This document shows positions 1 through 64,000 of a stretch of 64,000 nt of DNA, piece by piece. Source of the DNA: an uncultured Leptospirales bacterium (lineage in GTDB: Bacteria > Spirochaetota > UBA4802 > UBA5550); NCBI GenBank assembly GCA_964529415.1, contig CAZGWD010000013.1:29466-93465 (forward strand), given 5' to 3'. How positions within the stretch are numbered: position 1 is the stretch's first letter; each line of letters starts with the position of its first letter. Both the position numbers and the translations under genes were made by a program. The notes beneath the pieces are model-generated. The model worked only from the letters and a program-made list of their open reading frames with translations, was not told the origin of the DNA and did not search any database.

Positions 1-605
1 TTCGGATTATAGATATTCGTGGACATGGAGATTCTGAAGGTAAACGTGGTGATGTTCCATCCTCGAACACTCTTATTGAAGATTTATCCCAACATATAAA
101 AGATTTAAAATCAAAAAATCATGAAATGAAAATTGTAATTGGGGGACATTCGATGGGTGGAGGTATCTGCGGACGGTATCTTGAATATTCTGGTTATGAT
201 TCCGTAAAGGGCGTTGTCTATATCGCTCCTTTTTTCCATTATATGCAGCCGGGGATGAAAAATGCTGGATATGTGGATGTAAATATCTTAACCGTTCTAT
301 TCGGCAAAGACCATGCTGTATCACAAATATACCATCCAAGCAGTGATGATCCGAAATTAGTAAAAGAATATACCAACATTATGAGTAAAGCATCAATGGT
401 GTCAGATTTCACAAAATTTAGGAAAAATCATACTACTAAAACAATGTTTATTATAGGTAAAAATGATGAACTTTTTGATATAGAAAAATCAATGAAGATA
501 TTTGATGATAAAAGTATTAAATATATATTACTGGATGAAACTGGACATATAAACTATAAACCAGAATCATTTAATGGAATTCTAAAGTTTATTAATGGCA
601 TTTAA
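1..605 (+). CDS. alpha/beta hydrolase (lipase/esterase-like), 5'-partial
   Basis: The reading frame runs from the window edge through the listed ORF 126-605. It carries a GHSMGG nucleophile-elbow motif and an upstream RGHGDSEG segment typical of lysophospholipase-like hydrolases. Confidence 0.6.
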   Translation, partial: RIIDIRGHGDSEGKRGDVPSSNTLIEDLSQHIKDLKSKNHEMKIVIGGHSMGGGICGRYLEYSGYDSVKGVVYIAPFFHYMQPGMKNAGYVDVNILTVLFGKDHAVSQIYHPSSDDPKLVKEYTNIMSKASMVSDFTKFRKNHTTKTMFIIGKNDELFDIEKSMKIFDDKSIKYILLDETGHINYKPESFNGILKFINGI

Positions 606-810
606 TATAATTCTGAGTTATTCGACAGTCTCAACATGGTGTAAATGCTGTTCTCGCGAAAGGACTCGCTTGGTCTCGCCATGCAAGGAGGCGCATTGCT
701 GCAAAGCCGCAACGTTGTTTACACCAGGCAAGATAGTCTCTTGAATACAGATCAGTGTTTGATATTAGTTTTTACATCTTTTATAAATTACTTGATATAA
801 TCTTTCCTCG

Positions 811-838
811 TTGACATTTTAAGCCTCAAAAATAATAT
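811..838 (+). promoter_or_regulatory. sigma70-like promoter upstream of the ORF at 904
   Basis: TTGACA at 811-816 is followed after a 16-nt spacer by TAATAT at 833-838, about 65 nt upstream of the ATG at 904. Confidence 0.4.
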
Positions 839-903
839 TATTTCCGCCTTAGCTGAATATTTTTAATAAAAGATGAAGATTAATTTTCCGGAGAGAATAT
901 AAA

Positions 904-2079
904 ATGAAAAAAGATAATTATCGGCGTATATTTTTTATAGGTGCGGTGGTACTGGCTCTTATTCTTGCATGCGGCACTGTTTTTATATTTACCACTCAGC
1001 CTAATCGTGATGCTGATGCTGCTCCGGGAAAACTTACACAGCAGAGTATTGATTTAAATAAAACTTCAAGGTTCCTGGCAGGCCTGCTTACCCAGCAGGA
1101 ACTTGCTTTTCTGCCGGAAAGGGACCGCGTAAGATATAAAAAAATTTCAGAATCCATAGCTAAAAGCTGGAGCGGTTTTTTTACTAAAAATAAAAATGAA
1201 ATAACAGCGTGGCGGGAAAATAACATACCCGAAAAGAATATTGCCAGGGTGTTTTATCCATTCAGCGGTCCTGATGTGCTTCACCCGCTGCTTTTCTTTC
1301 CTAAAGCAGATGAAATTCTAATGTTTGGTCTTGAACCTACCGGAGGAATTCCTTCAATGGAAGCTGTTCCCCAGGCGGCTCTTGTATCTCAGGTTGAATC
1401 TCTGCTCGATGCGCTTAATTTTGTACTTAACCATTCATTTTTTGTTACAAGCGATATGTCTTCAAAGGTAAAAAGAAGTTCTCTCAACGGAGTTGCTGCA
1501 CTGATGTGCTTTTTTCTTGCTCGTGACGGTTACACTATTCTTGACGCCAGGGAAATTTTTATTACGCCTGAGGGTGTAACAGGTTATGATTTTAAAAATA
1601 AAATCGCAGGTAAAGATCATGTATCCGGCATTGAGATAATTTTCATGGGTGCTGATCAGAAACACAGAAGGGCGAGCTACTTTCAGATTAATGTTTATAA
1701 TAAATCTGCACAGCTTCCGAGATTTTTTGCAATGATTGAAACTTTTAATCCTCAGGCTGCCATTATAAAGTCAGCTTCTTATCTCATGTCAGACAAAAAT
1801 TTCAGCAGTATCAGAGAACAGGTGCTTGCAAAAAGCCCGATAATAATTCAGGACGACAGCGGGATCGACTATCATTATTTTAAAAAAACCGAATGGGATA
1901 TCACATATTTCGGAAAATATCATAAACCGATACCTTTATTCAATCACCAGTACCAGAAATCCCTGGAGAATGATGTTGCAAAATATTCCAAGGGACCGAT
2001 TAATTTTGTTTATGGATATGGTTACGGGTATCCTGATATGACATATCATCTTATTATAGCCAGAAAGAAGAAACCTTGA
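904..2079 (+). CDS. hypothetical membrane-anchored protein (N-terminal TM helix)
   Basis: 391-aa ORF with a hydrophobic N-terminal anchor (IFFIGAVVLALILACGTVFIF). I recognise no conserved family motif. Confidence 0.5.
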   Translation: MKKDNYRRIFFIGAVVLALILACGTVFIFTTQPNRDADAAPGKLTQQSIDLNKTSRFLAGLLTQQELAFLPERDRVRYKKISESIAKSWSGFFTKNKNEITAWRENNIPEKNIARVFYPFSGPDVLHPLLFFPKADEILMFGLEPTGGIPSMEAVPQAALVSQVESLLDALNFVLNHSFFVTSDMSSKVKRSSLNGVAALMCFFLARDGYTILDAREIFITPEGVTGYDFKNKIAGKDHVSGIEIIFMGADQKHRRASYFQINVYNKSAQLPRFFAMIETFNPQAAIIKSASYLMSDKNFSSIREQVLAKSPIIIQDDSGIDYHYFKKTEWDITYFGKYHKPIPLFNHQYQKSLENDVAKYSKGPINFVYGYGYGYPDMTYHLIIARKKKP

Positions 2080-2114
2080 TTAAGAATATGCAATAAACTG
2101 CATGGAGAAATAAT

Positions 2115-4094
2115 TTGGATTTACATAATCTTGATGAACTTATAGTAGAAGATAATCCGCTGCTTACTGATGAATTCGGTGAACTGAAATATAAAGTTGC
2201 GACTTATTTTTCTGATGGATTAAAGGAAACTATTTTTTCAGGCCCGACCATTCACCCTGTAATCAAAATTTATTATCTGGCGCGTATTGAATCATTGCGC
2301 GCCGAGGCAGGTCTGCCGGCACTTACGGAAACAGAAACGGAAGGGATTATAGCTCAGGCTGTAGATCTGGTTATAGAACGCAATATGGTATATATCCGGT
2401 CATCAGCAAGAAGCATGAATCAGGCCTTCCGCGCAGATGCTTATCTGCAGAGTATCGGGATTCCGCGTTCTTCTGTGCGTTTTATTGACGTATATAACGA
2501 TGATGTTCGTGGTGCCATCAAGAGGCGTGGGGAAATCTGGCGGCTTCAGGAAACTCCAAAATCTTCAGAAGAGATTATTTCCTTTATCAACTCCTCGCGC
2601 ATCCAGCTTGGAGCCAAAACTGTGTATTACTATTCGCGCACAACCGGCGTTAAGTATCTGACATGTGCAGAGTTTATGAAAATCGAAAGACTGCCGGAAG
2701 CTGATATACGCGCATGTCTTGAGGAGATTAAGGATTTATCTGCGCGCAGGATTGAAGACGGGAGCCCTGCGGTTGTTTTTTTCAAGGCGCATAATTTTGG
2801 AAATTATAATTTTAAGGCCTTTGACTTTTCAGCTGCGGATTCACATATGATGAACCATTATAATCTTTTAAAGAAAAATTTTGTTATGTCTGCAGAACAG
2901 TATTTTCGGGAGGATAATTGTAATGATCCTGTATGGCAGGCTGAAATGTTTCAATGTCTTATCGGAGCCGGCAGGGATGAAAACGGACATCGGCGTCTTG
3001 AGGAGGATATTGTTGGGCTGTCAGATGAATTCCATTCCAGGGTGACATGGCTGCCGGGATGTTCAATCAATGGTGACGAACCGATGTTTGACGCGGCATT
3101 TGACTCTGCTGAATTTGAAAAAGATGATGTCATCCGGAGGCTCCTGGACCGGAATGTCATGGGTATTATAAAGAACTTTGTTAATGCAGTGCCGGGCATT
3201 GAGTATATCAATGTAGCCCGCATTGAAAGCACTCTTTCAAAACGCGCATCGAGAAAGATTATCATGCCTGGAAGACGATGCGTGTATATTGCAGTTTTTC
3301 ATCGAACCGGGGATATCGAGGAAACAGTTAAAGTTATCCGGTTTCAGAAACGTGATGTGTATTATTTTCTCGATAACGGGCTTGGGCTCAGGGAGGCAAT
3401 AGCTGCTTCGGAAAGCAACCGTACATTTGTAAACAAACGTCATGAAGCGTGTGTGCGCCTGGGGCTTAACCTTTCCAGTGTTGAGATCAGGAGCATCAAC
3501 GAATTTTATGACGGGGCCAATTTGAAATTTCGCGGGAAGGAAATTACAAGCTGTTATTATGAACGCGATTACGAGTTCGGCTATGCAACGGACAAGATTC
3601 CTGCGGACTGGTATCATGCTGAAAAGAATTCAACAGAGTTTGCAAAGCTTCTCGGCCGGACAGCAGCTGCGAGTTTTATTACGGGCCGGCTTTATGACGG
3701 CGAAGTCATTTTTGATGACGGTGACGAAATAGTGGTTGTAGACTTCGGGGGCGCGCCGCTTGATATTGTGATAACCGAAGGTACTGCTTCCTTTAATGAA
3801 TTGGACGTTCCGCTTTCTGAATTTGCTGTTGATTATGCCCAGTCTGTGATTAAACGCTCCGGACTGGTTCCTGACTTCGAACTGTTCAGGGACAGTTTTA
3901 TCGAGGCATTCATAACAAGATTTGTGGAAATTCAGAACGCATTTAGAAATAACAGAGCGGAATATGAAAGTCTTTTCGAGGATGATAAACCAGGAGACAA
4001 CTTTTATGAGAAATGGCAGCTGGCTCTGCGCAGGCTTGACGGCGCTGATGCACAGGAGCTTGCTTTTCTGATAATTAAAGAATGCGGACGATAA
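2115..4094 (+). CDS. hypothetical protein, possibly AceK-like (isocitrate dehydrogenase kinase/phosphatase family) kinase fold
   Basis: 659-aa ORF. Several segments resemble the E. coli AceK kinase region as I remember it. TVKVIRFQ matches VFKVIKDRF, SINEFYDG matches DTQEFENF, and AAASFITGRLYDGEVIFDDGDEIVVVDF matches [36 protein letters not shown]. Confidence 0.4.
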   Translation: MDLHNLDELIVEDNPLLTDEFGELKYKVATYFSDGLKETIFSGPTIHPVIKIYYLARIESLRAEAGLPALTETETEGIIAQAVDLVIERNMVYIRSSARSMNQAFRADAYLQSIGIPRSSVRFIDVYNDDVRGAIKRRGEIWRLQETPKSSEEIISFINSSRIQLGAKTVYYYSRTTGVKYLTCAEFMKIERLPEADIRACLEEIKDLSARRIEDGSPAVVFFKAHNFGNYNFKAFDFSAADSHMMNHYNLLKKNFVMSAEQYFREDNCNDPVWQAEMFQCLIGAGRDENGHRRLEEDIVGLSDEFHSRVTWLPGCSINGDEPMFDAAFDSAEFEKDDVIRRLLDRNVMGIIKNFVNAVPGIEYINVARIESTLSKRASRKIIMPGRRCVYIAVFHRTGDIEETVKVIRFQKRDVYYFLDNGLGLREAIAASESNRTFVNKRHEACVRLGLNLSSVEIRSINEFYDGANLKFRGKEITSCYYERDYEFGYATDKIPADWYHAEKNSTEFAKLLGRTAAASFITGRLYDGEVIFDDGDEIVVVDFGGAPLDIVITEGTASFNELDVPLSEFAVDYAQSVIKRSGLVPDFELFRDSFIEAFITRFVEIQNAFRNNRAEYESLFEDDKPGDNFYEKWQLALRRLDGADAQELAFLIIKECGR

Positions 4095-4185
4095 TTTTTT
4101 TAACAAAAATTTTAAATTTTTTTTGTCTGTTCGTATTAATAATAAAGGCTCATTTCTGATTCTTGGAAAAATGATATTCAATTAT

Positions 4186-4383
4186 CCCCCCGTCCCCCGA
4201 AGGGGGCGAGTTTAAAGAAATTTAATAAATTGAATTTCTGAAAAATATTGAAATTGAAATATTGAGTATCAAAAATGAAAATGAATAAAAAATATTTCAA
4301 ATATTACAAAAATGATAAAATATGCATTATCGATGAAGTAATTATTTATCACATTTTTTCGCCCCCTTTGGGGGACGGAGGGC
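4186..4383. repeat. intergenic element bracketed by 25-nt GC-hairpin inverted repeats (copy 1)
   Basis: The left arm ccccccgtcccccgaagggggcgag (4186-4210) matches the reverse complement of the right arm at 4358-4383. Each arm contains its own ccccc-gaa/ttt-ggggg hairpin. The interior is AT-rich with aatatt/ttgaaa repeats. Confidence 0.6.
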
Positions 4384-4464
4384 TTTAGGGTGACAGGGCA
4401 CTATAACTAAAAAATATAATAACCCCTAAGAATCAGGAAAGAGTAATAATAAACAGGATAAAAA

Positions 4465-5142
4465 ATGAAGAATAAAGCAGTAATATTATTAAGCGGAGGG
4501 CTTGATTCAGCAACTGTTGCAGGTATAGCCATTAGCGAAGATTTTGAGCTATACGCTTTATCATTTAATTACGGGCAGAGACATGGCATTGAGCTTGAGT
4601 GTTCCGGAAAAGTTGCAGCTTTTTTTAAAATTAAAAATCATATTACAATTGATATACCGGCTGAGATTTTTAATTCAGCTCTTGTTAAAAATTCAGGTAT
4701 AGCTGTGCCGAAATCGGGCTTGGATCCTTTAAAAATTCCTTCTACGTATGTGCCTGCAAGAAATATTCTTTTTCTTTCATATGCGCTTGCTGCTGCAGAG
4801 AGTTTCGGCGCATCAGATATTTTTATCGGGGCAAATGCAGTTGATTACAGCGGGTACCCTGACTGCAGACCGGAATTTTTTACTTCTTTCGAGAATATGG
4901 CAAATATAGGAACTAAAGCTGCAATCGAAGGTAAGCCGTTTAAAATTCATACCCCAATTATTGATTTAAAAAAAGCAGAGATTATTAAAAAAGGGATTTC
5001 ACTCGGAATCGACTATTCAATAACACACAGCTGTTATGATCCGGATGCATCGGGTCTGGCCTGCGGTGCCTGCGACAGCTGCATTCTGAGAAGAAACGGA
5101 TTTGCTGATGCCGGAATTCCTGATCCGACAAAATATATATGA
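4465..5142 (+). CDS. queC: 7-cyano-7-deazaguanine synthase
   Basis: PP-loop motif LLSGGLDSAT at the N-terminus and a C-terminal Zn-binding cysteine cluster (CGACDSC), at a typical QueC length. Confidence 0.9.
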   Translation: MKNKAVILLSGGLDSATVAGIAISEDFELYALSFNYGQRHGIELECSGKVAAFFKIKNHITIDIPAEIFNSALVKNSGIAVPKSGLDPLKIPSTYVPARNILFLSYALAAAESFGASDIFIGANAVDYSGYPDCRPEFFTSFENMANIGTKAAIEGKPFKIHTPIIDLKKAEIIKKGISLGIDYSITHSCYDPDASGLACGACDSCILRRNGFADAGIPDPTKYI

Positions 5143-5849
5143 CTGTTTTTTACATCTTATTTGATATTATTTTCCCGTCAAAATGCGCATGCTGCTCATC
5201 TCCTGTTTCATTTAGTGATAGAAATTTATGTAAATCCTGTGCAGGAAAAATAGAATATATAAAAGATGAATGTACTGTATGCTCAGGAGTAATTGAAAAT
5301 AATATCTGCGTTATATGTTCCGGAAGAAAATTCTATCCTGCACGTCATTTTTCCCTGATTGATTATTCGCAGGAAGTTCGGGAACTGCTTCACGGAATAA
5401 AATACAATGGCCTGAAACGTGCATTAAAGATTTTGTCGGATATAGCAGTTGCCTGGCCTGGATTAAACTGCATAGAGTGCGATATAATAACATCTGTTCC
5501 GATGAATCAGAAGAAGTTATGGAAAAGAGGATTTAACCAGTGCGAATTGATAGCGAAATCTATTTCAAAGAAAATAAAAGCTCCATATGAGAATATTTTA
5601 TTGGAAAAAACAAATGCAGGGAAACAGAATGAGCTCGGCTATAGAGACAGATTTCTTAATGTTATCGGCAGATACAAAGTGCAGTCAAAGTCAAAATTTA
5701 TGGGTAAAACAGTGCTTTTAGTTGATGATATTTTTACTTCTGGAGCAACTGTTAATGAATGTGCCAGAATTCTGCTGGAAAATGGAGCGTTTCAGGTTTT
5801 TTCTCTTTCTATAGCCAGAACTAAAATAAAAAGGCTTGAAATTTTTTAA
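5139..5849 (+). CDS. comF: ComF family protein (phosphoribosyltransferase domain with N-terminal Zn-ribbon)
   Basis: N-terminal CxxC pairs plus a C-terminal PRTase motif VLLVDDIFTSGATVNE. It overlaps the queC stop by 4 nt (ATGA). Confidence 0.7.
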   Translation: MTVFYILFDIIFPSKCACCSSPVSFSDRNLCKSCAGKIEYIKDECTVCSGVIENNICVICSGRKFYPARHFSLIDYSQEVRELLHGIKYNGLKRALKILSDIAVAWPGLNCIECDIITSVPMNQKKLWKRGFNQCELIAKSISKKIKAPYENILLEKTNAGKQNELGYRDRFLNVIGRYKVQSKSKFMGKTVLLVDDIFTSGATVNECARILLENGAFQVFSLSIARTKIKRLEIF

Positions 5850-6045
5850 TATTAATTATTCATAAGTATATACCTGATTATATTTATAATAATTTAAAAG
5901 AAAAATAATATTTGCTTATTAATGGCTTTAAGTCTCTTGAAGCTGAGGGGATTTCTTTTATTTAATAGTCAGGATTAAATTTTTTTATCGCCAATACAGT
6001 TTTTTAACCGTATTTTTTAAAAAAAATTCTTTCAGGAGCCTTACA

Positions 6046-6375
6046 ATGAAAAGGATCTCAGAAGAAAATGTTGAGATAATAATACTTGACGGAAGAATCG
6101 ATCAGGATGCTTCCGAAGAGCTTGAAGGCGTGCTTCAGGACTGTCTCAACAAGAAAAAGCACAACATATGCATAGACTTGATTAATGTAAAACACATCTG
6201 CAGTTCTGCTCTTGGTGTTTTTGTGGCTGCAAAAAGAAAAATCAAGGACAGTGAGGGCGATATAAAGCTGATTATTGTTAATGATAATCTTCTTAAATTA
6301 TTCCAGACCACAATGCTTGATAAAGTTTTTGAAATATTTGAATCACAGAGAGAATGTCTTGCCACCTTTGACTGA
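6046..6375 (+). CDS. STAS-domain anti-sigma-factor antagonist
   Basis: 109-aa protein with the SpoIIAA-like signature (CIDLINVKHICSSALGVFVAA) at the typical size. Confidence 0.7.
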   Translation: MKRISEENVEIIILDGRIDQDASEELEGVLQDCLNKKKHNICIDLINVKHICSSALGVFVAAKRKIKDSEGDIKLIIVNDNLLKLFQTTMLDKVFEIFESQRECLATFD

Positions 6376-7354
6376 TAAACCAACCAGAACCATAAAAGAA
6401 ATACTCTCTCCGGTTGAGCCGTATTTAAGAGCTGTAGATGAGGATATTAAATTAAAACTCAGAACAGATGTTCCTCTTATTAATGATGGAGCAATGCATC
6501 TTTTTAAAAGCGGCGGCAAAATGGTCAGGGCCGCGCTTGTTATTTTATCAAGCGGTTTGAAAGGCCCTGTTCCGGACAAAACTGTAATGATTGCAGGCGC
6601 GACAGAGATCGTTCATGCAGCTACTCTTATTCATGATGATATTATCGACAAGGCATTTTTAAGAAGAGGGGATATCTCTGTTTCTGAAAAATGGGGCAAT
6701 AAAGTTGCAGTGCTTGTAGGTGATTTCATGTACACAACCGGCCTCGACATTGTTGTATGCGACGGTAACCCGGCTCTTTTTCCTGTAATTGTAGCAGGCA
6801 CAAGCGACATGGTTCAGGGTGAATTGTATCAGCTTCAGTATTCAAATATTGATTCAATAAACGAAGAGCATTATTTTAAAATTATCGAACTTAAAACTGC
6901 GCGCTTCATGGCTGCGTGCGTGAAACTTGGTGCGGTAAAAGCGTCCTGTGCTCAAAAAGAATGCGATGAATTATATTCATTCGGATTGAACCTGGGAATG
7001 GCATTCCAGATTATCGACGATATGCTGGATTTTACAAGTATCGGAGCTGATACAGGAAAGGATGCCTCCAACGATATTATTGACGGTAAAATAACACTTC
7101 CGTTATTGTATCTTATAAACAGATCAACAGCTGAGGATTCAAAAGCAGTGCTTGAATTCTGCTGTAATCCGAATCTTGAATCCATGCCGGATATTATTAA
7201 AAGGCTTGAGAATTCCGGAGCTTTCGAATTCTGCAGGGAAAAAGCAGCAGGGTATATAAACAATGCTCTTAAAATTCTAACGCCTTATCCTGAGAGCAAA
7301 TTTAAGAATGTATTGATTGAGCTTGCTCATTTTTTTCTTTACAGAAAAAATTGA
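6368..7354 (+). CDS. ispB: polyprenyl diphosphate synthase (IspB/HepT-like)
   Basis: Contains the FARM motif region LIHDDIIDKAFLRRG and the second DDxxD motif (FQIIDDMLDF). The listed ATG at 6275 would overlap the STAS gene by 100 nt. The conserved family N-terminus begins near LTDKPTRTIKEIL, so I propose the TTG at 6368 as start. The exact start is uncertain. Confidence 0.75.
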   Translation: MTDKPTRTIKEILSPVEPYLRAVDEDIKLKLRTDVPLINDGAMHLFKSGGKMVRAALVILSSGLKGPVPDKTVMIAGATEIVHAATLIHDDIIDKAFLRRGDISVSEKWGNKVAVLVGDFMYTTGLDIVVCDGNPALFPVIVAGTSDMVQGELYQLQYSNIDSINEEHYFKIIELKTARFMAACVKLGAVKASCAQKECDELYSFGLNLGMAFQIIDDMLDFTSIGADTGKDASNDIIDGKITLPLLYLINRSTAEDSKAVLEFCCNPNLESMPDIIKRLENSGAFEFCREKAAGYINNALKILTPYPESKFKNVLIELAHFFLYRKN

Positions 7355-7584
7355 TTATATTTAACTTAACTTGAAATTTGAGTTAGACATTTTTCAATTG
7401 CCCTTTTTTTTAATTTGTAATTGCCGGTAAAAATGTGTAAGAGAGGGAGATATAAGAGATGGATGAGATAATGGGGATAAAAGATCTTAAGTAAGAGGGA
7501 TATTATAGCTTATAAAATAAATAAAAAATCTCCGCATCTCTTACATCCCCATATCTCCTATTCTTACACATATATTGACTGAAA

Positions 7585-7821
7585 TTGATGGAGGCTTATA
7601 TGATAACAAAGGAAAAAGAAGAAGTATTGCAATATTACAATCTGGGTCTATCTGCATATAAGCAGAGAAAATGGGATGACGCCATGAAAGCTTTTGAGAT
7701 GGCCCTTAAGATTGATCCAAATGACGGCCCGTCAAAGCTTTATCTTGAAAGAGCTCAGAATTACAAGCAGTCTCCTCCAGGTGATGATTGGGACGGCGTT
7801 TTTACTATGACAACAAAATAA
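7585..7821 (+). CDS. small TPR-like protein
   Basis: 78-aa ORF with a TPR-like helix pair (LGLSAYKQRKWDDAMKAFEMALKIDPND). Confidence 0.4.
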   Translation: MMEAYMITKEKEEVLQYYNLGLSAYKQRKWDDAMKAFEMALKIDPNDGPSKLYLERAQNYKQSPPGDDWDGVFTMTTK

Positions 7822-7839
7822 GCGTTTACCGGAGTTTTT

Positions 7840-8265
7840 ATGGCAAAGAAGATTATACAGGTTAATAAAAATCCTGTTTACGATTTTGGCATGGTATCAA
7901 CAGTTTTCGGGAAAGATACAGAATTTTCAGGAGATCTTGAATTTAAGGAATCCCTGCAGATAAATGGTTTGTTCAGCGGAGAAGTTCTTTCAGGAGGATA
8001 TCTCATTGTTGGCGAGAGCGCTGTTGTTAAGGCCAATATCAAAGCTAAAACTGTTTTATTGTATGGTACAGTTCATGGAAATATAGAAGCAGTGAACAGG
8101 CTTGAAATTTATCCTAATGGAAAACTGTATGGAAATATCCGTACAGGGAAACTTAAAATTTCAGACGGTGTTGTTTTTGAGGGCAAGTGCGAGATGATAA
8201 AGCCTGAGGAAAAAAAGAGCAGGAAGGAATCTTCCCAGTCAGAAGATGCTAAAGAATCAGCCTGA
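7840..8265 (+). CDS. bactofilin (polymer-forming cytoskeletal protein, CcmA-like)
   Basis: Repetitive beta-helix pattern typical of bactofilin/DUF583 (GEVLSGGYLIVGESAVVKANIKAKTVLLYGTVHGNIEAVNRLEIY). Confidence 0.65.
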   Translation: MAKKIIQVNKNPVYDFGMVSTVFGKDTEFSGDLEFKESLQINGLFSGEVLSGGYLIVGESAVVKANIKAKTVLLYGTVHGNIEAVNRLEIYPNGKLYGNIRTGKLKISDGVVFEGKCEMIKPEEKKSRKESSQSEDAKESA

Positions 8266-9256
8266 AATAAAAGAAGCTCTATTCTATGAAAAAAACGGCA
8301 GTGACGTTAAATGCCTGCTCTGCCCGCATAACTGTAAAGTACTGCCTGGAAAATCCGGTATATGCGGCGTAAGATCAAACCATGACGGAATTCTTAAAAC
8401 AGAAATCTATGGCATGGTAACCGGATCCTCTCTTGACCCTATTGAAAAAAAACCTTTGTATCATTTTTATCCCGGGAGCAGTATATTTTCTATAGGCACA
8501 AGGGGCTGCAATATGAAATGCCCCTACTGCCAGAACTGGCACATATCTCAGAACCTGAAAGCCCGCGCATCATACTATTCGCCGCAGCAGATTGTAGAGG
8601 CTGCATTAAATTCCAATTCAATAGGAATCGCATATACATATTCAGAGCCTGTTATATGGATCGAATATGTACTGGATGCTTCAAGGCTCGCTGCAGCAAA
8701 GGGGCTGAAAAATGTCCTTGTAACAAACGGATATATCAATAAAGAACCGCTTGATGAATTGCTGAAAACAACACATGCAATGAATATAGATCTTAAAACA
8801 TTTAAAGAAGATACGTATAAAAAAATCCACAAAGCCGGTCTGGCTGATATCAAGGCATCAATTGAAACTGCTTTCAGCAAAGGCTGCCATATCGAAATTA
8901 CCACCCTTATAGTTACAGGCGTTAATGATGATATGGACGAGATGATGGCTATAGCAGATTATATTGCATCAATCGATAAAAATATTCCCTGGCATATATC
9001 ACGGTACTATCCGAATTATAAATACGATAAGCCTGAAACCAGTTTGGATTTTTTACTTGGTGTTTACAAGGCCGCATCGGGTAAACTGAATTTTGTTTAT
9101 ACAGGAAATATACCTTATAATGCATCAGGATCGGATACGGTTTGTTCTTCATGCGGAAATGTTTTGATAAGGCGAAAAGGCTACAGTATAGAAATAAAAG
9201 GGATGAAGAATAATAAGTGCGGAAAGTGCGGACACGATGCAGAAATAATAATCTAA
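8246..9256 (+). CDS. AmmeMemoRadiSam-type radical SAM enzyme
   Basis: The N-terminus EALFYEKNGSDVKCLLCPHNCKVLPGKSGICGVRSNHDG matches the family's characteristic N-terminal Cys-rich region. It is followed by the radical SAM cluster CNMKCPYCQN. The gene overlaps the bactofilin 3' end by 20 nt. Confidence 0.6.
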   Translation: MLKNQPEIKEALFYEKNGSDVKCLLCPHNCKVLPGKSGICGVRSNHDGILKTEIYGMVTGSSLDPIEKKPLYHFYPGSSIFSIGTRGCNMKCPYCQNWHISQNLKARASYYSPQQIVEAALNSNSIGIAYTYSEPVIWIEYVLDASRLAAAKGLKNVLVTNGYINKEPLDELLKTTHAMNIDLKTFKEDTYKKIHKAGLADIKASIETAFSKGCHIEITTLIVTGVNDDMDEMMAIADYIASIDKNIPWHISRYYPNYKYDKPETSLDFLLGVYKAASGKLNFVYTGNIPYNASGSDTVCSSCGNVLIRRKGYSIEIKGMKNNKCGKCGHDAEIII

Positions 9257-9293
9257 AATAAAAAAGCACTAATCTATTCGTTAAATGTTATAG

Positions 9294-10448
9294 TTATAAT
9301 TTTTTTATACAGATTATTGTGATGTCATCCTCCTGTATTGAGTAGTCGGTAAATTCATAATATGAGCTTAGAACATCAATTATAACAGAATTTGAACTGG
9401 TTTTGTCAGAGTTAAGCATGGCATTTATTAATCGTTCCTCTCCAAACATTTCAGTTTTATCACCTGACCAGGCTTCAGTTATACCATCAGAATACATCAG
9501 TAATATGTCGCCGCTTTCCATCGTGAATTTCGTATCAAGATATTCTGCATCTTTTAATACTCCGAGCATTGTACCTTTTGTTTTTACCCATGAAAATTTC
9601 CCTTGATCGGCGTGGTACAGCAAAGAGGGCGGATGACCCGCAGAGCTGTATGTTATTTCTCCGTTTCCCGCATTAATATCACAAGTTGCTGCAGTTGCGA
9701 GATAATAACTGTTTGATAGATTATTTGTCATGTCATTATTGACTCTTTGGATTATTTCAGATGGCCGCAGCAGTTCTTTCTGGAAAATCCGGAAAAGGCT
9801 TCTTATTTCATTACCTATATATGAAGTGGCAATACCATGGCCTGCGACATCACACACTATGAGGCGGGTGTTATTTTCCGAATATCTTATCCCGTCGAGG
9901 AAATCTCCGGATAGGTCTTCTGCAGGCAGCATTGAAAATGTTATATCAAAATTTTCAGTGCTTTTAAAATCAGGCAGAGATGACGCCTGTATTTCGCGGA
10001 CTTTGAAGATTTCTTTTTTATATCGATCCATCTCATGTCTTTCGTATTGTTTTAGTCTGTTGTATTCAACCGCTTTAAGAAGAGTTTTCTTAAACATCTG
10101 AGAGTCAATAGGTTTTATTATATAGTCAAAAACACCCAGCCTCAATGTATTTATTATTGCATTTGAGGTATCAACAACAGTCTGGACAAGTATCACAGGA
10201 TCTGCTGCAATTTCTTTTATGGCTGATATTAATTCATATCCGTCCATGTCCGGAAGAATCATATCTATTATAAAAATTGAATATTTATTTTTACGGATAA
10301 GCTCGATTGCGGGTTTTCCATCAGCTGCAGTATCTATCGGCAGACCAATTTCAATGCAGAGGTGTTCAATAAATTTTCTTGCTGTTGCTGAATCCTCTAT
10401 AATTAAAACAGGGTCAATTGTTTTTATATATCTATTAAGTTTATCCAT
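9294..10448 (-). CDS. response-regulator receiver domain fused to PP2C/SpoIIE-type phosphatase (RsbU-like)
   Basis: N-terminal CheY-like receiver (VLIIEDSATARKF...IIDMILPDMDGYEL) and a C-terminal PP2C region with CDVAGHGIATSY and MYSDGITEA motifs. Confidence 0.75.
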   Translation of the reverse strand: MDKLNRYIKTIDPVLIIEDSATARKFIEHLCIEIGLPIDTAADGKPAIELIRKNKYSIFIIDMILPDMDGYELISAIKEIAADPVILVQTVVDTSNAIINTLRLGVFDYIIKPIDSQMFKKTLLKAVEYNRLKQYERHEMDRYKKEIFKVREIQASSLPDFKSTENFDITFSMLPAEDLSGDFLDGIRYSENNTRLIVCDVAGHGIATSYIGNEIRSLFRIFQKELLRPSEIIQRVNNDMTNNLSNSYYLATAATCDINAGNGEITYSSAGHPPSLLYHADQGKFSWVKTKGTMLGVLKDAEYLDTKFTMESGDILLMYSDGITEAWSGDKTEMFGEERLINAMLNSDKTSSNSVIIDVLSSYYEFTDYSIQEDDITIICIKKL

Positions 10449-10793
10449 TCTGGTTATAAATTTATATAATTAAAAAAATGAAAGCATAATTTTATTAATA
10501 AAATGTTTCTAATAACATGCAGGTTTTTTTTAAATAAGTTATACTGACATTTGTTAAATTATTAAAATTTATTATAAAATTACAGTAAATAGGCATAAAG
10601 AAGAAGACATTAACATTATTAGACTAATATTCAACAAATAAACGGGTAAATCCTTAATTTCCAATAAAAAAATTTAAAATTCTTATAAATTCTTTAAAAA
10701 AACTTTATATGTTCATGCGTACATCTTTTTTTAATTGACATCTGGTAAAATTTAAAAAAAGATGTAGTTATATATTGAAAAACTGGAAATGAA

Positions 10794-11528
10794 ATGAAGA
10801 AACCCCGATCGATTATACCGAATTTATTTACAATGGCAAATATGCTTATCGGTTTTGTAGCTATAATTTTTGCAAGCAGAGGCGACTCGGTTTCACTTGC
10901 ATATGCCGGGATTATGATTTTTATCGCATCTTTTTTTGATCTTGCTGACGGCGCAATTGCCCGCGCTTTAAATGTCCAGAGTTCAATGGGAGTTCAGCTC
11001 GATTCTCTTGCTGATGCGATTTCATACGGCATAGCTCCGGGTATAATTGTATATCAGGCATTCCTTATTAAATTACCGGAAATAGGATGCGGCTTTAATT
11101 ACGGTATTTTAATTGCTTCAATTTATCCAACTTGTGCTGTTTACAGGCTTGCGCGGTTTAATTTATCAGAAAAAGCCAAGGGATTTAACGGACTGCCTTC
11201 ACCTGCTGCTGGAATATTTATTACCTCATTTGCTGCTTTATCTCCATTGAATCTTCCTGTTATAGGAGATATTGGCTATAATCTGCCAATTGAGGTATTT
11301 ATTGTAATTTATATTATAGTAAGTTTAATAATGGTAACCACAATCGATTACAGCAAAATTTTTAATGATGTAGTGAAAAAAGGTGTTGTTCCAATAATCG
11401 CAACAATAATCTTTATAGTTCTAATGCTGGTTTTCCTGAAAATGTGGGCTGTTCTTATAGTAACAGGAATTTATATTTTTGGTGGAGTCCTTATTCATCT
11501 GGTTAAGTTTTTTTTGAAAAAGAAATAG
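10794..11528 (+). CDS. pssA: CDP-alcohol phosphatidyltransferase (phosphatidylserine synthase-like)
   Basis: CDP-OH transferase motif DLADGAIARALN...GVQLDSLAD and multiple TM helices. Confidence 0.75.
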   Translation: MKKPRSIIPNLFTMANMLIGFVAIIFASRGDSVSLAYAGIMIFIASFFDLADGAIARALNVQSSMGVQLDSLADAISYGIAPGIIVYQAFLIKLPEIGCGFNYGILIASIYPTCAVYRLARFNLSEKAKGFNGLPSPAAGIFITSFAALSPLNLPVIGDIGYNLPIEVFIVIYIIVSLIMVTTIDYSKIFNDVVKKGVVPIIATIIFIVLMLVFLKMWAVLIVTGIYIFGGVLIHLVKFFLKKK

Positions 11529-11670
11529 CTTAACTCCTGTCTAAATTTCTTTTTATAATAATTCATTATTTCAGATGAATTACCTCCTTCAATTGTTTTT
11601 ATTCAAATAAACCAATCAATTTTCCATACTGCTTTATTCAGCATTTAAATTTTTTATCAGGAGAAAAAAA

Positions 11671-12150
11671 ATGGAATTTTCCCATTATTCAAAAGATGGA
11701 ACATCGGTAATGGTGGATGTTTCAGATAAAAAAATTACTTTCAGAACTGCAAAGGCATACGGTTTTGTTAAAATGAAACCGGATACGCTTGATCTTATTG
11801 AAAAAAATCTTCTTCCAAAAGGGAATCTTTTTGAAACTGCAAGAATAGCTGGGATTCTTGGTGCGAAAAAAAATTCTGAATTAATCCCCATGTGTCATCC
11901 TCTGAATATTTCCTATATTGGTGTTGATCTTAAAATGGATTATAAATTATGCGGTATCTCCATTTTTTCTGAAATCAGACTGGAGGGGAAAACCGGCGCT
12001 GAAATGGAAGCGCTTGCTGCTGTTTCCATTGCCGCTCTTACAGTTTATGACATGTGTAAGGCTGTTGATAAGGAAATGATTATTGAAAATATTAAATTAA
12101 TTGAAAAAACCGGAGGAAAATCAGACTATAAACTTGATAATCTTAATTAA
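11671..12150 (+). CDS. moaC: cyclic pyranopterin monophosphate synthase accessory protein MoaC
   Basis: Conserved MoaC segments (MVDVSDK...AYG, PKGNLFETARIAGILGAKK, IPMCHPL). Confidence 0.85.
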   Translation: MEFSHYSKDGTSVMVDVSDKKITFRTAKAYGFVKMKPDTLDLIEKNLLPKGNLFETARIAGILGAKKNSELIPMCHPLNISYIGVDLKMDYKLCGISIFSEIRLEGKTGAEMEALAAVSIAALTVYDMCKAVDKEMIIENIKLIEKTGGKSDYKLDNLN

Positions 12151-12266
12151 TGTCGATTAATTTGAATTTCTTCGAAATTCGGTGTTATTCTGTCTTATAG
12201 CGATATAATTAGCTTTAATCATTTATAAACGCCTATAATTGATGTTGTTGATTTTATAAATCTGAT

Positions 12267-12320
12267 ATATTATTATCTTGTTAGCACTCGCTTTAATGAG
12301 TGCTAACAAGATAATAATAT
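12267..12320. promoter_or_regulatory. CIRCE-type HrcA operator upstream of groES
   Basis: A perfect 23-bp inverted repeat atattattatcttgTTAGCACTC / GAGTGCTAAcaagataataatat separated by an 8-nt spacer (gctttaat). It contains the canonical CIRCE half-sites, which usually flank an N9 spacer, and lies about 90 nt upstream of the groES start. Confidence 0.8.
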
Positions 12321-12407
12321 TTCGTGATATATTTTAAAAATGAGATTTAAATCACGTAAAAACATCTATTTATGTTTAAAATAATCAAAAAATTTTAGGA
12401 GGCTAAA

Positions 12408-12695
12408 GTGGCAATTAAACCAATTGGAGATCGTCTGCTTGTTGAAGTTCTTGAAGCAGAAGTAGAAAAAGTCGGTTCGATTTATGTACCTGATACAGCT
12501 AAAGAAAAACCCAATCAGGGTAAAGTAGCAGCTGTTGGTGAAGGCAGAAGAGGAGAAAATGACAAGCTGATTCCTTTAACTGTTAAAAAAGGCGACAAAA
12601 TTCTTTATGGAAAGTATTCAGGAACAGAGATTGAATATGAAGGTAAAAAATATCTGATTATTCAGGAAAGTGAAGTTCTTGCTGTGATTGAATAA
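12408..12695 (+). CDS. groES: co-chaperonin GroES
   Basis: GTG start 5 nt after AGGAGG. Protein [14 protein letters not shown]...[17 protein letters not shown] has classic GroES length and motifs. Confidence 0.95.
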
Positions 12696-12735
12696 TCCGG
12701 CAAAAATTAAAATTATTATTATTAAATATCATTAA

Positions 12736-14394
<1,659 letters not shown>

Positions 14395-14427
14395 GATTAA
14401 AAATTTAAAAAAAGAATTATTTCAAAA

Positions 14428-14458
14428 GAGGCGCCTGAAAGGGTGCCTCTTTTTTTTG
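14428..14458 (+). terminator. rho-independent terminator after groEL
   Basis: gaggcgcc-tgaaa-gggtgcctc stem-loop followed by a T9 run. Confidence 0.75.
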
Positions 14459-14516
14459 TTCAGAAAATAGCGTCATTTTATATTTCAGCAAGTTCAGATA
14501 AAAACCGATTAGATAT

Positions 14517-15422
14517 ATGGGAAATCATTTTTTTATAGAGGGATTATTGTCTGAAGAAATTCAAATCCAAAACTCACTGCGCGATCAATTCGGTTTTGAG
14601 GAAATAATCCGGAATCAGGAGAATATTTATAAGCATGGTTCTTCTCTTGATTTAACTAATATTTCATTCATTGAACCATATTCAATGCTCTCCCTTCTGC
14701 TGATTGGACGGAATTTTCTAAGGCAAAAGGGTGAAAGGCTTAAGCTTGTAAATATTCCGTTAAATATACTTCAATATCTTGATAGAATGGATTTTAATAA
14801 AACCGGAATTTTTGAAATCAATGAAAAAATTCCGGATCAGATGCTTTTGAAAAGAAGTTCTCAAAGCAAAAGCATAATTGAAATAAAAGAAATTCCAAAT
14901 AAAGAAAGAGAAAGCGTTAAAGTGATATCAGAAGTAATAAAACTTTTCAGGAAACGGGCTTCATATATATTACGATTCTGGTTTGATGCAAATATAATAG
15001 ATTATTTTGTTACTGTGATCTCGGAATTATGCCAGAATATTTTTGAGCACAGTCTTGATTCAGGTTATATAACTCTTCAGAGTTATTCTAACGGCAGAAC
15101 GAATACAGTTCGCCTTGTTATTTCTGATTCAGGTATCGGTATAATTAAAAGTTTTGAAAAAACTGATGTTGAGTATTCAAGTTCAGCGGATCTGATCAAA
15201 AAGTCAATGACTACTCCCATATCGAGCAAGAGAAAAAACGGTTATGGTCTGTGTCAGGTTTATTCAATCATGGAAAAAATAAACGGTGATATATTTATAA
15301 GATCTGAAAATGCATCTGTAGCAATTTTATTCAGCAGAAATAAAAATACTCCACATGTGTTTGTAAAAGATGATCTGGATTATTTCAATGGAACGCAGAT
15401 TTCTCTTTCTCTAACAGCTTAA
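14517..15422 (+). CDS. STAS-like domain fused to GHKL/HATPase serine-kinase-like domain (RsbW/SpoIIAB-like)
   Basis: The N-terminal ~100 aa look like an anti-sigma antagonist (SLDLTNISFIEPYSMLSLLLIGRNFLRQKGERLKLVNIP). The C-terminal part has an N-box ELCQNIFEHSLDSG, a G-box ISDSGIGI and GYGLCQV. Confidence 0.5.
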   Translation: MGNHFFIEGLLSEEIQIQNSLRDQFGFEEIIRNQENIYKHGSSLDLTNISFIEPYSMLSLLLIGRNFLRQKGERLKLVNIPLNILQYLDRMDFNKTGIFEINEKIPDQMLLKRSSQSKSIIEIKEIPNKERESVKVISEVIKLFRKRASYILRFWFDANIIDYFVTVISELCQNIFEHSLDSGYITLQSYSNGRTNTVRLVISDSGIGIIKSFEKTDVEYSSSADLIKKSMTTPISSKRKNGYGLCQVYSIMEKINGDIFIRSENASVAILFSRNKNTPHVFVKDDLDYFNGTQISLSLTA

Positions 15423-15432
15423 AGGTAAATGG

Positions 15433-15981
15433 ATGATAATAACAATATTAAAAAAAGTAAAAGACTTAAAAATTTCTGCACCTGATCTTATTACAAGACC
15501 TTCAGGTAAAAAAGTTTTTGAAAGCGTAAAATCATCACTGGATATTATCTCGGAAAATGAGACTATTCTGATTGATTTTAAAGGTATTGGAGTTATTGAC
15601 TCTTCATTTATAGACGAATTCATTGTAAAGCTAATATTGGAATCAAAAAAAGAAGAAAAGCCGTTTTTTATTAAATTGAAAAATATATCCGATATTGCTG
15701 AAATTAATATTGACTCGGTATTTAAATCCTATTCTAATTACAACAAAGAGAGAATGGTTGTTATTACAGACGATATCAGAAAAAATAACAGTTTTTTTAT
15801 CGGTACTCTGGAAGAATTTGAAAAAAGTTTGCTGGCATTCTTAAGAGTAAATAAAAATGCCGGAGTTGATGAGCTCGCATCTAATCTCGAAAAATCAATA
15901 GATGAAACAGCATCAATTCTTGACAGGCTTTATGCAGAACGGTTAATAAAAAAAATTAAAGGATATTATTTCTTCATATAA
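15433..15981 (+). CDS. STAS-like (DUF4325-like) protein with C-terminal winged-helix-like segment
   Basis: ILIDFKGIGVIDSSFIDEFIVKL resembles STAS/DUF4325. The C-terminus (VDELASNLEKSIDETASILDRLYAERLIKK) looks like an HTH. The gene starts 11 nt after the previous one. Confidence 0.4.
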   Translation: MIITILKKVKDLKISAPDLITRPSGKKVFESVKSSLDIISENETILIDFKGIGVIDSSFIDEFIVKLILESKKEEKPFFIKLKNISDIAEINIDSVFKSYSNYNKERMVVITDDIRKNNSFFIGTLEEFEKSLLAFLRVNKNAGVDELASNLEKSIDETASILDRLYAERLIKKIKGYYFFI

Positions 15982-15989
15982 ATAATTTT

Positions 15990-16451
15990 ATGAAACCTTT
16001 AGCCGCCAAACAAAAAACCGATGACAGTCTTTTTGGTCTTTTAGCCGCCTATAAAACATATGTAACATACTTAAGAGTGCTTGTTTCTAAAGAGGAAAAA
16101 AAAATAGTGGTCCAGATTACATCCAATCCCGGAAACTGGTTGAAGAATACGGATGACAGTTATAAAAATTTCAGAGCTATGAGAAGACTTGAAATCGGTG
16201 CATCAAAACTTTCTATAAAATATCTGCTTCCTGAGCATATATTGAAAATTATCGGTCCGACTTTAGGAATTGATATTCCTTTAAATTCAATTGCAATATT
16301 TAATAATATTGAACAGAATGGAATTCTATCCCTTGAGGCGCATATTAAATATGAAAGTAAGATACTGCATGCTTTAAACAGACTGCTAAAATCAAGCCCC
16401 CAGAAAAAATATGAAATTCTGGAGAAATGTATGGCTGAATCACAGGTATAA
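15990..16451 (+). CDS. hypothetical protein
   Basis: 153-aa ORF tightly packed in the same operon (8-nt gap). No recognisable motif. Confidence 0.4.
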   Translation: MKPLAAKQKTDDSLFGLLAAYKTYVTYLRVLVSKEEKKIVVQITSNPGNWLKNTDDSYKNFRAMRRLEIGASKLSIKYLLPEHILKIIGPTLGIDIPLNSIAIFNNIEQNGILSLEAHIKYESKILHALNRLLKSSPQKKYEILEKCMAESQV

Positions 16452-16456
16452 ATGAA

Positions 16457-17473
16457 ATGGAAGAACAGATTAAAAGTATAGATATTGCCCTGAAATATAC
16501 AAACGGGGATATAACTAAAGCAAAAGAAATGGCTGCAGGTCATATCAACGATATCGTTGTTGTTAAAGGAAAATTTCTTGATATAGCATCGTCCCAGTCG
16601 GGACTTGTTCTTATTTTTTTTAATGTTGATTTTGAATACATTGCCAGCATAGAATCAATGATTGCAAATAACTCTGGAATTTTTGACAGGGCAAGAATTT
16701 TTGATGACTGGAAAGCTTTATATCTTGATCTGAAAACATTTCAGAATGGGCCTGAGTCAATTGAGCCCTCCGCATTTAATAATTCAATACTTCCTTCTGT
16801 AGCTCAGAATGATCTGTTTAAAAATGTTGAAGACGGTGATCTTGAGAGTATAAAGAAAAAATTGAATGCAGCAATATCTGCTTTTTATTCGGCTAAATCT
16901 GTACAGTTGCAGATTGAACTAAATAAAACAAATTCCATAGCACTTGATGTTGCAGGTCTGATTATTGACATACCGGGAAAAAAAGAAAAAGAGGATAATG
17001 AAAAAGAAAATCAGGCTGAAGAGACAGAATCCGAGAAAAGAATGGCTAAAATTGAACAGGATGCAATGTATGTTGTTAAAGGCAATTCTATTGTTTCTCC
17101 TGTTAGAGGTAAATTTATCAAAGATCTTCTGATTGGAGATAATATTAAAGTTGTATTACCGGATAAAGATATGGTAACACAGAAGATTCTTGATGCTGTT
17201 AATGCATACGATCAGGATAAAAAACCTTTGCCTGTTAAAGGAAGAGTGAAAGAGATAATTCCTCTTGAGAAAAACGGTTTTGTTATCTATACTCTTGTTG
17301 CAAAAGGAATACTTGCAAAACTCTTTGAAGAAGAAAACTTTAAGCTTATGATGTTCAATGAGCAAATGACAGACCAGAATCTTGAAAAAAGCGATCAGAA
17401 AATAATTTTTTTAGTATCCCTGCTTATTGGACTGATTTTACTTGCGGGAATAGTTTTAATCAAACTTCTGTAA
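16457..17473 (+). CDS. hypothetical protein with C-terminal TM anchor
   Basis: 338-aa ORF with an acidic low-complexity middle and a C-terminal hydrophobic helix (IIFLVSLLIGLILLAGIVLI). Confidence 0.45.
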   Translation: MEEQIKSIDIALKYTNGDITKAKEMAAGHINDIVVVKGKFLDIASSQSGLVLIFFNVDFEYIASIESMIANNSGIFDRARIFDDWKALYLDLKTFQNGPESIEPSAFNNSILPSVAQNDLFKNVEDGDLESIKKKLNAAISAFYSAKSVQLQIELNKTNSIALDVAGLIIDIPGKKEKEDNEKENQAEETESEKRMAKIEQDAMYVVKGNSIVSPVRGKFIKDLLIGDNIKVVLPDKDMVTQKILDAVNAYDQDKKPLPVKGRVKEIIPLEKNGFVIYTLVAKGILAKLFEEENFKLMMFNEQMTDQNLEKSDQKIIFLVSLLIGLILLAGIVLIKLL

Positions 17474-18369
17474 TGCATTACTGCAGATATTATATTTTAT
17501 TATTTATTGCTTTTATTCCGGTATTATTGCTTGCTCAAATGCCGGATTGGAGATTTTTTAAAGATAGAGAGGGCAATAAATATTTTTTTGATTCCGCCGG
17601 GAAAATTCATATTACATCACTTCCTGCATCAAATCGTAAAATTGTTTCAGCAGATGGTATTGATTATTATATAAATCTTGCAGAAGAAATTCTAAGCAGG
17701 AAAAAAATTGTAGAATCACTTCTTCTTTTCAAATCAATACTGGCCCTTCCGGACAACAATAACAGAATATACTCAGCAAGAGTCAGAGCCGCAAAAAATA
17801 TTGATAATTTGAGAAAAAAGAACGGTGACAGGTTCGAAAAATACAATATTGAAGCTTCTCTGCTTTTATATAAAACCGGAGATAGATCAATTATTCTAAA
17901 TGACTCTATGTTTTATTCTATGTCAAGCAAAGGTAAAATAAAATTAATCCGTTTTAAAATCAGGAATGAAAAGGATGAAATCTATCACGGAGCTTCTGTG
18001 GGAGTAAATTTCCAGGAAAAAGAAATCGCTGACAATAAATATGAATCTATAGTCGCTCTTGACGCGGTTAAAAAAAAGCATTCTATTTCATCTTTGGAAG
18101 AAATGATCGAAAACTGGAAAATGATTTTAGGAAAAGATACGCTTGTGCGTAATGAATTATTCAGGGATAAAGATACAGTTATTTATGAATTCAATTCTGG
18201 AATAAGTGATGAAAATTCGCAGATTTATAAAGGATTTGAAGTTCAGAAGTTTAACGGGAATTTTATATATTATTTAAGAATAGTTTCTTCAGGCATGAAA
18301 TTTGAAAAGAATAAAGATTCAATGAGGGATATGGCTCTCAGCTTTAAAACAGTTGCATTTGCAGAGTAA
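17473..18369 (+). CDS. hypothetical secreted protein (signal peptide)
   Basis: TAATG stop/start overlap with the upstream gene. The N-terminal signal peptide is YILLFIAFIPVLLLAQ. Confidence 0.45.
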   Translation: MHYCRYYILLFIAFIPVLLLAQMPDWRFFKDREGNKYFFDSAGKIHITSLPASNRKIVSADGIDYYINLAEEILSRKKIVESLLLFKSILALPDNNNRIYSARVRAAKNIDNLRKKNGDRFEKYNIEASLLLYKTGDRSIILNDSMFYSMSSKGKIKLIRFKIRNEKDEIYHGASVGVNFQEKEIADNKYESIVALDAVKKKHSISSLEEMIENWKMILGKDTLVRNELFRDKDTVIYEFNSGISDENSQIYKGFEVQKFNGNFIYYLRIVSSGMKFEKNKDSMRDMALSFKTVAFAE

Positions 18370-18371
18370 GT

Positions 18372-18827
18372 TTATCCCAGATAAACCATTGGAGTTTCGC
18401 CGCAGGTTTCCATGTTTTTGCATTTTACGCAGTCTTTCCATATTTTTTCAGGCAGAGTGTTTTTTTCAACTTCTGCGAATCCGTTTTTTTTGAAAAATTC
18501 CGGGGAATATGTAAGTGCAAATATTTTAGGTTTTGATTTTTCTGTAACAGTTCTGATTAAATATTTGACCAGTTCAGAGCCAATACCGCTGCTTTTAAAA
18601 TTTTTATCAACAGCGAGAGAGCGGATTTCTATTAATGCAGGACCGTAATCATAATAAGATACAACTCCTTTTAGTGCGGAATTATCGACTGCAATAAAAA
18701 ATTTATCTATAGACCCGGAAATTTCATCTTTTGTTCTTTCAAGGATAGTTCCATCAATGGAATATCTGATCAGGAGATCAAATATTCCATTGACATCTGC
18801 AGATGAGGCTTTATGTATTTTTATCAT
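18372..18827 (-). CDS. GNAT family N-acetyltransferase
   Basis: GNAT motif A region LAVDKNFKSSGIGSELVKYL in a 151-aa protein. Confidence 0.7.
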   Translation of the reverse strand: MIKIHKASSADVNGIFDLLIRYSIDGTILERTKDEISGSIDKFFIAVDNSALKGVVSYYDYGPALIEIRSLAVDKNFKSSGIGSELVKYLIRTVTEKSKPKIFALTYSPEFFKKNGFAEVEKNTLPEKIWKDCVKCKNMETCGETPMVYLG

Positions 18828-19459
18828 TAAATTCTCTTTACAATTCGGCTGTTTGATGCTATTGAATATTCATTATATCCGGAGAATTTATTCAGAGAAG
18901 ATTTTGCGTCAAGTTGATTTTTAAAAGGGCCAATATAGATTTTAAAGGAATCTTTTGCTGTCTTTGAAAGTATAACTGTATGGCCCTTTGAGCTGAGAAA
19001 GCCTGCAATTTTCTGAGATTCTGCTTTATCGTATTCGCTTCCAACTTTAATTATAAACGGATAGTCTTCTTTTGGAAAAACATTTTCTTTTTGTCTGGCG
19101 TTTTGTGACTCATCTGCAGCTTTTGATCCGTTTGAATCTTTATTTATCAGGCCGGTAACTTTATTGCTTAATCCTGAAACTGCCTGTATGGTTTTATCAT
19201 CAACAATTTTTCTGTCGGAGCCGCCTGCAAACTTTATGCCAATCACAAGCCCTGCGGTAAACGAAATTATGCAGAGCGCTATTATAACGAACATCATCCG
19301 GTTGGCTTTTTTTCTGTGTTTCTCATTTTCACGCGGAGCAAAATCATTTGCCCGTGAATTATATTCAGTCATCCGAGGATAGAATTCCGGATCAATTCTT
19401 TCAAATTGAGCCGGATTATTTCTTAAATTTTTACCTTCATAAAAATCAATATTCTGCAT
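18827..19459 (-). CDS. SPOR-domain protein (single TM, C-terminal peptidoglycan-binding SPOR)
   Basis: A TM helix (MMFVIIALCIISFTAGLVIGI) and a C-terminal SPOR-like segment FIIKVGSEYDKAESQKIAGFLSSKGHTVILSK...YIGPFKNQLDAKSS. Confidence 0.6.
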   Translation of the reverse strand: MQNIDFYEGKNLRNNPAQFERIDPEFYPRMTEYNSRANDFAPRENEKHRKKANRMMFVIIALCIISFTAGLVIGIKFAGGSDRKIVDDKTIQAVSGLSNKVTGLINKDSNGSKAADESQNARQKENVFPKEDYPFIIKVGSEYDKAESQKIAGFLSSKGHTVILSKTAKDSFKIYIGPFKNQLDAKSSLNKFSGYNEYSIASNSRIVKRI

Positions 19460-19809
19460 ATTATCATCCTTTATAATAAGAGCGCTTCCGGAAATTCACA
19501 GCTGCATGACTTAATTTCTGATTTTATATTTAATTATTCACTTATATTTTCGTCAGAAATCTGCAGAATGTTTAATTTTTCATGAAGTTTTATTGATCTT
19601 TTGGAGCTTCTTTTTGATATAATTTATTAACTTTCCGAGCATATTTTTTATATTGACTATTTCCAATATTTAATATTATTATACATATCTAAAATTGAAA
19701 TATGCAGCAGACTAATGCTGAGCTTGGCTGAAGTTGAATCTGAGCCCCTGCGGCTGAATAGCTGAACAATTACATTTAAAAAAATAATTTTAAAAACAAT
19801 GAGGATTAA

Positions 19810-20649
19810 ATGATAAAATTTTTAAAAATGCAGGGCACAGGAAATGATTTTATATATATTGATGCACTTAAGCAAACAATTGCCAAACCGGAATCGCTGG
19901 CTGTTAAAATGTGCGACAGACATTACGGCATCGGCGCTGATGGACTTATTCTTATTCTGAAATCAAACAAGGCTGATTTTAAGATGAGAATTTTTAACTC
20001 GGATGGAAGTGAAGCTGAAATGTGCGGTAACGGCATAAGATGCTTTGCGAAATATGTATATGATAACGGGCTGATATCAAAAAAAAATATTACAGTTGAG
20101 ACACTTGCAGGCATTCAGGCTCTTCAGCTGTTTTTAAAAAACAAGAAAGTTGATAAAGTTACAGTTGATATGGGTGAGCCAATTTTATTGAGGGAAAGAA
20201 TCCCTATGCTTGGTGATCCAGGCATGGTGATTGATGAGATCCTTCAGCTTGATGATGGAGCTAAGTTCAATATAACATCTGTATCCATGGGAAATCCTCA
20301 TGTTGTAATTTTTGTTGAAGATATAGAAAATTTTCCTGTTGAAAAATATGGAAGAATGATCGAGAATCATTCTTTATTTCCTAAAAGAACAAACGTTGAA
20401 TTTGTTAAAGTCGTTAATGATGGAGATGTGATTCAAAGGACTTGGGAACGGGGAGCTGGTGAAACTTTTTCATGCGGTACAGGCGCTTTAGCTGTTACTG
20501 TAGCGTGTATATTGAATAAAAAGACATCCAGGAAAATAAAAATACAATTAACAGGCGGCGAGCTGCTCACGCAATGGGATGAAAAAGATAATCATGTTTA
20601 TCTTACAGGCCCTGCTGTTGAGGTTTTCAGCGGAGTCTGGAAAGATTAA
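19810..20649 (+). CDS. dapF: diaminopimelate epimerase
   Basis: MIKFLKMQGTGNDFIYID, active-site NSDGSEAEMCGNG and second-half GAGETFSCGTGA motifs. Confidence 0.9.
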   Translation: MIKFLKMQGTGNDFIYIDALKQTIAKPESLAVKMCDRHYGIGADGLILILKSNKADFKMRIFNSDGSEAEMCGNGIRCFAKYVYDNGLISKKNITVETLAGIQALQLFLKNKKVDKVTVDMGEPILLRERIPMLGDPGMVIDEILQLDDGAKFNITSVSMGNPHVVIFVEDIENFPVEKYGRMIENHSLFPKRTNVEFVKVVNDGDVIQRTWERGAGETFSCGTGALAVTVACILNKKTSRKIKIQLTGGELLTQWDEKDNHVYLTGPAVEVFSGVWKD

Positions 20650-21317
20650 ATATCCTCCCACAGGCGCTTGCCGTAAACACCTGAGTTTAGTATCATAACT
20701 TTTTTTACAGATTTAATGTTTTCTCTGATAGTAGTATCTATTGCTGCCTTGAATTTATCTTCAGAACCTGCTATTATTTTCATATCCTGGTCTAAAATTT
20801 TATTTTCAATATCAATTACACAAATTGAATCACCTTCCCCGTGCATCCATATTTTTTTAATCAGAAGCTCTGAAGGGATAAGTACTGATGTGTTTTCATA
20901 TATAGAACCCCTGGCAACTGTTTTGAATAAATATTTTATGAATCTTTCGTTGTCGGAAAAAGAAGGAGCCATTCTTGTTTCTTTAATCAGATTCTGGCCT
21001 TCAAGAGACGGGAGATACACTGATATTTCTTTCTGGTCGCTCATTGCAGGTATAGATGGGAATATATTGAAAATATTTTTATCTGTAAGGTAGCTGAACA
21101 TTACGTAATCTGCAATGAACAGAAGCGATAAAGAAATTATTAAAAATCTGTTTCTATATTGCATATCAGCTTCAAGTTTTTTCTTTAAAGGCAATAGTTT
21201 TTTATTTATATCATTTATAACAGGAGATATTTTTTCAGATAATTTTTTAATATTTTTTTTGATATAATCAGTAGCTTTGTCGAATTTCTTGGCAATTTTT
21301 TTTAATATTTTTTTCAT
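20646..21317 (-). CDS. hypothetical membrane protein
   Basis: ORF listed to 21341. The internal ATG at 21317 (MKKILKK) is preceded by GGAGG and is the preferred start. There is one TM helix (FLIISLSLLFIADYVMFSYL). Confidence 0.45.
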   Translation of the reverse strand: MKKILKKIAKKFDKATDYIKKNIKKLSEKISPVINDINKKLLPLKKKLEADMQYRNRFLIISLSLLFIADYVMFSYLTDKNIFNIFPSIPAMSDQKEISVYLPSLEGQNLIKETRMAPSFSDNERFIKYLFKTVARGSIYENTSVLIPSELLIKKIWMHGEGDSICVIDIENKILDQDMKIIAGSEDKFKAAIDTTIRENIKSVKKVMILNSGVYGKRLWEDI

Positions 21318-21498
21318 GTATATTTCCTCCAAAAATAGCATAATATTTATAATATGATTTACCTTGCAAGAACTTTTATTGAATAACAGACGGTAAAATC
21401 AATGATTAATTCCTTAATGCCGAGAAAAATTATTTGCAAATAATACATGAAAAAAAATATATAGGCTATTGCATTTTAATATTATTCCGGGGGAATAT

Positions 21499-22122
21499 AT
21501 GATACATAAAAACGTTATAACAGATTTCTCGCCCAAAGAATTTACTCCAGTTTTGGATGAAACCGCTTATGTGCATCCGCTTGCAGCTGTAATAGGAAAT
21601 GTTATTCTCGGCAAAAATGTTATGGTATCGCCTTTCGCATCGATCAGAGGTGATGAGGGGCAGCCGCTTCATGTCGGAGATGATTCAAATGTTCAGGACG
21701 GTGTAATTATACATGCACTTGAAACTGAGCATGAAGGACATCCGGTTGAAAAACATACAGTAAAGGTAAATGGAATATCTTATGGTGTTTACGTGTCCAG
21801 GAATGTTTCTCTGGCGCATCAGGTTCAGATACACGGACCGGCTTTTGTAGGGCATGATTCCTTTATAGGTATGCAGACTCTGGTTTTCAAGGCCAAGGTT
21901 GGAAATAACTGTGTTATAGAACCGGGCTGTATTATTCTCGGAGTTACAATCCCAGACGGACATTATATCCCTGCAGGAAGCGTTGTGAATGAACAGTCAA
22001 AAGCAGATTCACTTGCAAAAAAAATAACAGATGATTATGCATTCAAGGACCTGAACAAGGGAGTAATACATGTTAACGTGAACCTTGCTGCAGGCTACAA
22101 AAAAGCAGATTTAAAACTGTAA
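21499..22122 (+). CDS. gamma-class carbonic anhydrase family / hexapeptide-repeat protein
   Basis: Left-handed beta-helix hexapeptide pattern (VHPLAAVIGNVILGKNVMVSPFASIRGDEG...VGDDSNVQDGVIIH) with His ligand spacing as in gamma-CA/PaaY-like proteins. I set the start to the ATG preceded by GGGGGA. Confidence 0.55.
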   Translation: MIHKNVITDFSPKEFTPVLDETAYVHPLAAVIGNVILGKNVMVSPFASIRGDEGQPLHVGDDSNVQDGVIIHALETEHEGHPVEKHTVKVNGISYGVYVSRNVSLAHQVQIHGPAFVGHDSFIGMQTLVFKAKVGNNCVIEPGCIILGVTIPDGHYIPAGSVVNEQSKADSLAKKITDDYAFKDLNKGVIHVNVNLAAGYKKADLKL

Positions 22123-22157
22123 TTTGATCTTTTGCTAATATACAGGTATTATTAAAG

Positions 22158-22195
22158 AAGCTGATTTCATTTTAATCAGCTTCATATTTTTTATT
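22158..22195 (+). terminator. rho-independent terminator
   Basis: aagctgatt-tcatttta-aatcagctt hairpin followed by a T-rich run, 36 nt after the stop at 22122. Confidence 0.65.
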
Positions 22196-22224
22196 TATGT
22201 AGTTTTTACTTAAATATTATTAGT

Positions 22225-22689
22225 ATGATGAATGATATAGATTACATGAAAGCCGCGCTTAACGAAGCGCAGATTGCATTCTCTGAAGAGGAAATTCCTG
22301 TTGGTGCTGTTATTGTTAAAAACGGGAAAATTATATCAGCCGGAAGAAACTCAAACAGGATGGAAAACTCTCCAACACGTCATGCTGAAATAAGCGCAAT
22401 TGAAAAAGCAGCAAAAGTTCTTGGAAATGAAAGACTTACAGGCTGTACTCTTTTTGTGACAAAGGAGCCATGCGCTATGTGTTCAGGAGCAATTGTTCAC
22501 TCAAGAATTGAAAGGGTTGTGATCGGATCAGCTGATATAAAGTACGGTGCATGCGGAACTGTATTGAATGTCTGCGGAAATAAAATAATGAATCATGTTC
22601 CGGAAATAGTTTTCGGCGTGCTTGAAGAGGAATGTACTGAATTGATAAAGAAATTTTTTATTAAGCTACGAGGAAGAGATAACCTTTAA
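22225..22689 (+). CDS. tadA: tRNA-specific adenosine deaminase
   Basis: CDA fold zinc motifs HAEISAIEKA and PCAMCSGAI in a 154-aa protein. Confidence 0.85.
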   Translation: MMNDIDYMKAALNEAQIAFSEEEIPVGAVIVKNGKIISAGRNSNRMENSPTRHAEISAIEKAAKVLGNERLTGCTLFVTKEPCAMCSGAIVHSRIERVVIGSADIKYGACGTVLNVCGNKIMNHVPEIVFGVLEEECTELIKKFFIKLRGRDNL

Positions 22690-23565
22690 TTTTTCAAGCA
22701 GAGCTTTGGCAGGATTTGATAAGGTTCTGTTTTTCTGATATACCGCATAGAAATCTCTGGTGATGCTGAAGTCGTCAATCTTAATGATTTTTAATTTTTT
22801 CAGTGAAACTTCTCTCTTAATGGCGAGGCTCGATATAAATGATACGCCAATGCCTGCAATTACCGATTCTTTTACTCCTTCAGAAGTTGATGATTCAAAA
22901 ACGATGTTCATTTTAGAATGGGTAATTCCCTTTGAGGAAAGGTTATTCTCGTAAGCTGTTCTTGTTCCTGAGCCATTTTCCCTTGAGATAAATTTTATTT
23001 TATGCAGATCGTTAATTTTTATTTTATCAGGAAAATCTGCAGGGCCGATTAAAACAATTTCATCACTGCTGATTTTTATATAGCTGAGAAGCTTATGTTT
23101 TAAATTTTTACCGACAATGCCTATTTCCGCTGTACCTTCTTTTACGCTCTCAACTGCCTCGCGGCTGTCGGATATTATTATTTTGTAATAGTATCCCAGA
23201 TTTATTTTTTTTACAAACGCAATTGCTTCAGGCAGAATGTATGTGGAAGGTATGGTGCTTGATGCAATGATTATTTTCCCGTCTGTTTTTTCTTTTTGAA
23301 AATCGTTCTGTATCGAATTGATTTCAGCTGAAAATTTATCGCAGAATTTTTTAAATATAAGCCCTTCCTGGGTTAATGAAAGATCTTTTCCTTTTCTATT
23401 AAATAATGTAACGCCGAAAGTATCTTCCAGGCCTGCAATATGATGGCTGATTGTTGCCTGGCCTATTTTGAGTTTCCTCGAAGCTTTTGTGAAGCTGTTT
23501 TCGTTTACTGTTTCAACGAAAGAATGGATCTGCTTGAAATCGAAATTGAAGTCTTTGTTTTTCAT
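22666..23565 (-). CDS. LysR-family transcriptional regulator
   Basis: N-terminal HTH FSFTKASRKLKIGQATISHHIAGLEDTFGVTLFNR plus a LysR substrate-binding domain. The 3' end overlaps the tadA 3' end convergently. Confidence 0.8.
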   Translation of the reverse strand: MKNKDFNFDFKQIHSFVETVNENSFTKASRKLKIGQATISHHIAGLEDTFGVTLFNRKGKDLSLTQEGLIFKKFCDKFSAEINSIQNDFQKEKTDGKIIIASSTIPSTYILPEAIAFVKKINLGYYYKIIISDSREAVESVKEGTAEIGIVGKNLKHKLLSYIKISSDEIVLIGPADFPDKIKINDLHKIKFISRENGSGTRTAYENNLSSKGITHSKMNIVFESSTSEGVKESVIAGIGVSFISSLAIKREVSLKKLKIIKIDDFSITRDFYAVYQKNRTLSNPAKALLEKLKVISSS

Positions 23566-23744
23566 ATGAAGAAGTTTAAAACCAGTGTATAAAAAATAAA
23601 GTAAAAAATATATTATTTTACATTTTGTTAAACGAATAATCCTTTACATAATATGATATTATTGCTTATAATTCCATTGGTAATTTTAAATTAACAGCCT
23701 GCAATTTTTTTATAGAAATTATTAATTTTTACAGGAGGAAAAAA

Positions 23745-24206
23745 TTGAATATAAAAAATGTCTCTATAATTTTATTATTATTTATAGCACAATTTTCGTG
23801 CGGGAAAAAAACTGCGGGTACTCCTGAAGAAGTTTTTGAAAAGCTTGCAAAAACAGATAATTATAATGAGGCAAAATTATATTTTACAAACGGCACAATT
23901 AAACTGGTGGATTCAGCTGTATCAAAAGGTATGCTTGATGAAAAGGACAGAACGGATTTTCTTCACCTGTTCAATAAAAAAACAAAGTGGGTTATAACCA
24001 ATACTTCGAATTACGGAAATGCAGCAGGGATTACTCTTCGTTTTACGAAACATCCTGTAGAAAATCTGAAAGGAACTGATATGACATATAATCTTGTAAA
24101 AGAAGACGGCTCCTGGAAGATTGATCTTGAAAAGGAGATGAAAGATTCTCTTTCGTCTTATACGCCGAATGATGCTGAGAAATATTTGAAAGATATGCTG
24201 AAATAA
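23745..24206 (+). CDS. hypothetical lipoprotein
   Basis: Signal peptide with a lipobox (LLLFIAQFSCGKK). Confidence 0.4.
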   Translation: MNIKNVSIILLLFIAQFSCGKKTAGTPEEVFEKLAKTDNYNEAKLYFTNGTIKLVDSAVSKGMLDEKDRTDFLHLFNKKTKWVITNTSNYGNAAGITLRFTKHPVENLKGTDMTYNLVKEDGSWKIDLEKEMKDSLSSYTPNDAEKYLKDMLK

Positions 24207-24234
24207 ACTTTATAAGATTTTAAAATACACAATG

Positions 24235-24642
24235 GAACGCGGATGACGCGGATGATTATGATGATCGCGGATTTTTAAAGGATTTTAAGGGGTTTAGTAA
24301 TCCCCCCGTCCCCCAAAGGGGGCGAGTAGGAGTGGAATACAGGTGTTTTTTGAAAACCAAAGAAATATAGTACCTGCTTATATTTTTGAGCTTGTAGGAA
24401 ATCTATAAATCTATATGACAGAAACAAGATTGTATTTCTGATAAGTCTTGAAATAGAAACTTTGTGTATTGAAGTTGAATATGATAATATACGGTTTATA
24501 AATGAAGTTATAATTAATGACGTGCCCCCTTCGGGGGTCAGGGGGTTTTGAATAAAAAAAAGATATAAGAGGGCATGAGAATTTAATTGATAATTTTATT
24601 TTTATCTTAATAAATCATAAACAATCCGCGTCATCCGCGTTC
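24235..24642. mobile_element. MITE-like nested inverted-repeat element (copy 2 of the GC-hairpin element inside 19-bp perfect TIRs)
   Basis: Perfect 19-bp terminal inverted repeats gaacgcggatgacgcggat (24235-24253) and atccgcgtcatccgcgttc (24624-24642). Inside them, GC-hairpin arms at 24302-24326 and 24522-24545 are homologous to those at 4186-4210 and 4358-4383. No ORF. Confidence 0.45.
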
Positions 24643-24671
24643 TATTGCTTTTTTTTTGAGAAGATAAAATT

Positions 24672-25226
24672 TCAGTAGTTCGATATGGCGAGGTTGAGAA
24701 TAATATCTTCCATCATCTCTTTGGCTTCAATGCTCTCAGGGTTCATCTGCATATAGTTCTGGCATGAAATAAGCGCCATGAATAGCGATCCTGCTTCAAT
24801 GTATAGGCTGATCAGATTTAAATGTGTCTCGTCAATGTCCGGTTCGCTTTCAAGAGATTTTGTGTAATTGTAAACTGCTTTTTCAAAATCGCCCATTTCC
24901 CAGAAAACTCCTGCTAAATTTGCAAGTGTAATCGCATCGTCCGGATTGTGGCGCAGGGCTTTTTCAAGAACAATTTTTGATTCATCAAGCTTGCCCAATT
25001 CGCAGAGACTGATTCCAAGGCCGTTTAAAATGTCGGGGTCTGTATCGTCTATGGACGCTCCGAGGCTGAAAAGCTTTAATGCTTCCTCGTAATTTCCATT
25101 TTCTACAAATTCATATCCTGTATCTATGAGAAGATTGGGATCATTTTCGAAATCGTCTATATCGAGAGATTCTTCTCTCATGAGCAGGTTTTTTAAGTTG
25201 CTGTTGAATCTCTGTTTATCTTTCAT
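24672..25226 (-). CDS. TPR-repeat protein
   Basis: Multiple TPR-like helical repeats (YEEALKLFSLGASID, GLGISLCELGKLDESKIVLEKALRHNPDD, ANLAGVFWEMGDFEKAVYNYTKSLE). Confidence 0.6.
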   Translation of the reverse strand: MKDKQRFNSNLKNLLMREESLDIDDFENDPNLLIDTGYEFVENGNYEEALKLFSLGASIDDTDPDILNGLGISLCELGKLDESKIVLEKALRHNPDDAITLANLAGVFWEMGDFEKAVYNYTKSLESEPDIDETHLNLISLYIEAGSLFMALISCQNYMQMNPESIEAKEMMEDIILNLAISNY

Positions 25227-25751
25227 AGTTTTCTTTTTGGCTTAAAATCAGCCTAAAATGTAATATATCTTCAGAGTTATATTTTGTCAAGGATATTAGA
25301 CTTATTTTAAATTTTAGGGCTCAAATGCAGCTAATCGCATTTCGGCTACACTCAATGTGCGGTTATTGGTGCTTTGGAAGAGTAGGGCTCTGACCCCGCA
25401 TGATTTTGAAGACTGGTAAAGTTTGGAAAATGGGTTTTTTAATGCAGAGTATGAAAAAGGGGTCAGAGCATCCTTGTTTAATTTATTAAAGTAGACATAT
25501 TTTGAATTATTTATATTAAATTATAATGTTTCGAGGACAGTTGTTTAAAGATAGTAAAGCAATAAAGTTTATTTTAAATGAAATAGTGGACTTCCTGAAA
25601 AAGAGTACGGATGCTCTGACCCTTATTACCCTGAAAACGATCCAATTACCCCTTTCATAATATTAATCAATAAATCATCTTATAAATCTTGACTATTTAT
25701 AAAATAAACATAAATTTGTAATTAATACACATTCACAGGAGTTTTTGATAA

Positions 25752-28700
25752 ATGGCAAATATAAATGCGGCTGAGAGCCGTTTTTTCATTGGTATAGATT
25801 TAGGTTCTGTAACAGTAAAAGTTGTACTGCTTGATTCAGGGAAGAATGTCCTTGAGAAATTCTATCTCAGGCATAAAGGACACCCCGGACAGGAATTGCT
25901 GAAAATTCTTGAGGGCCTACTCGACAAATATCCGGCTGAAAAAATTGAAGCAATCGGCATTACAGGTTCCGGAGGCAAACGCCTTGCAAAGGTTCTGGGC
26001 GGAGTTTTTATAAATGAAGTTATTTCAGAGACAATAGCTGTAAGCTCGCTATATCCGGCAGTGAAAACAATTATAAATATCGGCGGGCAGGATTCGAAGC
26101 TGATTCTGGTTGACGGCAAGGCTGAACCAGGAAAATTCATTCTGGAAAATTTTTCCATGAATACCCTGTGCGCTGCAGGAACAGGCGCGTTTCTTGAGCA
26201 GCAGGCAGCGAGGCTTGGAATTTCCATAGAAGATGAATTCGGCGACATGGCTCTCAAGTCAAAGAATCCTCCGAGAATAGCGGGACGCTGTTCTGTTTTT
26301 GCAAAAAGCGACATGATACACCTTCAGCAGAAAGGCACAGCGGATTACGATATAGTTGCAGGACTGTGTTATGCCATGGCGAGAAATTTCAAGGCAACCA
26401 TCGGCAAGAACATGAAGTTTGAAAAGGATGTTGCATTCATCGGCGGTGTTGCGCGCAACAAGGGCATGGTCAAGGCATTCGAGGATGTTCTTGAAATAGG
26501 CGAAGGCAGCCTTGTCATTCCGGAAAACAATGCGCTCATAGGTGCGATTGGAGCTGCGTATAATGTAATTGACAGAACTGATCTTGAATTTATCGGGCTT
26601 GGCGAAATCAGGAAATATCTTAAAGAGCTGGTTGATCTTGATAAGGGGCATGAGCCTCTTTTCCTGAGAGAAGACCATCTTCTTTCAAAAGAAGAGACAA
26701 TTGAGTTTCACAAACCAGGCGAAAAAGTAAATGCGTATTTAGGGGTTGATGTGGGGTCCATCAGCACCAATGTGGTTTTAATAGATGAAAAAAAGCGAGT
26801 GCTTGCAAAAGCATATCTAAGAACCGGCGGAAAACCTATAGACGCAGTAAAACGCGGACTTCAGGAAATTTCAAACGACATCGGCGATTATGTTAATATT
26901 ATCGGCGCGTGCACAACAGGTTCAGGCAGATATCTCACAGGTGATTTTATCGGAGCGGATCTTGTTAAAGATGAAATTACAGCTCACGCACGCGGCGCGA
27001 TTGAAATAGATAAAGATGTAGACACAATTTTTGAAATAGGCGGGCAGGATTCAAAATACATCAGCATTGAAAACGGAGCTATTGTCGATTTCGAGATGAA
27101 CAAGGTTTGTGCTGCAGGAACAGGTTCATTTCTTGAAGAGCAGGCTGAGAGGCTTGGAGTTTCCATTCAGGATGAATTCAGCGATCTGGCTTTATGCGCG
27201 AAGGATCCGAGCAGATGCGGTGAAAGATGCACAGTATTTATGGAATCTGATCTTGTGCATCATCAGCAGAAGGGAGCGCAGAAAGAGGACATCATTGCAG
27301 GCTTGAGTTATTCTATTGCGTACAATTTTATAAATAAGGTTGTTGAGGACAGGAGAATCGGCAATCATATTTTCTTTCAGGGGGGAGTTGCATACAACAA
27401 GGGTGTTGTTGCAGCATTTGAAAAGGTAACGGGAAAGCTTGTTACAGTTCCGCCTCACCATGAGGTAATGGGTGCTTTCGGAGCTGCATTGCTTGCTATG
27501 GATAATGACCAGGGTGTTGTGAGCAGATTCAAGGGGTTTGACTGCACAAAAACCGAATATAAAATCACAACTTTTGAATGTCACCACTGCACAAACTTCT
27601 GTACCATAAACCGGGTACTGATAGAAGGGGAAGGCGATTTTTATTACGGAAGCAGATGCGACAGGTACGATATTAAAAAAAGCGAGAAGGTCAGGCATAA
27701 TGTTCCGGATTATTTTGCCGAGAGGGATGATCTTCTTAGAAATACCTATTCTAAAACTGTTCCGGAAGGTAAAGTAAAAGCAAGAATCGGAATACCTTTA
27801 TCAATGACTATTTACGAAGACTATCCGTTCTGGAAAGCGTTTTTCACTGAAATAGGATGCGAGCCGGTTTTATCGGATCCGACAAACAGAAAGCATATCA
27901 ACAGCGGTCTTGAAACTGTAGTTGAAGAAATATGTTTCCCTATGAAAGTTCTGCATGGACATGTGATTGATCTTATCGAAAAGAAAGTGGATTTTATTTT
28001 CATGCCTCAGATGATAGAACTAAATAATACCAATCCCGATATAAAGGGAAGTTTCCTGTGTCCGTATGTTCAGGGAATGCCGGATGTAATACGCACTGCA
28101 TTTGATTTTGATAAAATAGGAATACCTATTCTCAGGCCTGTTATAAAGTTCACTCTCGGGACTTCATTTCTTGAAAATGAGCTGCATAAATCTATAGGTA
28201 AAAAAGTCGGAGTCCGCAAAGGGAAAATTAAAAAAGCCCTGAAGACTGCTTTCAGTTCTCTTGAAAAATTTACAGCATCTGTTCAGGAAGCAGGCGAGAA
28301 AGCACTGAGTGAAATTAAAAAAGATGAAATTGCAGTAGTAATAGTAAGCAGGCCGTACAACGGATGCGACAGGGGAATCAATCTTGATATACCGAGAAAA
28401 TTTTATAATCTCGGAATCAAGGCTATACCAATGGATTATCTTCCGCTTAATTCTTTCTCTGTTGCAAAAGAGCTGCCTAACATGACATGGTGGTTCGGCC
28501 AGAGAATTTTATCAGCTGCAAAAATAATCCGCACGAACCCTAATCTGTATCCGGTTTATATTACTAATTTTGCATGCGGTCCGGATTCGTTTATAATACA
28601 GTACTTCAGGTATCTTATAGGAAACAAACCTACTCTGTATCTTGAGATAGATGAGCATAGCGCTGATGCAGGAATTGTTACCAGATCTGAAGCTTTTATC

Positions 28701-29963
28701 GACAGTTTGAAACATGCTGTTAGAAAAGCGCCGCTTTATAAAAATCTGCCTGAGTCTGTTCCAACGAGCCTTAAGGGCAGAAAATTATATATCCCGTACA
28801 TGGCAGATCACGCTTATGCTTTAAAAGCTGCTTTCAAGGGTAATGGCCTTGATGCGGAAGTTCTTCCTGAAACAGATGATGAAAGCCTTGAGTGGGGAAG
28901 AAAATATACCAACAGCAAGGAATGCTACCCGTACATTGTCACAACCGGCGATATGATCCGGAAATTAAAATCACCGGATTTCGATCCTGAGAAAACAGCA
29001 TTTTTTATGCCTGCATCGAGCAGTTTCTGCAGGCTCAATCATTATGAGTCATCGCAGAGGTTGATATTGCGCGAACTCGGTTATCCTGAAATACCGGTTT
29101 TCTCTCCTGATGCAGAGGACACGCTGTTTTCAGATCTCGACAGCGTTACCGAGGATTTCACAAAAGATGCGTGGAGAGGCGTTGTTGCAATTGATACAAT
29201 TTTTAAAGCACTTCGCGAAACCAAACCGTATGAATTGAACAAGGGCGAAACAGAAAAAGTTTACAGACGCGGCCTTGAGATGATCTGCAAAACTGTTGAA
29301 GAAAAAGGCGATCTTGTCAACACAATGAAAATAGTCCGCAGGGAATTTGATACAATTAAAACTGATAAAAGTAAAAAGAAACCTCTAATCGGCATTGTAG
29401 GTGAACTGTTCCTGAGATGGCATCCTTACAGCAATGCGCGCGTTGTTGAGCTTGTTGAGGAGCTTGGCGGAGAAGCATGGCTGCCTCCATTTTCTGAATC
29501 ATTGTATTATCTTAATGCTCTTGCAATGCATCATTCAAAGATGAAAAAAAATGTTAATGAATATTTAGGAACTTTTATTCAGGATCAGTATCAGCATATA
29601 GTTGACAAAAAACTTTCTGCAACTTTTTCCAATTACATAGTGAATTATCCTGAGCCGCGAATAAAGGATCTGTTTAAAATCAGTATGCCGTATTTCAATC
29701 CTATTGCTGAGAGCGAATCCCCAATGAGTATAGGCAAGTCGGTAAATTTTATTTCGCAGGGCGCGAGCGGTATCATCAATGTTATTCCATTTACATGTAT
29801 GCCCGGAACAATATCTGCGGCAATATTCAAGCGTTTGAAAGAGGATAACAAGGATGTGGCATTTCTTACATTGAAATATGACGGCAGCGGTGATGTTAAT
29901 ATACGCACAAGAGTTGAAGCTTTCATGCATCAGGCTGCGCAGTATGCTGATATGACGAATTAA
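25752..29963 (+). CDS. CoA-substrate-specific enzyme activase-type protein (tandem BadF/BadG/BcrA/BcrD ATPase domains plus HgdB/DUF2229-like C-terminal region)
   Basis: Two acetate/sugar-kinase-fold ATPase modules, each with GIDLGS/GVDVGS and the [4Fe-4S]-helix motif MNTLCAAGTGAFLEQQA / MNKVCAAGTGSFLEEQA. They are followed by ~800 aa with a CxxC...C region. Total length 1403 aa. Confidence 0.85.
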   Translation: MANINAAESRFFIGIDLGSVTVKVVLLDSGKNVLEKFYLRHKGHPGQELLKILEGLLDKYPAEKIEAIGITGSGGKRLAKVLGGVFINEVISETIAVSSLYPAVKTIINIGGQDSKLILVDGKAEPGKFILENFSMNTLCAAGTGAFLEQQAARLGISIEDEFGDMALKSKNPPRIAGRCSVFAKSDMIHLQQKGTADYDIVAGLCYAMARNFKATIGKNMKFEKDVAFIGGVARNKGMVKAFEDVLEIGEGSLVIPENNALIGAIGAAYNVIDRTDLEFIGLGEIRKYLKELVDLDKGHEPLFLREDHLLSKEETIEFHKPGEKVNAYLGVDVGSISTNVVLIDEKKRVLAKAYLRTGGKPIDAVKRGLQEISNDIGDYVNIIGACTTGSGRYLTGDFIGADLVKDEITAHARGAIEIDKDVDTIFEIGGQDSKYISIENGAIVDFEMNKVCAAGTGSFLEEQAERLGVSIQDEFSDLALCAKDPSRCGERCTVFMESDLVHHQQKGAQKEDIIAGLSYSIAYNFINKVVEDRRIGNHIFFQGGVAYNKGVVAAFEKVTGKLVTVPPHHEVMGAFGAALLAMDNDQGVVSRFKGFDCTKTEYKITTFECHHCTNFCTINRVLIEGEGDFYYGSRCDRYDIKKSEKVRHNVPDYFAERDDLLRNTYSKTVPEGKVKARIGIPLSMTIYEDYPFWKAFFTEIGCEPVLSDPTNRKHINSGLETVVEEICFPMKVLHGHVIDLIEKKVDFIFMPQMIELNNTNPDIKGSFLCPYVQGMPDVIRTAFDFDKIGIPILRPVIKFTLGTSFLENELHKSIGKKVGVRKGKIKKALKTAFSSLEKFTASVQEAGEKALSEIKKDEIAVVIVSRPYNGCDRGINLDIPRKFYNLGIKAIPMDYLPLNSFSVAKELPNMTWWFGQRILSAAKIIRTNPNLYPVYITNFACGPDSFIIQYFRYLIGNKPTLYLEIDEHSADAGIVTRSEAFIDSLKHAVRKAPLYKNLPESVPTSLKGRKLYIPYMADHAYALKAAFKGNGLDAEVLPETDDESLEWGRKYTNSKECYPYIVTTGDMIRKLKSPDFDPEKTAFFMPASSSFCRLNHYESSQRLILRELGYPEIPVFSPDAEDTLFSDLDSVTEDFTKDAWRGVVAIDTIFKALRETKPYELNKGETEKVYRRGLEMICKTVEEKGDLVNTMKIVRREFDTIKTDKSKKKPLIGIVGELFLRWHPYSNARVVELVEELGGEAWLPPFSESLYYLNALAMHHSKMKKNVNEYLGTFIQDQYQHIVDKKLSATFSNYIVNYPEPRIKDLFKISMPYFNPIAESESPMSIGKSVNFISQGASGIINVIPFTCMPGTISAAIFKRLKEDNKDVAFLTLKYDGSGDVNIRTRVEAFMHQAAQYADMTN

Positions 29964-29980
29964 TTTAAGGACCGCATTTA

Positions 29981-30610
29981 ATGGTAAATATACAGACTCT
30001 TGTTGAGTTTTTTTCAACATATGGATATGCTGCAGTATTCGGCATTTTAATTCTCTGCGGATTCGGGCTTCCTATTCCTGAGGATATTTCTCTGGTATCA
30101 GGTGGAATAATTTCCGGACTTGGCTACACGAATGTACATGTGATGTTCGGTGTTTCAATGACAGGAGTTTTAATCGGCGATTTTACAATGTATAATCTTG
30201 GCAGAAAATTCGGCCCGAGATTTTTAAATCTAAGACTGGTTAAAAGAACACTCACACCTGAAAGATATGAAAAAATTAAATGCAATCTCGATAAAAACGG
30301 GAAGTGGGTCATATTTGCAGCGCGTTTTATGCCGGGGCTTAGGTCTCCAATTTTTGTAACTGCAGGAATAACGAAATTTGTTACGCCTGCCGAGTTTTTA
30401 TTAATTGACGGAAGCGCTGCTTTAATAAGCGTACCTGCATGGGTGTATCTCGGTTTTTTCGGGGCGCACCAGAGGCAGCTTCTGTTAAAATGGATTTCTC
30501 ACAGCCAGTTTGGAGTTGGAATTTTAATTATTTTAATTATTGCAGCTTTTTTCATTAAAAAATTTATTAGTAAAAAAATTAAAGAAAAAGAAGAATGTAA
30601 AATAGAATAA
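29981..30610 (+). CDS. DedA/SNARE-associated family membrane protein
   Basis: DedA signature YGYAAVFGILILCGFGLPIPEDISLVSGG and FVTPAEFLLIDGSAAL. Confidence 0.8.
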   Translation: MVNIQTLVEFFSTYGYAAVFGILILCGFGLPIPEDISLVSGGIISGLGYTNVHVMFGVSMTGVLIGDFTMYNLGRKFGPRFLNLRLVKRTLTPERYEKIKCNLDKNGKWVIFAARFMPGLRSPIFVTAGITKFVTPAEFLLIDGSAALISVPAWVYLGFFGAHQRQLLLKWISHSQFGVGILIILIIAAFFIKKFISKKIKEKEECKIE

Positions 30611-30619
30611 AGGTGGGTC

Positions 30620-31126
30620 ATGGCTTACAGTCTTGTATATTACGGGAATGAAACATTAAAGAAAGTCGCTGAAGAAGTAAAAAACATTGATGATGAAATT
30701 CTCAATCTGGTTGATTCAATGTTTGGAGTTATGTATAAAGCGAAGGGTATAGGCCTGGCTGCACCCCAGGTTAATGTTTCAAAAAGAATAGTAGTTATTG
30801 ATATTAAGGATTTTAACGGCAAGCCTCCTCTTGTGCTGATAAATCCTGTAATACAGGAATCATCAAATGAAATTGAGCCTTATGATGAAGGATGTCTTTC
30901 ATTGCCTGGAATAACTGCAGACGTAATAAGACCGTCCAGAGTGAAAATGCAGGCACATGATATTTCAGGTAAGAAAATTGAAATAGAAACAGGCGGACTT
31001 CTTGCCAGGGTTCTGCAGCATGAGATTGATCATTTAAACGGCATTGTTTTCATAGACCATCTGGAGGAATTTATCCGCAGGGAACTACGGCCGGAACTGA
31101 AAAAAATTAAAAAGATGAATGTATAA
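30620..31126 (+). CDS. def: peptide deformylase
   Basis: Motifs GIGLAAPQV, EGCLSLPG and HEIDHLNG. Confidence 0.92.
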   Translation: MAYSLVYYGNETLKKVAEEVKNIDDEILNLVDSMFGVMYKAKGIGLAAPQVNVSKRIVVIDIKDFNGKPPLVLINPVIQESSNEIEPYDEGCLSLPGITADVIRPSRVKMQAHDISGKKIEIETGGLLARVLQHEIDHLNGIVFIDHLEEFIRRELRPELKKIKKMNV

Positions 31127-31134
31127 ATATTTAT

Positions 31135-32067
31135 ATGAAAATCGGATTTTTCGGAACACCGAAGATAGCGTCATACTGCCTTGAAAGGCTGTATAAAAAA
31201 TATGAAATACTTTTTATCGTAACTGCTGAAGATAAACCATCCGGCAGAGACATGAAAATCCAGTTCAGCCCTGTTAAAAATTTTGCCATTGAAAAAAATA
31301 TTCCTTTTTTCCAGCCGGTTAGTCTGAAAAATGAGGATCTCTTATCAGACTTAAAAAAATACTCTGCTGATATATATGTTGTAGTGGCATACGGCAAGAT
31401 TATACCTGAAGCGATTTATAATTATCCTCCTTTTAAAACAATAAATCTTCATCCATCGCTTCTGCCGAAATACAGAGGAGCTGCACCTATACAGTGGGCG
31501 CTGATAAATGGTGAAACTCTTACAGGAGTTACAGTTCAAAGGATCAATGATAAGCTTGATTCAGGCGATATCATATTGCAGAAAAATATTGAACTGGGAA
31601 TTTCAGTTAATGCAAAAGAATTATACGATATGGTTTTGCCTATGGGTGCGGATCTTCTGCTTGAAACCATACAGAACTTCGATTCAGGTTCTGCAGTTTT
31701 ATCAAAACAGAACGAGGATGATGCGACTTATTGCAGCAAGATAAATAAGGAAACCGCACGCATAGACTGGACAAAGAGTGCATTTGAAATCCATAATCTG
31801 GTTAGGGGTCTTAATCCAAAGCCCGGAGCATGGAGCCTTTTCAGAGGTAAAAATTTTAAAATCTGGAAAACAATTCCGGCTGATAATAAAGCTGAACTTT
31901 CCCTGAAGCCCGGAGAGGCAGCCTGCTATATGAAAAAAAGATTATTAATCGGAACAGGCAGCGGGCTGATTGAAATACTTGAAATACAGCAGGAAACAAA
32001 AAAAATCATGGACAGTGTTTCATTTTTAAACGGCTGCAGGCTTGCTGATGGAGAATTTTTTAATTAA
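31135..32067 (+). CDS. fmt: methionyl-tRNA formyltransferase
   Basis: MKIGFFGTP N-terminus, the formyltransferase core INLHPSLLPKYRGAAPIQWALING, and its position directly after def. Confidence 0.92.
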   Translation: MKIGFFGTPKIASYCLERLYKKYEILFIVTAEDKPSGRDMKIQFSPVKNFAIEKNIPFFQPVSLKNEDLLSDLKKYSADIYVVVAYGKIIPEAIYNYPPFKTINLHPSLLPKYRGAAPIQWALINGETLTGVTVQRINDKLDSGDIILQKNIELGISVNAKELYDMVLPMGADLLLETIQNFDSGSAVLSKQNEDDATYCSKINKETARIDWTKSAFEIHNLVRGLNPKPGAWSLFRGKNFKIWKTIPADNKAELSLKPGEAACYMKKRLLIGTGSGLIEILEIQQETKKIMDSVSFLNGCRLADGEFFN

Positions 32068-32714
32068 TTCGCCAGTATCAGTTTTTCAAGCTTGTCCTTC
32101 GGGCAATTCAATATCAGTTCATAAGACATTTTTGCATGACGTTTCATAAGTGAAACTGTTTTCTTGCGCGAATCGAACTGCAGTTTGTTGTAAGACACTA
32201 TGATTCCTGTCATGCTGATGTAAAAATGACGTGAGAGCGTTCTTGTATTTTTTTTAAATCCCAGCGATATGAATACTTTATCAAGAATATCAAGTATGTT
32301 TTTTAAAACATTATCAATTTCCCTGTATGACTCTTTCTTTATATTTCCCTGGGACATTAATATCGTCATCATTTGAAAATATGAATTATTTTCAGAAATA
32401 TAATCAATATATGCATTTATTAATTGATCAAATGCTTTTAACGGCGTATCAATATTTTTAATCTGTATCTTTTCCATTATTGCAATCCAGTTTTTTGTAG
32501 TCCTGATAGCTGCTTCAACAATGAGTGCTTCCTGATCCGGGAAAAAACGGTAAATCGAAGAAACAGAAATGCCCGCCTCATCTGCTATTTCCCGCATGCT
32601 TGTCTTGTCATACGGCTTGGTCGCGAAAATCCTTTCAGCTGCATCAAGAATCATTTTCTGGCGCGCTTCTTTTTCACTATTTTTAAGAGTCTGCAGGGTT
32701 ACTTTTTCTTTCAT
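32064..32714 (-). CDS. TetR/AcrR-family transcriptional regulator
   Basis: N-terminal TetR HTH (ILDAAERIFATKPYDKTSMREIADEAGISVSSIYRFF). It is divergent from the acyl-CoA synthetase gene. Confidence 0.8.
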   Translation of the reverse strand: MKEKVTLQTLKNSEKEARQKMILDAAERIFATKPYDKTSMREIADEAGISVSSIYRFFPDQEALIVEAAIRTTKNWIAIMEKIQIKNIDTPLKAFDQLINAYIDYISENNSYFQMMTILMSQGNIKKESYREIDNVLKNILDILDKVFISLGFKKNTRTLSRHFYISMTGIIVSYNKLQFDSRKKTVSLMKRHAKMSYELILNCPKDKLEKLILAN

Positions 32715-32832
32715 TTCTATCCTTCAATGCAAATAATTTTACCAAATATATTAACATTTCCAATAAGCAAGTATATAAAAATATACATTTATTAAATTTC
32801 TTTTAAAAAAAAGTCAATACAAAAGAATTAAG

Positions 32833-32864
32833 TTTGACAAAAAGAACAGTGTTCTCATTTATAA
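32833..32864 (+). promoter_or_regulatory. promoter of acyl-CoA synthetase gene with embedded palindromic operator candidate
   Basis: TTGACA at 32833-32838 and TATAAT at 32859-32864. The near-palindrome gaacaGtgttc (32843-32853) sits in the spacer, consistent with a TetR operator. Confidence 0.4.
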
Positions 32865-32997
32865 TGATTGTTTACAAAAAGGTGTATTGTTCATTCAATT
32901 CAAGTTTTTTAAAGTGATCCAAAGAATAATATCTTAACGGAATTTTAATAATTTTCTGCCTTATAAAATTTACATTATTTTTTTCAGGAGGAATTAA

Positions 32998-34791
32998 ATG
33001 AATCAATTGGTAAAGCCAGACAATGTTGTGGAAATTCTTGAGAAATCTATATTGAAATTTCCTCAAAGACCATATCTGGGTACAAAAAATAAAAAATTGA
33101 AACAATATGACTGGATATCCTATTCTGATTTCGGGAAACGAGTGGATAATGTCAGAAGCGGACTGAGTGATCTGGGTATCAGGAAAGACGATGCTGTAGG
33201 GATCATCTCGAATAACAGTACTGAATGGGCAGTTTGTTTTTACGCAACAAATGGTTTAAATGCAAGATTTGTTCCAATGTATGAAGCTGAGCTGGTTCAG
33301 GTATGGAAATATATAATTAATGATGCAAAAGTAAAAGTGCTTTTTATAAGCAAAAAAGAAATATATGAAAAAATTAAAGACGTAATTAAAGCTATAACAA
33401 CATTAAAAAAAGTAATAATAATGGAAGGTGACGGAGCAGATACACTTGCGGAATTAGAAAAAAAAGGTTCTGCCATGAAAGTTAAAAGTATTTATCCTGA
33501 ATTTTCTGATATAAGTATACTGATATATACATCGGGTACCACAGGCGATCCGAAAGGAGTGCTGCTTTCCCAGGGCAATATAACAAGCAACGCTCACGCA
33601 ACTGTAGCTAATTACTCGGATTTTAATGAAGAAGATAGTGCACTTTCCATATTGCCATGGGCGCATGTTTATGGACTCGGAGAACTTTTTGTATGGTGCA
33701 TTATAGGCGCATCAATGGGGCTTGCGGAAAGTGCACTTACCATTGGAGAAGATCTGCTTTTAGTTAAACCTACTTTTATGAGCGCAGTTCCCAGAGTATT
33801 CAATAAAGTATATGACGGGTTATGGACAAAGATGAATGAAGAAGGCGGGCTGCCCAGAAAACTGTTTGTTATGGGAGTGGAAAGTGCGAAAAAGAAACGG
33901 GAACTTGCAGAACAGGGAAAAACAAGTTTTATGATAAATCTGAAGTTTAAAATAGCTGACGCTATTGTTTTCAAGAAAATCCGAGAAAAGCTCGGAGGCA
34001 GATTAAAGGGTTCCATGACAGGAAGCGCTGCCATGAACAGGGAAATTTCTCATTTTTTCTGGGATCTCGGTATACCTCTTTACGATGCATACGGATTGAC
34101 CGAGACATCACCCGGAGTAACGCAGAACTGTCCTAAAAAATATAAAATCGGCAGTATTGGCCCGGTAATGAGCAATTGCAGAATAGTTATCGATCAGTCT
34201 GTTGTTGAACCTGGAGCAAAAGACGGGGAGATAATTGTTTACGGTCATAATGTTATGCAGGGGTACTATAATAAACCGGATGCCACAAAAGCGGTTATGA
34301 CTTCTGACGGCGGATTCAGAACAGGCGACCGGGGACGTCTTGATGAAGAAGGCTTTCTGTATATAACAGGAAGGCTTAAAGAACAGTTTAAACTCGAAAA
34401 CGGCAAGTATGTATTTCCTGTAGCAATTGAAGAAGATATTAAACTGAATCATTATATTGAGAACGCCATGATATACGGGGAAGGCCGTGAGTTTAATATC
34501 TGTCTCGTAATTCCTGATTTCATAACACTGGATAAATGGGCTGAAAAAAATAATTTTTCCAAGAACCATACAGAGCTTCTAAAATCAGATGAGACAAAAA
34601 AATTTCTCGAGAATGAAATTATAAATTCATTAAAGGAAAAATATGGAAATTATGAAATTCCAAAAAAATTTATTTTTATAGATGAACCTTTTACTCTTGA
34701 AAACGGCACTATGACACAGACTATGAAATTGAAGAGGCGGGTTGTGTTTGAAAAATACAAAGATCAGATTAATGCGGCATATAGCAGATAG
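32998..34791 (+). CDS. long-chain fatty-acid--CoA ligase (AMP-binding enzyme)
   Basis: AMP-binding motif IYTSGTTGDPKGVLLS, the YGLTE motif, and a C-terminal domain in a 597-aa protein. Confidence 0.85.
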   Translation: MNQLVKPDNVVEILEKSILKFPQRPYLGTKNKKLKQYDWISYSDFGKRVDNVRSGLSDLGIRKDDAVGIISNNSTEWAVCFYATNGLNARFVPMYEAELVQVWKYIINDAKVKVLFISKKEIYEKIKDVIKAITTLKKVIIMEGDGADTLAELEKKGSAMKVKSIYPEFSDISILIYTSGTTGDPKGVLLSQGNITSNAHATVANYSDFNEEDSALSILPWAHVYGLGELFVWCIIGASMGLAESALTIGEDLLLVKPTFMSAVPRVFNKVYDGLWTKMNEEGGLPRKLFVMGVESAKKKRELAEQGKTSFMINLKFKIADAIVFKKIREKLGGRLKGSMTGSAAMNREISHFFWDLGIPLYDAYGLTETSPGVTQNCPKKYKIGSIGPVMSNCRIVIDQSVVEPGAKDGEIIVYGHNVMQGYYNKPDATKAVMTSDGGFRTGDRGRLDEEGFLYITGRLKEQFKLENGKYVFPVAIEEDIKLNHYIENAMIYGEGREFNICLVIPDFITLDKWAEKNNFSKNHTELLKSDETKKFLENEIINSLKEKYGNYEIPKKFIFIDEPFTLENGTMTQTMKLKRRVVFEKYKDQINAAYSR

Positions 34792-34859
34792 AATTTATGT
34801 AATTTTCTTTAAGGCATTTTAAATTGTTTCAAATTTTTTATAAAAAGGAGAGTATCGAT

Positions 34860-35363
34860 ATGTCAGAAGTAAAAGGGTTCAAGAAAAAAACAATTATTGC
34901 AGCAGTTGTTGTTGCTGCATGGCTGGTTGTTACATTGGTTGTTCTGGGAATATTCAATATACATCATGCATGGCCTGCATTTTTAACACTCTTGTTTTTC
35001 TTTGAAAAAGGAGGAGATGTTAAAAACCTTCCCAATATTTTTATTGGCTCTGCAGTCGGGATATTATTGGCAGCACTTGTGCCGCTGGGTGTAGGTTTTA
35101 TTTCTCCTTTCATTGGAGGTGTAACTGTTGCTACTCTTTTAATAGTTTTTATAATGGTATTTTCTATAATAGCATTGGGTGATGTTGCTCATATGTTTTT
35201 CAACAATTACGCATTCATGTATTTTACAATATGCCTGATATTCGGAAAGGAACAGATGACAGTTCAGTGGCTGATAGTTCTTGCTGCAGGCGGAGTTTTT
35301 TTTACAGGCGGAGTTCTGGTTTTTGCCAAACTGCTTGGTATGAGTACTGAAATTGAAAAATAA
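34860..35363 (+). CDS. hypothetical polytopic membrane protein
   Basis: The ORF is listed from 34824. The ATG at 34860 is preceded by AAGGAGAG and is the preferred start. The protein has 4-5 predicted TM helices. Confidence 0.4.
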   Translation: MSEVKGFKKKTIIAAVVVAAWLVVTLVVLGIFNIHHAWPAFLTLLFFFEKGGDVKNLPNIFIGSAVGILLAALVPLGVGFISPFIGGVTVATLLIVFIMVFSIIALGDVAHMFFNNYAFMYFTICLIFGKEQMTVQWLIVLAAGGVFFTGGVLVFAKLLGMSTEIEK

Positions 35364-35379
35364 TTAAGTATAGGTTTAA

Positions 35380-35412
35380 ATTGGGGGATTAAGAAACCCC
35401 CAATATATTTTC
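35380..35412 (+). terminator. rho-independent terminator
   Basis: attggggg-attaagaaa-cccccaat hairpin followed by a T-rich tail, directly after the stop at 35363. Confidence 0.7.
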
Positions 35413-35523
35413 CCCGATGTAATGCTTCGGTATCGGCCAATATAATTCATTCGATGTTTCTTCAATTATTTATTGACACCGTTTTTTTTCAATTATTCAT
35501 TATAATCTCCTGAGGGGATAATA

Positions 35524-36621
35524 ATGAATAATTCACAAACTGCTAACCGGTTGAAAAGTTTAGATGCGTTACGTGGCATTGCTGTTATCCTTATGGTGCA
35601 GCAGCATCTTGGTTACTGGCTTTGGGATATGGATAGAAAAACCGTATCCATGTATGATATGCTGCAATCACATCCTTTGTTTGTTGTATTCAACGGACTG
35701 GGAGGTATTGCTGCGCCTCTTTTTATATTTCTCGCCGGGTGCGGCACTGTTTTTTTAAAGAAAAAAAATGACAATAGTAACAGAATATTTTTTATTCGCG
35801 GAGTTGCAATCATTCTATTCGGATACATGCTTAATATTGCAGTGCCAAGCTGGTTTTCACCTGGATCATGGTATGTGCTTCATTTGATCGGATTTGCTTA
35901 TGCTCTATCACCTTTATTGCTGAAATTAAAAACGGACATTCTTGCAGTGTTGTCAGTGCTGGTTCTTGCTGTTTCAGTGATGCTGCAGTATTATTTTGAA
36001 ACACCTTTTGTTCTATCCAATGACCGCATGAGCAATTATTATTTACCCGGTGGTCTATTGAGGCTTGCCTTTTTTGAAGGCCACTTCCCTATATTTCCAT
36101 GGATGATATTTTTTCTGTCAGGAATTGCCGCTGGCAGGTGGATTACAGAAAAAAAAACAAAATATCTTTTTTATTCCGGTATCGTATGTTTTGCTTTTGC
36201 TGTTATCATTGTTACTGTTCCGAAATTTCAGGGAATTGATTATAATGTGTCTTCATTTTTTAAACGGGCTTTTTCCCTGTCATTCAATATTTATCCGGCA
36301 TTGCCGCCGCTGGTAATCGTTCTTCTGGGAATATCCTTCAGTATGACTGCGCTTTCCATTAAGATTGAGGAAGTTTTTCCTTCAATAGTTGATAACCCCC
36401 TGATTTATCTGGGACGATCGTCTCTTACTATTCTTATTGTTCACACAATTTTTTTTCGAAATTTAACCAGAACTGCCCGGCTCGCGCAGTCTTTTAACGC
36501 TGATATGACCGCTATATTGATTATAATTGTTATGTTGATATTTACTTTACTTGCGGTTATCTGGCAGAAATTCAATTATCGCTTTGGATTCGAGTGGCTC
36601 ATTAGAAAGCTTTCCAGTTGA
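35524..36621 (+). CDS. DUF1624/HGSNAT-like acyltransferase-family membrane protein
   Basis: N-terminal RLKSLDALRGIAVILMVQQH signature of the heparan-alpha-glucosaminide N-acetyltransferase-like family and about 10 TM helices. Confidence 0.65.
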   Translation: MNNSQTANRLKSLDALRGIAVILMVQQHLGYWLWDMDRKTVSMYDMLQSHPLFVVFNGLGGIAAPLFIFLAGCGTVFLKKKNDNSNRIFFIRGVAIILFGYMLNIAVPSWFSPGSWYVLHLIGFAYALSPLLLKLKTDILAVLSVLVLAVSVMLQYYFETPFVLSNDRMSNYYLPGGLLRLAFFEGHFPIFPWMIFFLSGIAAGRWITEKKTKYLFYSGIVCFAFAVIIVTVPKFQGIDYNVSSFFKRAFSLSFNIYPALPPLVIVLLGISFSMTALSIKIEEVFPSIVDNPLIYLGRSSLTILIVHTIFFRNLTRTARLAQSFNADMTAILIIIVMLIFTLLAVIWQKFNYRFGFEWLIRKLSS

Positions 36622-36810
36622 TTTTTAAACATTCGCCTTTTTTGAAATTCAATTCCAACTGTCTGGAATGCTGTGTCATTACATAAAGCTGCTTGAAATC
36701 CATTTTTTCACTTAAAATTTATGTTGTCATTGCCGAAAAATTCATTCAAAGCATCCTCAATTATTTATTGACACTATTTTTTTCAAATATTAAAATATCC
36801 GAAATAAAAT

Positions 36811-37155
36811 ATGAAAAGAGATAAACGCAGCAAAAGGGACGAAGGAGTTGTCTCCTGGCCTGGATTTTATGGTGATGATTCTTTTATAAATAGAGAAAAG
36901 AACAGGGCAAGAGAACTCAGGCAGTCTGCATGGTGGAAGAAGAAAATTTCATATGGATTATGCTACTACTGCGGCGGAAAATTTTTACCCTCGGAACTTA
37001 CCATGGATCATAAAATTCCGCTATCTAAAGGCGGAAATTCCGATAAAGAGAATATCGTTTGTGCGTGTAAAGAGTGTAATAATAAGAAGAAATATATGCT
37101 TCCTGTAGAATGGGATGAATATATGAATAAGATAAAGGGTGATGTAAATGGCTGA
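36811..37155 (+). CDS. HNH endonuclease
   Basis: CYYCGG...LTMDHKIPLSKGG...ENIVCACKECNNKK, the HNH Zn-finger/His-Asn-His core, in a 114-aa protein. Confidence 0.75.
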   Translation: MKRDKRSKRDEGVVSWPGFYGDDSFINREKNRARELRQSAWWKKKISYGLCYYCGGKFLPSELTMDHKIPLSKGGNSDKENIVCACKECNNKKKYMLPVEWDEYMNKIKGDVNG

Positions 37156-39607
37156 AAACGGAGGAGAGCTTTATAAAAAAGGCAGAGTCCTGGTAGTTCA
37201 GGGAACTGCTTCTGGCGATGTTTTCATGCTGCAGGACGGGACAATTGAAATTTTAACCGGCCCCCGGGAATATAATGGACTTGATCAGGATATAGTAATA
37301 TCAAAAAGCAGAAGAGCGGGAATTATTTCCGGAAAAACAGCACTTGTCGGATTCAGCAGAAATTTAAATGAACCATATTGCGCAACATTCAGAGCTTTAA
37401 CAGATTCAACAGTATCAAGGTATTCTTTGCGCGGCGGCGGTTTCAGAGAGCTTGCCTCATCTGATATTGGAACTGCAGTTCTTATATTGAGAAATTTATA
37501 TTCGAGACTAACCACTTCTGTTGCAGACTCTGTTAAATATGCAAAATTATACCAGAATGTCAGCAGAGTTGATGATAATATTGCGCTGATATACATGGCG
37601 CTCGGGATGCAGAAGGCATCAAGCGATCTTCATTCAACTGCAGACAGCATGCATAAACTTTATAATGCGCGCGGAGGCAGATTTCCTCAGATGTTTGATG
37701 GAAATTTTCTGGTTGCGGATAATGGAAAGTTCCTGAATAAAAAATATGAAGCACCGAAAATTACTGCTGATTCACCTGAGGGGCGCAGAAATCTCGAAAT
37801 ATTTAAAGGCATTTTGAAGCTCGATGCAGGCATACTCAAGGCAATGTTCAATTCTGATCCGACTATTGCTGCAAATATTTTCTCAGCAATGACAGATGAT
37901 TTATTGGCTGCTATTGAATCCATATCAGCAATTCTTGAATATATTGATAATGAAATGACTTCTCTGTTCGGAAGTGCAGGCAGCTGGGCCTCTTATCTTA
38001 TTGATTCGACGGGTCTTGAAGACTGGCTGTTGACCGGCAGGGTTTCGCAGGATTTTATAAGGCATGTGCTTTCAATTGTTTCAAAGATATCAGCAAACTA
38101 TGATGAACTTTCAGGTAAAAGATCAGCGGATTATTTTTCAGGAATTAAAAAACTCCAATCATATGTTCCGAGATCCAAAGAGCCTGAACGTTCTTCTGCA
38201 GGATCATCTTTTGATGAACCGGCACAGATGCGGTCTCCTGCCATACATGCTTCAGGAGACGCAGGTGCTTTAAAGCAGTCGCTTCAGCAGATTTATGAAT
38301 TTGCAGTTGTAGACAAAGAGTTTCAAACAAGGTTCAGCTCGCTTTTAAACGATTTTAAAAAGCAGGCTAATCCTCTTGCCACTGAAGATGAGCCAAGAAA
38401 GCTCAGACGTCAGATAGCCAAACTGTACTGGGATTTGTACAAGAGCGTATATCTGAGATCAAGAACTGAAAGTTCCACGCCCCGTTCTGTAAAATTCATG
38501 CTGAACTACGGGTTCCTTGACGAAACTCTTGTAGACGGCCAGATGATTGCCGAGCTTAATGAAATTACAAGAAGAAGGGAACCTGAATCAGATAATATTT
38601 TTTATGAAGAGGAATTTATTGATTTAATCTATAAGCAGATTGAAGAGCCCAGTATAACTGAAATGGGGCTGAATTACCAGGCACATTTAAGGGAAATTGA
38701 AAAAAGCACGAGTAAAAAAGACAAGCGCGTTGATAATTATGAAGATAATGTTAAACAGGTATTATATGAAATTGAACAGAGAGTTACATCAACATGCGCT
38801 GTCTGCTCAGGTTCAACTTCAACTGCTTTTCCAATACTGAATTCCATGGCAACAAAAGGCTCGCTTGTGCAGATGTACACTTCCAAAAATAAAATACATC
38901 AGGCGCTTAAAGAAATAGTGAATATTGACTACTCCGCATTCTACAGGGAAACTGTTTTAAAAATAGGTGAAGCAAGGGAAATTATACAGGAGGAAATAAT
39001 TCCATATATTATTATTCTTCCTATATCCGGATCTAAGATGCTGCTCTGGCAGGAAATGTCCGGCATTAATAAAAGAAGCAGAGGAAGAATTGTTGTTCCG
39101 GTTTTTTTCATGGGAGATTTTATGAAAAATCTTGCATATTCAATAGCATCATTCAGATGGGAGCTCAATAAAACCATTAAGGGCGGCATGTGGGCAGACC
39201 CGGTTGAGGGCGGTATATCCGGAGAATATTTTGATTATGTTAATACATATAAAAAGAACAGCAGGCTTACTCAGGAAATGAAAGAAAAAATTACTGAACG
39301 TTTCAAAAGCCTTCGAACCAACCGGGACAGATTTGCAGATGATTATCTGCAGTGGATTTTTAATGAAAAAGACGGAATAATGAAACTTAATGTTGTTGTC
39401 AGGGAAATGTTTTATAAACATGTTCCTTTCAGAAAAGAGGTCAGAGACAAACTTGAGGGTATGCCTGCTTACACTCAGATGTCATCAAGGTATAAAAATA
39501 TCAGTGCAAGAAATTATGCCGCATATGAGCGCAAATTCAAAAAATATCTGGATGCAGGCGGATATCCTGAAGAGATCCAGAATTATATGAATTTTCTGAA
39601 ATTGTAA
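37148..39607 (+). CDS. hypothetical large protein (819 aa), possible N-terminal cNMP-binding-like (CAP effector) domain
   Basis: The start overlaps the HNH stop by 8 nt. The N-terminus YKKGRVLVVQGTASGDVFMLQDGTIEIL...IISGKTALVGFSRNLNEPYCATFRALTDSTVSRY resembles the beta-roll of cyclic-nucleotide-binding domains. The rest is unrecognised. Confidence 0.5.
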   Translation: MAENGGELYKKGRVLVVQGTASGDVFMLQDGTIEILTGPREYNGLDQDIVISKSRRAGIISGKTALVGFSRNLNEPYCATFRALTDSTVSRYSLRGGGFRELASSDIGTAVLILRNLYSRLTTSVADSVKYAKLYQNVSRVDDNIALIYMALGMQKASSDLHSTADSMHKLYNARGGRFPQMFDGNFLVADNGKFLNKKYEAPKITADSPEGRRNLEIFKGILKLDAGILKAMFNSDPTIAANIFSAMTDDLLAAIESISAILEYIDNEMTSLFGSAGSWASYLIDSTGLEDWLLTGRVSQDFIRHVLSIVSKISANYDELSGKRSADYFSGIKKLQSYVPRSKEPERSSAGSSFDEPAQMRSPAIHASGDAGALKQSLQQIYEFAVVDKEFQTRFSSLLNDFKKQANPLATEDEPRKLRRQIAKLYWDLYKSVYLRSRTESSTPRSVKFMLNYGFLDETLVDGQMIAELNEITRRREPESDNIFYEEEFIDLIYKQIEEPSITEMGLNYQAHLREIEKSTSKKDKRVDNYEDNVKQVLYEIEQRVTSTCAVCSGSTSTAFPILNSMATKGSLVQMYTSKNKIHQALKEIVNIDYSAFYRETVLKIGEAREIIQEEIIPYIIILPISGSKMLLWQEMSGINKRSRGRIVVPVFFMGDFMKNLAYSIASFRWELNKTIKGGMWADPVEGGISGEYFDYVNTYKKNSRLTQEMKEKITERFKSLRTNRDRFADDYLQWIFNEKDGIMKLNVVVREMFYKHVPFRKEVRDKLEGMPAYTQMSSRYKNISARNYAAYERKFKKYLDAGGYPEEIQNYMNFLKL

Positions 39608-39616
39608 AAAAATCAC

Positions 39617-39645
39617 GTACTGGCGGAGCGTTTATCCGCCAGTAC
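39617..39645 (+). terminator. strong hairpin after the 819-aa ORF (no T-tract)
   Basis: gtactggcgga-gcgttt-atccgccagtac, an 11-bp stem, 10 nt after the stop. Confidence 0.45.
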
Positions 39646-39810
39646 ATTACTACCCGCACAACCCTTCTTCTGAATAAATGTTAATAGACTTTTTAAATAT
39701 TAATATAAAGCATGGTACATCATGCGCTGATGATTATTATGAAGAATCGAACTATTCCGGCCAACATGGTATTGATATGGTATAATTAGCCTGCTTAAAG
39801 GAGAATAATA

Positions 39811-40989
39811 ATGGATGCTTTGTTTTCAGACAGAATTTCAGATGTGCCTAAATCATTTATCCGGGAAATTCTTAAAGTGACTCTTGAAAAAGATGTCATC
39901 TCCTTTGCAGGCGGCCTTCCCAACCGTGAACTTTTTCCTGTAGAAAACCTGCGTAAAGCTACAGATAATGTTTATGCAAAAGCCGGCAGAGACGCCCTTC
40001 AATACAGCAATACTGAAGGTTATTTGGAACTCAGAAAATATATTTCAGATAAATATAAAAAACGCGGTATTGTAATTCCTGTGGAAAATATTATTATTAC
40101 TGCAGGTTCGCAGCAGGGCCTTGACCTTCTCGGAAAAGTTTTTATTAATGAAGGTGATGATATTATAATTGAGGAACCCGGGTATCTGGGTGCTATACAG
40201 GCTTTTTCAGTTTACAGAGCTTCATTTAATACTGTAAAAATTCAAAGTGACGGTCCGGACACTGATGAACTGGAAAAAATATTTTTAACCAGACAGCCCA
40301 AGCTGATCTATACAGTTCCGAATTTTCAGAATCCATCCGGATTAAGCTACTCTCCTGAAAAAAGAAAAAAAGTTTCCGAAATATTAAAAGGGAAAAAAAT
40401 ATTTCTTGTTGAAGATGATCCCTATGGTGAACTTCGTTTCTCAGGTGAGGAATCGCCCAGTTTCAAATCATTTTTACCTGACCAGACTATCCTGCTCGGA
40501 TCATTCTCAAAAACAGTTGTGCCTGGTTTCCGTCTCGGATGGATGGCAGTACCGCCGTCAATACTTGATAAAATTATTGTGGCCAAGCAGGCATCGGATC
40601 TTCATACCAACAATTTCTGCCAGAGAATTGTTTATGAATATATAACCGGATTTGATATTGAAAGCCACATCAGAAATATAGTTTCTGTGTACGGGAAGCA
40701 GCGCGATGCAATGATCCGGAGCATTGATGAATTTTTTCCTGATGGAGTAAAGCATACAGTGCCGGATGGCGGAATGTTTTTATGGGCTGAACTTCCTGAT
40801 AATATATCTTCAATGAAGCTTTTTGATATTGCAATCGGGAGGAAAGTTGCATTTGTTCCCGGAGATCCGTTTTATGTAAACAAAACAGGACCAATCAGCA
40901 CCTTGAGACTTAACTTCACATGCTCTGATGAAGAACAGATAAGAGAAGGAATAAAGCGTCTTGGTGAATCTATATCTGAATTATTATAA
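39811..40989 (+). CDS. PLP-dependent aminotransferase, class I/II
   Basis: Fold-type I aminotransferase with the PLP-lysine region SFSKTVVPGFRLGWMAVP and FLVEDDPYGEL. Confidence 0.85.
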   Translation: MDALFSDRISDVPKSFIREILKVTLEKDVISFAGGLPNRELFPVENLRKATDNVYAKAGRDALQYSNTEGYLELRKYISDKYKKRGIVIPVENIIITAGSQQGLDLLGKVFINEGDDIIIEEPGYLGAIQAFSVYRASFNTVKIQSDGPDTDELEKIFLTRQPKLIYTVPNFQNPSGLSYSPEKRKKVSEILKGKKIFLVEDDPYGELRFSGEESPSFKSFLPDQTILLGSFSKTVVPGFRLGWMAVPPSILDKIIVAKQASDLHTNNFCQRIVYEYITGFDIESHIRNIVSVYGKQRDAMIRSIDEFFPDGVKHTVPDGGMFLWAELPDNISSMKLFDIAIGRKVAFVPGDPFYVNKTGPISTLRLNFTCSDEEQIREGIKRLGESISELL

Positions 40990-41308
40990 TTTTAAAGTGA
41001 TAATTAGTGCTTTATCATTGCGTTCGAATCGATTTGAAGAGCCTTATTATGTTACATTCTGGAAAAAATCTTAGAAATATTTTTATGGTAAATAAAACTT
41101 TACAACCTGTCTTAAATGTCTATAGTATAATTTATTAATATTTCAAAATATATTATTCAAAGTTCAAATGCATCCCTTCATTTACTTCCGGCTGAAAATA
41201 TAATTTAATCTTTTGATTAATACTTGACTTTAATTAAAGCAATGAGCATAAATTAGTTCATTCTTATTTTAGCAAACAGAACTATTATCAGAGCATCGGA
41301 GGTTAAGA

Positions 41309-41680
41309 ATGAAATTCCTGATTATTGACGATTCAATGGTTATACGTTCTATACATAAAAATGTGCTGAAAGACAACAACATCAATGATGCTGATATTTT
41401 TGAAGCTGAAAACGGTAATACTGCAATTGAAATCGCCCAGAAGGAGGATATAGGACTCTTCCTTGTTGACTGGAACATGCCTGGGCTAAACGGCCTGGAA
41501 TTCGTTAAAAGAGTAAGATCATGGCCGAAATATGCAGAAACTCCAATCATAATGGTCACATCAGAGGCAGCCAAGTATAATGTCATGGAAGCCATAGATG
41601 CAGGTGCCACCAACTACATTGTCAAGCCGATTCACGGCGATTTGCTGTGGAGTAAAATATCCAGATATGTTGTATCATAA
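41309..41680 (+). CDS. cheY: CheY-like single-domain response regulator
   Basis: MKFLIIDDS...LFLVDWNMPGLNGLEF...YIVKPI with all receiver hallmarks in 123 aa. Confidence 0.85.
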   Translation: MKFLIIDDSMVIRSIHKNVLKDNNINDADIFEAENGNTAIEIAQKEDIGLFLVDWNMPGLNGLEFVKRVRSWPKYAETPIIMVTSEAAKYNVMEAIDAGATNYIVKPIHGDLLWSKISRYVVS

Positions 41681-41695
41681 CCTGAGGAGCAGACT

Positions 41696-42154
41696 ATGAA
41701 AGCTGAATATATAAACCCTTTTCTTGAAGCATCAATAAATCTTTTCAGAGAGCATTTAAAGTTTGATATTAAAAATACTACCCCGTATATCAACCAGGAT
41801 TCACAGAATCTTAATGAGGTATCTGCCATAATAGGCCTTGCCGGCGATATAGCCGGTGCTGTTGTTCTCAGCTTTACGCGTGAAACCGCGATCGCAATGG
41901 CATCCCGTTTCAGCGGCCAGACGTATCATGCTCTGAGCAAGGAGGTTATTGATGCAGTTGGTGAGCTTGTGAACATCATTGCAGGCAATGCAAAGAAAGA
42001 CCTGCTTGGATTCCGTATTGAAATATCCCTTCCCGGAGTTATCACAGGAAATACATATAAAATCAACTGGCCTCATGGAGTACCGGTTATTACAATTCCA
42101 TTTGAGTCGGATGCCGGAATTTTTTCAGTTAACGTTTCATTTAAGCAGCGATGA
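41696..42154 (+). CDS. cheX: CheX/CheC-family chemotaxis phosphatase-like protein
   Basis: INPFLEASINLFREHL N-terminus and GDIAGAVVLSF...ELVNIIAGNAK, typical of CheX. It starts 16 nt after cheY. Confidence 0.7.
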   Translation: MKAEYINPFLEASINLFREHLKFDIKNTTPYINQDSQNLNEVSAIIGLAGDIAGAVVLSFTRETAIAMASRFSGQTYHALSKEVIDAVGELVNIIAGNAKKDLLGFRIEISLPGVITGNTYKINWPHGVPVITIPFESDAGIFSVNVSFKQR

Positions 42155-44196
42155 GCACCCGAAGTCAGCTCCCGAGACTCAAGTTCATTCATGTTGCAAA
42201 GGGATTTCCCCGCGACCTTGAAAAAGATTATTATGAGGATTTTTTCCGTACATCCCTGCTGATCGTCCGTGTAGCTCTTATCCTCGGCATTGCCCTTTAT
42301 TCTCTTTTCGGCATTCTCGATATCTGGGTTGTTCCCCTGAATAAAAAAGCAGTATGGATTATCAGGTATGCGGTGGTATGTCCTATGCTGGGTGCAGCAT
42401 TGCTTCTGACCTATTTCGATATTTTTAAAAAGTACATGCAGGTCACTCTGTCTGCAGTCGGTTTTTTATCCGGATTCGGTATTGTGCTCATGATCGGATT
42501 TACTGCAGAAACGGAGCTCGGTTTTAAATTTTATTATGCAGGTCTGATGCTTGTTCTCATGTGGATATACGCACTTGTACGGCTCAGGTTTATTTATGCC
42601 ACGCTAATAAGCTGGGCAATTACTGTTTCCTATGAAATTGTAGCACTCGGTATTAATAAACTCCTCAGCACTCCTGATAATGTCACGGTCTTTATCAACA
42701 ATAACTTTTTTTTCATATCAGCCAACATAATAGGCATGTTTGCAAGCTTTACTATTGAATGGTATATGAGGAAGAATTATCTTCTGAGAATGGAAATCGA
42801 GAGATCGTATAATCTCAATAGAAAATATCTTGAAAACATCAGAGAAGGTCTTCTTCTCATAGATGACAGCTACACTATTCTTAATCAGTATTCTTCTTAT
42901 CTTCCCGTAATGTTCAGCAAAAATGAAATTGAGGGAATGAACTTTATTGATCTGGTAATGCCGGACCCGGAAAACATGAAACAGGAGAGAGCTGATCTCG
43001 AAAGATTTTTAAATTTTCTTTTTCATAATAAATCTGCAGATATTGACATGATCATGGATCTTAATCCGTTTGTAAACAGGCAGATCTATGTCAGTAACGG
43101 ATCCGTTGTAAAAGAACTTATCATCAATGCAGATTTTATCCGGATTCAGGATAGGGGCAGTGTAGAATTCGTCATGGCAATATTCCAGGACATGACTGAT
43201 ATAATGAAATTTGAAAAGCAGCTGGATGATCAGAAATCAAAACACCTGCAGGAAGTCGAAACAGTCACTGCAATACTCAGGTCCGGGCCGAAACTGTTCA
43301 GCGATTTTCTTAAAGAATCAGGAGAGATTCTTGATGATATCAGATCAAAAAGCAGCGACCTCGGCAGTTCAGAAACGCTTAATCATGTTTTCAGAGAGGC
43401 GCATTCACTAAAAGGTTCGGCAAAACATCTGGAGCTGAATCATATTTCTTCTACAGCGCATGCAATTGAAGATTTAATGGCGGAAATAAGAGACAGCTCC
43501 GGTTCCAACATAGCAGGGAAAAAATCTGAAATTGACAGGCTTATATCAGATCTCTTTAAAAACTTTGATGAACTAGGAACACTCATTGAAAAAATTTCCA
43601 TGTTCTCTAATCTCGGAAAAAGCAGAGCTGCTGAAAGTACGGAAAATCCGCTTAACGATTTTATTACATCCCTATATACGATGGTAAATAATCTTGCAAA
43701 AGAACTTGATAAAGATGTTCATCTGGTTATTGACAACAAGCTTACGGATGTTCCGTTTCTTGCTAAATTAAAAAATCCTATTATACATCTTATCCGGAAT
43801 TCTCTGGATCACGGGATTGAAGATAAATTTGAGAGACTGACATCAGGAAAAAATCAGACAGGAATAGTTTCAATATCTTTAAATGAAGATGCAGAGAAAT
43901 ATTATATTGAAATTTCTGATGACGGAGCAGGAATTGATTTTGATGCTGTGCGGAAGAAGGCTGAATTATTAGGCTTGCTGCCTTCCGGAGAAAAACCTGA
44001 AAAATCAGCACTTGTGAAGCTTTTATTCACTCCGAGTTTCAGTTCAAAAAACAAGGTAACTGAAATTTCAGGAAGGGGATACGGCCTGGATATTGTCAAG
44101 GTTGCAGTTGAAAGCCTTGGCGGGCAGATATCTGTTAAATCTGCCAGGGGTAAAGGTTCCAGGCTGATTATTTCTGTACCGAAAAATAATAGTTGA
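42151..44196 (+). CDS. membrane-bound CheA-like histidine kinase (6-TM sensor + Hpt + CheA-type HATPase; no CheW/P5 domain)
   Basis: Six N-terminal TM helices. The Hpt motif is FREAHSLKGSAKHLE. The CheA-P4-like ATPase has IHLIRNSLDHGIE, ISDDGAGID and GRGYGLDIV. The protein ends right after the ATPase. It overlaps the cheX stop (ATGA). Confidence 0.7.
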   Translation: MSTRSQLPRLKFIHVAKGFPRDLEKDYYEDFFRTSLLIVRVALILGIALYSLFGILDIWVVPLNKKAVWIIRYAVVCPMLGAALLLTYFDIFKKYMQVTLSAVGFLSGFGIVLMIGFTAETELGFKFYYAGLMLVLMWIYALVRLRFIYATLISWAITVSYEIVALGINKLLSTPDNVTVFINNNFFFISANIIGMFASFTIEWYMRKNYLLRMEIERSYNLNRKYLENIREGLLLIDDSYTILNQYSSYLPVMFSKNEIEGMNFIDLVMPDPENMKQERADLERFLNFLFHNKSADIDMIMDLNPFVNRQIYVSNGSVVKELIINADFIRIQDRGSVEFVMAIFQDMTDIMKFEKQLDDQKSKHLQEVETVTAILRSGPKLFSDFLKESGEILDDIRSKSSDLGSSETLNHVFREAHSLKGSAKHLELNHISSTAHAIEDLMAEIRDSSGSNIAGKKSEIDRLISDLFKNFDELGTLIEKISMFSNLGKSRAAESTENPLNDFITSLYTMVNNLAKELDKDVHLVIDNKLTDVPFLAKLKNPIIHLIRNSLDHGIEDKFERLTSGKNQTGIVSISLNEDAEKYYIEISDDGAGIDFDAVRKKAELLGLLPSGEKPEKSALVKLLFTPSFSSKNKVTEISGRGYGLDIVKVAVESLGGQISVKSARGKGSRLIISVPKNNS

Positions 44197-44221
44197 TAAA
44201 ACTATAAAAGGCAGTGAGTGC

Positions 44222-45664
44222 ATGACTATAAATGAAGAAAAAATTACAAGTCAGATAATGAAAAATTCGATCAGGTTTTCAGGTGAACTTGAAACGCTTT
44301 TTCATGAGGATTATTTTCTTAAATCTCTCGGCTCTGTAAGAAAGGCTCTTCTGCTTGCTTTTATTCTCTACGCATCTTTTGGTTTTCTCGATCTGATGAT
44401 TACGCCGCTTAGCAGCAGTCACACCTGGATTATCCGTTATGCAATTGTATGTCCTGTAATACTTGCTGCATATATAATGACTTATTTTGAAATATATGCC
44501 AGAATATCCCAGTATGTAATAAGCGCAGTTGCTCTAACTGCAGGATTCGGTATTCTCGGAATGATTTTTTTCGCTGTAGAAAAAGAAGGCAAACTGTATT
44601 ACTACGCAGGCCTGATCCTCGTAATAATGTGGAGCTATACGCTTGTCCGCATGAGATTCAGATATTCCACAATCACAAGCTGGACCATAGTTGCAGGTTA
44701 CGAATTGATGACTGTAGTTCTGCAGAATCTTGTTTCAACGCCGGATCTATACCCGAGTTTTATTAACAATAATTTCTTTTTTATTTCATCAAATATTATT
44801 GGAATGATGGCAGGTTATTACATTGAACTTTTCAGCAGAAAGGATTTTCTACAGCGCCTCCTGATTGCTGAAAAGCAGATAAAACTGACAGATGAAAGAA
44901 ACGAACTGAGTTCAAGAATGAATATGATGAACAAAGAACTTAATATGACCAGGATAATTCAGGAGCAGCTTATTCCGCTTGAACATCCGGGGGATTTTAT
45001 ATTTTCACTGTATAAGCCGATGGAGGCAGTTGGAGGAGATTTTTTCGATTTTATAAAATTCAGGGAACCTGACATAATTGGAATTTTCCTGAGCGATGTT
45101 TCAGGACATGGCGTACCTTCTGCTCTCATTACATCTATGGTGAAGGTTACTCTTCTTGAATCCAACAGATACAAGGATGATCCTGCAAAAATTCTGGCGC
45201 ATCTTAATGATCTTCTGGTGGGAATAAGCGGAGGGCATTTTATAACAGCATTTTACGGAGTTTTCGATATGAAGGAAAAAACTCTGGTTTATTCAAATGC
45301 AGGCCATTATCCGCCAATGCTGATTAGCGGAGGTGAGATATTGAATCTTGATAAGGCGTCAACTCTTCCCCTGGCAGTTTTATCCAATGATGAATTAACA
45401 AGCGGCAGTCAGATGTTTGAAAATGCCAGAGTAAAACTTCCGGATCAAGGGAAACTCTTTCTGTTTACAGACGGGCTTGTTGAGGCGAAAAATATTTTTA
45501 ATCCCCAGAATGATTTTTCGAGCATTCTTGACGGGATTTTACTTAAAAATATAGATCTTCCGGCAAAAGAGTTCATCAACGAGCTGTATAAAGAGCTAAT
45601 TTTATATAGAGGCTCTGAAAATTTTAATGATGATATCTGCATGATTGCTCTTGATCTGAACTGA
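44222..45664 (+). CDS. SiaA-like membrane PP2C (SpoIIE-type) phosphatase with the shared 6-TM sensor domain
   Basis: The N-terminal TM domain is paralogous to 42151 (IIRYAIVCP, YYAGLILVIMWSYTLVRMRF, FINNNFFFISSNIIGM). The C-terminal PP2C has LSDVSGHGVPSALIT and LFTDGLVEA. Confidence 0.7.
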   Translation: MTINEEKITSQIMKNSIRFSGELETLFHEDYFLKSLGSVRKALLLAFILYASFGFLDLMITPLSSSHTWIIRYAIVCPVILAAYIMTYFEIYARISQYVISAVALTAGFGILGMIFFAVEKEGKLYYYAGLILVIMWSYTLVRMRFRYSTITSWTIVAGYELMTVVLQNLVSTPDLYPSFINNNFFFISSNIIGMMAGYYIELFSRKDFLQRLLIAEKQIKLTDERNELSSRMNMMNKELNMTRIIQEQLIPLEHPGDFIFSLYKPMEAVGGDFFDFIKFREPDIIGIFLSDVSGHGVPSALITSMVKVTLLESNRYKDDPAKILAHLNDLLVGISGGHFITAFYGVFDMKEKTLVYSNAGHYPPMLISGGEILNLDKASTLPLAVLSNDELTSGSQMFENARVKLPDQGKLFLFTDGLVEAKNIFNPQNDFSSILDGILLKNIDLPAKEFINELYKELILYRGSENFNDDICMIALDLN

Positions 45665-45790
45665 CATCTGCCCCCGGGAAACAGGATTAAAATTCAATTT
45701 TTAACCAATTTACCCATGCAAAAATGAAATATGATTGAAATTTAATCCCCGATTAATTATATTATACAAGTTGCATCAGATATTTATTCG

Positions 45791-46288
45791 ATGGAGTCAT
45801 TCATGTCTGTAAAATTACAGAAACATATTACCTCGCATTGGGATGAAATTGAACAGGCCAGGGAAGACACACGGATTTTCATGAAATCGAATGACTATAC
45901 AGAAGATATTACTGATGCAATTATTATGGTAATCAGCGAACTTCTTGAAAATGCCGTCAAGTATGGTGTATTTACCTCATCTAATGAAGGCATAGATTAT
46001 TCAATTGAAGTGCACAAAGAAGCTATAATAGTAGAAGTGATTAACCCCTATGATACAGTTGCCCTGAATAATTTCAAGAGAATGGATAAAATAATACAAT
46101 GGATCCGCGGTTATCAGAATCCATTTCAGGCCTATATTGAAAAGCTGAAAGAAATTTCAGGAAGATCGCTTGAAGACAGGGAGAGCGGACTTGGGCTGGT
46201 GCGGATAGCATATCAGGGCCGGTCAATTGTTGATTTTTATCTAAGAAATGACAACAGGATATCCGTATCTGCAGTTTATCAGATATGA
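45791..46288 (+). CDS. SiaB/RsbW-like GHKL serine-protein kinase
   Basis: N-box ISELLENAVKYG and G-box ESGLGLVRIA. The ~165-aa size is typical of anti-sigma-type kinases. Confidence 0.55.
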   Translation: MESFMSVKLQKHITSHWDEIEQAREDTRIFMKSNDYTEDITDAIIMVISELLENAVKYGVFTSSNEGIDYSIEVHKEAIIVEVINPYDTVALNNFKRMDKIIQWIRGYQNPFQAYIEKLKEISGRSLEDRESGLGLVRIAYQGRSIVDFYLRNDNRISVSAVYQI

Positions 46289-46309
46289 TTTTAGTTAAAG
46301 GATTATAAT

Positions 46310-46669
46310 ATGAAAACCCATGCCAGCGATCTGCTGAAAATTGAAATTGACGAAAGCAAAGACAGCATTTTGATAAAATGGCTTGGAAAAAGTACGGCAC
46401 GCGATCCCGGGGATTTTATTATTCCAATACTCACTGATGAACTTAAAAAAGCCGGAGGTGATATCCACGTAATACTTGATTTCTGTGATCTTGAATACAT
46501 GAATTCATCTACAATGACTCCTATATCAAAAATTCTCGAGAATGCCAGATCCGGAAAATCCCGTGTATCAATTCATTACAGTAAATCGGTAAACTGGCAG
46601 GAGCTGAATTTTTCAGCTTTGAAAATATTTGAAACCAAAGACAAACGCATTGAGATATCCGGTAGATAA
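46310..46669 (+). CDS. SiaC-like (DUF1987-like) partner-switch target protein
   Basis: 119-aa protein. ILDFCDLEYMNSSTMTPISKILE resembles the SiaC phospho-site region as I recall it (…LDLRLLYLNTSSIKAMMDILD…). Gene order matches siaA-siaB-siaC. Confidence 0.5.
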   Translation: MKTHASDLLKIEIDESKDSILIKWLGKSTARDPGDFIIPILTDELKKAGGDIHVILDFCDLEYMNSSTMTPISKILENARSGKSRVSIHYSKSVNWQELNFSALKIFETKDKRIEISGR

Positions 46670-46671
46670 AA

Positions 46672-48060
46672 ATGACAGCAAAAGAAATATATGATGGCGT
46701 TTTACTCACTGATAACGGAAATATACAGGTTAAAATAAAATATATATCCAGAGTGACCGTTTCTGTGGATTTTCCTGATGACAAAAAGTTTCTGCACGGT
46801 GATGAATTCAATGGACTCATACTTTCATTAGGAATCGATTTTCATGAATTCGGTAGATGCAGGTACATTGTATCAGAGGGAAAAGGAAAATCATCCGGCA
46901 GGCTTGTTTTTCTAAATGATATTTATGATTTCAACTGCCTTTTTTTTGAAAAAAAAATTGTTTCACTCGACAGTTTTCATAATAATCTGGCGCTTATTTT
47001 TTCACAGAGGGATAATCTCAATGAGTCATTTGTAAAATATGTTGCTGACCTTACCTTTGATCTGAAAGTTTACCGTCATTTTTTTAACGATATCGATGCA
47101 AAATATTTTAATGAGGATGAAAATACAAAATCCATTCTTTTCAATGTGGTTCTTGAAAAGGAAGGCAGGAAATTCCTTGATTTTCTTGATGAAAAACTTA
47201 AGGATCTGGAACGTGTAATTGCAGATTTCACCAGAGAGGATCACAGGCTTCACGGATTTTATCTGAGGAAGCAACTGTGGGATGTTATCGAGTGTTCTGA
47301 ATTCATGCTGCACTGCAATCTAAGACCAAGAGGATACGCCGGCGACTCGGAATTGATGAGGATGATATATGAAAATGATTACAGGGGCGATTCAACATTC
47401 TCTAAAATTTTTTATAAGTATTCGCTGGATCATCCCGGAGCAGTAGCTGTCAGAAACAGAAAAATACTGATACCTGAATATCTCAAATCAGTGGCAGGCA
47501 GCAGCAATTTTAAAGGCGGGATCTGTAAATTCATGTCAGTTGCTTGCGGCCCTGCGTATGAGCTGACAGATATTTTTATCAATTCAGATGATATAAAAAA
47601 ATATAATTGCACGCTGCTTGATCAGGACTCTGAAGCGCTTAAAGAAGCTGAAGATAATATCAGAAATATTGAAAAGAAACTCGGAAGTACAATACAAGTC
47701 AAGTATCTTGAGGATTCTGTCCGTACCATGCTTAGAACTCCGGACCTGTCAGCGCAATGGGGGCGTTTTAATTTTATATATTCCATGGGGCTTTTTGACT
47801 ATCTTGCTCCTACTGTTGCAAAAGCTGTAATAGAAAAAATTTATGATCTTCTCGAGCCGGGCGGGCAGCTTCTCATCGGAAATTATCATCTCCTGAATAA
47901 AAGCAAGTGGTTCATGGAATACTGGCATGACTGGGTGCTTTATTACCGCTCGGAGGATGAATTCAAAGCGATTTTGAAAGATACCAATGCAGTTGATATC
48001 GCTATACGCATAGACGACTCGGGCAGCCAGATGTTTTTAAGTGCGAAAAAACCGGAATGA
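46672..48060 (+). CDS. protein with C-terminal class I SAM-dependent methyltransferase-like domain (N-terminal ~270 aa unknown)
   Basis: Motif I FMSVACGPAYELTDIF, the acidic motif II LLDQD, IYSMGLFDYL, and the LLEPGGQLLIGNY motif. It starts 2 nt after the SiaC-like gene. Confidence 0.5.
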   Translation: MTAKEIYDGVLLTDNGNIQVKIKYISRVTVSVDFPDDKKFLHGDEFNGLILSLGIDFHEFGRCRYIVSEGKGKSSGRLVFLNDIYDFNCLFFEKKIVSLDSFHNNLALIFSQRDNLNESFVKYVADLTFDLKVYRHFFNDIDAKYFNEDENTKSILFNVVLEKEGRKFLDFLDEKLKDLERVIADFTREDHRLHGFYLRKQLWDVIECSEFMLHCNLRPRGYAGDSELMRMIYENDYRGDSTFSKIFYKYSLDHPGAVAVRNRKILIPEYLKSVAGSSNFKGGICKFMSVACGPAYELTDIFINSDDIKKYNCTLLDQDSEALKEAEDNIRNIEKKLGSTIQVKYLEDSVRTMLRTPDLSAQWGRFNFIYSMGLFDYLAPTVAKAVIEKIYDLLEPGGQLLIGNYHLLNKSKWFMEYWHDWVLYYRSEDEFKAILKDTNAVDIAIRIDDSGSQMFLSAKKPE

Positions 48061-48097
48061 ATTACCTGACAGGACATTTAAAACGGCAGGCGGAATA

Positions 48098-49450
48098 ATG
48101 GCTGATAGCAGCAATATCGATCCGGAAAAAAAATTTTATAACAGCAATGATTTTAATGAATACCTTATAGGGATTATTCATGACTGGTCAAAAACTCTGA
48201 CTACTCTTGCCTATACGCTTGTTCCTCTTTTTTTTATACTCGATTATTTTACTATGCCCCGGGAGCTGCTTCCCCGCTTCGCGTTCTACCGGGTTATTGC
48301 AACCATTATTGCGCTGATCCAGTATATTGTAGTTAAAAATACAAAACCCAGTAAAATTTCATACGTTCACGGTTATCTTGTTTCATTGATTCTCGGCGGT
48401 GTAATTGCACTAATGACTGTTGATCTCGGAGGATTCAGTTCCGGCTATTATGCTGGACTAAATCTTGTTATAATAGGTGTGAATATTCTTCTTCCATGGG
48501 AGACTTACCATTCCGCCATCAACGGACTCATGACTATACTGATGTATGTTGTTCTTAATGTGGTTTTTGGCGGGAATTTTAATGCAAATGATTTAACCAG
48601 CAATCTTTTTTTTATGAACGCGACTGTTATAATCTCTGTAAGCATTAATCTTGTACGCAGCAAGCTCATAAAAAGAGAGTTCGCTCTGCGCTCGGAAGTT
48701 CAGAATGCAAGGGACGCCCTGTGGGGAGAAATGGAAGTAGCGAAAAAAATTCAGACATCGCTGCTTCCTAAAAATAAACGAATCGGCAGTTATGAAATGG
48801 CGGCACTTATGGAACCCGCAGCAGAAATTGGTGGCGATTACTACGATGCTGTTGAAACAAATGCAGGTGAAAACTGGGTTATGATAGGAGATGTTTCAGG
48901 TCATGGAGTTGAGTCAGGGCTTATTATGATGATGACACAAACGAGTATATTTTCAATTATCAATGACACCCCGGGACAACGTCCAATGAATGTAATTAAT
49001 AATGTTAATTCTGTTATCCGGAAAAATATTTCCAGACTTGGTTCAAACATGTATATGACCCTCTTTGCTATTAGACTTGAAAATGATTCTGTGATGCTGG
49101 CAGGAAAACATCAGGATATAATAATTTACAGGGCAAAGTCCGGAACAGTTGATGTAATACAGGTTCAGGGTACCTGGATCGGTCTTGCGGATGATATTGC
49201 TCCTTTTCTGAGTGATATAAAAATTGAAATTTTCGAAAACGATATCATGCTTCTTTTTACTGATGGAGTTACAGAAGCCATGAACGATAGTGGAGAAATG
49301 TTTAATCAGGACCGTCTCATTGCTTTATTTAAAATATATTCATCTTTATCTCCTGAAAATATTGTCAGGAATATTGCTGAAGACATAGGTAAATTCCAGA
49401 AAAAACAGTATGATGACATAACACTTATAGCACTGAAAAAAAACTATTAA
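48098..49450 (+). CDS. membrane PP2C (SpoIIE-type) phosphatase, divergent paralog
   Basis: The ORF is listed from 48041, overlapping the previous gene by 20 nt. The ATG at 48098 (MADSSNID) is preferred. There are six TM helices (YYAGLNLVII) and a PP2C with IGDVSGHGVESGLIM and LFTDGVTEA. Confidence 0.65.
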   Translation: MADSSNIDPEKKFYNSNDFNEYLIGIIHDWSKTLTTLAYTLVPLFFILDYFTMPRELLPRFAFYRVIATIIALIQYIVVKNTKPSKISYVHGYLVSLILGGVIALMTVDLGGFSSGYYAGLNLVIIGVNILLPWETYHSAINGLMTILMYVVLNVVFGGNFNANDLTSNLFFMNATVIISVSINLVRSKLIKREFALRSEVQNARDALWGEMEVAKKIQTSLLPKNKRIGSYEMAALMEPAAEIGGDYYDAVETNAGENWVMIGDVSGHGVESGLIMMMTQTSIFSIINDTPGQRPMNVINNVNSVIRKNISRLGSNMYMTLFAIRLENDSVMLAGKHQDIIIYRAKSGTVDVIQVQGTWIGLADDIAPFLSDIKIEIFENDIMLLFTDGVTEAMNDSGEMFNQDRLIALFKIYSSLSPENIVRNIAEDIGKFQKKQYDDITLIALKKNY

Positions 49451-49595
49451 ACCATATTAAAAAATTTTCTTAACAAGCATACAGCATTTTGAAAACAAAG
49501 TTTATTTTATTGTCTGTAAAACAAGTAAGATTCTTGACATATTTTCATGATATGGATAATATAAATAAAATTAAACGGTTATTACAGGAGTTCCA

Positions 49596-49988
49596 GTGAG
49601 TATTGAAGTTGAAATTATAAAAGTTACAGCTGTTTCGATTGATATAATAGATTATAATATACTGATCTTCAAAATCAATCCGGAAAAAAGAATTAATTCG
49701 GATAACTCCAATGAACTTTGGATAATTCTAAATACTCTTATTGACGCCGGAGTTAAGAAGATTCTTGTTGATTTAAAGTTAGTGGAATATATTGACAGTT
49801 CCGGTATCGGCATTTTTATTAATGCGACAAAAAAAGTACGGAAGAAACAGGGGGATCTGGTTCTTGCCAATACATCCAAGGAAATAAAGGAAATTTTTAA
49901 AGTAATCAACCTCCAGAATTTCATTAAAATATATAATACAGATACGGAAGCATCTAATTATTTCAGGCTCTCTTTCCCTTCTGAATAA
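49596..49988 (+). CDS. STAS-domain anti-sigma-factor antagonist (SpoIIAA/RsbV-like)
   Basis: ILVDLKLVEYIDSSGIGIFINATKKVRKKQGDLVLANTSKEIKEIFKVINL is a canonical STAS with the conserved phosphorylatable Ser in DSSG. Confidence 0.75.
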   Translation: MSIEVEIIKVTAVSIDIIDYNILIFKINPEKRINSDNSNELWIILNTLIDAGVKKILVDLKLVEYIDSSGIGIFINATKKVRKKQGDLVLANTSKEIKEIFKVINLQNFIKIYNTDTEASNYFRLSFPSE

Positions 49989-49991
49989 GCC

Positions 49992-51821
49992 TCATTGTTG
50001 AAATTTATTTTTTTCTTTTAAATCATTTATTGTACAGTATTCCCTGATTATTCTGATAAATATACTGCCGTAGCGTTCATATTTATTTAAGCCCACACCG
50101 TATATATTCATCATTGAAGATTTTTGCTGAGGGAAATATACTGTCATTTCAATAAGGGTTCTATCGGAGAAAATAATATATGGCGGAATATTTTCCTCAT
50201 CAGCAAGTTCCTTTCTTTTTTTTCTCAGTATGTTAAACAATTCTGTATCGTGATCCTGTTCTATCCTTTTCTGTGATTTATCTGTTTTTTTAATATCATC
50301 CATTACAGGAGCCTGAATTTTTTCTGTTCCTTTCATAATGCTGAATCCGCGCTGAGTGATTTTTAATATTCCGAAGTTGTCCGCGTCCTGTATTAGCGCG
50401 CCTTCTCTTATGAACTGCCTTGCGAGGTGCAGCCAGTATTTTTTTGAATAATCTTTTGCTATGCCCCACGTTGGAAGTTTGTGATGCCCGAAGTCAATAA
50501 TCTTCTTGGATTCCGAACCTCTCAGTATGTCTATTACATGGTTCATTCCGAATCTTTCATCAGTTCTCCTGACACATGATAGAAACATCTGCGCCTTGAC
50601 TGAAACATCTTCCATAGGAACGGCACTGCCGGTGCAGTTGTCGCACGCTCCGCAGTTTTTTACACTGTAATCCTCGCCGAAATATTTTATAAGAGGAATG
50701 CGCCTGCAGGAGGTTGATTCAGCATAATCGATAAGACTTGCAAGATGATGGTTCGCTATTTTCTTTTCGTTGTCATTTTCTTTCTGATCAATGAAATATT
50801 TAATTTTGCGAATGTCGGAGTAGCTGTAGAGTAAAAGGCAGTTTGCCGGAAGCCCGTCGCGTCCGGCTCTTCCTGTTTCCTGATAATAAGATTCTATGCT
50901 CTTCGGCAGATCATGATGAATAACGAATCTTACATTCGTTTTATGTATTCCCATGCCGAATGCAATTGTTGCAACGACAATCTGCACTTCATCCCTGATG
51001 AATAATTCCTGGTTGCGTTTTCTCTGTTCGTCTGAGAGTCCAGCGTGATATGGCCTGACTGAATAACCGTGTTCCAGAAGCTTTTCAGAAAGAGTATCCA
51101 CCTGGTTTCTCGAAAAACAATAGATAATGCCGGACTGGGATGGAAATTTGTTTAAAAATTCAAGTGTCTGCTGCATGGAATTCTGTTTGGGAATAACCTG
51201 AAAAAAAAGATTCTCCCTGTTGAAGCTTGCAATATAACTGTTCGAATCTTTCATTTCAAGATTTTTCAGTATGTCGTTTCTTACGCGCTCTGTCGCAGTT
51301 GCAGTAAGAGCAACGCAGACTGCTGAAGGGATTTTTTTTCTGAATTTCACAATCTGCCTGTATTCCGGACGGAAGTCGTGACCCCATTCAGAAATGCAGT
51401 GAGCCTCATCTATTGCAATGCAGTCAACCTGCAATGAAAAAAGCATCCCGGATATGTCCGGTTTAACCAGTGTTTCAGGCGCAACATATAAAAGCTTAAT
51501 TCTGCTATTTCGGACAAGGTTTTTGTTTTCATGATATTCCTCAAGATCAAGAGAACTGTTAAGCATTACTGCCGGAATATTGAGAATCCTCAGCTGGTCT
51601 ATCTGGTCTTTCATGAGAGATATAAGCGGTGAAACTACAATTGTCAGCCCTTTGAACAGCATTGCCGGAATCTGGTAGCAGACAGATTTTCCGCCCCCTG
51701 TTGGCATTAAAACCAGTGTATCTTTTTTATCAAGAACAGATTTAATTATTTCTTCCTGGAGAGATTTGAATTCATCATATCCGAAAGTTTCTTTTAATAT
51801 TTTATTAGCCTGGTTTATCAT
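49992..51821 (-). CDS. recQ: ATP-dependent DNA helicase RecQ
   Basis: FGYDEFKSLQEEII, Walker A LMPTGGGKS, DEAH (AIDEAHCISEWGHDFRPEY), and Zn-binding, winged-helix and HRDC regions. Confidence 0.95.
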   Translation of the reverse strand: MINQANKILKETFGYDEFKSLQEEIIKSVLDKKDTLVLMPTGGGKSVCYQIPAMLFKGLTIVVSPLISLMKDQIDQLRILNIPAVMLNSSLDLEEYHENKNLVRNSRIKLLYVAPETLVKPDISGMLFSLQVDCIAIDEAHCISEWGHDFRPEYRQIVKFRKKIPSAVCVALTATATERVRNDILKNLEMKDSNSYIASFNRENLFFQVIPKQNSMQQTLEFLNKFPSQSGIIYCFSRNQVDTLSEKLLEHGYSVRPYHAGLSDEQRKRNQELFIRDEVQIVVATIAFGMGIHKTNVRFVIHHDLPKSIESYYQETGRAGRDGLPANCLLLYSYSDIRKIKYFIDQKENDNEKKIANHHLASLIDYAESTSCRRIPLIKYFGEDYSVKNCGACDNCTGSAVPMEDVSVKAQMFLSCVRRTDERFGMNHVIDILRGSESKKIIDFGHHKLPTWGIAKDYSKKYWLHLARQFIREGALIQDADNFGILKITQRGFSIMKGTEKIQAPVMDDIKKTDKSQKRIEQDHDTELFNILRKKRKELADEENIPPYIIFSDRTLIEMTVYFPQQKSSMMNIYGVGLNKYERYGSIFIRIIREYCTINDLKEKNKFQQ

Positions 51822-52107
51822 ATTATCTATTTAGATTTTTTTAATTCACTTTATTATTAATACGAATATAAATCAATTTTTGTAAATTATTCTTATAAAA
51901 AAAATAATGAATGAATAATGCAAACCAAATTTTATTAGCCTGGTTTGATCAGTTCATTGTTATTTCGGCTGTAGCCTCTGCATGCATTTGTGATAAACTT
52001 CACAAAATTTCAGAATCTCACAGATATTGTATAATTATTATAGTCTTTTTTAATTATATATTAAAATTAAACTTGATTATTTTAAAAGAAGAAGTAATTA
52101 TAATAAA

Positions 52108-53550
52108 ATGAAAACAGAATATTTAATATCCAAATCCGGATCCAAATTTTCTATGAAATTTTCCAGGGAACTTGAATCTGATTTTGAGAACTTTTATTTT
52201 GAAAAATCAATCCTGACAACAAGAATAGCACTTATACTTGGAGCAGTTTTATATTCGCTTTTTGCGTTTCTTGATATCTTGATTGCTCCAATTGAAATTC
52301 ATAAAATCTGGATTATTCGTTTTCTGATAGTGGTTCCGCTGCTTGTTCTTTTATTCGCAGCAAGTTTTTTTAATGCTTTCAGGAAATATATGCAGTCATT
52401 GACAGCTTTGGTTTCAATGGCTGCAGGACTCGGGATTCTGGCAATAATATCAATAGCTTCTGAAGCGGAAGGCAAGTTCTATTATTATGCAGGTTTGATT
52501 CTTGTTATAATGTGGACCTACACCCTGGTCCGCCTCCGCTTTATTTATGCAACAGCAGTATGCTGGATTCTTGTTATTATTTATGAATTGATCAATTTAT
52601 TTTATTTTCAGGTGTTTGAAACAGGCGATACGCGCAAGATTTTTTTTAACAATAACTTTTTTTTTATTTCATCAAATATTATAGGCATGTTTGCAGGATA
52701 TTTACTGGAACTATATACAAGAAATGATTTCCTGTATAAAATTAAACTTTCTGAAAAGCAGAAAGAACTGCAGAAAGACCGCGATGAGTTGAAAGCCAAC
52801 AATGAGCGTTTCCAGAGCGATCTGGAAATGGCAAGATCGCTTCAGGAATATCTTCTGCCAATGAAAAGCCCTTATCCTTTCATAAATTTTCTTTATAAAC
52901 CCATGGAAGAGGTAGGCGGGGATTTATACGATTTTATTGCATTTAATGACGGTGAAAGAATCGGGTTATTCATCAGCGATGTTTCCGGCCATGGGGTGCC
53001 TTCTGCATTTATCACTGCAATGATTATTACCGCAATTCACGACCTGGACGAAATAAAACATAATCCTGCTGAATTTCTTCTCAGGCTCAATGATGCTCTT
53101 CATAATCTGATAGAGGAACATTATGCCACTGCTTTTTACGGAATATATAACCTGAAAGAAAAGAATCTTGTATATTCAAATGCCGGACATCCACCGCCTA
53201 TACTTTTTTCAAATGGAGTAATTAAATTGATCGAAGGCGGAAAGAGCAAACCACTTGGAATTTTTGATTCGGATACGCTGAAAAAAATGAATTCTCATTA
53301 TAACAACGCTGAAATAAAATTTCAGTCAGGTGACAGAATACTCATTTATACAGACGGTATTATTGATGCAAAAAATGTAGTCACCCGGGAAAGGTATTCC
53401 AGTATATTAGCAGATAGAATTATTGATTTTTCAGGTCTTTCTTCTAATGAGTTTCTTCAGATCTTATTCAATGATATTATTTCATTCAGCGGAAATAATA
53501 AACTTGATGATGATATATGCATGATGTGTCTTGATGTAGAGAAAGAATAA
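52108..53550 (+). CDS. SiaA-like membrane PP2C phosphatase with the shared 6-TM sensor domain (third paralog)
   Basis: The N-terminal TM domain matches 42151 and 44222 (YYYAGLILVIMWTYTLVRLRFIYAT, FFNNNFFFISSNIIGMFAGY). The PP2C has ISDVSGHGVPSAFIT and IYTDGIIDA. Confidence 0.7.
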   Translation: MKTEYLISKSGSKFSMKFSRELESDFENFYFEKSILTTRIALILGAVLYSLFAFLDILIAPIEIHKIWIIRFLIVVPLLVLLFAASFFNAFRKYMQSLTALVSMAAGLGILAIISIASEAEGKFYYYAGLILVIMWTYTLVRLRFIYATAVCWILVIIYELINLFYFQVFETGDTRKIFFNNNFFFISSNIIGMFAGYLLELYTRNDFLYKIKLSEKQKELQKDRDELKANNERFQSDLEMARSLQEYLLPMKSPYPFINFLYKPMEEVGGDLYDFIAFNDGERIGLFISDVSGHGVPSAFITAMIITAIHDLDEIKHNPAEFLLRLNDALHNLIEEHYATAFYGIYNLKEKNLVYSNAGHPPPILFSNGVIKLIEGGKSKPLGIFDSDTLKKMNSHYNNAEIKFQSGDRILIYTDGIIDAKNVVTRERYSSILADRIIDFSGLSSNEFLQILFNDIISFSGNNKLDDDICMMCLDVEKE

Positions 53551-53974
53551 CTGAAATTAATGCAATAGATTTAGAAAAAAATAATAGTATTGACGTTTTG
53601 ATTTAATATAAATTAATTCAGCAATGCTTTGCCATTTAAGCAATATCAGTTTTAAAAATTAATTATAAATTCGGCAATACCAACTATTGGGGATTATCCT
53701 GGCCTTGTTATGATTATAACTGGATGATAAAAACATCCATTCCAATGTTAAAGTAAAGTTTTGTATTAGAAAGCAAGCCTGTGGTATTAATTGTAACTTT
53801 TCCAAACGGCAGTGTAAGACATTATTTGATTCTTGATAAATAAATTTTACCCAATCTCCGGACTCATTGCCCTTATTAAGGGAAAGGAGTTTAAGTATAT
53901 CTTTTTAATTTGAAATCATATAATTGCACCGATGAAATTTACAAAATTACAGATAAAATAATGAGGTTAAATGT

Positions 53975-55795
53975 ATGACACCAGTAATGTATTTAAGTCT
54001 GATCGTTTTTATAGTTTTTATAGCCGCATTTATCATTTGGTCAATCCTGGGTATTGTTATAATTCCTGAAGACAAGGTCGGTCTTGTAACAAAAAAATTT
54101 GCAATGGGTTCACTTCCTGACGGGAAAATTATTGCAGTAAACAAAGAAGCAGGTTATCAGGCTGATACTCTTTCACCTGGAATTCATTTATGGAAATTCT
54201 GGTTTCAATATGAGATTACAAAGGTAAGATTCACTATAGTGCCTCCGGGATGCATCGGTTTGCTGATTGCCCGTGACGGAGTTGAGATTCCGGTTGGCCG
54301 CATCTTGGGAAGAAAAATTCCGTGCGACAATTTTCAAAGTGCCAGAGATTTTTTAATAAACGGCGGGCAGAAGGGAAGGCAGACTGCATATATAACTGCA
54401 GGTTCTTATCGGATTAATACTAATCTATTTGAAATTAACATAGAACCTATGGTTAAAATCCAGGATAACATGGTTGGAATAATTACAGCTTTTGACGGTG
54501 AGCCTCTTACAAGCGGCCAGATCGCAGGAGAAATGGTTGAAGGTCACAATAATTTTCAGGATGCAGATGCATTTCTGATAAATGCAGGTAAGCGAGGACT
54601 TCAGCAGCAGGTGGTTCTTGCGGGAAATTATAATATCAATCCATGGTTTGTAGGAGTTGAAGAAAAACCCATGACTGATATTTCTATAGGTCATGTTGGT
54701 GTTGTTGTGTCGTTTGCCGGCAAGGAAGGAAGCGACTTGACAGGTGACGCATTTAAACATGGAAACATAGTTGCAAAAGGAAGCAAGGGTGTGTGGGTTA
54801 CTCCTTATGATCCGGGCAAGTATCCTTTGAATACATACATAATGAAAATAGAATCAGTGCCAACTACAAATATTGTACTTAACTGGGCAACCGGCAGAAA
54901 CGAGTCGCACAAGCTTGATGAAAAGCTGTCAACTATATCTGTAATTTCGCGCGATGGTTTCAAGTTCTCTGTTGATGTTTCGCAGATAATACATATTCCA
55001 TCAAAGGAAGCTCCTCAGGTAATTGCACGCTTCGGCAGCATGCAGAATCTTGTGTCGCAGGTGCTTGAACCCATGATAGCAAACTACTTCAGAAACTCAG
55101 CTCAGACACGCGAGGTGATTGATTTTCTCGCAGAACGGGAAATGATCCAGGCTGAATCAAAAAAATATATATCAGGCATATTGAAGGAGTATAATGTAAT
55201 CGGCGTTGATACTTTAATTGGAGATATTGTGCCGCCGCCGGATCTCATGAAAACTCTTACAGATAAAAAAATAGCTGAAAAGCAGAAAGATGCGTACAAA
55301 ACCCAGATGGAAGCCCAGACTGTCAGGCAGGAGCTTGAGAAGCAGACTGCAATTGCAAATATGCAGTCAAGGGTTGTTGAAGCAGAACGGGGTGTTGAAA
55401 TTGCAGAGAAAAATGCCAATTCGCAGGTCAAGAAAGCTGAGGGGGAGTCTAAAGCCATTGAGCTTATAGCCGGAGCGAATGCAAGACAGATCGAACTTCT
55501 TGGCGATGCAGAGGCAAAAAAAATATCAGCAATCGGCGAATCGAATGCGGAAGCATATAAATTAGCTGTAAGCGCTATGGGAGCAAACGGATTTACCTAT
55601 ATGAAAATAATGGAATCTATCGGCAGCAACAAGGTTAAAATTGTTCCAGAAATTCTGATCAGCGGGTCATCGACTGACGGCGGATCTGATAATATCGGCG
55701 CTCTGGTTGGCCTTGAAGTATTAAAGAAAGTTAAAGAGAATTTTACTGATACAAAAAGCATGGGAAACGGATCGAAGCCGGATAATGAAAAATAA
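53975..55795 (+). CDS. flotillin-family (SPFH/band-7, YqiK-like) membrane protein
   Basis: N-terminal TM anchor, an SPFH-like body, and a long Ala/Glu-rich coiled-coil C-terminal half (EAQTVRQELEKQTAIANMQSRVVEAERGVEIAEKNANSQVKKAEGESKAIELIAGANARQIELLGDAEAKK). Confidence 0.7.
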   Translation: MTPVMYLSLIVFIVFIAAFIIWSILGIVIIPEDKVGLVTKKFAMGSLPDGKIIAVNKEAGYQADTLSPGIHLWKFWFQYEITKVRFTIVPPGCIGLLIARDGVEIPVGRILGRKIPCDNFQSARDFLINGGQKGRQTAYITAGSYRINTNLFEINIEPMVKIQDNMVGIITAFDGEPLTSGQIAGEMVEGHNNFQDADAFLINAGKRGLQQQVVLAGNYNINPWFVGVEEKPMTDISIGHVGVVVSFAGKEGSDLTGDAFKHGNIVAKGSKGVWVTPYDPGKYPLNTYIMKIESVPTTNIVLNWATGRNESHKLDEKLSTISVISRDGFKFSVDVSQIIHIPSKEAPQVIARFGSMQNLVSQVLEPMIANYFRNSAQTREVIDFLAEREMIQAESKKYISGILKEYNVIGVDTLIGDIVPPPDLMKTLTDKKIAEKQKDAYKTQMEAQTVRQELEKQTAIANMQSRVVEAERGVEIAEKNANSQVKKAEGESKAIELIAGANARQIELLGDAEAKKISAIGESNAEAYKLAVSAMGANGFTYMKIMESIGSNKVKIVPEILISGSSTDGGSDNIGALVGLEVLKKVKENFTDTKSMGNGSKPDNEK

Positions 55796-55946
55796 ACTTT
55801 ATCCTTTGTGCAAATGTGAATTAAATGACGGCTTTACTGATTTAACCAGAATTTTTCAGAAAAGAAAAATATTAATTGGCTATTCATGCTTGACAATGTA
55901 TATTTATATACTTATGTTGATTGAATAATTTTTTTGGGAGTATAAT

Positions 55947-56189
55947 ATGAAACATCTGCAGCAAACAGTGAAAGCTATTATTACCGAAGGGGATGATTTC
56001 GGATATGTGGGGAGTTGCTTCGGTCTTCCTGTTGTATCTCAGGGAAATACTCTGGATGAAATCGTTAATAATTTAAAACAAGCGATTGAGCTTCATTTTG
56101 AGGGGGAAAATCTTTCAGAAATGGGATTTATTGATAATCCTTCTATTGTTATAACCTACGAGTTAGAACCTGTGTATGCCAAAGCTTAA
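55947..56189 (+). CDS. hicB: HicB-family antitoxin
   Basis: 80-aa UPF0150/HicB-like N-terminal domain (YVGSCFGLPVVSQGNTLDEIVNNLKQAIELHFE). It overlaps the next gene by 14 nt. Confidence 0.65.
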   Translation: MKHLQQTVKAIITEGDDFGYVGSCFGLPVVSQGNTLDEIVNNLKQAIELHFEGENLSEMGFIDNPSIVITYELEPVYAKA

Positions 56190-56418
56190 ACGATTATCCG
56201 GATCAGAGATTGTAAAAGTCTTTGGGAATTTTGGATTTAATATAGTATCTCAAAAAGGCAGTCATATAAAATTGAAAAGATTCATCGAAGGTAAATCCCA
56301 GACACTTACCATTCCAAATCATCGGGAGCTGGACATGGGAACACTTCGTGCAATAGTTCATCAGGCATCAGTTTATATTGATCCAAATTTATTAAAGAAA
56401 GAATTTTATACTGAATAA
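56176..56418 (+). CDS. hicA: HicA-family mRNA interferase toxin
   Basis: LSGSEIVKVFGNFGFNIVSQKGSHIKLKR, the YcfA/HicA dsRBD-like fold with a conserved His. Confidence 0.7.
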   Translation: MPKLKRLSGSEIVKVFGNFGFNIVSQKGSHIKLKRFIEGKSQTLTIPNHRELDMGTLRAIVHQASVYIDPNLLKKEFYTE

Positions 56419-56556
56419 GAACTGATCCCGTTTAGTATCTCTTCTTGCTTGATAAAAGTAGAATTTTTAAAAGTTGATATTTTTTTAGAAAAAAAATTAA
56501 GCCCGATCCGGCTTCCTGAAAACCGGCGGAATATATGTTGTTTAAAATGTAAGTGA

Positions 56557-56590
56557 AAGGGCTGTTATTCTTAATACAGCCCTTTTCTCT
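56557..56590 (+). terminator. rho-independent terminator between hicBA and dnaE
   Basis: aagggctgt-tattcttaat-acagccctt hairpin followed by tttctct. Confidence 0.55.
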
Positions 56591-56707
56591 CCAAAATTAA
56601 TTCAATTTTCCACAAATTAATGCTTGAATTTATGTCCCATTAAAAAAGAATGATTTCAGTCAAACAGCGCATCTCAGCGCAAAATTTAAAAAAACTTTCC
56701 GGTAAAT

Positions 56708-59700
56708 ATGCAATTTGTTCATCTGCACAACCATTCAGACTATTCAATTCTCGACGGTGCAATTACAGTCGATAGACTGATAGACCGCGCGATCGAACTT
56801 GGAATGCCTGCAGTTGCGCTTACTGATCACGGAAACATGTTCGGAGCTATAGACTTTTACCTGAAGGCAAAGAAAAAGGGAATAGTTCCGATTGTCGGCC
56901 AGGAATTTTATATGGCTCCAGGTTCGAGATTTAAAAAAGAATCTGTAAAGGGAACCGGAGAGGAGAATGCACACCATCTTATTCTCCTTGCAAAAAATGA
57001 AACAGGCTATAAAAATCTAATTAAACTTTCTTCAATCGGATTTACCGAAGGATTTTACTATAAGCCGCGAATAGATCTGGAAGTTCTTGAAAAGCATTCG
57101 GAAGGGTTGATATGCAGCACTGCGTGCATTGCCGGTCAGGTGCCGAGAGCTATCATTAAGGGAAATTATAATGAAGCAAAGGAAATAGCAGGAAGGTTCA
57201 GTGAAATTTTCGGGAAGGATAATTTTTATCTCGAGCTGCAGTATCATGGCATTAAAGAACAGGAAATTGCGAACAGGGAACTGATTAAATTATCATCTGA
57301 ACTGAATCTTCCACTGATCGCAACAAACGATGCGCACTATCTGAAAAAAGAAGACGCATATTCGCATGAAGTTCTTCTGTGCATACAGACCGGAAAGACC
57401 ATGAAGGACGAATCGCGGATGAAGTTCGGCGGTTCCGAATTTTATTTCAAGACGCCTGAAGAGATGGCAGCGCTTTTTGCTGATTATCCTGATGCGCTGT
57501 ACAACACCTATTCAATATCCCAGATGATTGATCTTGAGCTGAGTCTCGGCAATCCAATACTTCCAAATTTTATAGTCCCGGAAGGTTTTAATCTCGATTC
57601 ATATCTTGAGCATCTTGTTACAGAGGGAGCGCTGAAAAGATTCGGCGGAGTGATTTCCGGAGAAGTCAGAAAGAGAATAGATTATGAACTTTCTGTAATA
57701 AAGAAAATGCATTTTTCCGGCTACTTCCTTATAGTATGGGATTTTATAAAATACGCAAAAAGTGTTGGAATACCTGTTGGCCCGGGCCGAGGATCTGCAG
57801 CAGGTTCAATCGTTTCATATTCTCTTGGAATTACAGCTCTTAACCCTTTGAAATATAATCTTCTTTTTGAAAGATTTTTGAATCCGGAAAGAAATGAAAT
57901 GCCGGATATGGATATTGACTTTTGCGCTGAGAGGCGCGAGGAGATCATCAGATATATTAAGGATAAATACGGCGATGATAAGGTCAGCCAGATAATAACT
58001 TTCAACAAAATGAAATCGAAACTTGTTATAAAAGATGTAGCGCGTACTCTCGATATACCTTTTGAACGGGCAAATGAAATCAGCAATATGATTGAGGAAA
58101 AAACTCTCGACGAAGTGTTGAAAAAATCCAAGGAATTCAAGGACTCGTATAATAAAGGGATTATTCCGCGGGAGCTTGTTGATATTTCACTGAAGCTCGA
58201 AGGACTTGTAAGATCAGCAGGAAAGCATGCAGCAGGAATTGTAATATCAAAAGGCCCGCTTACTGATTATGTTCCTCTATATAAAGATCCTAAAGACGGA
58301 GGAATATCCTCACAATATGAAAAGGATACACTGGAAAAAACAGGTCTTGTCAAGATGGACCTTCTCGGACTCAAGAACCTTACCATAATTGATAAATGCT
58401 TAAAGAAAATAAAAATAAGCACAGGTGAAGATCTTAATCTGGAAGAGATACCTCTTGATGATAAAAAAACATTCAAGCTGCTTCAGAGCGCAGAAACCAA
58501 AGGCATATTCCAGCTTGAAAGCTCGGGAATGCAGAATCTTCTGAGAAGGCTCGGCCCTTCCGAATTTGAGGAAATTATTGCAATAGTTGCACTCTACAGG
58601 CCGGGTCCGCTCAATTCAGGTATGGCGGATGACTATATAAAGCATAAGAGGGATATGTCGTCTATAAAATATCCTCACAAGGTTCTTGAAACAGTTCTGA
58701 AAGATACTCTTGGCGTTATTGTTTACCAGGAGCAGGTAATGCTTATATCGCAGCTCGTTGCAGGCTTCACTATGCCCGAAGCTGACAAGCTCAGAAAAGC
58801 AATGGGAAAAAAATTAATACATATCATAAACGATCTTGAAAATAAATTTATTGAAGGCGCATTGAAAAAAGGGTTTGAAAAAGATTTTGCTGAAAATATT
58901 TACTCAAACATAAAAAAATTCGGTGAGTATGGGTTTAACAAGTCGCATTCTGCTGCATACGCGCTTGTAACATACCAGACCGCATACCTTAAGGCTCATT
59001 TTCCGATTCAGTTTATGACTGCGCTTCTGTCGGCACAGCCGGACAATCAGAGCGATGTAATACAATACGTTAATGACTGCAGAGCCAAGGGGATAAAAAT
59101 TTTATCTCCGTCAATAAATACAAGCGGCTATGATTTTACAATTGAGGAAAAATCAATCAGATTCGGTCTTGGTGCGATTAAGGGTCTTGGCGGAAAGGTG
59201 ATAGAATCAATAATCAATGCAAGAGAATCCGGCGGGGAATTTAAAAACCTGAGAGATTTTCTTGAAAGGGTTGGTCTTGCTTCGCTTAACAAAGGGGTTT
59301 TTGAGGCGCTGATAAAGTCCGGGTCAATGGACTGCCTCCATCCTGTAAGAGCGGAACTTTTCCTATCAATTGATTATCTGATAGATACTGCAAAAAGAAT
59401 CCAGGAAGACAAGCTTTCCGGCCAGGGAAACCTTTTTGAAATTTTTCAGGCTGCGAAAGAAGGATCAAGCGAGATAATTCTTCCTGTATCTGCCAAATGG
59501 GCTGATAATGAAAAACTTACTCATGAAAAGGAAGTTCTGGGGCTTTATATTTCCGGCCATCCTCTGGCAAAATACGAAGCTGATCTGAGGGCATTTTCGT
59601 CTATGCCTTTATCGGATATTACACCTGAACATCAGGGCAGGGAGCTTTCACTTGCAGGCATTATAACAAATCTGCAGATTAAAAAATCCCAGAAATCCGG

Positions 59701-60157
59701 TAAAAGATATGCAACAGGAACTCTCGAAGATCTGAACGGTACAATAGATATTATGATATTTTCGTCAGTCCTCGACAGGTTCGAGTCGCAGATCACAGCA
59801 TCTTCACCTGTTATGGCAGGGGGTGTTCTTGAAACTGAAAATTCCGGATCATCCGGCAAAAAATTTATTGTTAAGTCTGTTAAGCAGTTAAAGGAAATCA
59901 GAAGACAGGCTGTGTCAGGTATTCATATCAACCTTGATCCTGTAGGTGTGGATGAGAATCTTTTAAACTCATTAAAAAATATTCTGGTCCGCCATAAAGG
60001 CGAATGTCCGATATTTTTTCACGTAAAAGAAAAGGACGGCGAGAAAGTTATAAAAGTTCATTCTGCATTTAATATAGCGCCTACTGAAAAATTTGTAAAT
60101 GATATATCAAAGATTGTCGGGAACGAGTCTGTAAAATATTCTTTCAGCCATCACTGA
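56708..60157 (+). CDS. dnaE: DNA polymerase III alpha subunit
   Basis: PHP domain start MQFVHLHNHSDYSILDGA, the polymerase core (GPGRGSAAGS, FIDFDLDFC), and an OB fold. 1149 aa. Confidence 0.97.
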   Translation: MQFVHLHNHSDYSILDGAITVDRLIDRAIELGMPAVALTDHGNMFGAIDFYLKAKKKGIVPIVGQEFYMAPGSRFKKESVKGTGEENAHHLILLAKNETGYKNLIKLSSIGFTEGFYYKPRIDLEVLEKHSEGLICSTACIAGQVPRAIIKGNYNEAKEIAGRFSEIFGKDNFYLELQYHGIKEQEIANRELIKLSSELNLPLIATNDAHYLKKEDAYSHEVLLCIQTGKTMKDESRMKFGGSEFYFKTPEEMAALFADYPDALYNTYSISQMIDLELSLGNPILPNFIVPEGFNLDSYLEHLVTEGALKRFGGVISGEVRKRIDYELSVIKKMHFSGYFLIVWDFIKYAKSVGIPVGPGRGSAAGSIVSYSLGITALNPLKYNLLFERFLNPERNEMPDMDIDFCAERREEIIRYIKDKYGDDKVSQIITFNKMKSKLVIKDVARTLDIPFERANEISNMIEEKTLDEVLKKSKEFKDSYNKGIIPRELVDISLKLEGLVRSAGKHAAGIVISKGPLTDYVPLYKDPKDGGISSQYEKDTLEKTGLVKMDLLGLKNLTIIDKCLKKIKISTGEDLNLEEIPLDDKKTFKLLQSAETKGIFQLESSGMQNLLRRLGPSEFEEIIAIVALYRPGPLNSGMADDYIKHKRDMSSIKYPHKVLETVLKDTLGVIVYQEQVMLISQLVAGFTMPEADKLRKAMGKKLIHIINDLENKFIEGALKKGFEKDFAENIYSNIKKFGEYGFNKSHSAAYALVTYQTAYLKAHFPIQFMTALLSAQPDNQSDVIQYVNDCRAKGIKILSPSINTSGYDFTIEEKSIRFGLGAIKGLGGKVIESIINARESGGEFKNLRDFLERVGLASLNKGVFEALIKSGSMDCLHPVRAELFLSIDYLIDTAKRIQEDKLSGQGNLFEIFQAAKEGSSEIILPVSAKWADNEKLTHEKEVLGLYISGHPLAKYEADLRAFSSMPLSDITPEHQGRELSLAGIITNLQIKKSQKSGKRYATGTLEDLNGTIDIMIFSSVLDRFESQITASSPVMAGGVLETENSGSSGKKFIVKSVKQLKEIRRQAVSGIHINLDPVGVDENLLNSLKNILVRHKGECPIFFHVKEKDGEKVIKVHSAFNIAPTEKFVNDISKIVGNESVKYSFSHH

Positions 60158-60334
60158 TTTTCAGGCGAATGTTTTTTTGTAAGTTCAAGCTGTGTTTTAT
60201 TTGTCCAGCGGCCGATTACAAAAATTCATTCATTCCGAGATTATTGAATCAAGCTATTCATCATTTATTAATTCACCATCCGGATAAATATTATTTACTC
60301 CAATCCTATAAATAAGGATAGATTTCTCGTGATC

Positions 60335-60991
60335 TTATGCATCATGCTTTGACGCATCAGATTCCGGTGCAGGGGGCTTGATCAGGTTTTCCCTTTCCTT
60401 GATTGCCTGTATATATCCTGTTAATTTCATGCTGATTTCATCATTGCGGATTTCTGTATTAAGGCCCTTTATGGAAAAAAGTCTGCTGAATTTTTTAATA
60501 TCGCTTTTAAGATCTGTAATAAGGTTGTTGATAAATTCATCTTTAGTTGCAAGAAGCCCGAGTATGATCTGAGGATTCGCTTCAATTTTTGTAATTTCCT
60601 GCTTCTGGGAGTTTGTGCCAAGAAGAATGATATTTGCTTTTAGATTCTCAAATCCGTTCCCTTTAGAAAGTATAATATATGAAATCAGAAGTGTTCTTAA
60701 AATTTTCATATGGTCAGGATCAGCTTCCGCTTCGAGGCCCGTGTCTATTTTATAATCTATAATTGCAAGAAAAGGAAATCCATTTTGTTTAATAAATCTG
60801 AGGAGTTCCGATCTTATAAAGTTTGTGCTTTTTGTGCTGTGAATTGCTTTTCTCATCAGAGAAAGAGAATGGAGGTTCAGGAATTCTTCATCAATTTCAA
60901 GAGCAAACGGGCTGATTGCAGCTTTTATTGGCATCGCAATTCTTGAATTATCACTGATTAAAATTATTTTCCGGGATGAATTTACAGGCAT
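60335..60991 (-). CDS. hypothetical protein
   Basis: 218-aa ORF with no recognisable motif. It is convergent with dnaE. Confidence 0.4.
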   Translation of the reverse strand: MPVNSSRKIILISDNSRIAMPIKAAISPFALEIDEEFLNLHSLSLMRKAIHSTKSTNFIRSELLRFIKQNGFPFLAIIDYKIDTGLEAEADPDHMKILRTLLISYIILSKGNGFENLKANIILLGTNSQKQEITKIEANPQIILGLLATKDEFINNLITDLKSDIKKFSRLFSIKGLNTEIRNDEISMKLTGYIQAIKERENLIKPPAPESDASKHDA

Positions 60992-61097
60992 TGATTTTCA
61001 CTCTTATAGTGTAGAATGTAAACATATTTTAATTGATTCTAAATTTTTTCAAGAATATTATTTGACCGGAATCAGGTTATAGATTTTTTTTACAGTT

Positions 61098-61937
61098 ATG
61101 GAAAATATCAAATGCATAATTTGCGGAAGAGACGGAAGATATGTTTTCAGCAAACTGTCCGGAAGAGGTGAAATTTATAAGCTGGTTGAATGCTGTAACT
61201 GTTCCCTTGAGTTCATCTCTCCCAGACCTGACACAGACGAAATTCAATCCTATTATGAATCGGATTATTTTTTAAGAAGAACAGAGAGGGGCTATAATAA
61301 TTATTTTTCAGATGATGTCAGAAGTGAAATAGAACGGGTTTTCAAGATGAATTTAGCGGATCTTGGATTTTTTGAATTTGAAGAAAAGCTGAATAAAGGA
61401 AAAAGATGCCTTGATATCGGATGCGCTGCAGGATATTTCGTGAATTTCATGAAAAGCAGAGCATGGGATTCTTCAGGAATTGATGTTTCAGCAGAATGCG
61501 TGGATTTTGGAAAAGCTCTCGGGTTGAATATGACCCGCGGTGATTATCTTGAAGAAAAGTATGATGGAAAATTTGATCTTATAACGCTCTGGGCTTCAAT
61601 TGAGCATCTTCATTATCCGGAAAAATTTATTAAAAAGATTTCAGAGGAGCTTGATGACAACGGCAGGCTTTATATATCAACTTGCAGATCCGGATTTGGT
61701 TTTAAAACAATCTCCGGAAAGAAATGGAGATACTATAATTTTCCTGAGCATCTTTTCTACTTTTCTATTTCCGCTTTAAGAAAATTACTTGAGAAAAACG
61801 GCTTTAAAATTTTAGAATATAAAACCTACGGAAGCGGTTTCGGAAAACCCGGTTCCATAATCAGAAAGATTGCGGATTATGCAGCGAAAAATTTTTATCT
61901 TGGCGACATGATGATCATATCAGCAAGAAAGGTGTGA
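61098..61937 (+). CDS. class I SAM-dependent methyltransferase with N-terminal Zn-ribbon
   Basis: CIICGRDG...CCNCSLEF Zn-ribbon, then motif I CLDIGCAAGYFV and the motif II region GKFDLITLWASIEHL. Confidence 0.75.
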   Translation: MENIKCIICGRDGRYVFSKLSGRGEIYKLVECCNCSLEFISPRPDTDEIQSYYESDYFLRRTERGYNNYFSDDVRSEIERVFKMNLADLGFFEFEEKLNKGKRCLDIGCAAGYFVNFMKSRAWDSSGIDVSAECVDFGKALGLNMTRGDYLEEKYDGKFDLITLWASIEHLHYPEKFIKKISEELDDNGRLYISTCRSGFGFKTISGKKWRYYNFPEHLFYFSISALRKLLEKNGFKILEYKTYGSGFGKPGSIIRKIADYAAKNFYLGDMMIISARKV

Positions 61938-61940
61938 AAT

Positions 61941-62810
61941 ATGATAATAGCAAAAACTATTAAAGAAGCAAGAGCAGAAATACAGAAAGCGAAAAAAAGC
62001 GGAGCAGTTACAGGATTCGTGCCAACCATGGGATATCTGCATCAGGGACATGAAAGTCTTGTGCATATTTCCAGGGAAAAAGCATCCTATAATATTATGA
62101 GCATTTTTGTTAACAGAATTCAGTTCAATGATCCGAAAGATTTCACGGCATACCCTCGTGAATTTGAAAGGGACGCTGCAATCGCAGAAGCTGCAGGTGC
62201 AGATCTTCTGTTCATTCCGGACGAAAGCGAAATGTACACTGACAGACTCACGTATATCGATATGGACATCCTGACTGAAAATCTCTGCGGAGCAAAAAGG
62301 CCAGGGCATTTCAGGGGAGTGTATACTGTTGTAGCAAAACTGTTTAATATCATACAGCCGGATATTGCAGTTTTCGGGCAGAAGGATATACAGCAGGTGG
62401 TAACTCTTGAGAAAATGGTTTATGATCTGAATTTTCCTGTTGAAATAATTATTGCACCGACCATGCGTGAAAAAGACGGGCTTGCAATGAGCTCGCGCAA
62501 TAAATATCTTACGGGCGAAGAGAGAGAAAGAGCAGGCGTGATATACAAGGGCCTCAAGGCTGCAGAGAGCGCTCTTGCTGCAGGTGAAAGAAAAAGTTCT
62601 GAAATTGAAAAAGCTGTTGTGAATGAAATTAAAAAAGGCAATCCCGCTTCAATCGATTATGTGAGCATTGTAAATTATTCACGTCTTGCGCCCACAGAGA
62701 AGATTGATTCAAAATGCGTTCTTGCTGCAGCGGCATTTTTCGGCAAAGCAAGGCTTATTGATAATATGATAATTAATTATACAAATGGTGATGTGAAATG
62801 CGTTTATTGA
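61941..62810 (+). CDS. panC: pantoate--beta-alanine ligase
   Basis: GFVPTMGYLHQGHESLV HIGH-like motif and GQKDIQQ, in a 289-aa protein. Confidence 0.9.
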   Translation: MIIAKTIKEARAEIQKAKKSGAVTGFVPTMGYLHQGHESLVHISREKASYNIMSIFVNRIQFNDPKDFTAYPREFERDAAIAEAAGADLLFIPDESEMYTDRLTYIDMDILTENLCGAKRPGHFRGVYTVVAKLFNIIQPDIAVFGQKDIQQVVTLEKMVYDLNFPVEIIIAPTMREKDGLAMSSRNKYLTGEERERAGVIYKGLKAAESALAAGERKSSEIEKAVVNEIKKGNPASIDYVSIVNYSRLAPTEKIDSKCVLAAAAFFGKARLIDNMIINYTNGDVKCVY

Positions 62811-63247
62811 AATTTATTCTCCTGATGTCTGTTTTTACGGCATGCACTCCTCAGGCTCCTATTACTCCTTCGGATGCTTTTTATGAGTTGAGAAAATCAT
62901 TTAAAAATAATGATTATGATAAAACTATTTCTCTTTTATCAGATGGGAGCATTTCTAAAATTAAAAAAACTTCAGCAATTTTTTCTTCCATGGACGATAC
63001 TTCGCTTAATTCAGCAGCTTCGGCATATGGAATAAATCCTGATAGATTAAAAAAACTTTCAGTTAAGGATTATCTTGCGGTTTATTCCAAGATGGAAAAA
63101 CAGAATGTTCTTCTTGCTGCTTTTGAATGCAGTATTATAGGCATTAATAAATACGGGAGTGAAGCTGTAATCTCTCTTGATAACGGAATGAAACTCAGGT
63201 TTATCAGAACCGGACCTTACTGGAAATTTGATATGACGGAGTTCTAA
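62798..63247 (+). CDS. hypothetical lipoprotein
   Basis: Signal peptide with a lipobox (LLMSVFTACTPQ). It overlaps the panC 3' end by 13 nt. Confidence 0.45.
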   Translation: MRLLKFILLMSVFTACTPQAPITPSDAFYELRKSFKNNDYDKTISLLSDGSISKIKKTSAIFSSMDDTSLNSAASAYGINPDRLKKLSVKDYLAVYSKMEKQNVLLAAFECSIIGINKYGSEAVISLDNGMKLRFIRTGPYWKFDMTEF

Positions 63248-63861
63248 AGAAAATATTTCCTTAGTTCTTCATACACTTCTTCAATTTTAATTTTCTTCCC
63301 GGTAACTTTTTCTAAAGTAGTCATAGCACATCCGCTTATACCGCATGGAATTATATATTGGAAAGTATCAAGGCTGTTGCAGACATTTAAAGCTATTCCG
63401 TGCATGCTTATTCCGCCTGTAAGATCAAATCCTATTGAGCAGATCTTTTCTTCATCTACCCATACACCTGGATTTTTTTTATCGTAACAGGATTTTATAC
63501 AATAGTCTTTTTCAAGGAAAAATATTATCTTATCAATAATACTATTTACAAATTTACCTGCATTTTTTGATTCTACAGGCAGAACAAAATATACAACAAG
63601 CTGTCCAGGTTCATGTGCAGTGATGTCTCCGCCGCGGGTTGAATTTTTAATTTCTATTCCATGCGAGTTAAGATATTTTGCAGATTTCAGGAGGCTGGAA
63701 GTAGATCCCTGTCTGCCGATTGTAATAACAGGAGGAAAGTGTTCGAGAAAAAAAATGCATCCTGTGCTTCTGCTGTTTAATATCTGCAGCCTTTGTTCAG
63801 TTTGCAGTTTAACTGAGTCTTCATAGCTGATTCTGCCTAAGAATTTTATATCAGGCTGCAT
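63244..63861 (-). CDS. lipB: lipoyl(octanoyl) transferase
   Basis: LipB core RGGDITAHEPGQLVVYFVL and the catalytic Cys region IPCGISGCAMTTL. Confidence 0.85.
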   Translation of the reverse strand: MQPDIKFLGRISYEDSVKLQTEQRLQILNSRSTGCIFFLEHFPPVITIGRQGSTSSLLKSAKYLNSHGIEIKNSTRGGDITAHEPGQLVVYFVLPVESKNAGKFVNSIIDKIIFFLEKDYCIKSCYDKKNPGVWVDEEKICSIGFDLTGGISMHGIALNVCNSLDTFQYIIPCGISGCAMTTLEKVTGKKIKIEEVYEELRKYFL

Positions 63862-64000
63862 TAAATTTTAAAGAATGAAACAGCTTTTCGTAACACATCA
63901 GCAAGAGTTGAAACATTTGTTGCTCCTACTGAAAGCTCTTCAGAGCCGGATGCATTAGCCTGCGTCAATTCGTTTATACTGCTGATTGACCGTACTATTT
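63861..64000 (-). CDS. methyl-accepting chemotaxis protein, C-terminal fragment (5' end outside window)
   Basis: The minus-strand open frame to the window edge translates to ...SINELTQANASGSEELSVGATNVSTLADVLRKAVSFFKI*. This is typical of MCP signalling-domain C-termini. Its stop codon shares 1 nt with the lipB start codon. It is not in the ORF track because no start codon lies in the window. Confidence 0.45.
   Translation of the reverse strand, partial: IVRSISSINELTQANASGSEELSVGATNVSTLADVLRKAVSFFKI

Follow-up and report, generated by a model that had tools for sequence, protein, structure and literature searches.

The window analysed here, a stretch of 64,000 nt from an uncultured Leptospirales bacterium, contains a run of genes in which a small GHKL protein, a STAS-like protein, a methyltransferase and a membrane phosphatase (hereafter K, C, M and P) follow one another. 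The features considered are:

41309-41680, + strand: CheY-like receiver (Pfam Response_reg, 91 bits), upstream of the CheA-like kinase
41696-42154, + strand: CheX phosphatase (Pfam CheX, 89.8 bits), upstream of the CheA-like kinase
42151-44196, + strand: CheA-like kinase of 681 aa with membrane (MASE8-like), Hpt and HATPase regions (Hpt and HATPase_c matches; NCBIfam CheA, 174 bits), an accessory sensor
44222-45664, + strand: PP2C#1, a second membrane PP2C of 480 aa (SpoIIE, 127.5 bits, cut-off 25), an accessory, lineage-specific copy
45735-45763, + strand: promoter-like site, TTGAAA-17-TATATT (consensus match only, 10/12)
45791-46288, + strand: K, small GHKL anti-sigma-kinase-like protein of 165 aa (ORF, HMM, family alignment)
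46310-46669, + strand: C, STAS-superfamily/SiaC-like putative phosphoprotein of 119 aa (AF2, Foldseek, motif)
46672-48060, + strand: M, PhcB-family class I SAM-dependent methyltransferase of 462 aa (hhalign, fold)
48041-49450, + strand: P, MASE8-like membrane sensor fused to a PP2C/SpoIIE phosphatase (SpoIIE, 116.2 bits, cut-off 25)
49596-49988, + strand: canonical STAS anti-sigma-factor antagonist of 130 aa, downstream of P (STAS, 60.1 bits; TIGR00377, 64.6 bits, above cut-off)

The conserved unit consists of K, C, M and the downstream membrane PP2C P, all four being encoded on the same strand in 60 of the 71 evaluable methyltransferase loci. The longest reading frame of P opens at a GTG (48041), its first 20 nt lying within M; its true start is likely the ATG at 48098, 37 nt past the M stop codon, which gives a gene spanning 48098-49450. 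Hosts of the cassette belong to at least six phyla, with Spirochaetota, Desulfobacterota and Myxococcota among them, and also include Leptospirales (a Leptospira weilii genome among them), Calditrichota and Fidelibacterota. Three divergent C homologues used as look-up starts all reached the same gene set, and homologues of M amount to ~1,300 methyltransferase cluster representatives at E<=1e-30, a count that may take in PhcB-type and PilZ-fused relatives. The gene order shifts between loci while the set remains constant: it is K-M-P-C in Myxococcota, where C does not adjoin M, and K-C-P-M in locus L089, where P lies between C and M. Median intergenic gaps are 12.5 nt for K-C, 4 nt for C-M (over ~70 loci; 2 nt in the window) and 45 nt for M-P. 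The tight C-M spacing fits a functional, perhaps physical, link between both proteins, and spacings of 2-5 nt are suggestive of translational coupling. Should the signalling model proposed below fail, K-C-M-P would remain a widespread signalling module. No published description of this cassette was found in the literature.

No sigma factor gene was detected between positions 40000 and 52000 of the window or in the conserved cassette, which encodes no output gene of this kind (sigma factor or transcription factor), a point against the signalling model proposed below. No target of K or C could be identified in the locus, as would be expected if the genes lay side by side but served separate pathways, a partner switch of generic type with an unlinked target having been co-inherited with a housekeeping lipid methyltransferase. 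Such a reading appears very improbable, given the maintenance of the four genes across phyla despite their reshuffled order, the suggested translational coupling, and the independent occurrence of a methyltransferase-MASE8 pairing in phc operons.

The genes lying upstream of K appear to be accessory. The promoter-like site falls in the 126-nt gap ahead of K, suggesting that K-C-M-P could have its own transcription, apart from the upstream CheY-CheX-kinase-PP2C#1 genes. The CheY/CheX/CheA-like genes are outside the conserved set, and proteins resembling the 681-aa kinase were found near the cassette in six loci (L005, L006, L009, L012, L017 and L060). A PP2C gene upstream of and beside K was present only in the window and in a 91%-identical relative (L005). 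The first-pass annotation had taken this upstream PP2C as the SiaA-like phosphatase of the cassette. Both window phosphatases do carry the PP2C catalytic motifs DVSGHG, TDG and DDI, but they scored only 43-51 bits against the SiaA equivalog (cut-off 700), and the upstream copy is a lineage-specific extra. The conserved cognate phosphatase is predicted to be P, which that annotation had not included.

The description of K as a small GHKL protein was supported, whereas its proposed relationship to the kinase SiaB was not. The window protein is below threshold for HATPase_c_2 (18.6 bits); in its family alignment (A4), 35 of 36 members matched HATPase_c_2 (best E 1.3e-11) and 25 of 36 matched DUF6272. 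When the K profile was compared with the PDB, SpoIIAB was the best match (E 0.02); the SiaB chains in the PDB gave no match with this profile, nor did any SiaB model. The N-box (E50, E53, N54) and the G2 box (S132-G133-x-G135) are invariant in the family, which also exhibits a conserved insertion common to DUF6272 and slr1658-type proteins. The G1 box, in contrast, shows the consensus VxNPV in place of DxGxG, and because this motif is missing, the activity of K as a putative kinase is uncertain.

The AF2 model of C (pLDDT 93.8) retrieved SpoIIAA (E 5e-6, TM 0.66-0.68), RsbV (TM 0.69) and SiaC (6kko_C, E 2.8e-3, TM 0.66) in Foldseek searches, with matches to SpoIIAA, RsbV and TM1442 ranging from E 5e-6 to 4e-4. 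In this model the fold of C is as near to SpoIIAA/RsbV as to SiaC. By sequence, C matched TM1442 with an E value of 3e-5. The motif LEYMNSSTxTP is invariant (S66, S67, T70), with T68 present in >=90% of members, and S66, the residue that opens helix 66-81, aligned to the Ser of YMDS in TM1442, a STAS protein. The model thus agrees with a STAS-fold antagonist whose helix 2 begins with a putative phosphorylatable Ser/Thr. The SiaC/DUF1987 profile PF09345 matched 32 of 37 relatives of C at E<0.01, but the window protein itself is below its cut-off (12.8 bits, E 0.095, cut-off 24.5). Only 7 of the 37 relatives touched the SiaC equivalog, and SiaC in the PDB gave no match with the C family profile.

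The best matches of C (TM1442, SpoIIAA) and K (SpoIIAB) relate the cassette to the partner-switching modules SpoIIE/SpoIIAA/SpoIIAB and RsbU/RsbV/RsbW, which likewise employ a phosphatase of the PP2C/SpoIIE type. It differs from them in the lack of a sigma factor, in the enzyme gene embedded in it, and in the degenerate G1 box and insertion of K. Among NCBIfam models, the best matches for K and C were those of the cyanobacterial slr1658/slr1659 pair. However, K (49.3 bits against slr1658_superfam, NF047703) and C (30.9 bits against slr1659, NF047705) are well under the 100-bit cut-offs, and so are relatives rather than members, all 37 relatives of C also matching NF047705. A Synechocystis slr1658 mutant shows a regulatory phenotype (PMC7555055).

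The initial observation, that a methyltransferase gene is tightly linked to genes for a PP2C, a small GHKL protein and a third, small protein, was confirmed; the third protein belongs to the STAS superfamily and bears an invariant Ser/Thr motif. The interpretation of this group of genes as a siaABCD-like cassette was partly supported. SiaABCD of Pseudomonas aeruginosa comprises the PP2C SiaA, the kinase SiaB, the DUF1987 phosphoprotein SiaC and the diguanylate cyclase SiaD, to which SiaC binds. In both systems a potentially regulated enzyme is encoded alongside a membrane PP2C, a small kinase (a putative one in the case of K) and a small STAS-like protein (a phosphoprotein in SiaC, a putative one in C), and C resembles SiaC in fold. 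Nevertheless, the gene order is not the same as that of siaABCD, since the phosphatase gene comes after that of the enzyme and not at the head of the operon; a MASE8 sensor domain is present; and no GGDEF match or motif was found in M, as had been stated. With SiaA and SiaC equivalog scores far under their cut-offs, SiaB undetected and no GGDEF partner, membership of SiaABCD was not supported.

A switch of the SiaABCD type could still operate with M as its sole output, unphosphorylated C activating or inhibiting M, the product of which would not be sensed by the cassette, while MASE8 would respond to an unrelated cue. The near-universal linkage of C and M at short distance is as expected for an output controlled by C, the STAS/SiaC-like fold and the PF09345 matches of C relatives point the same way, and DUF1987 proteins have been proposed as general modulators of the activity of neighbouring proteins (PMC8457831). 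This reading is nevertheless judged unlikely: besides the outcome of the Sia comparisons, C stands apart from M in Myxococcota and is separated from it by P in L089, and it leaves unexplained why a PhcB homologue is paired with a MASE8 sensor in this cassette and again in phc operons, which have neither K nor C.

The class I SAM-methyltransferase assignment of the 462-aa protein proved genuine, being supported by its fold and its small-molecule methyltransferase neighbours, although the protein is not the anonymous effector initially envisaged. M has three domains: a beta-barrel at the N-terminus (residues 1-80), a helical one (87-277) and a Rossmann methyltransferase domain (285-459). Its closest structures are 3ocj, SgvM, TmtA, CmoA and cyclopropane fatty acid synthase, all of them small-molecule methyltransferases, and no solved PhcB structure was among the PDB matches. 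Alignment of the M family (A1) with PhcB-like proteins (A3) by hhalign gave a probability of 100% and an E value of 3.2e-40 over 435 columns (23-470 vs 32-477), with ~21% identity overall and ~27% over the C-terminal 285 residues. By profile comparison, M is a near full-length homologue of the PhcB family. That family shares the N-terminal domain although no K or C accompanies it, which counts against a contact between C and M. Because overall identity is only ~21%, the substrate of M may differ from that of PhcB.

In Ralstonia, the quorum signal is a 3-hydroxy fatty acid methyl ester (3-OH-PAME or 3-OH-MAME), which is synthesised by the SAM-dependent methyltransferase PhcB and sensed within the same Phc system, the master virulence switch of this genus. 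The PhcB and PhcS references used here are Paraburkholderia, Cupriavidus and Massilia operons, not authenticated Ralstonia sequences, and were recognised by synteny, database names and the landmarks R22 and H230/H233. Members of the PhcB-like alignment bear PhcB KO-derived names at JGI and NCBI and sit in operons with the layout methyltransferase / MASE8-HisKA-HATPase / REC-HisKA-HATPase / REC, matching the phcBSRQ operon as described (PMC8578825). R22, a conserved PhcB residue (PMC6989110), is invariant across them.

An alternative function for M would be that of a protein methyltransferase acting on signalling proteins (the MASE8 sensors, K or C) and providing adaptation to the partner switch and its CheA/CheY/CheX-like neighbours. 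Analogous enzymes are CheR, which acts on chemoreceptors, and RsbM, which acts on the RsbK kinase of Bacillus cereus. Consistent with this idea, M showed a weak, partial match to the CheR SAM domain (E 0.0026, residues 360-414; PDB CheR, E 0.066), the CheY, CheX and CheA-like genes lie directly upstream in the window, a MASE8-bearing MCP is encoded in locus L003, and RsbM is a precedent for a methyltransferase within a partner-switch pathway (PMC4574943). However, the CheR similarity is below cut-off and restricted to a generic SAM-binding segment, the chemotaxis-like genes do not belong to the cassette, and both the structural neighbours of M and its full-length homology to an ester synthase argue for a small-molecule substrate, making this function improbable.

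The N-terminal membrane domain provides the second connection to Phc. This domain is common to PP2C#1, P and the 681-aa kinase, residues 23-219 of which scored 156 bits against the cassette PP2C membrane-domain profile. The N-terminus of P is 59% identical to that of the PP2C in locus L001, which has a precomputed MASE8 match; indeed, precomputed Pfam annotation places MASE8 on cassette PP2Cs and PhcS-like kinases alike. A profile built only from cassette PP2C N-termini recovered three PhcS-like kinases at 47-54 bits, compared with a maximum of 2.8 bits for 90 shuffled controls and 2.4 bits for SecF. The local Pfam scan (hmmscan) reported MASE8 neither on window proteins nor on isolated N-termini of cassette and PhcS-like proteins, a Paraburkholderia kinase reaching 17.6 bits against a cut-off of 26.2. 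On the strength of the profile and precomputed matches, homology is assigned between the membrane domain of P and the MASE8 sensor of PhcS-like kinases, whose genes adjoin phcB.

The cassette thus resembles phcBSRQ of Ralstonia and Cupriavidus in having a methyltransferase of the same length and three-domain layout, adjoining a protein with the same membrane sensor domain. The two differ in sensor output, a PP2C phosphatase in the cassette and a HisKA-HATPase transmitter in PhcS; in the cassette, no PhcR- or PhcQ-like genes were found, and GHKL and STAS-like genes precede the methyltransferase. Furthermore, M is only ~21-27% identical to the PhcB family and its product is putative, and the hosts are not Burkholderiales, whereas the studies consulted describe Phc solely in Ralstonia and its near relatives (Cupriavidus, Paraburkholderia). 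Because a PhcB homologue is encoded next to a PhcS-type MASE8 sensor, M may be the signal source of the circuit instead of, or besides, its output.

From the genes, folds, homologies and linkage observed, we infer, with a probability of about one half, that K-C-M-P is a methyl-ester signalling circuit in which M synthesises the signal, the MASE8-PP2C senses it and K/C transduces it, possibly with feedback on M. M would methylate a lipid-like carboxylate to a hydrophobic methyl ester that would enter the membrane and be sensed by the MASE8 domain of P and, in the window genome, also by PP2C#1 and the MASE8-Hpt-HATPase kinase feeding CheY/CheX. P would then dephosphorylate C at S66 or T68 of the invariant NSST motif, an action countered by K, which would phosphorylate or sequester C. 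Unphosphorylated C would change partner, either freeing the target of K or binding M directly as SiaC binds SiaD; in the latter case, signal synthesis would come under feedback control. The binding step is shared with the SiaABCD-type switch, and the two readings are not mutually exclusive.

The cassette may therefore represent a circuit for signalling between cells that has not been described before, and not a variant of SiaABCD. More tentatively, and at less than even odds, Phc-type lipid methyl-ester signalling may extend beyond Burkholderiales, with MASE8-PP2C as receptor and a K/C phospho-switch that reads the signal and gates the PhcB-like synthase; MASE8 would then serve generally to sense fatty acid methyl esters that the cell makes itself. 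The pairing of synthase and MASE8 sensor is found again and again across many phyla, also in the Leptospira weilii genome, and in these phyla it is connected to a PP2C/STAS partner switch. If correct, the proposed circuit would represent a new class of autoinducer system in organisms for which no described quorum-sensing system was found in the literature. It would also provide a candidate ligand class for MASE8, the available PhcS study giving no account of ligand recognition (PMC11960443), and a second case, SiaC-SiaD being the first, in which a STAS-like phosphoprotein is positioned to act on an enzyme and not on a sigma factor.

Further MASE8 proteins were found in 32 of 79 loci, with a kinase, GGDEF-EAL or MCP as output. 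In the window, the 130-aa STAS protein encoded downstream of P is a possible second substrate of the PP2C phosphatases.

ORF calling reproduced, at identical positions and all on the plus strand, the four genes outlined in the first-pass annotation. A second membrane phosphatase gene and a STAS gene (49596-49988) both lie beyond the range considered there. The genes relevant to this analysis are the following:

44222-45664, plus strand: PP2C#1, upstream membrane PP2C phosphatase of 480 aa, strong SpoIIE/PP2C match (Pfam, 127.5 bits)
45791-46288, plus strand: K, 165 aa, sub-threshold GHKL matches only
46310-46669, plus strand: C, 119 aa, nothing in Pfam at E<=0.01
46672-48060, plus strand: M, 462 aa, sub-threshold class I methyltransferase matches at residues 285-440
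48041-49450, plus strand: P, second membrane PP2C, SpoIIE match of 116 bits; its true start is likely the ATG at 48098

The intergenic gaps are 126 nt between PP2C#1 and K, 21 nt between K and C, and 2 nt between C and M. A promoter-like site (45735-45763, consensus match only) is located inside the 126-nt gap, which fits K, C, M, and P forming a separate transcription unit.

Full-length homologues of the methyltransferase M, each of approximately 465 aa, number more than 1,300, and an exhaustive search of representatives yielded 1,312 clusters at E<=1e-30. Against PDB sequences, the single M sequence gave only marginal matches. In the genomic contexts of three distant homologues, the gene order was a small GHKL protein, a 123-aa protein, the methyltransferase, and a phosphatase with MASE8 and SpoIIE domains. 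For a broader survey, 80 genome loci were retrieved and their ORFs were scanned with HMMs made from the window and those loci, with gene starts derived from the HMM matches; they represented 79 distinct methyltransferase loci, 71 of them evaluable, that is, with sufficient flanking sequence. In 60 of the 71, a full-length PP2C shared one strand with K, C, and M; median gaps were 12.5 nt (K-C), 4 nt (C-M; interquartile range 2-5), and 45 nt (M-P). Six loci from Myxococcota had the arrangement K-M-P with a C-like gene located elsewhere, and the remaining incomplete cassettes look like cases of diverged or broken genes. Three divergent C homologues used as starting points led to the same gene set, one of them in the order K-C-P-M; together with the locus survey, this indicates that the four genes stay linked despite reordering. 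That they are simply unrelated neighbours is highly improbable. The cassette occurs in Spirochaetota, Desulfobacterota, Myxococcota, Calditrichota, Fidelibacterota, and Leptospira weilii, as well as in single bins of Gammaproteobacteria, Nitrospirales, and Bacteroidota; a tblastn search with K against plasmids returned no match.

The survey also bears on the phosphatase. The upstream PP2C had been proposed as a SiaA-like member of the cassette, but a PP2C immediately 5' of K was found in the window and in its best-matching relative locus (L005, from an uncultured Leptospirales bacterium, 91% protein identity) only, whereas P is conserved. Thus, the cognate phosphatase is the downstream P, and PP2C#1 is an extra copy.

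The 119-aa protein C had been likened to SiaC/DUF1987, but the window copy falls short of DUF1987 membership, matching PF09345 with E 0.095 and 12.8 bits, below the cut-off of 24.5. Searches of PDB sequences with the single C sequence gave no match, and the C family profile retrieved the STAS protein TM1442 (E 3e-5) and not SiaC. In that alignment, S66 of C falls on the serine of the TM1442 YMDS motif, which is where SpoIIAA-type proteins are phosphorylated, and the motif LEYMNSSTxTP is invariant throughout the C family. A confident AF2 model (pLDDT 93.8) was placed by Foldseek in the STAS/SpoIIAA fold (SpoIIAA, E 5e-6, TM 0.66-0.68; RsbV, TM 0.69), with SiaC (6kko_C) ranking 27th (E 2.8e-3, TM 0.66). 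Among 37 relatives, PF09345 was matched by 32 and STAS by 15 at E<0.01, and the NCBIfam models slr1659_superfam, anti-sigma antagonist, and SiaC equivalog were matched by 37, 30, and 7, respectively. These family-model matches and the fold placement put C in the STAS superfamily, between the canonical antagonists on one side and SiaC on the other.

K had previously been described as a SiaB-like GHKL kinase. The window copy gave a sub-threshold HATPase_c_2 match (18.6 bits) and 49 bits to the NCBIfam slr1658_superfam model, whose cut-off is 100. Of the 36 members of its family alignment, 35 matched HATPase_c_2 and 25 matched DUF6272. The best PDB matches of the K profile were SpoIIAB (E 0.02) and RsbW, and SiaB was not found in that search. 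The family alignment shows no variation in the N-box or the G2 box, but a VxNPV consensus stands in place of the G1 DxGxG box, followed by a conserved insertion (LDxTIQWIRGYQDPFEAYIEKLKE) that K shares with DUF6272 and slr1658-type proteins. Kinase activity is plausible, and K could be a kinase of atypical type or a binding protein without catalytic activity. Since defining features of SiaABCD were tested for and found to be lacking, membership of that system was rejected.

Precomputed Pfam assignments place MASE8 on cassette PP2Cs and on PhcS-like kinases alike, the latter resembling PhcS, the sensor kinase of the Ralstonia methyl-ester quorum signal. Local scans were much less sensitive: MASE8 was not detected on window proteins, the Paraburkholderia kinase scored only 17.6 bits with hmmscan, and when N-terminal membrane segments were scanned in isolation, MASE8 was not reported for any protein, PhcS-like kinases included. 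Because of this low sensitivity, a dedicated profile was made exclusively from 130 cassette-associated N-termini, and reliance was placed on precomputed Pfam and on this shuffle-controlled profile. It recognized three PhcS-like kinases (relatives rather than authenticated Ralstonia sequences) with 47-54 bits over approximately 175 residues. Among the controls, 90 composition-matched shuffles and reversed sequences reached no more than 2.8 bits and SecF 2.4 bits, and every other ORF in the loci stayed below 9 bits. The motifs LDY..P, RFA..R, and YYAGL.L.I are common to both protein sets.

A PhcB-type methyltransferase and a MASE8 sensor are paired in two otherwise different operon types, and the simplest reading of this recurrence is a synthase-receptor pair. 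In Ralstonia, covariation with the type of signal is seen for both PhcB and PhcS. M would make a hydrophobic methyl ester, which would be sensed in the membrane by the MASE8 domain; the output of the receptor would be the PP2C, opposing K in setting the phosphorylation state of C. C would then change partner: it would either free a K target or bind to M, and control of M in this way would provide feedback on signal synthesis. Direct control of M by C is plausible given the 2-5 nt spacing of their genes and the control of adjacent proteins proposed for DUF1987 proteins (PMC8457831). We give this overall model, with M as the source of an ester signal, a MASE8-PP2C receptor, and a K/C switch, a probability of about 0.5. 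The narrower model of the first-pass annotation, in which the methyltransferase acts purely as the output of the switch, appears somewhat unlikely beside the recurrent pairing with MASE8, and a role of M as a protein methyltransferase is improbable. In its working, the cassette resembles both a partner switch and the Phc module, but it belongs to neither SiaABCD nor Phc, whose transmitter and regulators are absent from it. Literature searches on SiaC/DUF1987 with methyltransferase, MASE8, PhcB outside Burkholderiales, and partner-switching with methyltransferase, covering few subscription-journal papers, found no published description of the cassette.

Regarding the N-terminal barrel of M, a functional c-di-GMP-binding PilZ domain was considered and discarded for the window protein, which has no PilZ match and no RxxxR motif. 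Longer relatives of the family carry N-terminal PilZ domains of up to 82.7 bits (P0357, P0358, P0360, P0367, P0386, and P0390, of ~595-625 aa; P0369 and P0378, of ~795 aa), hinting at c-di-GMP control in some of them. In P0367, the PilZ match (160-229) coincides with the start of the family's own N-terminal beta-barrel, so the barrel common to M and PhcB is probably PilZ-like. Two Spirochaetota loci have, on the opposite strand right after the cassette phosphatase, a gene for a small protein whose PilZ match is weak or faint (L002, 10742-11128, with a PAS-GGDEF-EAL gene further 3'; L003, 10776-11123), a further hint of a c-di-GMP link.

Extra proteins with the same membrane domain were found in 32 of the 79 loci, with MASE8-like domains fused to PAS-HisKA-HATPase(-REC), GGDEF-EAL, MCP, or Hpt-HATPase outputs. 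The window holds two, PP2C#1 and a CheA-like kinase. The latter, a 681-aa protein encoded 5' of PP2C#1 together with CheY (41309-41680) and CheX (41696-42154) in the region 41309-44196 (Pfam, NCBIfam), joins its membrane domain straight to Hpt and HATPase domains (CheA P1+P4-like; NCBIfam CheA, 174 bits), and Pfam detected no CheW-binding domain in it. This set resembles a chemotaxis-type phosphorelay with a membrane sensor as its input and neither MCP nor CheW. Other Spirochaetota loci (L005, L006, L009, L012, L017, and L060) encode similar 680-aa proteins close to the cassette. In two Leptospirales/Turneriellaceae loci (L044, 7418-8767; L055, 7398-8735), the ~450-aa protein after the methyltransferase aligns to the PP2C profile in the membrane-domain part alone (60-79 bits), and the output domain in its C-terminal half may have diverged or be of another kind.

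The STAS gene, 145 nt 3' of P, encodes a canonical anti-sigma-factor antagonist (TIGR00377, 64.6 bits) that may be a second substrate of both PP2Cs. A 384-aa PP2C-type protein without membrane domain, encoded on the minus strand at 9294-10448, matches the phosphatase C-terminal part of the cassette PP2C profile with 125 bits, and PP2C signalling genes appear to be abundant in the source genome.
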